From assembly GCA_011109175.1 (NCBI GenBank), contig RDEW01000021.1:683295-747294 (forward strand): DNA of 64,000 bases, read 5' to 3'. Shown piece by piece: positions 1 to 64,000 of this stretch. The DNA comes from Dicyema japonicum (lineage: Eukaryota; Animalia; Dicyemida). The first letter of the stretch is position 1; each line of letters begins with the position of its first letter. The notes under the pieces are model-generated. The model did not search any database. It saw only the letters and a program-made list of their open reading frames with translations, and was not told where the DNA came from. A program made the position numbers and the translations under genes.

Positions 1-75
1 ACGTAAAAATTTCTGCGACCGATGGCAATTCCGAGTGGTTCAAGAAACCCACACTGTTCCCGAGGATTTCCCAAC

Positions 76-946
76 CTAAACGAGGTTGGGTCAAGTTTCT
101 TTGAAAACATATTTGAATTATAAGCATAAATCTGGTACTTCTAAAACAAGAATGTTAAAGAAAGAAATGAATACACATTATTATTAAGGCACTTTCACGA
201 AAGCCATAATGTTTATAGTCCTGCATGTGCAACACTCAAAGAAACAATATTTATAGTTAGTCTTTTCCATCTTCCTCTGTCGAATGCGAGTGATCTCAAT
301 TCGTCCAGGTTGTCTCCCGTCTTTAGATTTTTTCTCACACGATTTAAGTCTTTGTTTAGGGCAGTCGNTTGAAAACATATTTGAATTATAAGCATAAATC
401 TGGTACTTCTAAAACAAGAATTTTAAAGAAAGAAATGAATACACATTATTATTAAGGCACTTTCACGAAAGCCATAATGTTTATAGTCCTGCATGTGCAA
501 CACTCAAAGAAACAATATTTATAGTTAGTCTTTTCCATCTTCCTCTTTCGAATGCGAGTGATCTCAATTCGTCCAGGTTGTCTCCCGTCTTTAGATTTTT
601 TCTCACATGATTTAAGTCTTTGTTTAGGGCAGTCGGAAGTGTCGATCTAGGTCGTCCGCGGAAGGGTTTTTCGCATCTGTCAAAGTAATCTTCCATCGCT
701 TTGTTAGCGGGTGCGTCCGGGTTCATTCTTAGTACATGCCCAAATAGCCTCCACCGGGCGTCTATCACATCCTTGCTGATGTAAAAACACATACACTTGT
801 TGTAGATACCAGTGGTTGATATTCTACNTCAAAGTAATCTTCCATCGCTTTGTTAGCGGGTGCCTCCGGGTTCATTCTTAGTACATGACCAAATAGCCTC
901 CACCGGGCATCTATCAAATCCTTGCTGATGTAAGAACATATACACA
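76..946 (-). mobile_element. RTE-clade non-LTR retrotransposon 3' fragment, with overlaps duplicated at single-N junctions 368 and 828
   Basis: Minus ORF 481..792 reads DARWRLFGHVLRMNPDAPANKAM..FRGRPRSTLPTALNKDL..LRSLAFERGRW, a typical RTE C-terminus. Related pieces lie at ~9225 and ~24200. Confidence 0.8.
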
Positions 947-2958
947 TCACAAAATCAACACACGACGTTCTTGAAGAAACTTATCAATTTTGTCTGTGGA
1001 ACATAGTCTTTGAAGGATCTGACCATGCTAATGGAGTCCATATTGGTATCCTCGAAGGTGTAATCATAGGAAAAGCAATAATTAAAGTTTGTTTGGGGAT
1101 AAGCACGTGTATCGACTGATATGATGTACGATTCAAACTTGAACTGCGACTGTTCACCATTCCCCAGTCTGAAAATACAGAAGCTCTCGGTGTATCCGTT
1201 AACGATGAAGGGACCGTGGACAAAGAGATCTTCAATTTCGTCTGCATAGATGGTCCAAAATCATAACTTTGAGGACTTCTTCAGAAGCTTCGATTTCAGC
1301 AACTCCAATATTATATTATTGACCCGACGATGGAAAGAACTGCTAGTGTTTTCCTTTGTACGAGTGGATTGGAGACATTGCAACATATTCGAGGCTTATC
1401 TTGAGATCAAAAGACACTAACCATTACCAATGATATTAATCGTTTGAATGTCCATGTCACAAACCTCTAATAAACTATCTAGGACGCTTTGTTGGGAGAG
1501 TTTATACTATAGAAAAGTTGGTGACAAAGTCATATCACATAAGGAGGTGGATCTCGAAAAGTAATTGACTCTAATCTAAGATGAGAAGCTTAGTAACACC
1601 ATGAACCGCAACGCTTTAACAAGAAAAGTCCGAGGTGGACAAAAACAAATTCGAAGAGTTGGTTGAAAGAAGATGGGGATGGAAGTTAAAACTTGATAAG
1701 AGATATCCTATTTTCTTGAAGTTCTGAATTATGCTTCGAGACATCGGATCTAGCGCCGTTATGAATGGTTTCTATACTGAGAAGACAAAGAGAACCCTTC
1801 GAATACGCATCATAAGCATAAGAATTAATGTTACGAATTAAGAAAATTTATTAGTAAGTCGACAATAACCTTCATAGTCTTCATTATTTATGTCATGGGA
1901 GAACAAGTCCTGGTAGTGGGTCTTATTTCCAAAAAAGATTCGGTCGTATACGTAATTCCTAAGGTATTTGTTCCCATAGACCACGTTGTCGTAGAATTTA
2001 TCGCTAATTTCCACCAACTTGACAACCTAAGGGTGAAAACCAAGAACACTTTGTTTATGGAGAGGAATGGAGACCCGCTGGAGAGTTCGCTGATCAGACT
2101 CTCAGTCATTGCGGGGAAGAATTTTTCAAACCGTTTAATAAAGAGCTGTGAGTAAGTCTACATTGAGAGGGAGTCGTACATTAGTGTAGAGCAACTCGTA
2201 CTCGAAAGGGTCATTTTCAAACTCGTCATAATCCTGTTGTGAATTTATGTATAATTCTTTCTTGACCTCATTAAACATCTTCATGATGGTATTTACTCCG
2301 AAATTTATCATTTCTTCGTAGGAAACATGCCTTGTCAGGTTAATACTGTTATCAACGGCAATCAGAGAAAACAGGAAGACTATCAAGTGGGGGTTGAAGG
2401 TCATCTTGAGGAACCCCCTAAAATGAGGCCAATCCACCACTTTTTGATTTCCTGAAAGGCCTCGGCCATCAGACTTTCAATATGACTATCGATGACGATA
2501 GCCTTCCACTGAAGTAGGAGAACCTAGAGTGAGTGTAATGGGTACTCTGTCAAGGGCATAGTTGTCATATTGTTCCTTGAACTTATGTCTGAGTCTTATT
2601 ATGTGCCGCATATTTACGAAAAATAGGTCACATAGCTGACGACAGAACAGATAAAATTGGCAGAAAATGTCTGCGTACACAGCAAGGAAACCGGACTGGG
2701 AATTTTTGAGTTTCTTAAAATAGAGTTTTTACTATTTTACGTTTTCCCATCCAAGAATGAGCCCTTCTGTGAACTTCCGGATGCATTCGGTAATGGAAAC
2801 AGGGTATTGGTCGTCCAATCGGATGAATTGGCAGCATACTCTGCGAATGAGTGGAAAATGTACTGAATGGTAGATATCCATTCGTCTTGTGGGAGAGTTT
2901 TGTCTTTGACAATTTTGACTAAAACTTGGTTAATTTGATACCAGAGATCGTTAAACAT
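947..2958 (-). CDS. Cullin family protein, N-terminus most like Cullin-5; multi-exon, 3' end unresolved
   Basis: Removing introns 2841-2863 (23 nt) and 2714-2740 (27 nt) gives MFNDLWYQINQVLVKIVKDKTLPQDEWISTIQVCCQFIRLDDQYPVSITECIRKF..FLAVYADIFCQFYLFCRQLCDLF, aligning by eye with Cul5 FEDKW..QQW..WDDKGP..LLKAY. Later exons LFIKRFEKFFPAMTES and HYQDLFSHDINNED fit cullin repeats. Exons below ~1850 are less certain. Confidence 0.6.
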
Positions 2959-3051
2959 AAAAATATATAATTTGGAATTTTAATTAATATTTATTCATTT
3001 TTAAATTAATTTCCAATATTTTTTTACATAAAATTAATTTTTGATAATTTT

Positions 3052-3459
3052 NNNNNNNNNNNNNNNNNNNNNNNNNNNNNNNNNNNNNNNNNNNNNNNNN
3101 NNNNNNNNNNNNNNNNNNNNNNNNNNNNNNNNNNNNNNNNNNNNNNNNNNNNNNNNNNNNNNNNNNNNNNNNNNNNNNNNNNNNNNNNNNNNNNNNNNNN
3201 NNNNNNNNNNNNNNNNNNNNNNNNNNNNNNNNNNNNNNNNNNNNNNNNNNNNNNNNNNNNNNNNNNNNNNNNNNNNNNNNNNNNNNNNNNNNNNNNNNNN
3301 NNNNNNNNNNNNNNNNNNNNNNNNNNNNNNNNNNNNNNNNNNNNNNNNNNNNNNNNNNNNNNNNNNNNNNNNNNNNNNNNNNNNNNNNNNNNNNNNNNNN
3401 NNNNNNNNNNNNNNNNNNNNNNNNNNNNNNNNNNNNNNNNNNNNNNNNNNNNNNNNNNN
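3052..3459. other. Assembly gap (N run)
   Basis: Continuous Ns; ORFs 2984..3625 and 3041..3469 are inflated by it. Confidence 0.99.
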
Positions 3460-4256
3460 GCTTAATTGATTTCGAAAGAGAAATTTTCATTTTTCCAATT
3501 AAGTCATTAACTATGGGATATTTTAACATTATTTTCATTGTACAATTTCGCAGCAAATGATAAAAACAAGCAATATAAAAATTTTTATTGTTTTCATTTT
3601 TCATCATCTTGCCAGCCTTCACCATATAAGGAGCCGCATCGCTAATAAAGATGTCATATTTAAAATTTTTAATAAGAATTTATTTATTTTTGAATTATAA
3701 ATTTCGAATGTACTGAATTTGTTGATGATTCAACAATGTAATTACAAATTGTCCCAATAAAATTTGAAATTATTTTCCCGTTCATGTTACTTCAAATGGA
3801 ATTGTTTGTTAAAAATGTTTTCTGCAGTTCAATTATATGAAGGTCATAAAGTTTATGAATATTTTTTCGTAGTGCTGTAATAGACGGTACATAATAATTT
3901 AAGGAATAGTTTTTTGTATAACTATTCCCTAATTTGTAAAGTGGAATATCAACATTTAAAAATGCTTTAACCAAAAAGATATCCAGCTTTTCTTCTTTCT
4001 CTTCAGAAAGAAAAACTTGAGTAGCTTTTATACTTTCCTGGCATTCTGTTTGATGTCCTTTTCCATTAAGATGTTGATCGATGTAGTATTGTTTAGATAT
4101 TTTACTATCTTAGAGCATTTTTGGCAAAATAAATCTCCTGTAGGTGTTCTTGTGAATATGTGTGAGTTTTTGTACTTGCTTTTGAAATTCGTTCCTTATT
4201 TTTTCCTCTGAGTTCTAATAGTTTTAATAATTGGGAAAATACAAACCTGCCATTAA
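3460..4256 (-). mobile_element. Degenerate hAT-type (CGGBP1-related) transposase
   Basis: GDLFCQKCSKIV / KQYYIDQHLNGKGH zinc finger; VKAFLNVDIPLYKL..PSITALRKN; FISDAAPYMVKAGK..CFYHLL..YPIVNDLIGKMK. Contains frameshifts. Confidence 0.75.
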
Positions 4257-4799
4257 ATGAAGACTGCTAATACACAACAAAACAAATTATAACGTATAAT
4301 TTAAAATGAAATAAAAAAACTAAAAAGTACAATTTTATCTTTGAAATAGGACAATTTCCGCCCTACTTATCGACAATTTCCCCCCATTATGTGTCGGGTT
4401 GAAAATGTAGAATCTAAAATTAGGGTTTAGAGAAGGGTTTATGATTAAAATCTGTGGGATATTTTTTAAGGTAAGGGCAGAGGTTTCAGAAAAGATTATT
4501 TTCGCTCCACATTAATCGTAATTCTAGAGGTGTCGGCACACACGAAATTGTCTCACGGCACACCGTTTGAAAATATGATGAAACATAACACGTTCAAGTA
4601 AACACATTGAATATATCGATTAAATAACAATATTTTAAAATAAATCTTTTTAGTTGGTTACCCTTTAAAACAAAATAAAATCTTGTTAAAAATCTGAGTG
4701 GTCTGGAGGTCATATACAAACAGTTCATCGAGGCTACAATAATATACGCATGTAATATCTGGGGATCTAACCTTTCTGCAACGAATTTGGAGAAGACAT

Positions 4800-5205
4800 G
4801 CATTCAAGTAAAAGCAGCAAACCTACTAAGGAAATATTCCCGAGTGGAAATTCTGTCATTAAACCTATAAATTATGATAGAGGCGAATGGAGCAGTGCTC
4901 CTGCAAAGAACTCGAGTATGCGAACCCCGTCTATATTGGAAATGCGCAGGAACGCAGTCGGAACACCGAGAAAAGNTTCCCGAGTGGAAATTCTGCCAAA
5001 AAACCTAGAAAATATGATAGAGGCGACTGGAGCAGTGCCCCTGCAAAAGACTCGAGTATGCGGACCCCGTTTGTATTGGAAATGCGTAGGAACGCAGTCG
5101 GAACACCGAGAAAAGATGCGGAGACTGTTGAGGGAGGCTGGGATCACCTGAATTTTGTTATTTTGGATATGACGGTGGTTTATTGGTTCAATAAAATAAA
5201 AAATA
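4800..5205 (+). mobile_element. 3' end of Jockey/I-like LINE family (duplicated overlap at n 4976)
   Basis: Ends ..LYWKCVGTQSEHREKMRRLLREAGIT* followed by an A-rich tail; same terminus as the 28170-31165 element. Confidence 0.75.
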
Positions 5206-5439
5206 AGTTGGCTTGTTGTTCTTGTTACAATGTCAACTAAAATATTCGAATAAAGTGAATTACTTTAGACTTTTAATTAAAATACTTAAGTTTTTTAAGA
5301 AAAATTAGTGAAATTAGTAAAGCGGTCCGTCAAATGGACGCTCACATTTAATTTTTATATTTTTTCCAATTTATCACCGATAGATTTTACAATTAACAAT
5401 TAACAACAATTTAGCAACAAGTTACGGAATAGGTACTAT

Positions 5440-7130
5440 CAGCCAGTTGGCCTGGAGTGTTCATCCCGGTACCCCCTTTCCTTGCTAACCATCCATCTGC
5501 TGATCTTGGAAGTTACACATCCTGATTTGAATATCTTCCCTGACTGGCCTGACAAGTTTGTTCTTTTCCTCAGTCAGGCCTTCGTACAATTTCTTTCCAA
5601 GTAATAGTTTGATCTCCGCTCGCCTTGTTTTCTCAAGTCTAGCGAGGATCCTTTTCCTCGAGGGGCTGTAAAACCATCCCTCGCTTCCGTAGATAAGTCT
5701 TGGAAGAATCACATTCCGAAAAACAAAAAGCATGGTATCACCATCCAACTTCAGACTTCTAGTGCAGAACAATGCTTACACAGCCTTCTTTCTTTGCTTT
5801 TCGATGTCCTTCAGATATGATCCTCTCCCATCTACTACAATCCCCAGGTATTTCAGGGACGAAACTCTCGGTATGTGAAGAGTGTAAGGCTCTTCGTGAT
5901 GCCTACCCAGCCTGCTTATCCGTAAATAACTGGACTTTTCCGTGGAGAATCTCAGAACTCTCCGATCACACCAATCCTGGACTCTGTTAACAAAAGCTCC
6001 TATTCGCCGCTCTGAAAGGTATGTCCTCAAAGACGAATCCAAGATTAAAATTTCATCAGCGTGTATTATCAGTTTGGTCCTGACGTCTAGCGGTGACGGA
6101 AAATCTTCCATAAATACGTTGAATAACAGGGGGCTTAAAATATATCCCTGCGGCTTTACACACCAAAAACTCATATGCGAACAGCCTTACTCTTTGTGGA
6201 CAAACAAAATGCATTCGAGTCTATCTCGAGGCCTCTGTTGACAAAAAAGATTTTGTATTCATCCGAATATAAAGTTGTGGCAAGTAACTTCCATTCCGAT
6301 TGACGTGCGAGAGTATGGTATGGCACCATCAGTTCAATATCTCCCCTTTTTCCAACAGGGTACCACAAGGATCCTTACTGCACCATTCAATTTGTTTGTA
6401 TTATCTTCAAGCTGTTTCAAGTTTGATGATACTATTATTGCCGATAGGAAGTCTCCCCTGCGACTGGCGATATTCAATCGCACCTCAACAGGGTGCATTA
6501 TCGTTTCGGTATTAATTCTTTTAAAATGTCGGCGGCAAAATGCATATTCACGATATTTACCTCAGTGTTTGACAGAACTATACATTGGGGACATCCTTAT
6601 TCCCATACCCAGTAAACAGAAGGATGCTGCATGTATTGAATGCACTTATAAAGAAGTTCCCCTTCCCTCTTATGGACTGAAAATCAAGACTATAGTCAAG
6701 GCATTTTTTTAACAATTGAATATGCTTGTAGGTTTGTGATATCCTCTCCCGCATGTAGGTTTGTGATATCCTCTTCCAAACTCAATAAACTATATTCAGT
6801 AAGGGGATAACTACACGTTTGCATCCCATACTATTACAATCTGTCATAAAGAATGACACACTGGTCGAGTTCCTTTGTGGGCATTCCCGGAGGTTCTACC
6901 GTTTTACAGTTAGGACATTGGAAGACCACGCAAGAAGGGTCCAAAAATTATGGAACCTAGGATCACTTAATTACTGTTTTAATATATTTCTTAGTGATTT
7001 TGGGTTCTCGAATAATAATAATCGAAGCCTTACAATCATCAGTAATCGGAACTCTTATGAAGTTTTCGTCTTCCTTGGAACCCAACCTCTTTCGAGATCA
7101 TATTCTACGTGAACATCTGGCAGTAGATCT
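5440..7130 (-). mobile_element. Degenerate non-LTR retrotransposon reverse transcriptase
   Basis: PQGYILSPLLFNVFMEDF, IIHADEILIL (YADD-like), LKYLGIVVD, FRNVILPRLIYGSEGW. Confidence 0.85.
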
Positions 7131-7349
7131 TTTATTAGTATTGTTGACGAACCCATGTGAGTGCATTGAATAATAGCTATGAATTTACATAAATATTAGA
7201 TTGAATAGCGCTGTCAACTGTGGTTCCCCTGACCCAGTTGGCTAAATGCTTCCTATTCAGAAACTCCTATAAACCCGAGTTTGTTGAGATCCAGTAATGA
7301 GTAAAAACAAAGAGGAAGAAAAACCAATAAACATGGTTCCCCTTGATAA

Positions 7350-7621
7350 TTCCGATAACACAAGATGCTTGTCCCTTGATTTTATTTGTTTCTGCGATGT
7401 TAATCCTACCAATTAGTCGCTGTAACAAAATCCTCCTCGATAGTGGACACTCCGTATCTATGCTCCACCATCGAGCTCTTGAACGTTCCGATAACACAAG
7501 ATGCTTGTCCCTTGATTTCATTCGTTTCTGCGATGTTAATCCTACCAATTAGTCGCTGTAACAAAATCCTCCTCGATAGTGGACTCTCCGTATCTATGCT
7601 CCACCATCGAGCTCTTGAACG
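7350..7621 (+). repeat. 2 x 136 bp tandem duplication containing an LLDSG (retropepsin-like) motif
   Basis: Copies 7350-7485 and 7486-7621 differ by about 3 substitutions; translation NKILLDSGHSVSML. Confidence 0.85.
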
Positions 7622-7824
7622 TCTTCTTGAGAACGACGGGTTGAATGTATGCAACATAATAATAATACTGCACTTTACGAAGAACCATATTATCTATATC
7701 TACTCCCGGCAGGACACACACTTTAAGTAAAGAACAGTTATGAGTGAGTCCTTTTTGTTGGATGTGAGTCTTTGAGTGAAATTTTTACTGATGACGGCGT
7801 CACTCGTCAAGCCAAAGAATCGTA

Positions 7825-7886
7825 GATGCGTGGACCCTTCAGTCGGAAAGTACAGCAGCGAGATTATAACTAGAATCCATCAGGCC
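7825..7886 (-). mobile_element. Diverged partial copy of the SINE-like repeat at 16980-17135
   Basis: gatgcgtggacccttcagtcggaaagtacagc..aactag..tcaggcc aligns with 17047-17107. Confidence 0.45.
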
Positions 7887-7899
7887 TTATACCAGACAT

Positions 7900-8570
7900 T
7901 CGTTACACTTTACGTAACTTAGTTGGTTAATATCTCGTTTGAGTTGCTCTGACTAGGTCGGGTTTCGTTTGAGCCATAATTTCAACAATCCTCGCTGTCA
8001 TCAGTTTCCAGGGCTTTTTGTTCCTTGTTAGCATTCTAAAATCATCCAGGTCATCTACGGAATTGAAATTTTTTCAGGTCCTCTGGTAGTCTTCTTTTTG
8101 TATTTTTGTGTATGGTCCTGAGGTACCGTTGATGAAACACATCAAGTTTACTCACCTTTTGTTTGCTTGTCCCCCAGGTGCTCGAGTTGTATAACAGAAT
8201 GGGTATCTATTTATCGTGTTATACTATTTTAGCCGAAGCCCGAGAGAGGTGTGCCTTCATCGTACCCAAATATTCCACATTTTCTTAAAGATGGTGGCCA
8301 GCCTCTTTCTTATGCTGCTCTATTAGGTTTCGATTTAGTGTTTGATGGAATGTCCACTCTTTTGTAGGGTTTGTGACTTATTCTCACACAATGCTCCATG
8401 TTTAGATCCATCTGGTAACAAAATCTCCCTCGTTCTTACTGTAGCGTTTTAATGTTCCATAACATCTTCCACATATTGGAAAGTGATCCACTTTTGGTCA
8501 TGGGAGTGGATATGCGGCCCAGTTTCCTTCTTAACTTTCTGCACTTTCGGAGATCCCCGTGTTCAGTGCT
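7900..8570 (-). mobile_element. Degenerate RTE-like LINE fragment
   Basis: STWGTSKQKVSKLDVFHQRYLRTI matches the RTE LYGCETW..KLDVFHRRCLRRI region. Confidence 0.6.
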
Positions 8571-8699
8571 CGTATTTGCTTTAATTTAGTTGATTTTACT
8601 GTTTCATAAAATTAGCTGATTTTACTGTTCAGACTCATGAATTTTCATAATCGACTAAAACCAGAAAAAGCTTTATTTAAGGAAAGAAGAATTAAACAT

Positions 8700-9050
8700 A
8701 AAATTTAATATTTCGTTGATCCTCCATTATTTTCGAATCTTTGAAGAGGTTTTCCTGCAGGAACCCTGTTATGAATGCCCAATTCATTAAATCTTCGGAA
8801 GATTCTGTCCGAGTCCATAAGTATGCCCTTTTTTGAAAGAATGTTGGATGTCTTGCGCGAACAAGTGAGCTGATTTTCACTTAAAGTTTTAATAATCATT
8901 CGATTTTCCCGATTTGAGTAAACTGCTTTCCTTTCACAGTTTCTTCGACAAAAATTGTCACGGGTCTTGAGACTTTTTAAAAATCTCGAAACTGTCGACT
9001 GACTACAGTTGAGCGCTTCTGCAATCTTGATATGATAATTCTAAAAATGC
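8700..9050 (-). mobile_element. Tc1/mariner transposase, N-terminal DNA-binding region only
   Basis: Continuous frame KIAEALNCSQSTVSRFLK..NRENRMIIK..RIFRRFNELGIHNRVPAGKPL; no DDE domain seen. Confidence 0.75.
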
Positions 9051-9224
9051 TATTTTTCGATGTCTCGGAAGCATCCTTGTTCTCTCCCATCACACAACAC
9101 CAAAGTGGATGCGATCCTTAACATTTTATGGGGAAAGTATTAACGTTAATGATTATGCTAATTTTATGAGTAACAAAAAAAACGATCTAATTTTATGAAA
9201 CAGCAAAATCGAGTAATTTAAGGG

Positions 9225-9400
9225 AGAAATCGAGGGTCACTCTTCCTGTGGCCTCAACAAGGATCTTAACAGGATTGGAATTAAATTGTTATGTACGGAC
9301 TACCCAGAAGACCTGTGGTCGCATGCCATCGACAGATCCCGTTGGAGACGTCAGGTGAAGAGGATCTTAAATCGTGTGACACAAATGGCACCTTAGCTGA
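9225..9400 (+). mobile_element. RTE 3' fragment
   Basis: GLNKDLNRIGIKL..EDLWSHAIDRSRWRRQV, related to 76-946. Confidence 0.65.
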
Positions 9401-10852
9401 TATAACATTCTTTGGTTATGACAACAAAGAATTCTTTTGCATTCTTCTTATCCTCCCCATACGTGCTCCCAGCTTTTTAAAAGGTAGAATACAGAGTTTC
9501 CAGCAGTACTAACTCTTCCATTGAATTTCTATGGTTGAGGGATATCCCAAGAAACCTCTTTAAGATAATATAACTGGCACTCGGTTACCGACTTTTGTTA
9601 TCATGGAACCGAGCGATCTTAGAAAATAGACCGTCCTGGACCCCAAGGTTCCGCTCGTCTAGACGACTACGTAGTGTACGTAGAAACTTGTTGAGAGGCT
9701 GTCATATTTTCTTATATTGAAATTCTCGAAAGTTCGAGCAGCCTCTCAGCTTTTAACGGGAGCCTTAAATTCTCGACTGGGAAAAGGTGTCGGTGCAGAC
9801 CCCACCCCAAATCAACTCAATTTTTAAGAAAAATGAATGTGCTTTAAAAAATTGCAAGATCAATGGAGAAGTGGACGAGTGTTTGTTACCTGTTAGAGTC
9901 ATCTCCGGGATGTAGTATGTGTGTGCACCGATTTACGTTTCTTCCGCCGATCTTCTTGATCCCTTCCGATCATTCCGAAGGAGCAGTAATGGGGGGGTTG
10001 ATGTGCTTAAGCCATCTCATGGAACTTTTATCTCAATCTATCCGGGAGAATTCTGGATCTTGTGAACGTGTTGCTTTCTGGGATTATTTCTGATTTTGAC
10101 CACAATCTCATATTTTCTGCAAATTTAACGACGGAATGCAGTCGGTAACGTTTTCTTCTGTCGGATCCGAAGTGAGGGGTCAATGAGGTTAGGAAGTTCG
10201 TCAGGTTATCATCTGAACCTGAAGTTAGCGTCCTTTTCAAATTCTACGCAACGCTTTCAACTCTGTCAGAAAAGATATCATCTTTACTGTTGCTTGAAAA
10301 ACGTCTCCGTTTAAGAGACCAACCAATGAATTATATGGTGAAAATTTTAGGCCCCACTCCTCTGTGAGTGACCCCAGCCTACTTGAGGGATGTAAAGTAA
10401 AAACTAAAAATGAACTGCGGTGAATACTTGCGGTTTTTACTTTTGATATGTGAATTTAAAAATAAATTTACTATACACACAATCTTGAATGCGACGTCCC
10501 CTTCATCCTATACGTGGAGCTCCAGACAAATGATCCTCAAAGTCTATACAACTTTATGAGATTCGAACATGGATCCAATGTGCATCCGACACTTCCTAGA
10601 ACTTTGAGCTTCCAATGTCTCCTAATCTTGTTTCAAACGGGGACTTTCATTCACCATGAAACTAAGCATCCATTTCGCGCATAGAGGTACGTCACCACCT
10701 CGACCTTCCAGCTCAACCGCATAGCCAACTGAGTCATTGTCTCGTCTCCGTTTTCTGCGTCCAATTTATATGTTTAATTATATTATATTTTAAAATAATT
10801 TATTTTGATTTATTAAAATAGATATAAAAAAGTAATTTATTTTGAGTATTTA

Positions 10853-11804
10853 ATGGAGCAAAATCAAGACGGTAAATCTATTATTTAAAATAGTCTGGAG
10901 TTTGATTGAGTATTTGAAAGTGTTTGAATTTATCGAAAAGAAAATAAAAACCATCGAAATAAACAGTATTCCTTCAATTTTCAAATTCAGCGAAACTTCT
11001 GGAGCACTACTGCAACTCCCAGGCACTCGAAACCTCGGATTTCACTCAAATGTATATTTTCGCGTTACGCAGCCTCGAACTTCAAAAACTCAACAAACTC
11101 GACATTACTTGCACGCACAACAACATTATCGCCCTCAAAAATAAAATTAGATTTGCCCCCACAAACGAAAGGGTATATTTGCAAAAATATGATTTTTTAA
11201 ATTTCAGATTAAAAGAAGCAACGAGATTGCCCATTTGGTGGAGAAATTTGAAGGGTACATAAGGAGTTTCCAGTCTTCGCAGAGATCCATAGCCAGCAAC
11301 AGACGGTCCCGACTGAAGAGCACGAAATCTGTTGTTGTATGGTTTCAGTATAGAACTCCAATGTGCGGATCGTCGATTTGGAGTATTTGTTTGGTAACTT
11401 TAGCACACATTTTGAGGTCGTAGACTTTGATTGCCCGGCGGTCGAGGCTGAAGAAGACTTGATTCTTAACCTGGAGGTATTTTGGTCCCTGAACTCAGAA
11501 CGACGTGAGGGATATTAATCAAATATTCCATGACTTGGGGTTAATGGTTGATTATCAAGGAGGCCACTTGGGTTTGTCTAATAAGTCAGTTCCAGATGTG
11601 GTGGAGGAGAAGATAACCGGGGAAATCCTCGATGACGTCCATATTGCGGTGGAGTCCATCCAAAAGGCCAGAGAAATTAAAACAGTTATGAGGAGGTGTT
11701 ACCGCTAGAAAGCAATGAAAGAGAAGATCATGATCGTTGTGATCTCCATTTTGTTGATAATCGCCATAATTGTCCTTGCTGTAGTCCTTAAAAAGAATAC
11801 TTAA
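10853..11804 (+). CDS. Syntaxin-7/12 family Qa-SNARE, 10 exons
   Basis: Nine GT-AG introns (22,25,21,35,23,21,22,24,24 nt) give one open frame: MEQNQD..AHLVEKFEGYIRSFQSSQR..LENDVRDINQIFHDLGLMVDYQGGHLDVVEEKI..KIMIVVISILLIIAIIVLAVVLKKNT* (Habc helices, SNARE motif with Q zero layer, C-terminal TM). Confidence 0.85.
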
Positions 11805-12113
11805 AGTCTTCAGTTCATATAAATCGATGACCTTAAAACAAAAATTTTATAAATTCTAAAAAATCCAGTCTGCCCTTAAGCATATTAATGGAGTTTCACT
11901 GTGATCAATTCAACCAGTCTAACGAGCTAATGTGAGAATCTTGAATTATATATATCGATGTCTTCCATCTAAGATCGATCGGGGGTACTTTTGTGCATCA
12001 AAAAAAGAGTCATTCACCGCACATCGATCGGTAGTACGCAAATGGATCAAAAAGAGAATCGGGGTTTTGCATCAAAGAAAAAGAATCTATCAACAAAAAT
12101 CAAGCGAGAGTAG

Positions 12114-12255
12114 GGAAGAGAGTCATCCGTCTTAGATTGACCAGGAGTACAGTTTTATCAAAGGGAAGACAGTCATCCGTCTTAGATTGAATGGGAGTAC
12201 AGTTTTATCAAAGGGAAACAGTCATCCACCTTAGATTGCCCGAGAGTACAATTTG
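12114..12255. repeat. Minisatellite, ~3 x 50 bp
   Basis: Unit gaagacagtcatccgtcttagattgaatgggagtacagttttatcaaagg. Confidence 0.85.
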
Positions 12256-12300
12256 AGCAGAAAGTAAATGGAGATTATAAATAATTTAAAGTGGTTAATA

Positions 12301-13800
12301 TTACATACAAAGTCTTCGAGTTCCACTTTGGATGAGTTCAGTTACTTCTTTTAAATTATTCTTGGCTATTTTCACAAATTCAGTATTTTCAGGACTGACC
12401 AACTTCTCCCATCGACTCCACAAGGGGTAGGAAACCTTTTCCATGAAGCCAATCTAGATTGCCACTAATCGATAGAACCTGCCAACTTATAACATCAAAG
12501 TTATTTCTATCGCAACACTGACTTATCTGAAGTCCACGTGCCAGTTCCTTGTCTCCCTGGATGAAATTCTCAGCTATGAGGTTCTTTGTCCATTTAATGT
12601 ACGTCTCTAAGGGCCTCACTGTATTGCTAATGTCAGCACAGTGGAGGGCGTATTTTAAAATCTAAGTAACGAAACTCCACCAACCGTTATACGATCAGTT
12701 TCGTCTACTTGGTCTTTATAGTCGTCAGATCTTCTGGATAGTATTGAGTCCATGTGATCGAGGTGGTCATTGTGGATCTTCATGTCTGTCCCCAAAACCA
12801 TATTAATGATAAGTTTCCTAGTGTTTACGCGCTCCTGTGAGCTTAAATTGGAGAAAATGTCATTTTCTGGGTCCCTCATAAGTTGGAAGCCGATAGAGAG
12901 GTGGTGGTTCTCCAAAACGGAAATGTCGTTGTATCGGAGAGCCAGATAGGAGTCTACGTATCACTATACCATAAACTGGAATTTATAAGGAACTGATTAT
13001 TCAGGCCTGGGTGGCTGATGTCGTGTATGGCAGCTGCTACAATGGCTGAGAAGATTTCGAGGTCAGAAAATGATATCTGCGAGTAAATTGGATTACTTTG
13101 CCTTGAAAAAGTTAAAATTTAGTAAATTATTCATCGCCTGAACAACCTCGGCACCATGAAGACTGTTGTGGTAGGGATTACTATGTTTATAGCTTTTTTC
13201 AACATTTCTTGAAAAATTGAGAAAAATTTTCTCTGGAATTTTAAGTTTTTCGTCAAATTTTCTGTCCTTGGCTAAAGTAAGTCGAAAACCTTAAAAATTG
13301 AGTATAAAACTCTCGTAAGCACAGAGTCAGGCCAAACAGATGCGGTTTGGAAGACGTCAAAGTCCCAGCTGTTCAGATTCTGTACTTGCTGATCTCAGAC
13401 AAAATTAATACAAAATTGTTAAAATTAGTCTTGTCCATTGGGTCTTCCTTTCCGACACTTTGTTGTCTTCAAAATGAAAAGTTATATTACTCAGATCTGC
13501 GTCTCTTCTTCATGTCCGTTATGTAAAGCTCCAGGCTGCTAAGATTTTTGTAAGAGACGTCTAAGCGATCGAGGATAAACTCAATATCAGAGTCTATGGT
13601 CTCCTCTATTGGATAGACCCACAAATTACCGGTTTTGTGAGGATCTACGACCTCTTTTCTAAGAATAACCTTAATTTATAATATTATGTTAGAATTAGTG
13701 GGTACTTGGTCATATTCTGTTTTATCTTTTTGATGCAGTGCTTGGAGAGAGCGATGTTCTTAAGCGATTTTAACACAAGGAATGAAACGTTGTTGTCACT
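12301..13800 (-). CDS. PDE4: cAMP phosphodiesterase, PDE4-like; 5' end unresolved (may extend to ~14150 or ~15240)
   Basis: [88 protein letters not shown]; UCR2-like [16 protein letters not shown] upstream; 23- and 25-nt introns reconstructed. Confidence 0.9.
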
Positions 13801-16800
13801 AGCATAAGGGAACGATAAACTAGTAATAAGCCACGTGGTTGAACTGGTTTACTTGATCATTCTCCATGTCTTTTCTCCCAGCTTCGTTGTTACGACGACT
13901 CATTGCAACAAATAATCGGTTGGCCGTCTATAAATGAAGAACTACGCAATCTCAATAAACAAATTTAGACTATGCCTGCCGTATCAATCAATGATGGCAA
14001 CTGCCGATAATTGTGGTGCTCACAATAAAAATAATTGTCCAAGTGTGTCCATCAAATTAATGTAATTTTCCCTCAGATTCATCAACATCACTCAAGATTA
14101 TCAGTTATTTGCTCCCACCTCAATAACAGTAGGTGGTCGACAACATGATTGATCGCACTTCTGAGTCCTTTTATATGACAGCTGAAAGTAAATTTAACCT
14201 ATCGGTCCTTTGTAGTTACTGATTATGTGGGACATGACCTTAATGGATATGGAACGAACTAAAGCTACAAAAATAGCCCAGTGAGTGCTACTTTTAGTTA
14301 GAAAGTATTAAGCCTAAAGTCAAGCTTGGGGGTTGTAGCTTATTCTTGGTGTAAGTACTTTACTCATTAAAACACATTCATGAGCACAAATAATAATTTT
14401 ATGGCAACCATCAATTAAATATATAAAATCGATATATCGACGACTTAAAACACAAAAATCCGACTTATATTTTGGCAATTTGTGCTTCTATTTGAGTCAC
14501 GGATGATTTATTTCTTATTCCTTTATAGGAATCTACAAGGTCCTCCAATTTTAGATGGGAATCGGACCGGGACATCTAATACTTGTTGTAAAGTTCACAT
14601 ATTCGATGTCTCTTGAATTAAGAAGGAGGACGCCGATTTTGGAAAAAATGGTGATTTCTGTTGATTCTGTTCATTATTACAAAGCAGTGTAGTCACTCCA
14701 CCAACTCGTTAGACTCAAGTCCATGAGTCCGACTGAGGCGGATCTGACGCAGAGATGGTGAGTATGAATTTTCTAGTCCCTTTAGCATATTGGGTTTCTT
14801 ACCAACTTCTTTACGATAGGGCCGTCTATAAAGTACGGATCATGCAGTGACATGAACGTAGAATCGATAACCAGGGATTTAGAAATCAGAAAAAATCGAA
14901 AGAAATCACAGGGGAGTATAAAAATTCCGAAGCAAGAGAAAGGTTGACTTTTATACATTTTTTCAAGTACCGTCGACCGCACCCATCAGGAAAGGTGGAT
15001 TCAGTTAGGAAATCGTTTTTTCTGTTTTTTATCTTCATTAGTTCTCGAGTGTTGTCAGACGATCCACCTGATTCAGGAAACGTGCTAAGAAGGTGCGTAA
15101 AAAGATAATTTGATCTCCCCATTGAAGTTATTCTCAAACTGCAAGGACGTTTTCTTCCCTTTCGGTTGGTTCTAGATGGACTTGAGTGATGTTGGGAGGT
15201 ATCTCAACATATGAGACTGAGGACTGAATACATTTCATGATTATCAACTTCTCAGTGTACCATGTATTTAAAGAATAATTTTTAACCTCAGATTCACAGG
15301 AGAATCACCCCCTCCCTGTCTGATTGACCCTAAAATCATTTCCCTATTAGATCACTCTGACAACATTACACAGTTGCGAAAGAATTCAAAAATTTCCTGC
15401 GAATTATTAAAAGCATTGAATCATTAATCACCCCCTCCCTGTCTGATTGACCCCAAAATCATTTCCCTATTAGATCACTCTGACAACATTACACAGTTGC
15501 GAAAGAATTCAAAAATTTCCTGCGAATTATTAAAAGCATTGAATCATTAATGCAAGAAAAACAAAAACTGTCAGTCATTACGCCAATCAAGTTACCCTTA
15601 AACAAGTTGAGGCTAAGAACACGTATGATCTTCTTGCCGAAGAGCTCTTGTTTTTATGACTCCCAAGTAAAGATTATTCAACTGGTATGGATTTCACGTT
15701 GACGGAATCGTTTATATGTGCTCAAAAATTATAAGTTAGAGCAAGATGACTCGCATCAAAGACGTCGTTTTGAAGAAAACTCTTAATTGAACACAAAGGT
15801 GGAGTCAAGGTGTCTGTGAAGAGTTCATCTCTGGTTCTAACCTACTTTTAAAATTAGCATATGTTAGTTTCGAGGACTCGCATCAAAAAAGTCGTTTTGA
15901 AGAAAACTCTTAATTGAACACAAAGGTGGAGTCAAGGTGTCTGTGAAGAGTTCATCTCTGGTTCTAACCTACTTTTAAAATTAGCATATGTTAGTTTCGA
16001 GGACATAGTATTAGACGAGGAGAAACGGTTGATTCGGATTTGGAAAAAGCAGTTGACTCCTCCAAGAACAAGAAAGTGATTTCAGGGAATCGGATGAATG
16101 ACTACTATAATACGCAGATTCTAAATTTCTCCACCAAAGTCCTATTAACGCAGCCAATATATCTGATATTCCAGAAGAATGGGTAGATCTCATTACTTTG
16201 TTTTTCCTCACTANGAAAGCAGTTGACTCCTCCAAGAACAAGAAGGTGATTTCAGGGAATCGGATGAATGACTACTATAATACGCAGATTCTAAACTTCT
16301 CACCGAAGTCCTATTAACGCAGCCAATATATCTGATATTCCAGAAGAATGGGTGGATCTCATTACTTTGGTTTTCCTCACTATATTTAAGTTATAGAGTA
16401 GAAGATCGGGTTTTATTCAGTTTCCTCTGTTTCCATAACCCGAAAAATTTCATACTCGAGTTCAGAGAAACCGCAAATGATTTTATGGAATGTCACTCCA
16501 TGTCAACGTTTTTGAGGGGGGTTCAAATCTGAGTTATGTAATCAACACTTTTTAGTTCAGAAAGAAAAATGGGTAAAGTCTCAAACCTAGGGCCAATCTT
16601 TAAATAAAAGAAACCAGTGGCAACTTAAACCGAAAGCAAACAGCTTGATTTTTACACGGGTCACCTACTCGTAAAAAAAACAGCTTATATTTGTAGCGAA
16701 ACCAACCTAAACCTTAAAGAACTACCAAATAGTTTGCTTGGTGTTATCTATGACCAACAAGCTACTGTCCTAGATTCCACTGATCAGGGGTAGCTTAAAG

Positions 16801-16979
16801 TACAATTATGATAAATATTAAGAAGTGAATAATTCAATGATGCCAATAAAAATTGATTATTAATATTTTATTATGACTATCCGCAATGATAATTATAATT
16901 TTACTTGGGGGACAAATTCGAAATTAGAATCTTGATTTTTCTAGAAAAAAATGTTAAAGCAATTACAAACAACACAAAT

Positions 16980-17135
16980 AATGAAGATAATAATAAATAA
17001 TAATCGCACTTCCGCATCAATATCAGCTATCGCTAAAGCATACTGATGCGTGGAACCTTCAACCGAAACGTGCAGTATCGGGGTTCGAACTAGCGACCTT
17101 CAGGCCTCTTGCAGATTAATTCTAATAAACTAATA
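16980..17135 (-). mobile_element. Putative tRNA-derived SINE
   Basis: Minus strand has a T-arm/B-box-like aaggtcgctagttcgaacccc, a short body and an (ATT)n tail; partial second copy at 7825-7886. Confidence 0.5.
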
Positions 17136-17206
17136 AATTTAATAATATTAATATTTAAAAATTGTTAAATAATAAATTAAACAAAAAATTTAATTTTACA
17201 TTATTT

Positions 17207-18987
17207 ATGAGGAAGGGTAATCCATATCCGCCTGAAGTATTTATAAATAACTGTTTTAGTCCGATGAGGGCAACATTGAGTACAAGGTATAAAGTTTTTC
17301 TCACTCTCAGAGGATGATATCCGGTCCTTCTCAACGTCGCCTGGAACGTCTCATCACCCAAATGAACTACAGATTAAACCAGGGCGACGGAAAAGCTATC
17401 TACCGGCTTGGAATCAACGATAACGGCTCAGTGGCTAATATAACTGACGAAGAAATGCTGTCTTCGATCGATCACATGTTACTGATGGTCTCTAAGCTCG
17501 GGGCCAAGGTCGACATATCCAAACTTAAGGACCACGTGGAAGTAACTATCATAAAAGAACGGACAGGGATTGCGACGGTTTTTGTTGCTCTTATGGAAGA
17601 GACCCGAGATAAGAATTGCCGTGGTAGGAAAGTCCAACGCGGGAAAGTCAACACTCGTGGGTTTCCTCGACAACGGAAAACTAGATGACGGTCATGGCTT
17701 TGCAAGAATATCGTTGCTGACACATTACCACGAGCTGAACTCTGGGATGACTTCGACTACTTCAGCCATCATTATTGGACTTAATAAAGATGATGAAGTT
17801 TAAGTGAACTTAATTTCAGATAGTACATCCGAGATTTAACAGAGATTTGTTCCAAGAAGCCGAACGACTTATGGCGATTCTCGATCTGCCGGGGAACAAG
17901 AAATTCTTGAAAACGGCTCTCGGAGGTCTAACAGCGAATCACCCGGAATTTGGCGTCCTTGTAGTGTCACAGAACGAGACCAGCGGTAAGAAATGTGAAT
18001 AACCTAAGGCCTTTCGGTTGGGGACTACCTATCTATTTTTGTTGCCTTCAATCTCCCAGTAGTCGTTGTGCTTAACAAAACCGACAATATGATAACGGAA
18101 AATTACGAGACCAAATTGGTGGATATTTTAAGACAAATTAATGAAACAGGAAGAATAGGCGGGAAAATTGGGAAGATTGTTAGGGAGAAGGAGGATTTTG
18201 TTTCTGTCTTGGAATCAAATTGGTACCTTCTGTAATATCACGGAAGTATTCCATTGGTTGGAATCTCTCTCTTCACGGGAAGTAACATAGACTTGATTTC
18301 GGATTTCCTTTCGGGATTGAAATTCCCACCTCTGTCCCCCAGAAGACCAGAAGAATGAGAATTCAGAGTTTATTAAATATTTAATTTTAGATAATCAAAA
18401 TATTTAATAAGAAAAACAAAATTATTGTTGGAGGGACTTTGAAGAGGTTTTTTGTTAAAAATATTGTCAGGGGAACCGTCAGTGTTGGACAAGTATTACT
18501 GCTAGGTCCCCTTGATAATACGGAATTCCTATCAATCTCCTTCGACAGTCTTCACAGGTGGAAGATTCCCTGTTCTACTCTGACCGCTGTAAAGTCACGA
18601 ATTTCGATCGCTTTTATCAACCCATCCTTGTGTGTCCCCAGAATAGTGTGTCTTATGATTTAAGTGATTCAGGGACAAGTTTTGGTGGCTTCAAGATCTA
18701 TGGTTTTATGTAGGAGGAAGTTCTTGGGTCGAATCGTTACTCTGAAGAGTTCGTCTACTCTCAAAGTGGGTGACATCTCGACTATTTTCATGGAGGGGAT
18801 CAGACAGACTGCTTTGCTGGAAGAACTGAAAGATTCGGTGGGGATTTTAGTTGATTTGTAGTCTGAATCCTGGGAGGTCTTTGTTTTTAAATTTTGTAAT
18901 TTCAATGAGGCGATACACGTGGGGGCAAAGTTTATTGTTTTTGACGGGCAGCACATAGCCCACGGTGAAGTGCTCTCTGATGAATAA
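17207..18987 (+). CDS. GTPBP2: GTP-binding protein 2 (translational GTPase, GTPBP1/2 family)
   Basis: PPESDEGNIEYK, LITQMNYRLNQGDGKAIYRLGINDNG, RIAVVGKSNAGKST (G1), HYHELNSGMTS (G2), DLPGNKKFLKT (G3), VVLNKTD (G4). Introns 17237-17259, 17287-17310 and 17578-17599 restore the frame. Confidence 0.92.
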
Positions 18988-20092
18988 TGCTTATATATTT
19001 TTACTGATTTTGTTATCTCTACTGTAATGATTGGTAGGTTCCTTCATTCTGATTGATGAATGTGGAAAAGATTGGTCGGATCAGTGAAGGATTTCACTTA
19101 ATGATTACTATTTCTTGAATATTTTGTCTAGGAAGCAGCCAACAGAGTATTCGGTCATAGTTCCGAGTTTGTGACTCTTTGAGCGCTCTACTAGAGCCGA
19201 CCTACTAAGCAACATCTTTTTTAAAACTTCATCATCCAAGAAGACTGAAAGTCCGTTATGGAAAGCAGTCAAAGATACTGATTTCATCCTTGTCAGTCTA
19301 TGATAACATATTTAGAACATTCTTTTCTCTTAACCATGTGATAGTCATGAGGCAATAATGTGAATATTAAAATGTACATGTATTTCAAGTAATCTCTTAT
19401 GAACGTTTCCAAGTCATCAAAAAGCATAAATTAATAATAATTACAAACTAAGCTGGACTATCGTTCTCTGTTTTGACTAATTTTACTAAACTTGGTTATA
19501 CCAGTGAACAGAGGTAAAAGTCCTTTAATAAGCATAAATTAATAATAATTCAAAACTAAGTTGGACTATCGTTCTCTGTTTTGACTAATTTTACTAAACT
19601 TGGTTATACCAGTGAACAAAGGTAAAAGTCCTTTAATTCTTTAAGTGAATTAATTTTTAAAAGGAACTCCTATCGCCTTTTTCTATAATTACAGTGAGTA
19701 CTTACCGAGAAAAGATTAAATGTCGCATACCATTAAGCTTACGGTAATAAATAAGGTCAGTCAGGGCCGCTGTATTAACTTTTTATTAATAAAAATCACT
19801 GACCCTGTTGAACAGAAAAAATCAAATACTGAAACGTTTATTTTAATTTAACCATAATGGAATACGTAACTTTTTAAACAATAACCGAAAAAAGAGGAAA
19901 AACAATACGTAGGAAATCGTAAAGGAAAATTAATTGANGGAAAAAACAATACGTAGGAAATCGTAGAGGAAAATTAATTGATGCTTTAAGGTTTAAGATT
20001 GACTCCACCTAAGCCTCACAACAAAAAAATAAAAATCTTATACCATTAAGCCAACCAAAGATCACTATTGTAGTTGATAAAAAACATTAAAA

Positions 20093-22100
20093 TTAATTAA
20101 ATCTGTCCAATGGATTATTATACACAATTGGTTCAAATTTCTTTTCAGGGAGAGTCCCCCCTCTCTGAGACTTTGATTCACGAACAGCCTCGATCTTCCT
20201 GGATTCCTTGACCAATAACTTCCTCTTATAAACTCCAACACTCCCAGACTTCCTCTTGGCCTTCTTTTTCGGCTCAAAAGCACGGGAATTGTCAACCACC
20301 TTATAATAATATCACAATTCAACATCTTTGACGGTCAATGACTTCTCAGGGACCTTATCAACGGTCCCCAACAGGGAATTGTCCATACTAATCAACTCTG
20401 GTTGTATTTTGTCTAACAACATCCTTACTTCCGTGTTTTGCCTCTGCTTTTTCGTCCTGAAAGGGTTAGACTCCAAAGCATCAATATTGGGTTCACCAGC
20501 ACCTACAATAATATCACCATCTACCAGGGACAATAATACTACTGACTCCCCCGTCATAACCAACACCAACAACGTCCTCAAAAGGACAAAACATCACATT
20601 CTGGATGAATGAGTCAAATCTCTCAGTAAGGTACGCCTTTGGGCGGGATTCCATCACTGACTGAGAACAGAGTCCCTCGAATATCTGAAAATAAACACTT
20701 CTGTGGACAACCTCCAACACATTACCACCAGATAATGCCATAAGTCCTCTCTGAGAGAACTTCACATTCTGTTTTCCCCCATGAGTCTGCCTAAAGTTAC
20801 TGAGTGGTTGATAGTTCATCCTGAGGTCCCATATTCTGACCATAGAGTCTGCCCCAACAGAAGACAAGTACCTAAAATAAATTGAAAGCAAACCCCCCGT
20901 CCTGACTCACGGCAATAGATTGAACAGCGGATCCATGACAGAGCATCTTCATCAGGGGATCCTTCTGAGAAGGGGACCACATACTGACTGATCCATTAGG
21001 GTGACCCAACAGAATCACGGCGTTTGATGGATCCTGAGTCATAACATCAATCCGTCCCTGTCTCGTAGGAAAGGCAGAGACAATTTTCCCCACGGAAACG
21101 TCTAAATACGACAGAAATCCCGTGCTGCTCTAAAATCAAGATAAAATCAAAAACCAACCGCCGCGACCAGTAGAAAGTGGTAAGGAAGGAATTCTAGTTT
21201 CTGTACTCTGTCCAGGGATTTCAGACAGTGGAGTTCAAGTCCCTGGTTGTCATATATAAAGGTCCACTGTCTCTGAGCCACCGCCAACATGGTCTCTACG
21301 TGAAGATAACTTGTATATGACCGTTACTATACCAGATGTCATTGACTGACTCCATGACGTTGAATTCTGAAGAGAGCTGCTTGTCCTGCCACTTCATCAT
21401 AGCCACGTGGCCCCTTCGTCCAGATAAAGCCATGTATTGGCCATTTCTGGTGTATTTCACTGAGTATGGCCCAAATTGACGTAAATAAAGGTGAAAATAC
21501 TGAAATATAACTGAAAGGCACCTTTTGGGAGGTATTAATGGCTGAACTATCAACAATGTCTTGCTGTTTGATCCTAAAGTACTCTTCACCCTCTTCCAAC
21601 TCAATGAATCTGTATAAATCAAAGGAGAAACCCAGGCCGCTCTGTGAGGAGAGACTCTGCCTTTGCTGATTGCGACTCGGCGAATTTGGCTCGGTTTTCT
21701 CTCTCAATAAGGCGGGAGGTGAACCGTTTGGATTTGAATCGCAACTAGAGATCAAAATTTAACTCAAATTTTGCGCTAAGAGTTTAAATCTTACAGATTC
21801 CATTTCTAATCCACGGCGATACTTTTCTAGCTTTTCTAGAGGGGCACTGTATTCGACGTTATTTGGATTCTAAGAATAGGACTATATAATTTTACTTTTT
21901 TAGTTGACTTGGGGTTTTTCTGTGTGAAATAGGGATTTTCTTGTGTTAAGAACCTCACTGATTTGTTACTTTTGTAAGCTAAGAATAGGACTATATAATT
22001 TTACTTTTTTAGTTGACTTGGGGTTTTTCTGTGTGAAATAGGGATTTTCTTGTGTTAAGAACCTCACTGATTTGTTACTTTTGTAAGTCTGTGTAGACAT
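20093..22100 (-). CDS. WDR46: WD repeat protein 46 (Utp7/BING4), SSU processome
   Basis: [98 protein letters not shown]-terminal PLDRF. ATG at 22100; the first exon/intron is affected by a 109-bp duplication. Confidence 0.92.
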
Positions 22101-22197
22101 CTCACAAGCACATACACGTGAATTTAAAAAATTCTGATTAAATAAATAATTAAGTTAATTATTTATTTTTTATAATATTTATTGTTAAAACTTAATA

Positions 22198-24117
22198 AAC
22201 ACAAAAAAGATTTGGTAATGTTGCAGTTTAGTGAGCTATATTTTTTTTCGAGAAAATAAGAAATAATAAAATAAATAATTATATTATTAATTATATCAGC
22301 ATATTTAGAGTAACTTTCTCTTTTATATTTAAATAATAATAACATGGTGCGACCTGGTTGCGAGAGCATTATTCCACAAGAAGAAATAATGAGTCGTGCT
22401 GCTATTCAAGTCGAACGACTCTTCCTGTTGAGGCTTCTGATGAGTACACAGAGTCTGGAGGAATGCATAAAGTGGTGTGCAGCACGGCGTTTGATAAGGA
22501 ACACAATTTACTGCAGACTGTGCAAGGTTATATTTGAAATTGTGTAATAAATAGATTTATTGTTACTTTTTTGTGTTGAATCTAGTGGTCGATAAACATG
22601 CATGGAAATGCAAAAACTGTAAGAAAAGGACGAGCATCGAAAGAACATCTCGTTTGCGAAGTAGCTTTTGAACTCGAAATATCCAAGACAACTGTTGTGG
22701 ACTGGAATAACTTTTGTCGAGAAACATGCGAGACATGGTTTGAGACAGTTCCACAGTTGCTTGGTGGACTTGAAAANNNNNNNNNNNNNNNNNNNNNNNN
22801 NNNNNNNNNNNNNNNNNNNNNNNNNNNNNNNNNNNNNNNNNNNNNNNNNNNNNNNNNNNNNNNNNNNNNNNNNNNNNNNNNNNNNNNNNNNNNNNNNTCT
22901 GGAGGAATGCATAAAGTGGTGTGCAGCACGGCGTTTGATAAAGAACACAATTTACTGCAGATCGTGCAAGGTTATATTTGAAAATGTGTAATAATTAGAT
23001 TTATTGTTACTTTTTTGTGTTGAATCTAGTGGTCGATAAACATGTATGGAATTGCAAAAAGTGTTAGAAAAGGACGAGCATCAGAAATCACCCATGGTTT
23101 GAAGGTGGTGCAACTTTGTTAATTTTTCAGGTAGTTATCTAAGTCTTAGAACAATTCTGGAGCTAACGTGTATGTGGGCGAAAGAACATCTCGTTTGCGA
23201 AGTAGCTTTCGAATTTGAAATGTTCAAGAAAACTGTTGTGGACTGGAATAACTTTTGTCAAGAAACATGCGAGACATGATTCGAGACAGTCCCACAGTTG
23301 CTTGGTGGACTTGAAAATCAATCGTTTAAATTTATTTTGCTAATTAATAGAATCAAAAGTCGTGGAAATTGACGAGTCTAAATTCTTCCACTGCAAATAC
23401 CATCGCGGTCAATAGCGGGAAGGTCATTGGGTCCTTGGAGGAATCGAGCGCGGAACAGAGCGCTGATTTCTCGAAGAGGTTCAAGATAGGTTTATTTAAA
23501 AACATTGAACATTGTAGATCAACGGAAACCTTGAAAGATGTGATTACAACACAAATTCTTCATGGGACGAGAATTATAACCGATGGATGACTGGCATATA
23601 AGTCAATCCCACAATGGGATGACGGTATATACAGTCATTTTTGGGTGAATCACTCTCAAATTTTTGTTGATCTCGCCAATCCAAATGTCCACACGCAGTC
23701 CATCGAGAATCTATGGCAGCGTGCTAAAAGAAAAAGTCGTAAACAATATGGTATAAATTTGATTCTAATTGCATAAAGGAACATCAAATTAATTATTCAC
23801 GTGTTATCTTTATGAATATATCTGGAGAAATTCACTGAGGGAGTTGCAGAACGCAATAGATCGACATCGAGTTTTCTCTGAGTTTTTGGCGCTTTTTGGT
23901 GACATTTATTAGTGTGTGTCTTTCTTAAAATAGTGATGTTTTTTTTATAAATTTTTTAATTATAAAAAAAATATAAAAGAGAAAGTTACTCTAAATATGC
24001 TGATATAATTAATAATATAATTATTTATTTTATTAATTCTTATTTTCTCGAAAAAATATAGCTCATTAAACTGCAACATTCCCATATATTTATTTTTTGT
24101 TTAGGTGGGGACGTGCC
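22198..24117 (+). mobile_element. Merlin (IS1016/IS1595-like DDE) DNA transposon with long TIRs, degenerate
   Basis: CRLCK..WKCKNC zinc motif, WNNFCRE, VEIDESKF, WVLGGIERG, ILHGTRIITDG, VNHS..FVD..HTQSIENLWQRAK, YLYEYIWR. 22201-22330 is the reverse complement of ~23971-24110; the right end begins GGCACGTCCCCACC (minus). Confidence 0.93.
22777..22897. other. Assembly gap inside Merlin, flanked by duplicated sequence
   Basis: N run; 22458-22776 recurs at 22898-23313, where the second copy has ~95 extra bp. Confidence 0.98.
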
Positions 24118-24199
24118 TCTCTTGCACAAATGCCTTTCTTACGTTTAATATCTACCAGCCCGTTCTCTTTTGGCATCCTAATTACCAGAAAACTCACTA

Positions 24200-24575
24200 T
24201 CAATGAATATTCTTAATTCAAGATAGCGACTTTTTGTCACACCCTACGAATGGACAGACTCGCTCCACCTAACGTCGCGATGAAAAACTATTTTTCACAA
24301 TCAGAAGGAGCAATCCGTGGATGGCCCAGTGCTTCCTTGCCTAAGGAATTAATCTATCTGGAATAAACAAAAAGTAGAGAAGACTTTGACTCTTTACGAG
24401 GAACAACAACGGGGGTGATTGGAAGAGGATGAGTAGAATGATACTGAACGTGGCACAAGGAAAGCTTAATTAATTGGAGAAGACTTTGACTCTTTACGAG
24501 GAACAACAACGGGGGTGATTGGAAGAGGATGAGTAGAATGATACTGAACGTGGCACAAGGAAAGCTTAATTAATT
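24200..24575 (+). mobile_element. RTE 3' fragment with 100-bp tandem duplication
   Basis: LRMDRLAPPNVAMKNYF..RGWPSASLPK, related to 76-946; duplicated unit 24377/24477. Confidence 0.65.
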
Positions 24576-24659
24576 TATGATTTTCCGTGAGTGCTTCTTA
24601 ATTATAATTCATTTTGTGGGACTTGTCAGAATGTATATAGTTAACATTCATCATCATGG

Positions 24660-24935
24660 AGGAATACTAAGAAAATCAAGGACGTACAAAAGAGGGCTTT
24701 CAGAGTCACGGAGCTGTGGACTTGTGGGAGACACAGAACCGGACTGACTACTCTGGAGGCCCTCATAAAACTAAACTCCTACATGCGGGAAGGTGGCCCT
24801 GCAAATACAGTCAGCCGCCCAGTACGAGCTTGTGTGGGCACGAGGAACACCAGGAAAGGATGAGGATTTTGGTGGAACGCATCGGGATCACGAGATAGGT
24901 TTTACCGTGGTTTTCGGTGTTAAATAAATAAAGTA
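24660..24935 (+). mobile_element. 3' end of Jockey/I-like LINE family
   Basis: ..CGHEEHQERMRILVERIGITR* followed by a taaataaataaa tail. Confidence 0.65.
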
Positions 24936-25204
24936 AACATAGAGGTTTATTTGTTTAGAAGATAACTGATATAGCTTTGGTTCACTCTTGGATAGCACCC
25001 TTAATGTCTTCATCGAATTGGATATTATTGCCTCTTTTCATTTTAATGGACACTAGATAGGAAACGCGATGTTTCGAGGCAAAAAAGCATCATATACTCC
25101 AACGTCTGGATTCGAATCCAATCTTGCTAATAATTGGATGAACTTGGACAAGTCTGCCTTGAAGAGGAACGTGTTATTAATCTTTAGTAGAACGTAGAAT
25201 CTTT

Positions 25205-25395
25205 TTAGATGTGAGTAGAAATTCACAGAAAAACCTCTTGTCTGAGACGTCACCTGCACGTACACGTTTGCTCTGGTGCCTGTCTTGCAACTGGGAAGGC
25301 CGAGAGGCTGAAAAGAGCAAAGTACGTAGTTTATTTCACTCGCCGTTGAGACATCTGGTTCCCTTACGCCTGGGACGCTGGAATTCTTGAGTCGT
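25205..25395 (+). mobile_element. CRE-clade RLE endonuclease fragment
   Basis: KPLV*DVTCTYTFA, AERLKRAKY, SLAVETSGSLTPGTLEFL parallel the C-terminus of the 49200-51720 element. Confidence 0.6.
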
Positions 25396-25499
25396 TAATT
25401 TTCACAAGATTTCACAGTTCTTTATGATTTCAATTAAAAATGTATGAATAGTCTCGGAATGTTTACAAGATTAAAAGTGATCCATAAAAGACAACATAC

Positions 25500-26570
25500 A
25501 TTCACTTTGTAGTATTGGGAAGAACACTAATTATCCTGATAAAGAATTTAACAATAAGATTATATGAATACATATTTGTGCTGAGAGGAGGGGTGACTTA
25601 TTTAAGGGAGAAGAGGAAGATCAATCGCAGTCCTCGAATCATTTCATTGTCCCAAGATCAACAGGGTTAATGAAGAAAATCCTCAGCTAACAAAGTAATC
25701 ACAGGGGAGGCTGAATTCATTGTTCCACTCAACACTGCTGTCACTCATTTTCCACATGTCTCAAGAAAGAGCGGATTAAATGAGACTCCCAGAAAATACT
25801 ATAACATTATCCAATAGGAAAAAGTCCTCTCAGGCCTATTGAGATCAGCACTTCAGAATTGCTCGTCTACAGTGTAAACGTAGTCCATCTCTCGATGGAA
25901 AAAAAAGTTCTAGATCTCTTTGCTTTGGCCACCAGAACTCGACTTGTAGGCGGGGGATATCTGGTGGCGACCTATGTTAAGAGCCCACTTGGTCGGCAGC
26001 ATCCACAAGCTAGCAAGGTTGGAGAAATCGTAATTCTNTTGTAGTATTGGGAAGAACACTAATTATCCTGATAAAGAATTTAACAATAAGATTATATGAA
26101 TACATCTTTGTGCTGAGAGGAGGGGTGACTTATTTGAGTGAGAAGAGGAAGATCAATCGCAGTCCTCGAATCATTTCATTGTTTCAAGATCAACAGGGTT
26201 AATGAAGAAAATCCTCAGCTAACAAAGTAATCACAGGGGAGGCTGAATTCATTGTTCCACTCAACACTGCTGTCACTCATTTTCCACATGTCTCAAGAAA
26301 GAGCGGGTTAAATAAGACTCCCAGAAAATACTATAACATTATCCAATAGGAAAAAGTCCTCTCAGGCCTATTGAGATCAGCACTTCAGAATTGCTCGTCT
26401 ACAGTGTAAACGTAGTCCATCTCTGGATGGAAAAAAAAGTTTAGATCTCTTTGCTTTGGCCACCAGAACTCGACTTGTAGGCGGGGGATATCTGGTGGCG
26501 ACCTATGTTGCCCACTTGGTCGGCAGCATCCACAAGCTAGCAAGGTTGGAGAAATCGTAATTCTATTTAT
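25500..26570 (+). mobile_element. Highly decayed RT-like remnant, ~530 bp duplicated across n 26038
   Basis: Weak RPIEIS / HQ..RRG.S.GD / SK.GE.V echoes of the RT N-terminus; the duplication itself is directly visible. Confidence 0.35.
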
Positions 26571-26616
26571 CAAATAATTATATGTTAATTAAAATAATAA
26601 ATTGTATCCTAGCAAC

Positions 26617-27065
26617 ATGTCAGTAGAAGAAGCCGACGAGTATATAAAGGAATACAAAATAAAGGAACTATTCTACGAGATTATAAGTCAGATTATTGTG
26701 GAGAAACCCGGTAAATTTGATTTGATAATGATAGTTGACTTGGTAAACTACGTAAAGTCATATTTAATGAAATTGAAAGATTTTGTTGCAAAACCAAACC
26801 AATTTACTGTATTTTTTACGGAAACTAACATCGAAGCAATGTTCAGAATGCTGGACCACGAAAGGAAAGGGTGGATAAACAAAAACCAGTATTTTGAAGG
26901 TTTTCCTTTATTATATCCGAAGCTCTGCAAACCATCGGAATATGCGGAGAGAATGAATCCTGTGATAGGGACAAAATTTACTTTGAGACATTCAAAGAGC
27001 GCATGTATGGCCTTATTATTATTTATAGAAAAAATAAAATTCAAGAAAAGTTACAATTTTATTAA
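26617..27065 (+). CDS. EFCAB10: EF-hand calcium-binding domain protein 10
   Basis: Three introns of 23-24 nt give MSVEEADEYIKEYKIKELF..FFTETNIEAMFRMLDHERKGWINKNQYFEALQTIGI..KIYFETFKER, matching EFCAB10 AAEYLEKHQIKE..FMDNSNIVAMFEMMDSSGRGTISFVQYKEALKTLGL. Confidence 0.85.
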
Positions 27066-28169
27066 ATTTAAATTAATAAATAAAAAGTTTATTACTTTAT
27101 TAAAATTAAAACTAATACAGTAAAGTCTTTTTAATTGGCCAATTTATTGCTAAAAGTGTTCAAAAAAGCCAATTTTCCTAAGAAAATTGCCAATTCTCAA
27201 ATTGGCTACACATTATTAAAAAACAAAAAAACTTGTTTTTTTCAACTATTTTATTAAAAAATTAAAATTTCAAACTAAAATTTTTACCATGTGTTCGAAA
27301 GCTTCTCGTTGCAATTATACAAGGCTTAATTGTTTCCAAAAACTCGAAATTGTGAGATATAAAGACGAGAATAATACTACATTGTGCCAAACAATCGCTC
27401 ACAATTTTTGATTATTTAATATTCGAATTTCAAGAAAAACAGTAAATAATATTTTTTATTCCCAAAAGTCCATATTAAAAACATCTAAAAATTATATCCC
27501 CTCATCTAAAAATTTAGTTTACGAATCTTGTAAAAAGTTAAATTTGAAAGACGCGGTTTTTTCTTACGGCTGGCATGGGAAGATCTATCAATTGAAACAA
27601 TTAAAAATTGTTGATTGATCTTTGAACTTTAAAGTCAATCAACGTCATCAAATGACATTCGATAAGATGCGGATTAATAATGTTATCATCGTTATTTAAA
27701 TACATTTTTTTAACAAAGAGAAATTTATTTAGCCAAAACATAACAAACAGTTAACAACAACTGGCTGCTCTCATAATTGAAAACACATCTCCACTGTCGA
27801 TTTGCAAGGAAATGCGCTCAATGATCAGCTCCGTTCTCTTAGATCATTTAAATTGCGTAAAAAAGAAATCGAGATCATTCCAAATGATTAAGAAAATATA
27901 TCGAAATTTTAATGAAAATTGGTATGTGGACCCTCTGGACAGAAATAATCCTTGAGATTCAATACTTCAAATTGGCCACAAATAGTTCATGAACAATTTT
28001 GGGCCAAATTCTAAATTTCGTTGAGAAGACGTAACATTAGGAAGTATAATTTTTAAATTTTGCGTGCGTTATGTGGTTCACCGTTTCTGATAGCGTCGGA
28101 TATAGTCCTAAACTATATCTAAAAAAGCCATTTGCTCTCTACCAAACAGAGGACTTCCTACTGGACGGC

Positions 28170-31165
28170 AATCTCTCGCTGTTGGAACATTCTATCGATT
28201 GAGACTGTTGACCTCAGGAGACGTGGAACAAAATCCAGGCACAAAGAAGTTAACAATCCAAAGCTTAAACATAAACGTTATCAGAGGAAAGATTGCCGAA
28301 CTTTCCTTATTCTTGGAGAGGAACAGAGTGGACATCTGCCTTCGTTAAGAAACGAAGATTTCAAATAACATTCCTACTACTCTCTTTAACGGATACAACA
28401 CAGTAAGATCCGACCGCCTATCTGGCCAAGGAGGGGGTCTACTGACTCTTTTGAGAAAAAGAATAAAATACCTTGAGAACCCTTCTCCTTACAAGAGCCT
28501 GATCGAAGACTCGAACACGGAGCTAATTGGAATTTCTATTATAACTTTCATTGGAATAATTGAAATTGCGAATGTCTATGTTCCTCCTCCGGGCTCCTGC
28601 AAGAAAAATTTCTGCTTTGACATATCGACCTTGGACAAACTGGAGAACTTGCTTTTATGTGGAAACCTGAATGCGAAGACAACCTTCTTGATTCCGCTAC
28701 CAGGTCTTTGATAACAGAGGAAACCTGCTATTATCTCAAATGCAAAACTTAATAATCATCAACAACCCGAAAAAGAACACTAGGACACCATACAACACGA
28801 AGGACATGTTGACATCTCCGGACTTATCAATCTGCTCGTCTCGTTTTTCCACGATCACTCCGGTTATGATCTCCGGAGTGACCACCATCCAATAATAATG
28901 AAGCTGAACTGCGAGCCACGTTTTGTAGCAAGACTTAGTCATTTCTATGACTACAAAAATGCAAATTGGACTGGCTTTACAAATTTTGTTGATTCAAAAT
29001 TGCAGAATTTCCACCTTTAAAATTTATTCTCCATAGACGGAGCTGTGCATTATTTTAGCAAAACAATCATTGACGGGAGAAAAATTTTTGTCAGAAGAGC
29101 ATATATAAAAAACGAAAAATTAAAATACGACTCAAAAACAAAGAAAATGATTATGGAAAGAAACACCCTTAAGAGAATGACACATCGATCACGAGAGGTC
29201 ATTAATCGAATAAGGTGACCAAACACTCTGATCACGAAAAACACGAACAACATCCGAAGGAAGAAACTTATGCGAATCTCTGTTGCATGAATAATCAGGC
29301 CTCAATTTCCAACATGTGGAAGATGTTGAGGCGTCTGAAGAACCCAGAATACGAAGATAACAAAATACAATGCCAGCTCAATCTGAATAAATTTATGAAA
29401 CATTGTATCCGAATCAGTCACATTTCTTATAAAAAGATTAACACACAACCGAAAATAAAGAGAAAGCCATCCAAAATGGCCCCGCTGATTTATTTTCTTC
29501 CTAAAGATGTATCCAAAGCAATATCAAACCAGAAAAAACAAACTCATGTGGCCCAGACGGAATTCCTCTTATTCTGCTGAAACATTTGGGCCCAGCATCA
29601 ATCCAAAATGGCCCCTCTGACATATTTTCTTCCTAAAGATGTATCCAAAGCAATATCAAACCAGAAAAAACAAACTCATGTGGCCCAGACGGAATTCCTC
29701 TTATTCTGCTTAAACATTTGGGCCCAGCATCAATAAATGTATTGATAATCATCTACAACACATCGCTAAACACAAATACCATACTGACTTATGGAAACTA
29801 TCAAAAATTCGTCCAATATTGAAACTGGGAAGACCGAAGAACGATCCCGGCTCTTACAGACCAGTCTCCCTTATATGTGTTTTGTCGAGAATCCTGGAGA
29901 AACTGGTCCTAAAAGTTATTCGCCCTTCCCTCCCACAACCTACATTCCAACATGGCTTCAAGGAAGGATTATCAACAACCTTTTTCCTAACGACATTAAT
30001 GAAGTTCATAACTGAAGGACACAAGAACAAGCCAAAACAGAGAAAATCGGTCATATGTACAATCGACATTCAAAAAGCATTCGACTCTGTCACAAGGAAG
30101 ATCCTCATACAAAAATTATTTTTGACAAAAATTGCTGCATCACTAAAGTTATGGATAGCAAATTTCTTAAGTGGACGCCGAGGGAAAATGTGCGCCGGAA
30201 ACAAGAGTTCCAGATCGAGATTGTTACCCAATGATGTACCCCAGGAATCTCTTTTGTCGCCAATCCTCCTTAATTTGTTTCTGAATGATCTCCCCGTTCC
30301 TATGAATAATAATGACACGCCGAGGGAAAATGTGCGCCGGAAACAAGAGTTCCAGATCGAGATTGTTACCCAATGGTGTACCTCAGGAATCTCCTTTGTC
30401 ACCAATCCTCCTTAATTTGTTTCTGAATGATCTCCCCGTTCCTATGAATAATAATGACATGCTACTTTCCTATGCCGATGACATAGTTGTCGCATCTATG
30501 GACGTATATATCGAACATGCTAAAGAAAGACTACAAGGGATACTAAATAACATATTTGGATAGTTGTGCGAAAATCGATTAAATGCATGTTCCGGAAAGT
30601 CAGCAGTCACTCTATTCACTAAGAATAGAAAAATGGGAACGCAAACAAATGATGTCACGTTCAGGAGTGCCTATACCACAAAAGAAATCGCAGAAGATAC
30701 TGGGAGTAACTTTTGATACTTTCCTCTGCTTCTCAGCCCATGTGGAATCCATCATATCAACTTGTGCAAAAATGATCAATTTTGTAAAGGCCTTCCTTTG
30801 GAACTGTGGAGGAATTTATCCGCCAGGTATCGGGACTCTCTACAAGCAGTATATCGAGCCAACAATTGGCTATGCATGTGCTGCGTGGGAATCTAACCTG
30901 GCGGCAACGAACCTAATAAAAATTCAAAAAATCCAGTCAAAAGTAATCATTTTAGTGGAATAATATACAGATAAAGAAATTGCCCCCAGAACACTCGAGT
31001 CTATCATAGAGGTAACTGGAGGCAATTTCAGAAGAGTCCGTATAGAAAATGTGTGGGATCACGGTCGGAGCATCGAGAAAAGATCAGATTATTGAGAGAT
31101 GCCGGGATCACTTGAATATTAGTTAGTGGTTAAGACGGTGTTTCTTTGGATTAAATAATAATAAT
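28170..31165 (+). mobile_element. Near-complete ORF2 of a Jockey/I-like LINE (APE + RT), degenerate
   Basis: APE: WNI, ANVYVPP, CGNLNAK, GSDHHPI, KNANWTGF. RT: SYRPVSLI, QHGFKEGLST, DIQKAFDSV, GVPQESPLSP, YADDIV, KILGVTFD, LYKQYIEPTIGYACAAW. Terminus LLRDAGIT* plus (TAA)n. Many stops and frameshifts; duplications at 29469/29601 and 30175/30317. Confidence 0.93.
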
Positions 31166-31169
31166 AGAA

Positions 31170-32760
31170 TATATACGAAACATATATTCAGAGATTTAGT
31201 AATGGAGAAGGTAAGGGAGAAGAACAGACTGGCGGCAGCCAAGTACAGATAGAAGATAAGGTCTAAGATTGGGGAACTAGAACATGTATTAGTGTGACTT
31301 ATATTAGGAATTGAACAGTAAAAGGGTGGTTTTTTACAACAAAAAAAACTGAAGGATGTTGCGTTTAAACAGTTTGTAAATAATATTCTTGAGGAGAAAG
31401 AGGTGATTCCAATTGGCCATGAGATGATCAGTTCAATGTCGTACCATGAGTTTGTGTATTACATTAGAACTTTTTTTGACAATGTTTCATGCCTGCCTTA
31501 ACCAGTTTTCAAGGTCAATGTCTTTTCTGGGTTAATGTGGTTAAAGTTTGGAACTGCAGTGTCTGCATGGGAACTGGTTGGAAAACCCAGAGGACCATTC
31601 CAAACGAGCACGTTGAACCAAACGAGCCTCTAGACTTCAATAATATGGACNCATGAGTTTGTGTATTACATTAGAACTTTTTTTGACAATGTTTCATGCC
31701 TGCCTTAACCAGTTTTCAAGGTCAATGTCTTTTCTGGGTTAATATGGTTAAAGTAGGATTAAAATTTATTTTGAAATTTATTTTAAAAAGAAGAATCATT
31801 TGAAGGGGATACCTGGCTGTCAGGTGATCTCAGCCTTTTTTTGCAACCATCTCACCTTTGTTCAGTATTCGTCCAGAGATCCGAAAGACCTTTTATGATG
31901 TCTTTTCGATTGTGGTATAGTGTAGTCTACATGTTTTCAAAACGAGGGTTTGAATCAGAATGTTTGACTCCAAATATTTGTTTTTTTTAAGGATAATGAT
32001 GTGCAGAGTTGGTCAGTTTTTTTAAATAGTGAATGTCTTCTCTGTGCTTGTAGATATCAAGTTTTTCTGTATCATAGGTGGTGGATAAAATTTTGCATGT
32101 CAATCTATTTGTTGTATTGCCCCAGGGTCACTAAGTTAAAAAAGCGTGTCCTCAGCTAACTAAGTGCTCTCAAACCTACAAAAGGAAGGCTGAACCTGTC
32201 CTTGTATTGCTCTTCTCATTTGATGATTGGGTTCCCTCAGGAGGCATGAACTGTAAATTATGTCTGATGACTTTATTGGTGGTTCTTTGATGGTGGATAA
32301 CTTGTGTAGGAAAATTGGAAAACTGCCATTGACCATGAGATGCCTGGGTATATGAGTATTGACCTGATAAACTGGAGGTAAATGGTGATGAGGCATCCAG
32401 GGTTGCTTCCAAGAATTTTTGAGATGATTTTTTTTAAATTGTTTGTTTCTTCAGCGCTGCTGTCACCATGTCTTGGCCAAATATGGCTCCAAGAATGACT
32501 GTAGTAGTATGTAGGACTGTTGTAGTGGTTTTGCATGTAGGTTTGCTAAGGAATTAATCGTAATTGTGCAACCCACGGAATCAGGATGTTCAGCATTTTC
32601 TGTATGATTCACGTGACGGTTAAATAGTCTCTATCTATTCCAGTGACAGCGAATTGTTAAAATATAACAACAGAGGTCAGTTTTTGCAGGGAAGTTGTAG
32701 AATCTCATGTATAGGTTAAAGATTGTCGGCGAAAGTAGATAACCTTGAGGAACTCAATTG
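31170..32760 (-). mobile_element. Degenerate LINE 3' half, tail-to-tail with the preceding element
   Basis: ORF 32273..32536 KILGSNPGCLITIYLQFIRSILIY (post-RT thumb region); ends in the TA-rich junction near 31150-31175. Confidence 0.55.
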
Positions 32761-34799
32761 GATAGAAGCATCGAGTCAAAAGCAACAGTTTTAGTCGACG
32801 TTGGTAAGTTGACTTGACTACTTTATGACTTAACATTCAATATTTGCGTTAAATGACACACTCTCCTGCCGAAGGAATGCTGGAAGGAGCACGAGGCACA
32901 AGGCGATGAATGAAGTAATTGCGGGAGGGTTTTAAACCGTATCCTATACAGCTGGAGCCCCCGTCCAGACACATCGAACAAGGGTCCAGATTCGACGACT
33001 TTTCTCTCGAGGAAGGGTGGGAAATACGGGTGATAAAGGGGATCCATGTAGTTTGTTCGATGGTACTATTCGACTTCAGTGAGAAACGAAACCATCAAAG
33101 AAATACGTAACTTTAGAATAGCAATTCGTCTTCAGAAAACTTCGGGGATCATGGGACTCAAATAGTTCCCTTCCTAAGAGCCATCTGATCGTTGGTTGCA
33201 AAAAAAGAAGGACAGTCGAAAGAGGAATGGTGATTGAGCCTATTTCCATACAAATCATAAGAGAAAAGGCGGTCTCAAGTTTGAATAAGCAGCCTCTTCT
33301 ATTGTCCACATCAGATACATTTGGTGGATCTCTACACTTGTTACTTTTCTCTTGACCCACCGATTTCTTACAATTGAAAAAAACTTGAGGTAAAAAAATA
33401 TACAAAGCACACCCACGAGACACTGCAAGAGGTAAACCGCAATGCCATAGTAATCACAAAAATGATCTTTTTTACAATAACAAGTCGGCCAAACGGCCAG
33501 AATTTCTCATTCTCTTATACTAAGAAGTCATCAGGATAACGGAAATTGCCTCCCCAAGCTGGACCCAATGCATGTTACTCATTCTCCTACTAATCTATAA
33601 CAGGTGAAAACTAAAATTTGATATCTATAATGGGTTGTTTAAAATCGACCCCTGTCTACAATGGGAGATGAAGATCTGCATAATATCTCCGACAATCATT
33701 TGACCTTAACCACTAAACCTTTCCATTAATCAAATCAACTGACCGTAAGATCCTTACTAATCTCTGAACAGCGGTATTAAAAATCTCTTCTCCGCCAAAA
33801 AACAGAACCTGACCTAAAATATTAACGACTTCATGTCCATCTGTGCCATACGCTGCCCTGCTGACAACTAGTTGGGCGCTGACCTCCTGAGTGAATATGG
33901 AAGATTTCTGGAAACAATCTGACTTGGTAAGTCACCCCTTGTTTCAGGAAAGTTTCAACTACCACTTCACCCTTTCAATTTTTTATTCGTTCAAATAAAT
34001 CCTCATTGTCATCCAGACCAAGTCCTCAGTTCTAATAGGCGGTTAAATGAAGGGATGAATTCCCCTTCTGATGTTCTAAGTTATGTTTTTATTCAGTGAG
34101 AAATCTTATTACAGCGGATACATGCTCTTATCAATAAATGTAACTTGTTGACATGTATACAAAATTTAAACTCTTGAGTCAACTAGACAGAGTGAGTCTT
34201 TGATGTTAATTACAGTTTCATGCATAATTGCTGTTAACTACCCTGATAATCGAGTAGTCATATCATTGACATCATCGAGTTTTGATTTCCGAAGGCAGTT
34301 GATAACTTTGTCACTATCCAGAGATTAACAATTCCATGGAAACACAATCAGCTACAATAGTCTTTCCAGAACATTTGAAAAAAAGCCTAGATGGAGTCTC
34401 AATTTTCCAGATCTCTGAGAAACAAAACGGGTTACTTGTCTTATTATGGTCCGCCTTCGATCTCTAGTAGCATCCGCTTTTGGTTGATACTTTTATGTTA
34501 CTCACCAGTTTAGTTTATTTGAAAAGACGGGTGAACTGAAGAGCTTAAAAAAGAGACATGGGAAGTCACACAAACAACGTGGCGTCGGATATCATACGTC
34601 ATGGATTCGAATACGCCCGAACCAAAACCTGGAGGAAATTTGACTAATAGTGTCCCTTAAGGCTATACGGAAGAATTGTTAGTTACTAATTCTATAATGT
34701 TCAAACAACATAAATAATGTATGATGTATGGAAATTGATTTTTTGTAAAACATAAACAATCAATGCGAAAATCCACAAGTTAGATTAATCATGGAAGGT

Positions 34800-35030
34800 G
34801 CTAGGGGAGGAAACGTAGAGTCCCTGCAATCATAAAAACCCCTACAATTGAGTGGGGGAATTTAAATGATCTTTTTTGTGCCAACCTAGCATTGGACGCC
34901 ACTTGAGACAGGAAAATCACATGACGCCACTCTAGTAAAACAAAGGAAAGAAGGAACAGAAAAAGGGAGGAAAAACCTTCAGCTAAGCGAACCAACAAAT
35001 AATCGTTAGTGACATCACATTCTAACAATT
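34800..35030 (-). mobile_element. Diverged partial copy of the ~320 bp SINE-like element
   Basis: Shares gagtggggga..atgatc.tttt.gtgcc..agacagg..atcacatgacgccactcta with 39593-39918 and 56701-57027. Confidence 0.6.
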
Positions 35031-35250
35031 ATCTGGAAGAAGATTATTATTAAAACACAAGATATAGTAATATCAAAATAAATTAATAAACAAATTACAT
35101 ATAAATTAAAAATAAAGTTTTAGTTTGTTTCTCACCTTTGTTGTTGTTTGTTGTTCTTTTCTTAAGTACAAAATGTATGGAAATAACGGTAATCTTACCA
35201 AAATGTAGTTATTTAATTTACTCAGTCTTAATAATACAACCAATAATGAC

Positions 35251-36239
35251 ATGAAACCTCCTCTTTACGACAACGAACTGATTGTGTGTAACCTCGACCT
35301 CGCCATAACTGCAGACTACCTTCTCTCACTCTTTGGCTCTGTTTCCGCGGTAATTCTGTTATTTCAACGACAGGTCATTGGCTGCAAACTTATGATCGAC
35401 CAGGCAACTCGGGGTTCCCTGGGCTATGGATTCATCAAAAATTCCACAAAGGAAGAGTGTCAGAAGGCCATAGACTTACTGGACGGCAGAATTATCAACG
35501 AAAAGGCCATCAAGGTTGTATGAATACCTTGATTCAGGTTACTTTCTCTATGGAATCTGGTGAAAAAACGGAGACCGTGAACCTGTACATACAGAATCTG
35601 CCCCCTTCATTTCAAGAGCACGACCTTCGATCACTTTTCGAGGCATTTGGGCCAGTCTATTCCCTCCGACTTTTAACTGACAACCATTTGATGTCAAAGT
35701 GCACGGGAATGGTCAAATTCCGTCACAAAGTGTGTGCTGATGCGGCTATTAATGTATTAAACTACAAACAGATCCTCCCGGGGACCGACAAATTCTTGAT
35801 TGTGAAATATGCTAGACAGAACTCCAAAATTACTGAGAAGCCGAGGAACCCTCAGTATTCTCAACTAACTCCCATTGTATACAGTCAGAATTGTTATCCT
35901 CCACCTCCTCCCTCGAACAACCCCCACTCTTACCACAGATTCAATCCAATGGGGCAGTCAGTGAGGCCTCCAGTCTCCCACTACTGCGTGTATGTTTCCA
36001 ATTTGCAGCCTGGATCAGATAACCTCCACCTTTACCAATTGTTTTCAAGGTACGGAGCTATTGCCTATGTGAATTCTCTACCTGGTAATGGGGGTAATGG
36101 TTGCATTGGATTCGTCAACTTTGTGAAATATGAGGAAGCATGTGCAGCCATTAATGCTCTAAACAAGTCAACGACAGGATCAGCGGTGGGAAAGAGTTTA
36201 AATGTGTCATTTAAGAATGATCGACGTACAATCAAGTAA
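35251..36239 (+). CDS. elav: ELAV/Hu-like RNA-binding protein (3 RRMs)
   Basis: RRM1 SLGYGFIK, RRM2 NLYIQNLP..PGTDKFLIVKYA, hinge HRFNPM (ELAV RFSPM), RRM3 CVYVSNL..LYQLFSRYGAI..GFVNFVKYEEACAAINALN..LNVSFK; two ~23-24 nt introns in RRM1. Confidence 0.88.
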
Positions 36240-37049
36240 TGTTTTTTGTATAATGATGGTCACTTAGTAATAAAGTTATACCATAATATATTTTATTATT
36301 AGTTTTGCTATTTGTCATTACATTGTCTATCTTTGAAATAAGTTATGCTATTATATTTACAATTTTGGTACACTTTTGGATATTGGCTCTCATTATGCCT
36401 TCTTCATTAACTACTTTAATATTTAATATTACGGATGACATGGACTTTCGCCATTACTTTCGTTATTTTTACTACTTTGGATATTTAATATTTATTTATT
36501 CTGGTTTTAATTATATAGGATTGGAACAGTTAGACGTCTGATAAATTGGTCGGTCTGTGATGTACCTCTATTTCACAAGTGTTTGCATCGTTTTATGGTG
36601 GATCAACTCCACTGTTTTCTTCCCTACTTTGGGGAAATTGGAAATCTGGTGGTTTGAAGCATCCGATACGTCGTGGTATTTTCTGGTCAAAAGTGTGGAA
36701 TCAGGAAGCTGTTGTTAATAGGATTGGACTCCCTTTTTACTCAATTTTGGAGGAAGTTTTACATAATCATCCTTAAATATCATGCACAGTCCAATGGAGA
36801 ATGGTGGACGATAGTCTTTGGTGTACAATGTTGACATTAGAGAACAAATCCATATTGGTTTTCAATGTTATTGTCATTTTTATCACTTTCAAAGACAATC
36901 ACTCGTCTTTTGAAATTTTTATTGTCCATTTATGTGATTAGAAGATGACATTCTCTATTCTGCTGTAAGGTACAAATTATTACTTTTTTTTGTACTTATG
37001 GTGTTTAATTTGTAATTCCTATTGAAAATCCATCAACAACGATTTTCAC

Positions 37050-37330
37050 TACAGACCGTCGTCAATTCAACTTGGAACCAACTTTATTTGTGAACAATGC
37101 TTTCTTTCCAGTGGTTAAAAACCCTAAAATACTTGGTGTATATTTGATACCTTCTTGTCATTTTCAAAACATGTCTCATATGTATGCGAAAATTTTAATG
37201 AATACGGGCCATGGAGATTACGTCATTTGGCCATAATAAAGAAAACTTGACCATTATCTATGGACAATTTATCATAACAACATGAACTATGTTGTCACTG
37301 CCTGGTCCCTGTTCATCAATAACAAACTGG
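37050..37330 (+). mobile_element. Jockey/I-like LINE fragment (post-RT region)
   Basis: NPKILGVY..MNYVVTAW parallels 30690-30900. Confidence 0.5.
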
Positions 37331-37334
37331 AGGC

Positions 37335-38130
37335 AGCAACATCAATAATTTGCGCTATGCTGACAATACAACCATATTGGCTGAAACAGAGGATGGCCTC
37401 AGGGAGTTGATTAAAGATTCAGAGAAGAGAGCGCCGGTTTTGGTTTATTACGAAATGTCAAGAAGACCGAAATTATGACGACTGCTAATAATGGAACTAA
37501 AAATTGGGAATGAGAAAATAGAGTTGCGATAATGCTGTCTTTCTGGGATGTCTAATTAATTGGAATGGTGACGGAGGCTTTGAAATCAAGAGGCGAAATG
37601 TCATGGGCCTTTTTGAGAATGAATAGAATTTGGGAAAGCAAAGATATTTTCTTAAGGACCAAATGCAGACTGGTTAATGCAATCGTGTTCCCGGTTTTTC
37701 TATACGGCGCAGAATCATGGATACTGAAAAAGGCGGATAGACGAAAAATTGATGCTTTTGAACTTTAATGCTGGAGGAGGTTACTAAGAATCTCTTGGAC
37801 TTTCAAAATAACAAACACCGATGTACTCAAACGGGTGGAGACGGACATTTCGCTAGAAGGAAGAATTGTAAAACACAGATTGGCGTTCTTTGGGCATGTT
37901 GTCCGCTCTGATTCACTGGAAAGAACCATTATGCTGAGCAATATTACTGGGAAGAGAAGACCTGGTCGACCGAGGACTCGGTGGCTATCCACGGTAGAAG
38001 ACGTCACGGGAATGCCTATACTCCAAATTGCGACGAATCTGGGAGAGTGGAGAAAATTGGCTCATGAGATCTCCAAGGGGCGGACACGACATAATTTGGA
38101 TAACATAACATCAGTACATAATTAAACAAA
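37335..38130 (+). mobile_element. RTE (BovB-like) retrotransposon 3' fragment
   Basis: INNLRYADNTTILAETE, TKCRLVNAIVFPVFLYGAESWILKKADRRKIDAFEL*CWRRLLRISWT, RLAFFGHVVR, GKRRPGRPRTRW. Confidence 0.92.
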
Positions 38131-39035
38131 CGTCCTTTACTACGCCCATCATGTTTCTTGACGACCAGAAGACGAGTCACCTCTTCTAATGTCTGGGTCT
38201 ACTTACTAGTTCTATTCATAACCAAATATACCTGTCGGATTTCTGGGAGTGTCCGTTCTTGGCTGTAACGTTTTTGTTAGCCACCTATTTTTTCACTTGA
38301 AAGTATGGGAAATAAATAAAGTTGTAATAAACATGTCTCAGGTGCCAGTGTGATGCAATGAAGCATATCCAATCTACTGGAGAAATTTCCATAAGACTTG
38401 ATGTTTTTCCCTGCCTCTAGATGAACTTGATGTTGTAAGGTATTTGCTTCTTTGACCGTGTGAACTGGATACAATTAGTTGTTAACTATTAACAGTGTAT
38501 CGAGGGTTAATAAATGTATTAATTAATAACAATGTTGATGTGCTATATTACACCAACTATGCGCTTCATGGTGGTTTTAGATCTTCATTTGAGTAGACAT
38601 AAAAAACCCTTTGGAATAAACAAGCCAAAGATTAAAGAAAGGGAAATATAATTTAAAACCTTAAGCTTCCAAGTTCAGTTTATTTAATGGGAAAATGTTA
38701 TAAGATGTACTTTCAAACTAATCGAGATAATCCTAATACAATTTTCATACTAATTTAGGATAGAACTGTACGAACATTACAGTGTTCCAAATATCACCTG
38801 AGTCCTGGCTTTTCTTCATCACCCCCTGCTTTGAGAATTCTCAAGTACTTGTATGTGTAGAAAAACTGTGTTTTACTCCGTTAACCTTCAATCCTTTCCT
38901 CAACGTCGTTTCAGACTTTCCGTATTAGTAGGGAACCGGAAATATTAAATTTTTTTAAATAGCAAAAATAATTTTTTTTTATTTCGAATATAAAATTAAA
39001 AAAATAATAACTATAAAATTTTATTTATTATCTGC

Positions 39036-41419
39036 TGTAGTAGAAAAATACTTCCTCCATAGAATGTCACCGGTTGTTAAGGGAACCCGGTCAATAAAGG
39101 AACTTTGTAAAAAATTAATTTGGTATTTATATGATCATATAAAGGAAGTTTTCGACTGTTATTGTTCGAATCCACGTCTTCTCTCTAAAAAACAAATCCG
39201 TAACTACGATATCGTATTCGTTCCATTTTCTCCTCTGTAAAAAATTAATTTGGTATTTATATGATCATATAAAGGAAGTTTTCGACTGTTATTGTTCGAA
39301 TCCACGTCTTCTCTCTAAAAAACAAATCCGTAACTACGATATCTTATTCGTTCCATTTTCTCCGCTGATTCATTAATGTTTTTCTAGCACATTCTCACAA
39401 GATTTTCTATATTCGCTGCCTTTTAACTCCAAAAATTCGGAAATGTCAGTTCCATCTTTTTCTTCATACCTTCTAATTCATCTTCATTTGGTTGTTTAAA
39501 ATTAAAATTCATAAAAATTTCAAAATGTCTATGTTTTGTAGTGGAATGTGACGATCTATTATAGTCATATGTAATTCGTTTAACAATTTTGCTGTTATTA
39601 TTATTTATTAACCCCGGATACACCGAGAAAGAAGTTAAAGTAAACAACTAATTAAGTGTATCCAGTTTCCACTTCTACAGAAACAGAGTCCATCCGGAAT
39701 CAGCATAAAGGGTAAGACGTCCATTACATGCAGTTGTGGAAACCCCTCCAGTGGAATGGGGAAGAGCAAATAATCCTTTTTCATGCCAGCCTGGCACTGG
39801 GCGTCACCTAGACAGGTGGATCACATGACGCCACTCTATTAGGAAGAGAGGAGGAACAGACAAGCAAGCAGAAAATTTAAACCAATTAACCACGCAGCAC
39901 CACATGGCGCCACGCGGCAAATCAGTGAGTCAATTTTTTTGCTGTAATTTCCGAAGGTCACGTTCGACGCACTTGTGGATGATAGCCAATTTTTAATAGA
40001 TTGATTATTCCTGAGAAATTTCAAATAATTAATTGTTACCGTTCTACTTGTCTCTGTATTCAAGGTGCTCTAGGCCTTCCGTATATATGCCTGATATTGA
40101 AATAATCGCATAATTCGGACATAAAAAAATTGTTGAATTCTTNAGAGAGAGGAAGAACAGACAAGCAAGCAGAAAATTTAAGCCAATTACCACGCAGCAC
40201 CACATGGCGCCACGCGGCAAATCAGTGAATCAATTCTTTTTTTGCTGTAATTGCCAAAGGTCCCGTTCGACGCACTTGTGGATGATAGCCAATTTTTGAT
40301 AGATTTATTATACCTGAGAAATTTCAAATAATTAATTGTTACCGCTCTACCTGTCCCTGTATCCAAAGTGCTCTAGGCCTTCCACATATATGCCTGATAT
40401 TGAAATAATCACATAATTCGGGCATAAAAAATTGTTGAATTCTTTACCGTTGTCGGTTTGTAAAACAACTGGTGGGTCAATGATGTAAAAAAGTGTTTTT
40501 AAAGCGAGTAGATATTTCTTTTCCGGTCTTAGTGAACGTTTATTCAACCCCAGCATATTTTGAAAAAGAGTCAATTATCAAAAGAACCTAAAGCTAGAGA
40601 AGAAAAAACACATGACTTTGAATCATTCAAATCAGCGTATCGCCTAAAATCTATAAGATCGGCTATGCAACGATCTCTTGGAGCACGTGCAACAATAGTC
40701 GTAATTAGTGGTTTTGTAGCCATTAAACGTTTAGACTAAAAATACAATAATTAATATACTTACGAAACATACATTTTTTAGGATCTGCTCTACTTCCTCA
40801 GTCTTGATGCCATAAATGATATCTCCTATAATATCAAACATTCTGTCTCGTATAAAATAGTTTTGAAGGTGTTAATTCTAACAATTATGATTAATTAGCA
40901 AACTTCAATAATTGTTAGCTTTAATTCGGCTTCTTCAATGTAGAAAAATAGCAGACTATTTTTTGATAAATAAAAGTTTTATCTGCAGTAAATTGAAAAA
41001 AAATCCGCATGTTGCCTGATTAGAAATCTTTCTTTATTGTTACTGGCTTGTGGTAACACATCAGATTCTTTAAAAGATTTAATTTTTGATAACTCCTCTT
41101 TAGAAAGTGTCACAAAACGTATTTTACACGCTAGATTTAATTATTAGAAATCTTTCTTTATTGTTACTGGCTTGTGGTAACACATCAGATTCTTTAAAAG
41201 ATTTAATTTTTGATAACTCCTCCTTAGAAAGTGTCACAAAACGTATTTTACACGCTAGATTTAATTAATTAATTTTTACACTTATATATTAAAATTTTAA
41301 ATGTTTTTTGATTTTATAATGGAAATTAATATTTATTAATAATTTCAATTTAAAAATATGTTCGGGGTTCCTTTATAAACCGGGTTCCCTTAACAATTGA
41401 TGACGTAGAATAATCTACA
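39036..41419 (-). mobile_element. Ginger/KRBA2-like integrase DNA transposon with imperfect TIRs, intron-containing, degenerate
   Basis: Spliced: RDRMFDII..EEVEQILKNVC (H2C2-like), PRDRCIADLIDF..VLLIIDSFSKYA, LQTDNGKEFNN, IRHICGRPRALWIQGQVER, NQSIKNWL, ITYDYNRSSHSTTKHRHFEIF. Inverted repeats ttgttaagggaacccggtcaataaaggaac (~39075-39103) and reverse complement of ~41368-41398; both ends can be drawn from TGTAG. Confidence 0.85.
39593..39918 (-). mobile_element. ~320 bp SINE-like retroposon inserted in the integrase gene
   Basis: Starts GCCGCGTGGCGCCATGTGG (A-box-like) and ends ggtgtatccggggtt plus a TAA-rich tail; same boundaries as 56701-57027. Confidence 0.7.
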
Positions 41420-41883
41420 GGTTCTGTTTTAAAATTAATTCTATCACTTAAATAATTAGCAGCAATAGTAAACTTTCAACATTGTCGAGCATAGTACGTT
41501 TTTTTCGCTAAAATAAATACTTAAGTGGCCAACTTATATTTCACACTAAATAGATGTTTTTTGAATCAAATTTCCTTTATAATCAATACTGTCTTATGGT
41601 AATCAATTATACAAAAATAAATTTACGACTAAGACGTTGCCTCCCTAATAGAGACATTAGTGGAAGAACTCCAGTATGAAATACATGTTTGAATAATGGA
41701 AATTATGACATAAAAATTAAAGGAAAATTAATTTTATTTTGAAAAAAACATCATTCCTAAGGTCATGCATAAACCATCCTGACTTAGTGGCTATTCCCTC
41801 TAAGGATGGCGAGCGAGACTCACTCAAATAGCCAGCAGGGCTCACGGAGATCTCCTGTGCGTGTAGAAATCGATTCTCTAGAC

Positions 41884-42953
41884 CAGTGGTTCCTAACCTG
41901 GGTTCCGCGAAATTTATTATAAATTATTTAATAATAGTGTTTAATTATTAAAATAAATTAATCATTCACGCATATATCTTGTTTCTGTTTTAGGTTAGTT
42001 AGTCAATTTTATAAGATTTTCAATGAGAAACAATAATTGAATAAGAGATTCAAAAATATTGAATGCATCTACAAGGTGCAAGTCGGAAATGTCCAATTTT
42101 CCGAAATACAACAACTTAAAATTGATCAGAGCGATTATTTTAATAGGTGAGTTATCTTGTAGCACGCTTTGGATAGGCACATACAATTGTCGAAAATCTT
42201 ATAAAGCCATGTTCAAAAAAGATCGTCGAGTGTATTTATGGCGAACAAATTTTGGCGGTCATCCGTAAATAAAAAAAACATTAAATGCTTTGCCGTTCTT
42301 CAAGAGTATCTTTAAGAATCAAAATGCGCATTGGATGATACAGTACTTCAGGACATCAAAGACCATTAGGTAATTTTGGATGATAACATTGCGGAATATT
42401 TTCCGGAAAATTTGATGACGATTGTGTTCAAAATCTATTCAAAGTTAAAGTAATACCAGAAATCTAACATCAATTGAATATGAAGATCTTATTGCTCAGA
42501 CNACAGTACTTCAGGACATTAAAGATCTTTTGGTAATTTTGGATGATAACATTGCGAAATATTTTCCGGAAAATTTGATGACGATTGTGTTCAAAATCAA
42601 TTCAAAGTTAAAGTAATACCAGAAATCTAACATCAATTGAATATGAAGATCTTATTGCTCAGACATCAGAATCAACGTCAAATCAGATATATAAAATGAA
42701 TCCCCTTTCTAATTTTTGGAGAGCATACATTCCAGCGACTTACTTATGTGAGTCGGGTTTTCAATATATATATACCAAAACTTCCGCTGATATGAGGATA
42801 CAGTTGTCAATAATAACTCTTAACGTCACACAACTATGATAAAAAGTTATCTCAATGTTCACATTTTTTTGGTTATTACGATTATGTTTTACCGAAAATT
42901 CTAATAATTGAATTGTGAGGGTTCCGCGAGCACCATAAGGTTGGCAACCACTG
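41884..42953 (+). mobile_element. Non-autonomous hAT (Charlie/SPIN-type) element
   Basis: TIRs CAGTGGTTCCTAACCT / CAGTGGTTGCCAACCT; 8-bp flanks CTCTAGAC (41876-41883) and CTCTAGGT (42954-42961); internal remnant IAEYFPE..TYLCESGF (hAT dimerisation domain). Confidence 0.88.
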
Positions 42954-43186
42954 CTCTAGGTCCCCCACCTTTTTGTTGCCGCTGACTGGTAAGCGTTAGA
43001 CAATTCTATCCTGGTCGTAGACTGTTTGCTTGCAACTAACAAGGCATGCAGCCATGGTTGAGGAATCACACTCCTAATGACTACAAAACGTATGACTAAT
43101 CTTATGACAAATCGTACTAACTGAGATAAGTAACTTTAAAAACTGCCCACATGTATGCCAACTGTATTTCTTGCACGATCCCTCTG

Positions 43187-43586
43187 ACATAAGGTATCTC
43201 CGTTGTGCTTTCTTACAGTTCTTCCTCCATACAATCACATAAGGTGTCTCCGTTGTGCTTTCTTACACTTCTTCCCCCATACTATCACATAAGACGTCTC
43301 CATGGTGCTTTCTTACAGTTCTTCCCCTATACTATCACATAAGGTGTCTCCGTTGTGCTTTCTTACACTTCTTCCCCCATACTATCACATAAGCCGTTTC
43401 CATGGTGCTTTCTTACAGTTCTTCCCCCATACTATCACATAAGGTGTCTCCGTGGTGCTTTCTTACACTTCTTCCCCTATACAATCACATAAGGTGTCTC
43501 CGTTATGCTTTCTTACACTTCTTCCCCCATACTATCACATAAGCCGTCTCCATGGTGCTTTCTTACATTTCTTCCCTTATACTGTT
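43187..43586. repeat. Minisatellite, 8 x 50 bp
   Basis: Unit acataaggtgtctccgttgtgctttcttacacttcttcccccatactatc starting at 43187, 43237 ... 43537. Confidence 0.97.
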
Positions 43587-44881
43587 ACGCGTGTTACGAC
43601 AATGCTGTCCACATTGTTCTTATTATCAGACAGTAATTAATCAGGAATTAATGCGCATAATTATGCCAAAGTAATTGTTGAGTGGGTTTGATTTAATAAA
43701 CCACAATATTTTTAAACATAATGAACTCCTGGTCAACCACCTGTAAAGTCAAGTCCCTTCAATTTTGGGTTAGACGAGATTAGAACTCAGATTATACGTG
43801 CATCCGACACTTTCTTTGTTCAAAACATCGGGATTCCGATATTTTCCAATTCTGTCTCTTCGTACATGCTCACGAGAAGGAAGACAAGGGTTTTCAGCCG
43901 TCACGAACACAGGTAGACAGTTCGTGTAATAGAGGTACGTCACCACATAATGTCAATCAAAGTCCTTATCGATCACTTCAGCATAATCACAATGATTATA
44001 ATTAATGTTGTTAAATGTCAATCAACCAGGACAAAACATGAGACTACAAGCTTTATTGAAAATTCAGCAGACTTTACAAGCACGTTTACCCCAAATTTAC
44101 TTTTTGGGGGGATTTCCAAGGTAACCATGAAGAGTGGTCATGGGAATTTGTGTTTAACTAATCAACAAATCCTTTAAACAATCAATCTCATCATTCACTA
44201 GTTGTAAGGATTAGTGACTGATAAATGATCACCTTCAATGACCACCCAAAAAACCCTCAAAGCAGACTTACCAAAGTTTCTCAGATATTAAGGGGGATTG
44301 GGAGTTATCCATCTTGAGGAAATGAAAATTCTAAGCATACTAGAGCCAGGACAGCACTTAATCTTGTGATCAACTATGCTAAGTGATAAAGCCTATATTC
44401 GCTACCCTATAGCAGATCTCTTTAGCGACTCACAAGAGACTGAGTGGAAATTCAAGAAGTTTATCAACCCATAACAGTAAAGTAGTCATCGATGTCGTTT
44501 ATTTGACTACTTTTATTCAGTTAGTAGTCCAGTAACGTGGTCAACCGCGTTTATGAATACTTTTGGTTTCGCCTGTAACGTTCTACCTATTTCTTCCTAG
44601 AATGAACACATTGAGATCATAGACACCAGTAAACAGCAAAACACCCAGCCACCAATGTACTTTTATTTATGGGAAAGAAAACCTCAAATTGAGGATAAAA
44701 TTACTTGAAATTGAACCCTGCTATGGTTATGATAATTTATTATGTTACAGTTCCAAATAAAAGCAAATTAATGGTCGGAAACATCAAAGCAAACACATGA
44801 AAACAATTTTATAACCCATTTGGAGACAATCAAAATAAATTAATTTTATGAACACATATATTTGTAATATAATAAATATCC

Positions 44882-45853
44882 TCAGATATCCGAGTAAAGT
44901 AGTTGGATGGCTTTCACTGCTCCTTCCAGCATCATGATTCCCTTGACATCCTCAATCTCCATGTTTACGTAGTCTTTTATTTTCATACAGCACAGAGTGG
45001 GTCCATCGACCTTATTGGCGTACAATTTGTCCATTATTGACTGGGACAGGTTCATCTCCTTCAAGAACACAACGACGTCATTGGTCGACCAGGAACCAAT
45101 GTGTTTTCTCCGATAGGCCACATCCCCGTTATATAAGGCCCTTGCTCCATTGGTCAGACCAACCTTCTTCCCCATGGAATCCACCCTGACAGGGGGCACT
45201 GGATGAGACTCAGCGGGAGTTATATTGGAATTAGTGCTTTCAGAAGTCTTGATCCCATCCATATTAGCTGACCCAGAAGAACTCTTGTCATTGAACTGGT
45301 CAATTATATTCTGGAACTTTGAAATAAAATGGGAGACCAAACCTTGTTTATGGCATTACTGTGATTATTCCTCATGTCCACAGCCGCGATGGCTGAGTCA
45401 GTGCGGATACTACTCTCAGTGGTGCTGTCAGAACTGCTATTCTTTATCATGGCTCGGTTGACAATATCTACATATGGTCATAAAGTCAATAATACTATCA
45501 GTTTTCTCAATAAAAGCAGAATAGCTCTTTGGGAGAGCAACGTTGGGTTTTCTATACGTCCTTGTCCCAAAATAGTTAGTATTTCTAAGAATAGTCTCAG
45601 AATTGGACTCTTTTTCATTGTTCTCTGCGAACATCTTTCTGATATCCTCAACATTCTGTAATATTAGCCCAAATGGTCTCACATTGATTGCACGGCGTTT
45701 AAGGCGGTATGAAACGTCTGCCGAGTCGATAGTCTTGCCATGATTCCACGTGGAAATGTTGGAATGTAGACTTTGTCCCCCTTTACTAGATTTCTTTTCA
45801 CAACAGGATGATGCTAATCCAGTAACGTACAAAAACACACCTTTGCGAAACAT
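44882..45853 (-). CDS. SAM-domain protein, family unassigned
   Basis: C-terminal IGSWSTNDVVVFLKEMNLSQSIMDKLYANKVDGPTLCCMKIKDYVNMEI is a SAM fold. Introns 45453-45471 (19 nt) and 45317-45342 (26 nt) join ORFs 45437..45931 and 44882..45340. ATG at 45853 is inferred. Confidence 0.75.
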
Positions 45854-46451
45854 GACTACGGCGGTCGGTTGTCGGAACGAAATATAAACCGTTAAAATGC
45901 GTAAAATCGAATACGACGGCGCAAATATCAATTATATTGACAGACGCAGTATCGACCCAATTGCTAGACTTTTTTGTTTCTGTACTTTTTATTATTTCCT
46001 TAATTGGTTAACTTCAGAGATCCTTTTGAGATCATTTGTTGATGACAACCTGTCACCATATTAATCTTTAGTTGCTTAACTTCTTTACAGCGCCTCATAT
46101 GTATTCACGTCACCAACTCCACATCCTTGTAAGGTTATCGAGAATAAATGACTCTATTAGCCATATTACACTGAAACGCCAATCAGTGACCACCTCAAGT
46201 AACGCACTGAGGATGTATTGACAGACAGGAAGTAAGCCTCAACTCAATAAAGGCACAAACGTATGGAAAGGTTCCTTTCATTGAACTTGAAGGGTTAACA
46301 GATGGAAGAGACTACTCAACAAACATACAATAAAGCCTATACGCACGTAGCACTTGCAACCCCCAGTAAGTAATAACCCCAACAACGAATAATACATAAT
46401 CTTATTAACTGATTAATAAACATTCTAGACTGTTAATAAGGGGTAAAGTTA

Positions 46452-47465
46452 TTATTTTAAAGGTGTAGCTGGTCTTCCTGCTAAAACACCATCATAGTGA
46501 AACTTCTTTTTATCACTAGGCTTCAGGATCTGGAAGGAACACATCAATGACTCATCCACCGACATGAAAGCCCCCGAATTATCAAACTCCCCACAGTAGT
46601 TTGGAGCCGAAAACACCGTTACCAACTGCCTCTTTGCAAAGAATTCATATCCGTCTTCAACAACCTGGTGAGCACGGCAAATTAGGTCAAACTCCGTCCA
46701 TTCCAAAAATCCCTGGACAGTGTCCGCTCCAAACGTGTAGGAAACCCCCCGATCGTTTTCTGCCCAACCTTGAACTTCCTTTTCGGGATCAGACCATAAC
46801 AAATCGCAGACAATCCCGTTGTCAGGAACATCATTCGGTCTCATTACGTTCCTGATTTGGTCAAGGTGCTTTAGGTCTGGACTCAGTCCTCCGTGACAAC
46901 AGAAGATCTTGTCGTCAATAACAGCAGCCAATGGGAGACAGTTAAACACATCGTTGAATGTCTTCCACATTTTCACGTTGAACCGTCGTTTACACTCGTC
47001 GTAGAACCCGTAAATTCGATTTATGCTTGTGCATTCGTGATTTCCTCGGAGAAGGAAAAAGTTTTCAGAGTATTTTATTTTATAGGCCAGGAGAAGGCAA
47101 ATAGTCTCCAGTGACTGCTTCCCCCTATCAACGTAGTCCCCTAGAAAGAGGTAATTAAAGTTATCTGTCTTATTTAGGTCAAAAATGCGCAACAAATCCT
47201 GGAACTGTCCATGGATGTCACCTGGATTATCATAAAAGGGGTAAACCGCATATATTTATGGGGGACTCCAGTTCTAGGAGACATGGTTGGGACATTATTA
47301 TTTCGCGGGCTCTTGAGCAAATGATCCTAATCTCTGACTCTATTAGCTGATGTGAGGACGGTTCAGAGCCCTTTCGTCCCACTATATTGGAATAAAGCTA
47401 ATTTTGTTACTTTCTGTGAGCTTTTTGATAAAGGAATCTATATCTAGTATTTCTTGGTCACTCAT
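46452..47465 (-). CDS. PPP1C: Serine/threonine protein phosphatase PP1 catalytic subunit
   Basis: [78 protein letters not shown]; introns 47382-47410 (29 nt) and 47222-47246 (25 nt). Confidence 0.98.
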
Positions 47466-47612
47466 TTTTCACACAAGAGTCGATATAACGAGAATAAATA
47501 TTTTATTATTTAAATGAATTAATTAATTTCTTTATTAACATTTAATATTATTTTCCAAATTATATTAATTTATTTGTATCTGTTAATTAAATCACGCTTA
47601 GTTTGCCTTCAC
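47466..47612. promoter_or_regulatory. Candidate bidirectional promoter between PP1 and MRPL10
   Basis: Only 147 bp of very AT-rich sequence separates the two divergent ATGs; function is inferred from geometry. Confidence 0.5.
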
Positions 47613-48378
47613 ATGAAGATTCCTTCCGTTTTCTACCAGCAATTGAGATTCAGAAGGATCAACCTACGGAACCCACGTGCGCGACATTTTGACCGTCGAT
47701 TGCTTGAGGCTGTGACTAAACCCATTCTGGAGCCGAACGAGCTCTCAATGGCGGAAAAGTGCAGTGTGGGGATAAGAAACAGGCGACTTAAGGAGAAACA
47801 AGAGGTTTTCTTTCTATGGCAGAGTTAGCCGAATCACTTCGAGGATTTTCTCGTGGCAAAATGCAGAGATCAGCTTAATAGGAGATTTGTTGTAGTCTGC
47901 GACGTCAAATCTCTGCCTAATCGCGCCTATCAGGACATTTGGGCTGATTGCGTCGAGAAAGGGTTCACGCTTACCTCCTTCTCTAACTATGTTTACTTGT
48001 ACCCCACTTATGAGTTATTACTTATAGAAAGGCGATCGAGGACACCGTTCTTTGTAATCTGTCCCCTTTATTCTGCGCAAAAAACTGTCTCATAGCTGCT
48101 GATAGTTTGGAGTTCGGAGAGGCCTTGACAATAATAAAGAACTCTCCATATCTATCTATTTTGGGTCACACGTTTGTTTTCTACTTTAAGGGGCCAAAGT
48201 GGACGATCAGATAATTAGAAGATCTTACTTTCTTGAATTGGCTGCTGTTAAGGATATTGGTTACCTCTATGGACAAATTTATTCCACAATAAGGTCAGTA
48301 GGTAGTTCACTGATTGAGCTGATTGCATCTCCACAGCAGCAGTTGACTCAAATCCTGGGATATTATTCTAAACAATAA
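47613..48378 (+). CDS. MRPL10: Mitochondrial ribosomal protein L10
   Basis: RRINLRNPRARHFDRRLLEAVTKP (mRpL10 N-terminal motif), FVVVCD, GAKVDDQI, C-terminal PQQQLTQILGYY; several ~24-nt introns. Confidence 0.82.
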
Positions 48379-48889
48379 TATGTGGGTTATCTCCATGGTA
48401 ACTATATTAGTTTAATCCCCCTTTTGTTTACTCCTTTTGTTAGAGAATCCTATTTGCAGTACAGATTACTAGTAATATCCTTATAAACGTTATAACACTT
48501 GCTTAGTTTTTAGTTAACTGCGGATATTGGGGTTAACTGGGGGACACACAGGAAGTACTGGGGAATTAGATGAGCACAGTATTTTGATCGTTCCACCTTT
48601 TTGTGTTCATCAAACGACACCACTGCAAAGTCTCATAATATTTGGTTGAAGTCGACGATGTTCCCTTTCTAGGTTAGGAGATCTTCGGCAATGGTGTGTT
48701 TCAGACGAAATTCGACCCCCAGAACTTGAGTTATTAGATGAAACTTGGATATCTGAAGTTCACCATTTCCTCCATCCACACAAGAAAGGGAAGGAGAGGT
48801 TACTTCCTTCTTAAGGGGATAAGGGCTGTGTAGTATTATAAGTCATAAATGAAATATTTTGTCTTCTCAGACTTGGTGACGGATTCAGG

Positions 48890-48975
48890 AGTGGAGAGTG
48901 TTAAGAGAGGCTGGGATCACCTGAATTCTGTTTATTTTGGATATGACGGTGGTTTTCAGGTTCAATAGTAATAAT
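48890..48975 (+). mobile_element. Very short 3' end of Jockey/I-like LINE family
   Basis: agagaggctgggatcacctgaattctg..gacggtggtttt plus (TAA) tail, near-identical to 5134-5200. Confidence 0.7.
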
Positions 48976-49199
48976 AATATTCTCCAAAAAGCACAGCTAA
49001 TAATAAAATGAAAAAATCCCAAAGACCTCAGTAAAGCCAAATTATCTAATCACTAGGAAGATTTTTCTCAATTAAGTCAAAAATCAATATGTTCTTTAAA
49101 ATTGTTTAAAACTTATAAAAATGTAGTTTTAGTAAAAAAAATTATATTAATCATAAGTTATAAAGTCAAAAAAGTTAAAATTTTGGGTAATGTCAAAAA

Positions 49200-51720
49200 A
49201 CTGAATGGTGAAGGCGTTACCTCTGAAAATCGCCATTTAGAGCTTCTACTTCAATCAGAGCCTCTCCCGTGGCTCACACCTTTTTGAGGCGAGTTTGTTT
49301 CCAATGCTGGAGAGAAAAGCGTCCGTCTTCCCTCCCACGGTTCCAGTTGTCTCCACAGCAATGGGGGTGAAATGGTATTGGTCTCCAAGGGATTCGTATT
49401 TACGGATCTTCTTGGCCTCCGCCTAGTCGGCTGCGTCTCCAAAAGAGTGCGTCGGCGTCAGCGATCGGGTTCCTGAGAAGGTGTCCACACACGTTGCGTC
49501 CAAGACGAATGATTTTCCGTGGGATTATGGGAATAACGTCATGCCATCCGGCCTCTACTCGTCGCTTCTGTCTAACAGACAGGTTCCAATTAGGCCGAAA
49601 ATCCTGCGGCCTTGAGGGCTCGAAAAATGATGTCATTGAGGGCCGCGTGACGCGGGGCTCGACCAGCACTTCGGCGGCAAGAGAATGGAAGTAAGCCTTT
49701 CGTATCAACGTCCCCGCCGCAACTGCATTTGTGTCTCTGGCATATGTCCAGTCCTAGGCGCAGTGCCACCTCGACCCTCAGACTGTTTCCGTCAACTTTT
49801 GGCAAACAAAATTTGACTGAAATTCCAAGCCCAACTCTCCCCACAACTTGCTAACTCTATCAAGCTCCTAGTCCAAGGTATGTCCGGTTGCGTTACGTAG
49901 GACTGCTTTGACCAAGCGACTTCAGCTCGCAAGGAATGATAAGTAGGCAGACAGGGCCGTATCAAGGGGGATCTTAACTCAATGCCCCCATTTCTCGCAG
50001 GTAGTTTGCACATTGTCCAGCCCAGATCATCGATTTTGACATTCAGTATTGACTCCGTCGATCGTCTCAGAGTCCCACCAGCTGACAATAGTGCTCTCCG
50101 GTATTCAAAACATAGTGAACACCTCAAAATGTACATCATCTTAGAGATGGAAATACATTTCTTGAGCAAGAAGAAAGACACATGTTGATCCAAAGATGAT
50201 ACTCTCTTTGTAAAGGCTTCAATTTCATCATCCTTACTGGTAAGGCAATTTTCCAGCTCGTCGTTTCCAAGAGGGCAGCAGAGGAAGTGTGCCTTGTCCA
50301 AGGAGGATATGCGAAAACCTGGAAGTAAGGATCTGAATTCTTGGCAGGCAGCAGAAAAGCTTGGAGATATGCAGGAAATACTGATCAGTTCCGATTTCAT
50401 AACATTGACACTTAAACCCAATTGGTTTAGAGCTGGAATGGTTGAAGAAATATCCTGATATACATTCTCCCATGGGCCAGCTATTGTGGCGTCGTTTGAG
50501 TACCACAGGTTGAGTTCGCTGTTTATGTTTCGTGCCACTGTGTGAATTGTTATTGCAAAAGCAAAGACCCTAAAGGGTCTTCCTGCTGAACGCCTGTGCG
50601 TGAATAAACGATATCGTTTTCGTAAACTAAGGCTGAGTCCGTCTCATACGATAAGTGTACAAGTCGGCCAATCTCTGGAGCTCTCTTCCAACAGGTTTCC
50701 AAAATAAAGTCTCTCCTCAGCGAGTTGAAGGCATTTGATATATCAAGCTTCAGGCCTAGCCTTTGGGAATTATTGTTGTTGAAGTAACTCCTCGCGGCGT
50801 GGACTGCTGCCTCGCAACCACCGGTCACTCCCACCCCAAGTTGAGTCGGAAACAGCTCTTCAGCAACATTGTGGGAGACTCTCCGGGCAGCGATTTTAGC
50901 AACAAGCCTTCGAAAGTATGTACTGATCGCAATTGGCAGAATGCCAATAGATGTCCACAAAAAAGAAGATCTCTAGCAAATTTTGGAATATCACCATTAA
51001 CTATTCGAGTGAGCAGCAAAGTGATAGACGTTAACAAGGCACGGCCGGCTTCAGCAGTAGCTTCGGAGGTTAAGTCCTTTACATGGCTTGGTCGCAGTCC
51101 GTCCAGACCTCCGCAGCTACTGGAAGTAAAAGACTTTGCTCCACTCACTACTTAAAATTCCGTGGGAACAAATGCCGGAAAGTCTTCTGGCGTTGTCATG
51201 TTCCGCTGGTTCGATAATGGTTTCGGTTCACTCTCTCTTGAAATGTTTTAGAATCTTCCTGTTTACACCCAGCTTCTGTAGACAACTGTTTACGCCGAAG
51301 TACTTGCTCAGCCTCGATTCATGAGTTTTGCTGCGTTGAAGTGTCCAAAAAGGCAGAAGTATTCTTCTTGATTTTTGAGGCCAGTGAACCGTTACGAGCT
51401 TGCTCTGAGGCAGAAATTCCTAGGGTCATAGATGCAAAGCTCAGTAGACGTATCCAAGAGGCCTGGTCGCTAGTACTGATGGCGTGAGGCATCAGCAGCG
51501 GGAATTCGAGCGGCCTTTGGTATCCTCAGTGGAATCTGTCTACCTTTCCGACTCTCTGATAGGCGTAACAAAAAGGGTTCGAATTGTCCAGAATAAGAGG
51601 GATGACTGAATTCAGCCGGATGACGGCACCGAGTGGGGGATCTGTAGATGGACGGTAAACAGAGTCAGATTTGGCCTGATTTGTTTTCTGATTTTCCTTT
51701 CTTTTTCTCTTCTTTCTTAG
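49200..51720 (-). mobile_element. CRE-clade non-LTR retrotransposon (RT + CCHC + RLE endonuclease), near full length, degenerate
   Basis: GGLDGLRPSHVKD, PIAISTYFRRLVAK, QLGVGVTGGCEAAVH, KLDISNAFNSLRRD, GVQQEDPLG, WYSNDATI, ALRLGL..CSCG..SC..GRAPRHAALND, RPDGMT, AEAKKIRKY, PIAVETTG, LAIFRGNA. Confidence 0.9.
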
Positions 51721-52619
51721 CACCACAACGACCTCAACGAGTAGGGTGCAATTTCAATAATATTAAAAAAAATTTTTTACAGATAAATTTATCATAAAGT
51801 CAAAAAAAGGTCAAAATTTCCGATTTATAAAGTCAAAATAAAATCGCCCTACTAATCACAGATTCCGAAACGTTGCAACAGTGACCTTATCTTGGGTGAA
51901 CCAGATGATATGGTTGATGTGCTTTCACAATGAAAATGCAGCAAAATTATCGGATTTGTTCTAATTTTAGTGAAACATGACTCATTAAAATGAATTTGAT
52001 CAGAATTACAAATATTTAAAACTTAACGCTAATAAATACGCCAGTGTAGTTGAAAATGAGATTTCAGCCAATTTGTGGGGAGAAAATCTAACCACCTGTC
52101 TTTAAGCGATTTTTGTCGAGTAGGTAAAATTCAAATTTGGTTGTGTCAAATTAATTCAAAATTTAATTTTAGGTAAATAAAGTCTAATTTTTATTCACTT
52201 AATAAATTTTTTTCAATTCGTAGAGTTTTTGAATAAATAAGCCATCAAGCTTGGTTTTGAAACAAAAGTAGGACGCCTGGCTACACTAAAAAAACTGCGA
52301 CGAACTTGAGACTCAGTGGCTTCTCCTGTGACGCAACGTCGATTATATCGACGGAGATCATTTTTACAAAAGATATTAAACGTGACGGGTCTTTGGTTCT
52401 TGAAGAACCGTCTAATCACCATGAAAGTCACATGTTACGACGTTTACCTCATCACGAAAAGAAATATGGGCAACGGCAGATATCGACGGAGATCATTTTT
52501 ACAAGAGATATTAAACGTGACGGGTCTTTGGTTCTTGAAGAACCATCTAATCACCAGGAAAGTCACATGTAACGACGTTTACCTCATCACGAAAAGAAAT
52601 ATGGGCAATGCCAGAAATA

Positions 52620-52945
52620 AAATTGTATGATTTCCCGATCCCCATTAAGAAGACCCTTTCAATCCTTGGAGTCATCCTAGATCCTCTCCATTCACTAATC
52701 AAGTAGACCTGGAATCCGCGAGGATACAAAAGAAAATTGGAATTCTCAAGCCTTCTACACACTCTCCAGTATCTTCCCGTCCATCGTTAGAGCTTCTATA
52801 TAAACAATTTGTTCTATCGAGTTTCGAGTAAGCCTCTGCTGCATTTATTACCCCGTTATCACTATCGACACAGAGCAACCTGGAAGTGTTACAAAAACGA
52901 TGTCTCCTCAGAAAAAAGACTGGTGTGGACACCGGGATTATTATT
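52620..52945 (+). mobile_element. Jockey/I-like LINE post-RT fragment
   Basis: SILGVILD, LELLYKQFVLSSFE*ASAA, NLEVLQKRCL. Confidence 0.7.
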
Positions 52946-54119
52946 ATTAACCCCAAGCTTACAATGGTGAGACAAGCACGAACAATCATAACTAATTAAT
53001 CCAATGAAGGAACCAAAGGGAGAACATCTGCTTGTGCCGACCAATCCATCTTCCAACATTTCATTAAATGCTTCCGCTTCCAAGTGGAAAAGAGGGGAGA
53101 AAGTAGGAAAATACTATTCAACTACTGTGTCGTGCCAGAATTGACCTTTCGTGAAAACTCCATATTTCGGATTCAAACCCCGATCCAATGTCATCAGACG
53201 TTACGTTTAGCTAGAAGGCCACCTACTTAGACGACACCGGGGTCACATAATTAGACGACAACTCTTTCTTCTTTCGTGATTTTGAGGTTAATAAATAAAA
53301 TTAATTTTTGATTAATTTTTGTGTTTTTTAATAAAATTTACAAAGTTAAAAAAACAAAAATTATAGGACTCGACATTGGATATACAAAAATCCACACTCT
53401 AGGAAGAATGTGGTCGAAAACTGAAATTATAGTATCTTGATCTACTATGAGTTTAATTTTTAATCGACTAAATGTTACTATCTCTCCTAGGACTAAGGTC
53501 AATGTGAATAGAGTGAAGCGTTATATAAAAGATGCTTCACGCGACCCATAAGAGTTAGTCACATAGCCACACTTGAATCTGTTCAGCCGAATTCTAAGAA
53601 TGAGTCAGAGCACCTCACTAAATGTCATCATTGNTTTTTAATCGACTTAATGTTACTATCTCTCCTAGGACTAAGGTCAATGTGAATAGAGTGAAGCGTT
53701 ATATAAAAGATGCTTCACGCGACCTATAAGTGTTAGTCACATAGCTAGACTTGAATCTGTTCAGCCGAATTCTAAGAATGAGTCAAAGCACCTCACTAAA
53801 TGTCATCTTTAAGGACTACTTTGTAGCATCTGAGGAAAGATTCCGTTGTAGCATGAGAAGATAGACGTTTTACGAAATTCTTAATGATGATCTCAGGCTG
53901 GTAAGGAAAACACCAAGGGATGGTGAAGATCTTAATGTTTTTAGGAGTCTGTCATCAAACAGAGGAAAGATCGGTAACCCGGATCTTCCGAGCACGGCGC
54001 ACATAGAATCATCGTAATGTTTTATAGATGCGACGTGGAATCAAAATAAATCAGAAAACTAAAAAATGAAATTAATTTTAATTCTCCAGTTGATCCCCAT
54101 CCATATCTGAGTGATTATT

Positions 54120-54480
54120 ATTAATAAGCCAAAAAACACCAGGTAAAACTAATTAAAAAAACGCCATCAGGTGATCCCGGCTTCTCTAAGCAATATTATC
54201 ATCTTTTCCAGATGTCGCTCTCGTGAACCGACACATTTTCGATGACACCGTTCTTCTGCCGGTTTTCCATTTTGGGTGAATATTCCGTCGGAATTTTTCA
54301 CAAGGACCTCAACTGGGGTTGCCCTTTTTGGTAGTCCTATGATTCTAGAGATTGTTTTGGTCATATCGGATACGGCGGAGTTGATCTTATCCTTGTTTGT
54401 TCTGGCAAGTTTTGTCCCCCAAGCTGCACATTCATACCTTATAGTTGGTTAGATGAATTGAGTGTATAACGTTTATGATG
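54120..54480 (-). mobile_element. 3' end of Jockey/I-like LINE family
   Basis: PTIRYECAAWG..KTISRIIGLP..KCVGSRERHLEKMIILLREAGIT* plus TAA tail. Confidence 0.8.
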
Positions 54481-54699
54481 AACGGATTGAGGATCCTTTA
54501 AATTTTTGGACGTGATCAGCTTCCTGTGAGTTTCAACGGCGGTTGGTTAAAAAATGAATTGTTCACCGAGACATTCGCATTTCTTCTTCTTTAGGGTCTC
54601 AGCCTTTTCAGAAGTTGAGGCTGGGTGAGTTACTGTAATAGCAAGGTTGGAGGGAGAAGTCGTCCATGAAACCGATATGGATACCTCAGCACTGATGAC

Positions 54700-55170
54700 C
54701 ATTAATATCAAAGAGAATAGCTTTAATTTTGTACAGTAAAGCCATAATTATTAGAAATAATCCCGAAAGAAATCCCATTAAGATCAAAGTTAGCCAGAAT
54801 AAAACAGAAAATTCTTGGTTCATCCACTTCATAAGACAGAAAATTCTACAAATCCTCCGGAATTGCTTCCTGTGGGTACTTAAATCCCATAAATATGAAG
54901 AATGGCATTTGTTTCGTTGTCTCGTGTGTCGAATTGTTGTAATCAAAAACAATTTTTTAAATGAAGAACATAACTCACAAACTCTCCACTGGAAGCGGAT
55001 GTGGAGGATATCCATTTTTTTATTGATTGGTTAAATCTAAATTTATAATTTCTTTTTTTGCCTCTCTACTTGACCTTGTATCCGTAGAGAATGCGGTCTA
55101 CCAAAAACATATATGACTCAAAACTACATTAGCATGTTGGTCATCAATAACAAAAACCATCAGTGTTAAT
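54700..55170 (-). mobile_element. Second, diverged Ginger-like integrase remnant
   Basis: VFGRPHSLRIQGQVER | FNQSIKKWISSTSASSGEF, then with frameshifts FDYNNSTHETTKQMPFFIFMGF; collinear with the 39036-41419 element. Confidence 0.8.
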
Positions 55171-55659
55171 AAAAGCGTGCTAAATATTTTTTTAGTTAAT
55201 TAAAATTAATTATTATTAAGAAACAATTTATATATTGGAAACTAAGTATTTTGATACTGTATCTATTCTTAAATTTTATTTTCTTCCAAAAAACTCAAAA
55301 AAGTGATTGTTAAAATAAAAAAATATATGCAGTAAACTCTCTCAAATATGCCACTCAAATTTGCCAATTATGAAATTTGCCAACATTTAAAAAAATTATT
55401 TTTATTTTTAAATTTTTTTTTATTTTTTATTTTAAATAATTCATTTATTTTTCAAAACAACAAAAAATTATTTATTAACTATGGGGAGAGCGGATGCTGA
55501 CATTACGGAGTAAGCGTTTCTACGGACAACTGCGATCCCAATTCGTTGCCTTAGCCAGACCACTTCCCGCACGTCTTTTCTACGGTGGGTCAATTTCCCC
55601 CCGATTTCCTTTAGGAAAGAGGTTGTTTTTTTTTTAATATTTTCAAAAATTTAAATAAT

Positions 55660-56640
55660 TTAAAGCAAGCATGTGTCGGATTGTTCCTGTTGGAGGACAT
55701 TCAATCGTTCAAAAAGTGGAATATTGCGGTATAAAGAAACCACTAAATCAGCTTCATGTCAGACGATATTCAACAGATTTTCTTTTATTTTTAAAGAGAA
55801 TTTCAAGGACAGTCAATGCAATATAATGAATGCAGAATCGATTTTATTTAAGTTCAAGAACAGAAATCCTAAACTAAAAACTTGTAAAAATAAAATACCC
55901 GGAGCTTGATGAAAATGATTGGATGGATTCAATGGAATCAAAAGGTACACTATTTACTCTAACATTTAAGGTGCTTTATTGAACGATTCTCAATATTACA
56001 TAAGGCAGAATTTTTAGATAAAGAACTTTTATAGCGATATTGGAATGCGAAAGAACTCAGTATATCGATCATATTTTTATTAGCACTTTCACGAGAGCCA
56101 TAATATTTATAGCCCCGCATGTGTAGATGAGTCATATAAGAAGTTAAATATTAGGGATACTGTATTGTTTGTAAAAATGGCATGGGAAGATGTGAAATCT
56201 CAAATAATTTCAAATAATATTTATAGCCCCGCATGTGTAGATGAGTCATATAAGAAGTTAAATATTAGGGATACTGTATTGTTTGTAAAGATGGCATGGG
56301 AAAATGTGAAATCTCAAATAATTTCAAACTGTTTTAAACTTATAGAACTTACAGAATGCGAATTAGAACTTACTAACATGAATGTAACAGGGGAAATCGT
56401 ATCCAGAACAGATATTTATGATCCTATTGAAATATAAGAATTTATTTCAACTGACTACAGATCAACGGAGGCAATTGATAAAGAGGAGACTTAATTGCTA
56501 TTAGGGAACAAGAAGAACCCGGTTGTGTAGAAGTACATGAGTCATTAAACAAGGATGAAATACTTTTAAAATTAAGAGAGATTGAAAATTATCTTCTAGA
56601 AAACATTGAAACTGACAATGATGCACAATTCATTACTTCA
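55660..56640 (+). mobile_element. pogo/Tigger-like transposase remnant
   Basis: KKLNIRDTVLFVKMAWENVKSQIISNCFK matches the DDE_1 family C-terminal motif; 114-bp duplication at 56100/56214. Confidence 0.6.
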
Positions 56641-56700
56641 ATAAGAAGAAATAAAAAAAATATTAAAATTTCTAATAAGAGGGAATTGAGTATTACTTTA

Positions 56701-57027
56701 ATATTATTTATTAATTAAACCCGGATACACCGAGAAAGAAGTTAAAGTAAACAACTAATTAAGTGTATCCAGTTTCCACTTCTACAGAAACAGAGTCCAT
56801 CCGGAATCAACATAAAAGGTAAGACGTCCATTACATGCAGTTGTGGAAACCCCTCCAGTGGAGTGGGGGAGAGCAAATGATCCTTTTTCGTGCCGGCCTG
56901 GCACTGGGCGCCACCTAGACAGGTGGATCACATGACGGCACTCTATTAGGAAGAGAGATGAGAAACAGACAAGCAAAACATAAACTTCAATCAATTAGAC
57001 ACGAAGCACCACATGGCGTCACACGGC
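56701..57027 (-). mobile_element. Second full copy of the ~320 bp SINE-like element
   Basis: Aligns with 39593-39918 from the GCCG 5' start to the ggtgtatccggg tail. Confidence 0.75.
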
Positions 57028-58049
57028 TATTTTCAAAATCTTAATCACTTTAATACAATTTAATTAATTTTTGTTTCCTTGGTTAAAAATATTGTTTTCC
57101 TTAAAAATAAAATTTATTAATTAAAATAGTTTAATTACCTTCAAATAAATTAATTAAAACTGCAAATAAAATTTTATTATGAAATCTGCCAATTCTCAAA
57201 TGTGCCACAATTTCGCTGGAACCAAAAGCGGCAAATTTGAGACATTTTTTAAGTGATTAAAATCATTGACATATTATAATATCTGGGGATAGGAGTTGTG
57301 AAAAAATAGTGATACAAATTGGCCAACTTTTAATAAGAAAAAATAAAAATTTAATTAACACATGTTTTCCAATTCCTCTCGTGGACACTATACTCAAATT
57401 ATAAAAAAATGATGCTATTTCATGCCAGCAGTATCAACCATGTTTTAAATCTTCAAATAAACCAAAGTCTCCAAGCCTTGAAGAGAAATCGGTAGAGTGG
57501 ATAAAGGTAGTAGAGTATAAAGGTACTTTTTGAAAAATCAATTTTCTAGGTGGTTTTCTGAATGATGCTTTAATATTTACTAAGGCGTCATTTTTTCTAA
57601 TGAACAACTCAGTGATTTCAAGAATTCTAATAGATTTTTGGGTAGATTCAAAAGAGACACGGATTCAGAATGCTCAAGTTAGTGTATTTTTTTCAGTTTA
57701 CTATTCTTACTGGAAATTCTTTAGAGAATTCAAAAAATAGTTAACAAGAATCTGAAAAAATACGACCTGTAAGCAAAAAAGATAGTTATAACTACAATAA
57801 AGAGAACTATTCACCAATGTTGATTATGAACATGAGTTTCTCTAATTTCTTCAATAAGAAAGCACAAAGCAAGAAAAAACATTTAGGAATTATATTTTTT
57901 AATAAAACTTAAGGACATTTGTTTATTTAAGGGATTTAAAAAATTCATTGTTCATTGTTATTCAAAATTATTGATTTTATCAAATTGGCCACAAAATTCT
58001 AAGGAACCAAAAATGACCAATTTGCGATTGTCGAGTGTACAACATTATT

Positions 58050-59670
58050 AGGAACGTGGGGGATTAATAGCTAATAATTTTTTGTTCCTCCTCAAGGCAG
58101 TTATATCTAGGGTTCCCCAGTTTTGCCCAAAAAATATCCAAACACAGACTTTGGTGCATCAGATGCTTTCCTAATTCCGAAAGTTCCCGATCCATTGTCT
58201 CTTTAATCCAAGAAAGGAAATAGGAGGTTAAATCCATATTGAAAGATATAGACATACGATTACTATATGCAGGCTAACTGGTAGTTAGCTCTGTTTCTGC
58301 AAGACGGAGTCTCACTAGCCTCAGACAGTCTTCATTTAATATGTTGGTTAGCATGTTCATCAGTTTTTCAATAGGTCTGAGATTTTATAATAATCCTTCT
58401 TTTTCCTAGGTTTTAGTGGTAGTAGTACTCCGTGTCCTATGAGAAAAGGGCTATGCAGTTCAAAGCATTTGTTTAAAAATTCCGCGATAGTTATTCCAAC
58501 GTATTCCGAGGCAAATTCTAACAGCTTCCAGAACACCCTCGTAGCCGACCGAACGGTTATTTTTCAGCAGACTAAATGCATTGATCACCTCTTTTATAAT
58601 ACCGGTAGACAGTGGATTCAGTGTTTCAGTGAATTGACTGATCCTTGCATTGCTAACTTGGATTAATGTCCTGAAATTGTGGCCAATATGATTTGCTTTG
58701 TTTTCCTGATTAAGTATAGGGCGACCCAACTTGTCACATACTTTGACAGATGACCTTGGTGATCCCTCGTTAGAAGTTTGACTGCAGCAAACATTCGACT
58801 CCCATATTGTGTGTTACTGACTTTGTGTGTTTTTTCATCCAAGTATTGAGTCTAACTCCTTTGCTTGGTTTCTTATTTGGTGGAGAATTTTATTCCATTT
58901 TTTCTTAGAGTGTCCCATTTTGACTATTCGGCAGTCCCAGCTTCAAACAAATTTTCTTTTGGTCTTCAGATAACTGTCTGATTGTAGGGTCATATAGCAA
59001 GGATCTTTTCATGCCATTTCGGCAAGATGTCCCCCCGTAACTTCTCGAATCCAGTAGTAATNAAGAATTGACTCATTAACTCCTTTGCTCGGTTTCTTTT
59101 TTGGTGGAGAATTTTATTCCGTTTTTTATTAGAATTTCCCATTTTGACAATTTGGCAGTCCCAGCTTCAAACGAATTTTCTTTTTGTCTTCAGAAAACTT
59201 TCTCATTGTAGGGTCATATAGCAAGGATCTCTTCATGCCCTTTCGGCAAGATGTCCCCCCGTAACTTCTCGAATCCAGTAGTAATATTTTAGGTGAATTT
59301 GTGCAAAGGATGTAGTCAATCTGGTTGGACATTGTTAAAGTTTGCCAATTAATCCCGCATCGGTCGTCTTGTGTTTAGCGGGATGTTCAATACTCGCACT
59401 GAAATAGGCCCATTGCGCTGTAGAAATCAAGAAGGGACTTACGGAAAGATTTCAGAATCCTTTTCCATGCACTCGTAAGCAATCCTAACCATTTCTTGTT
59501 CGAGATAAATTCATATAAAAATCGTCCAGTTCCGCCATGTTTGCTGAAATTCTGCCAGTGTGGGGGGCATATACATTGATTATTGTCATCAGTGAATTCT
59601 TCCTAGACGGGAATATCCGGATTACAGCAATACGGTCATTGATGTTGCATACTTTTTGTAGACGGTCAGT
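58050..59670 (-). mobile_element. Degenerate RTE-like LINE (APE plus RT N-terminal part)
   Basis: TIINVYAPHT, NQIDYIL..DSRSYGG, KEVINAFSLLKNNRSVGYEGV; duplication across n 59062. Confidence 0.75.
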
Positions 59671-60099
59671 AAAAGTTAGATTATTTATTTATTTAAAAGT
59701 TAGATTGATTCCAAAACCAAGGGATAGTGACAAATAACCACTACAAGACAACAAAATAAAATATTATTTATTTGACTTTTTTAAATAAATCAATTTATTG
59801 GAATTAATTATATCAAAAATAATTAAATTAATCTGGGAGTTGGAATGTTTCCTCTGACAATAGCTATCTAGATATGCTCTCAAAGCCATCCAGTCTCACA
59901 TGGATGGACTTTCGACTTTTTTGTCTTCAATAAAAAAATCTAATCCAAACGAGAAATAAGCTGAAGAATTTTGAAAGACAATCAGTGGACGTAACTGAAA
60001 GGATATCAAAACTGAACAAAGATATCACGCGGAACATCACAGAACATAACAAAAACGCTGGGAAGCCTTGAACATCAAAGCTACGAACAATACTTCTCC

Positions 60100-60420
60100 C
60101 ACTGTATTATGGAAATCAATAAGAAAGCTCAAGAAGTGCTCTCCATATTTAATTGGACATTGAGAGTCATGTCCAAATCCCAATGACATTATGAAGTACT
60201 ATGTGAATGTTAGACATTAACAATATTCAAAAGACCTGGATGTTCGTTATGGCAATGATCGATAGAATAAATGTCCCTACATGTCTTTTGTCATGGTTGG
60301 CTAACTCCATCAACTGTCGAATGGACCAAGTGGTGGGAAACAACCAAAAATCAAAACCGCGATACCTTCCAAATGGGGTTCCACAAGGATCACCGCTGTC
60401 TCCAATGGTCTTCAACATGT
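60100..60420 (+). mobile_element. LINE RT fragment
   Basis: LLSWLANS..SKPRYLPNGVPQGSPLSPMVFNM. Confidence 0.8.
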
Positions 60421-60989
60421 AAAAATTAATTTGTCGATAAAATTCCAACCCAATCTTAGAGTTTATCACAATTGGTTGATATGATATCGGGGGACTTATC
60501 AAACATTGAGGTCAAATTATAATTTTCAGTAATATTTTGATTTTTTTAGAATTTGGTAGATTGGTTAATGCTGTTGACGGCTATCCCAATTAGCCTATCA
60601 AGTTTTATTAGCGACAGATGAGCGAAGATCTTTCACTTTGTGTGGGATTTAAACCTTTGTACTTAGTTTGTCCTGGACTACTCTCCTTTATCCAGAACTT
60701 TGGGTTTCCGATTTCTCTTGACTCCGTAATGAGATGAAGAAAGTTGGTTTTCATCAATTATGAAACTAAAATTTCTTCCAATAGAGGTACACTCAACTTC
60801 CGGTCAATAAACTACTCACAAATTATTGATTACCCCCATTGGTCATTAATTATTGATTACCCTCATTTGCCCTTTTGAAATATTGGTTGTAGCAATGACT
60901 AGGGATGTTTCCTAGATCGAAGAATATCTGGGGGATTACAAGATTATCCTTATAATTATGAAAATGGTTATTTTAGTGATAAAGATTAT

Positions 60990-61220
60990 ATGTATATTCC
61001 TCTCTACCAACGGTGAAAGCATTATCCGCCGCAAAAATGACGGGAGAGGTTAAGGGGAAGAAATACCTAGATCTCTTCGACCAGTTCACATTCCGCGCAT
61101 TTGCTGTCGAGACAACTGGCAAAATAAGCAGGAACTATTCTTCTTTTCACAGAGCCTGGAATGTCTGTCAGAAGCCATGACGTCCTTGAAACTCAGTGAC
61201 TTCCTCAGTTGATCTCTATG
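60990..61220 (+). mobile_element. CRE-clade RLE fragment
   Basis: EVKGKKYLDLFDQFTFRAFAVETTG. Confidence 0.6.
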
Positions 61221-62005
61221 AAATGGTTATAACCAATAATCAAGTGATATTTCACATCGATTTCAGCCCATGTAACGAATCCATGAAACTTGACGTCTGC
61301 TGATGACAAGCCCAAAAAATCAATCCCCCGTTCATCCTTTGGAAATGGGCACTCGTTGTTAGGAATGGTTATTATTATGGCAATCTAATTAGCTGCAACC
61401 ACAATAATTGTGGTAAATTTTAGTTTCACGTTATACTCTACAACTCATTCGATTACTAAACGGTCTCGGCTGTTCCTCCTCTCTTTTGCCATCAACGATC
61501 CAATGCCACGAGGAAGGAAAGCGATTGGGACCTGGAATTCCAGCGTTTTCAGCTGCGGTGGGCTTAAACACATAGTCCTACTAAAGTATCGCATTTTAAG
61601 GGTTTCGGCTCTCGCTGGTACCGATTCTGGGTGAGTGGGCATCAAAGGAAAAAGACATCTACACAAGTACGTCCGATGCAAAGTATTTCCCGATCTTCAA
61701 CAGAAAAATATAAAAATTCAAATAATTAAGAAAGACCAGATAAACTCTCAGATTTGACTCAATTGCAAACACGAGCTTCTGATGATCGATACAGGTAGCT
61801 ATATAAAATATTCCATTCATTAAATATTTATTCATAAAACTATATATTGTGTAAACAATAGAAATTAATAAAAATTAATTTATTATAATTAATTTACATC
61901 AAAATTCAATTTAATAAAAAAACTAAATTATGAATTTTTAACAAAAGCATATATTTTTATTTGGTTAACCCGAATTAAATAGAATATTAGAACATTTTAC
62001 AATCA

Positions 62006-64000
62006 ATGATTTGTTCGGATGGATTATGGGTTATAAATTTTTGCTGACTAATAGGATACATCACGCACCTGGAATCAATCCAATCCTCAATTTACGGACT
62101 GTTTTATCAACATCATCCTAACTTGGGTTCCTTGTTTGTTGTATTTGGCCGTATCTTTAATTTGGTTCTTTATATCGTTATCCAAAAACACCAACATATT
62201 CGTCTTTAATAAACTTCACATATTTAAAAAAGTTTATTGTGCGTTTTATTTAAGGTCTTGACTTCACTCTTGAGTCTGATCAGTATAGGACATTTGGCAT
62301 GCACCGTTAAATTCCGAACCGAAACCTCGATCGAAGAATTCATATCCACTATTATTTTTGCAGTGGCCATTGTGGACGTTTTTTTTCATTTTTAGGTTTG
62401 GGCCACTTTCTGTACTTTTTACGAAGAAAAACGACGGCTTCCTTGCACTAGTCACCTCACGCTATTCTGGCTTCTCATAACATTCACACAACTGCTTGTG
62501 GTAGCCTCACGTGGGCAACAAAATATATCTGCGGTTTTCTATTTTCTAACTATTAGATGACGTTTTTTCCGAAACTAACATTTATTTTTGTCGTCATTAA
62601 ATTCTCTTTTTTGGTGGTTTTGCTGTTAATCGCCTTACAAGTTGATCGTCTTCCGATAAAACTAACAGGAAATGACGTATTTGTGTTCATTAGAGTCCCT
62701 AGAACTCATTCCCGGATCTAAAGGTCTCATATTTCAACAGCATCACCTGTCTGTGGTTCCTCAAGTAAGAGATCTCCAATATTGTAGATACGTGAATATT
62801 GCCCGCAATAAGATGCTGTCGGCGGAGGACTTGTGGGAGGGAAACTACAAGGTAAACTCTATGGTCCTCAATAATGACATGAAAAACACGATTATGAATA
62901 TAAAAAAGTATGAATTGTTGAATATATTAGATGTGATAGCCCAGAGACCGATAAGTCGGATAAACGTACATTTAGAAGATTATCAGAGTTCCAAATTCTC
63001 AGAGTACTGATTGGGAGTGACTATAAAATCCTTCTCAACGCTTTAGTACTGAATCTGGGGGCCAATCTGCTCAACATAGCTCAGCCAATATTACTTGGGT
63101 TGTCTGGTTGTTATGACATAGCTATGTGATCAACTTTATTACCATAAAGAGTATATTACAGTGGAAGGGGTACTTGTTTACTCTGGGACTCACCTTAGTG
63201 TCCTTAATGTCCGGAATGATGCGTGCCTATTCTGTCAAGCTATCCATGAGCTGTTCAGCCACTATTAGATCCCGAATAATGCTGTTGGTGTTCCACAAAG
63301 TACTCTTTGCTTTGTAAATCAGAGTTTTAGACTCTCTGCGAAGGCCAGGGACGAGTTGCCAGAAGCTTTGGCACTCACATTGATTGGAAGTGACGCTGAA
63401 ATATTTTATGAGACTTTTACGATGATTACGAACCTCTTCAACCTCCCAATAATAATAATCATAATCCTGTACATAATATACACTGATGTGGGGAATCCCA
63501 TGTTTGTGGCGGTTGCTATACTCGTTTTGTCCTTTATTCTAACAGGGATCGCCTCAGCCTACCAAAAGAAATCCCAAGTTGGTCGTTTCTCTCACTTAGA
63601 CACTAAACTTTAGACTAAAAGACCAGAGAACTAATATTCTGTTCCAATTCTTCAACGGAATAAAGGTTGGGGGACCTCGATATTTTAGTTTTTTAAATTA
63701 TATGGCTGGGAGTATCCAATTAAAGAACTCGTGAACTCCATCAGAATTAAAGAACTTTTATATTTGATGTGGTCCTTCTTTTTATCATCATTTGCTATTG
63801 TGATCATGATCACGGGACCGAATTGGGTAGGTCCACGTGGGTCATTCCTAGATTATTCTCGCAACCATTGGTATGTTTATTGAAACGATAAAACCTGGAA
63901 TGTTTAATCCGGGGGTTATTTTCGAGACAATATCCCTGCTGAACATGCTTCGGTCTATCACAATCATTCTACCCCTTATAATTTTCAACATTGTCTCAGT
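62006..64000 (+). CDS. ABCC1: Long-type ABCC (MRP1-like) transporter with TMD0, truncated by window end
   Basis: MICSDGLW|DTSRTWNQSNPQFTDCFINIILTWVPC (MRP1 [28 protein letters not shown]), ATFCTFYEEKRR..LTLFWLL, NSFPDLKVSYFNSITCLWFL, LSAEDLWE, FFNGIKV..LYGWE; many micro-introns. The ORF track start at 62672 is internal. Confidence 0.9.

Follow-up and report, generated by a model that had tools for sequence, protein, structure and literature searches.

Is the transposase gene of a broken Merlin element in the dicyemid Dicyema japonicum interrupted by true spliceosomal introns and, if so, were these introns gained by the transposon or did they shrink together with those of its host? DDE transposons are commonly described with an intronless transposase gene (bioRxiv 10.1101/2021.09.26.461848), the words intron and exon are absent from a 2021 survey of Merlin elements (PMC8101967), and a search of the literature for dicyemid transposons with introns found no paper. 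The locus lies in scaffold C113:683295-747294, a 64-kb stretch (the window, whose own numbering is used below) of an assembly of 67.5 Mb in 377 scaffolds, with a heterozygosity of 1.24% and an assembly pipeline including SSPACE scaffolding, GapCloser and HaploMerger (PMC6736024). An initial annotation of the window had described positions 22527-23778 as one Merlin transposase gene interrupted by host-style introns of 26-28 nt. The explanation preferred here, held with a probability of roughly 85%, is that the element is a degenerate copy belonging to a family of cut-and-paste Merlin DNA transposons of ~1.37 kb, termed family A, whose founder carried the five segments as genuine spliceosomal introns of the host type, a reading well supported by the sequence.

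Merlin is the superfamily of eukaryotic DNA transposons that Feschotte reportedly described in 2004. Its defining features are the DDE_Tnp_IS1595 domain, terminal inverted repeats (TIRs) with GG and target-site duplications (TSDs) of 8-9 bp (PMC8101967). The window element is bounded by two such repeats:

22214 to 22340, + strand: 5' terminal inverted repeat, starting GGTAATGTTGCAGTTTAGTGAGC, 89-94% complementary to 23959-24083
23959 to 24083, - strand: 3' terminal inverted repeat, from the inverted-repeat comparison with 22214-22340

The TIRs of family A are ~125 bp long and begin with the 5'-GG typical of Merlin (terminus GGTAATGTT / GGTAATGTTGCAG). Its TSDs of 8-9 bp were established from the full copy L002 (1371 bp; the same 8 bp, AAAATAAT, on both sides, 8/8) and from L008 (9 bp, 8/9 positions matching); only 6/8 positions match in the window copy, and the TSDs are unclear in L013 and L016, two MITE-like derivatives of ~448 bp. 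Pfam was run on single window exons, most of which are too short or broken to score, and only exon 5 reaches a profile, with PF12762 (DDE_Tnp_IS1595) matching 23516-23749 over profile positions 61-133 at 29.2 bits (cut-off 27). The exon 5 piece of L013 gave 21.3 bits over positions 62-89 of the same profile. An N-terminal C-x2-C ... C-x2-C pattern, split by intron 1, is also present in family A; zinc-finger matches on single exons were weak (zf-BED, E 0.004-0.012), and PF12760 gave none. The domain, the N-terminal CxxC..CxxC, the GG-terminal TIRs, the 8-9-bp TSDs, the element size of ~1.4 kb and the transposase of ~330 aa are all shared with the Merlin superfamily, and the assignment made in the initial annotation stands on the PF12762 match, the GG TIRs and the TSDs. 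At least ~30 loci of family A were found in the genome, with 77-93% identity to the window copy.

The span 22527-23778 is not one gene, since it crosses an assembly gap, although the segments named within it are real. Upstream of and at the gap, the following features were recognized:

22344 to 22526, + strand: left partial copy, exon 1 from the ATG to CRLCK, 61 codons with no stop, 83% amino acid identity to intact L030 exon 1
22527 to 22554, + strand: left partial copy, intron 1 of 28 nt with GT..AG ends and phase 0, whose removal restores the CxxC-x19-CxxC spacing of the intronless homologues L031 and P0013
22555 to 22776, + strand: left partial copy, exons 2 and 3 run together through the loss of 97 nt that held intron 2, ending at the gap
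22777 to 22897, no strand: assembly gap of 121 N, whose flanks duplicate each other and are neither continuous nor in one frame

Positions 22454-22638 recur at 22898-23082 with 95% identity, and positions 22638-22776 recur at 23179-23317 with 93% identity. The two direct-repeat offsets are 444 and 541, and the difference of 97 nt reflects the left copy being without 97 nt that include intron 2. The left flank is already at the end of exon 3 where the gap starts, and the right flank restarts in mid-exon 1; the gap-free full-length copy L002 (C101) has the duplicated segment once. As the two window versions diverge by 5-7%, well above the heterozygosity of 1.24%, this duplicated N-terminal third is most likely an artefact in which two paralogous copies were joined during scaffolding or gap closing, while the doubled segment may also be an old tandem duplication. 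Since the flanks are duplicated, no reading frame can be carried across 22777-22897, and 22527-22554 belongs to a different partial copy from the other four segments, the right copy having an intron 1 of its own. The features of the right copy are as follows:

22898 to 22970, + strand: 3' part of exon 1, 95% identical to 22454-22526
22971 to 22998, + strand: intron 1, 28 nt, GT..AG, phase 0
22999 to 23104, + strand: exon 2, with the second half of the putative zinc ribbon (VVDKHVWNCKKC, stop, KRTSIRNHPWFE), with the stop at 23065
23105 to 23130, + strand: intron 2, 26 nt, GT..AG, phase 1, predicted to join WFE-G/SYLSLRTILEL
23131 to 23323, + strand: exon 3, 193 nt (195 in other copies), with a stop at 23277 and a 2-nt deletion near the 3' end
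23324 to 23350, + strand: intron 3, 27 nt, GT..AG, phase 1 in the family, with an in-frame TAA inside
23351 to 23489, + strand: exon 4 (VVEIDESKFF...), putative first catalytic D at 23371-23373, stops at 23413 and 23464
23490 to 23517, + strand: intron 4, 28 nt, GT..AG, phase 2, predicted to join EVQD-R/STETL
23518 to 23750, + strand: exon 5, putative second D at 23582-23584 and E at 23705-23707, PF12762 match, stop at 23588
23751 to 23778, + strand: intron 5, 28 nt, GT..AG, phase 1, predicted to join KQY-G/TSN, stop, LFTCYLYEYIWR
23779 to 23912, + strand: exon 6 to the stop codon (TSN, stop, LFTCYLYEYIWRN...GDIY, stop), with the internal stop at 23790

With six in-exon stops (23065, 23277, 23413, 23464, 23588 and 23790) and the 2-nt deletion, the right copy is a pseudogene. 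The coordinates and junction readings that the initial annotation gave for introns 2, 4 and 5 are correct, all three being GT..AG, and the predicted junction at intron 4 runs from ...GTTCAAGATAG to ATCGACGG. The two segments that it had ranked as weaker find backing in other copies: 22527-22554 recovers the cysteine spacing of intronless homologues, and 23324-23350 is GT..AG and fits the frame once 2 nt kept by other copies are taken into account. The frame is not restored at intron 3 in the window copy because these 2 nt of exon 3 were lost just upstream; all other copies read cttgaCRaaaayaatc/GT before the intron, two bases more than the window copy, and the sequence of seven other copies gives phase 1 and then ...DENN-Q-PKVVEIDES. 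The introns have a GC content of 22% versus 40% in the exons, and in each of the five a branch-point-like CTAAT, TTAAT, GTAAT or TGAAC, picked by eye only, precedes the AG by 5-12 nt.

The placement of the five segments was assessed with uninterrupted Merlin transposases. Within the same genome, L031 (C313) contains an uninterrupted 394-aa ORF that matches PF12762 at 71 bits, and a word search with this ORF gave six proteins. P0003 is found on metagenome contigs of 1.25-1.5 kb, which correspond to whole Merlin-sized elements with a single 331-aa ORF. The closest relative in exon 4 is P0013 (79% to the intact L013 version), which bears PF12762 and is a continuous ORF on a metagenome contig of 3.6 kb; in the same exon, the hypothetical protein P0070 from the snail Batillaria attramentaria reaches 78% and family B, to which L031 belongs, 61%. 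HMMER with 53 residues of window exon 5 gave 187 matches among 1.84 billion representative proteins, the best at 50-60% identity. No product of family A, spliced or not, is on record, as no match above ~60% to the exon 5 query occurred in these 1.84 billion proteins, a set from which records of this genome may be missing.

The comparison was carried out exon by exon, with stop-free pieces from better-preserved copies in the case of P0013. The exons of 183, 106, 195, 139, 233 and 134 nt add up to 990 nt or ~329 codons, in agreement with the 328-331 aa of P0013 and P0003, and removal of the five segments leaves an offset of 0-1 residue at all junctions relative to L031, P0003, P0004 and P0013. 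In P0013 (328 aa), the junction of exons 1 and 2 falls between residues 64 and 65. Introns 2, 4 and 5 split codons 100, 212 and 290, respectively: exon 2 runs to residue 99 and exon 3 from 101, exon 4 to 211 and exon 5 from 213, and exon 5 to 289 and exon 6 from 291. The offset at intron 2 is zero against both P0013 and L031, and that at intron 3 is at most 1 residue against P0013, in a variable linker. At introns 4 and 5, no residue of L031, P0003, P0004 or P0013 is missing. Tblastn of L031 against the window gave the same breakpoints, as residues 230-274 (58% identical to window exon 4) end at 23490, residues 274-355 resume at 23516 and residues 350-366 resume at 23778. The probability of finding by chance five GT..AG segments, of a length that restores the frame, exactly at alignment breakpoints was estimated at ~1e-8 to 1e-13. 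A dynamic-programming search for the longest ORF chain over GT..AG segments of 18-45 nt was left out of the evidence as non-discriminating, shuffled sequence giving 85-230 codons.

The same segments were followed through the other copies of family A. Copies without the segments had been proposed as the test of the intron reading; no other copy precisely lacks any of them among those spanning introns 1 to 5 (n = 6, 8, 7, 13 and 5, respectively). Over these 39 instances GT is kept in 38 and AG in 35, and lengths vary by one or two bases. Intron 1 has 27-28 nt in 5/6 spanning copies, the short version in L030 being a larger imprecise deletion; intron 2 has 24-27 nt in 8 copies (GT 8/8, AG 6/8); intron 3 has 27 nt in all 7; intron 4 has 27-28 nt in 13, with GT and AG in 13/13; and intron 5 has 28 nt in all 5. 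Being present in all spanning copies, the segments predate the amplification of family A and were present in its founder, rather than arising by decay of the window copy. None of the about 30 loci is intact or whole in all exons, and in L002, the one copy recovered at full length, exons 4 and 5 carry deletions. Family A appears extinct on this sequence evidence, so nothing can be inferred from it on present-day regulation.

That every copy is broken is what would be expected if the segments were random small insertions of pseudogene decay that were never spliced, family A being a non-autonomous passenger of another family's transposase, and the MITE-like derivatives L013 and L016 imply that mobilisation in trans did occur within the family. 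Such an origin is nevertheless highly improbable. The segment positions are identical in all copies and hence older than the amplification, and all five are AT-rich GT..AG segments of 26-28 nt lying exactly at gapless breakpoints, for which the chance is ~1e-8 or less. Moreover, the only apparently intact Merlin found, family B, has TIRs unrelated to those of family A, which makes it less likely that the family B enzyme mobilised family A. Three insertions shared by three diverged subfamilies of a further family, described below, also speak against decay, as GT..AG and size are retained while the interiors are scrambled.

In total, at least four Merlin lineages were recovered by a genome scan with PF12762 and tblastn. 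Family B consists of L031, L039 (96%) and the more diverged L032 and L034, and is uninterrupted; the TIRs of L031 are 107 bp long with 95-100% identity and begin GGGCGATATCGTG. Family C comprises the subfamilies C1 (L033 and L042), C2 (L046, L047, L050, L054, L081, L083 and L084) and C3 (L043). It has no intron at the position of family A intron 4, where FLEMVPDRSKRTLTAAI is unbroken, and carries introns at other sites, of which three are common to all subfamilies:

Ca, after D-x-W-K: 32 nt in C1, 31 nt in C2, 26 nt in C3
Cb, between VNH(K/R) and RNF: 30 nt in C1, 30 nt in C2, 23 nt in C3
Cd, between SYF-x-x and EF-x-W: 28 nt in C1, 28 nt in C2, 26 nt in C3

These three are GT..AG in the best-preserved copies of each subfamily, with the donor lost in some decayed copies. 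Their interiors are unalignable among the subfamilies, and the flanking exons align at 65-82%. Such a pattern is expected of real introns that persisted while active lineages diverged. A fourth intron, Cc (31 nt, GAG AG/GT..AG/A ATG), is present in 7/7 C2 copies, with the donor read as GT in three, GC in two and AT in two, and is precisely absent in L033 (GAG AGG ATG TGG) and L043 (GAA CGA ATG TGG), each being the one copy compared for C1 and C3. On these sequences, Cc is a presence/absence difference of a putative intron inside one family, found in one subfamily and missing from two others.

The introns of the host provide the background against which the size of the segments can be judged. 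Dicyemid introns are the shortest or near-shortest known in animals, with similar shortness only in myxozoans (PMC13644364); their length is 26.2 +/- 1.9 nt in cloned genes (PMC2222250), and the median is 27 nt with two thirds below 30 nt (PMC6543705). Three introns of host actin, measured directly, have 22, 23 and 22 nt and start with GTTTTA, GTTAAA and GTTTAA. Like these micro-introns, the family A introns are GT..AG, fall within 22-30 nt, are AT-rich and have GTTTA/GTTAA-type starts. Host genes of D. japonicum contain 6.2 introns per 1155-bp CDS (~5.4 per kb) and exons of 198 nt on average (PMC6736024), compared with 5.05 introns per kb and a mean exon of 165 nt in the family A element. The description of the segments as host-style introns is therefore borne out in their GT..AG ends, in their 26-28 nt, which lie within the host range, and in the colinear ORF that their removal gives.

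Taken as introns, the segments imply a founder gene of six exons and five GT-AG micro-introns of 28, 26, 27, 28 and 28 nt in phases 0, 1, 1, 2 and 1, all of which the host spliceosome would remove from the mRNA before a transposase with a putative zinc ribbon and a DDE domain was made. A transposase could be made only once all five were removed, as the 27-nt intron contains the in-frame TAA and each of the other four shifts the frame. Because cut-and-paste transposition copies DNA, the introns would travel with the element. The intronless retroelements, to which the initial annotation had contrasted the Merlin gene, say little in this respect because retroelements copy through RNA and intron absence is expected in them.

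Whether the introns were gained or miniaturised had been left undivided in the initial annotation; of the two, gain is favoured on sequence grounds and shrinkage is less supported. The recovered relatives P0003, P0004, P0013 and P0036 and family B are single uninterrupted ORFs at all five positions, in contrast to the five introns of family A, families A and C share no intron site in the DDE domain, and the bacterial IS1595/IS1016 relatives are intronless (PMC8101967). Polarity, gain or loss, is thus read from parsimony and the intronless bacterial IS1595 outgroup. Gain most likely followed the separation of the family A lineage from its intronless Merlin relatives and probably took place within the dicyemid genome, because the introns match those of the host in size and composition.

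An unlikely alternative history would have the introns ancestral and once longer, shrinking to ~27 nt alongside the host introns, with the intronless relatives (family B, P0013 and P0003) having lost theirs, for instance via a reverse-transcribed copy. The host offers a precedent, its own introns being shrunken ancestral ones at conserved positions (PMC2222250; Ogino 2010 cited in PMC6543705), and a single cDNA-mediated event can strip all introns from a gene. The comparison with Merlin intron positions elsewhere, suggested in the initial annotation, favours gain insofar as the close relatives are uninterrupted, but these relatives were drawn from collections of continuous-ORF gene calls, which are biased against intron-bearing kin and would hide them. 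Besides the uninterrupted relatives, the separate sites of families A and C and the intronless bacterial outgroup, the restriction of Cc to a single subfamily counts against shrinkage. Different from the host introns with their ancient conserved positions, the family A introns are unmatched in close relatives and have the look of recent gains.

For the accumulation of introns by gain, a neutral ratchet suffices as an explanation: a spliceosome accepting GT..AG segments of ~25 nt would allow a small frameshifting insertion to be rescued by splicing, and a cut-and-paste element would have no RNA step to purge the rescued insertion. Selection for splicing-dependent expression is the alternative to such a ratchet, and the splicing-based control of transposition that had been envisaged for this element is speculation. 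A more extended reading is put forward tentatively, namely that Merlin entered the dicyemid genome intronless and then repeatedly gained minimal introns of 23-32 nt at family-specific sites. Family B, which is young, has none; family A has five, and family C has three that its subfamilies share and one confined to a single subfamily. The density reached in this way would be host-like, up to about one intron per 165-200 nt. If true, repeated gain would mean either an active de novo process making minimal introns or selection for host-like transposase genes, e.g. through splicing-dependent expression or escape from silencing, and the Merlin elements would document, as a dated series, how introns have recently been born in an animal.

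The origin of spliceosomal introns has long been an open question, and there are few clear cases of recent gain in animals. The host introns of Dicyema, being old and shrunken, are uninformative on intron births. The Merlin families, by contrast, can be set against close relatives without introns as an outgroup; several lineages with differing sets of introns live side by side in one genome, and many dated copies are available. If splicing is confirmed by RNA, they could be used to test the minimal sequence sufficient to become an intron, and whether a neutral ratchet or selection causes the gain. The window copy itself is an ordinary dead transposon, and the interest lies in the comparison between families.

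Transposons have been tied to intron gain before in the form of introners (PMC9860276, PMC12130899), which family A resembles in this respect. The direction is reversed, since in family A the introns appear inside the transposon's own gene, and its five introns have no evident mutual similarity, TIRs or TSDs, as judged by eye on very short sequences.

The P element and Ac are known for intron-bearing transposase genes. For CACTA elements, turnover of the exon-intron structure of transposase genes has been described (PMC4158355). In these systems, as predicted for family A, the transposase mRNA needs host splicing, and related families differ in exon-intron structure by gain or loss. Unlike in CACTA, the P element and Ac, the Dicyema Merlin introns lie at the lower size limit of animal introns (23-32 nt), in a superfamily usually described as intronless, and three co-resident Merlin families differ in having five introns, three to four at other sites, and none.

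Putative micro-introns recur in family C, another Merlin lineage of the Dicyema japonicum genome, as seen at these four loci:
L033:1400-1960, minus strand, family C Merlin (subfamily C1), micro-introns
L046:1165-1722, minus strand, family C Merlin (subfamily C2), micro-introns
L047:1451-2000, plus strand, family C Merlin (subfamily C2), micro-introns
L043:1640-2020, plus strand, family C Merlin (subfamily C3), micro-introns

As read from the genomic copies, three of these candidate introns, termed Ca, Cb and Cd (23-32 nt), occupy sites common to the three subfamilies, with interiors that have diverged. The fourth, Cc (31 nt), is restricted to subfamily C2 and is precisely absent from L033 and L043. 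The introns of host actin genes are somewhat shorter (22, 23 and 22 nt; GTTTTACTATTTTTAATATTAG and similar) than the 26-28 nt putative introns of family A, the Merlin transposon of the window, and were located as follows:
L073:1440-1540, host actin gene, introns
L077 (G000:C323:1197500-1197930), host actin gene, introns

Family D (L035-L037, L051 and L052) includes one copy with a disruption directly after the motif VVEIDES, which could be a further family-specific intron or simply decay:
L036:1349-1745 (G000:C21), family D Merlin, break of ~30 residues and frame change

Family B is represented by an apparently intact element without introns, bounded by 107-bp TIRs (95-100% identity) starting with GGGCGATATCGTG:
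L031:1205-2745 (G000:C313), minus strand, family B Merlin element, ORF 1417-2601

Its ORF encodes 394 aa and contains an internal duplication of 62 residues around a single X (one N), resembling the window, where a duplication likewise flanks the gap.

Outside this genome, the proteins found to be most similar to family A, the Merlin family of the window, are P0070 (KAG5692728.1), from the marine snail Batillaria attramentaria, and a second protein, P0013, with 78-79% identity in exon 4. Dicyemids inhabit cephalopod molluscs and a snail protein is among the closest relatives, so Merlin could conceivably have passed from one lineage to the other, host to parasite or the reverse.

Family A has also given rise to MITE-like deletion derivatives present in several copies (L013-L017), which retain both TIRs, intron 4 and portions of exons 4 and 5, as in these two:
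L013:1340-1787, MITE-like deletion derivative of family A, ~448 bp
L016:1323-1771, MITE-like deletion derivative of family A, ~448 bp

Elsewhere in the window, at 38900-41600, chaining open reading frames across candidate micro-introns did not outperform shuffled sequence. Just outside the window element lie two tandem duplications, one upstream at 21862-22079 (2 x 109 nt, 97% identity) and the other downstream at 24372-24571 (2 x 100 nt, 98% identity).
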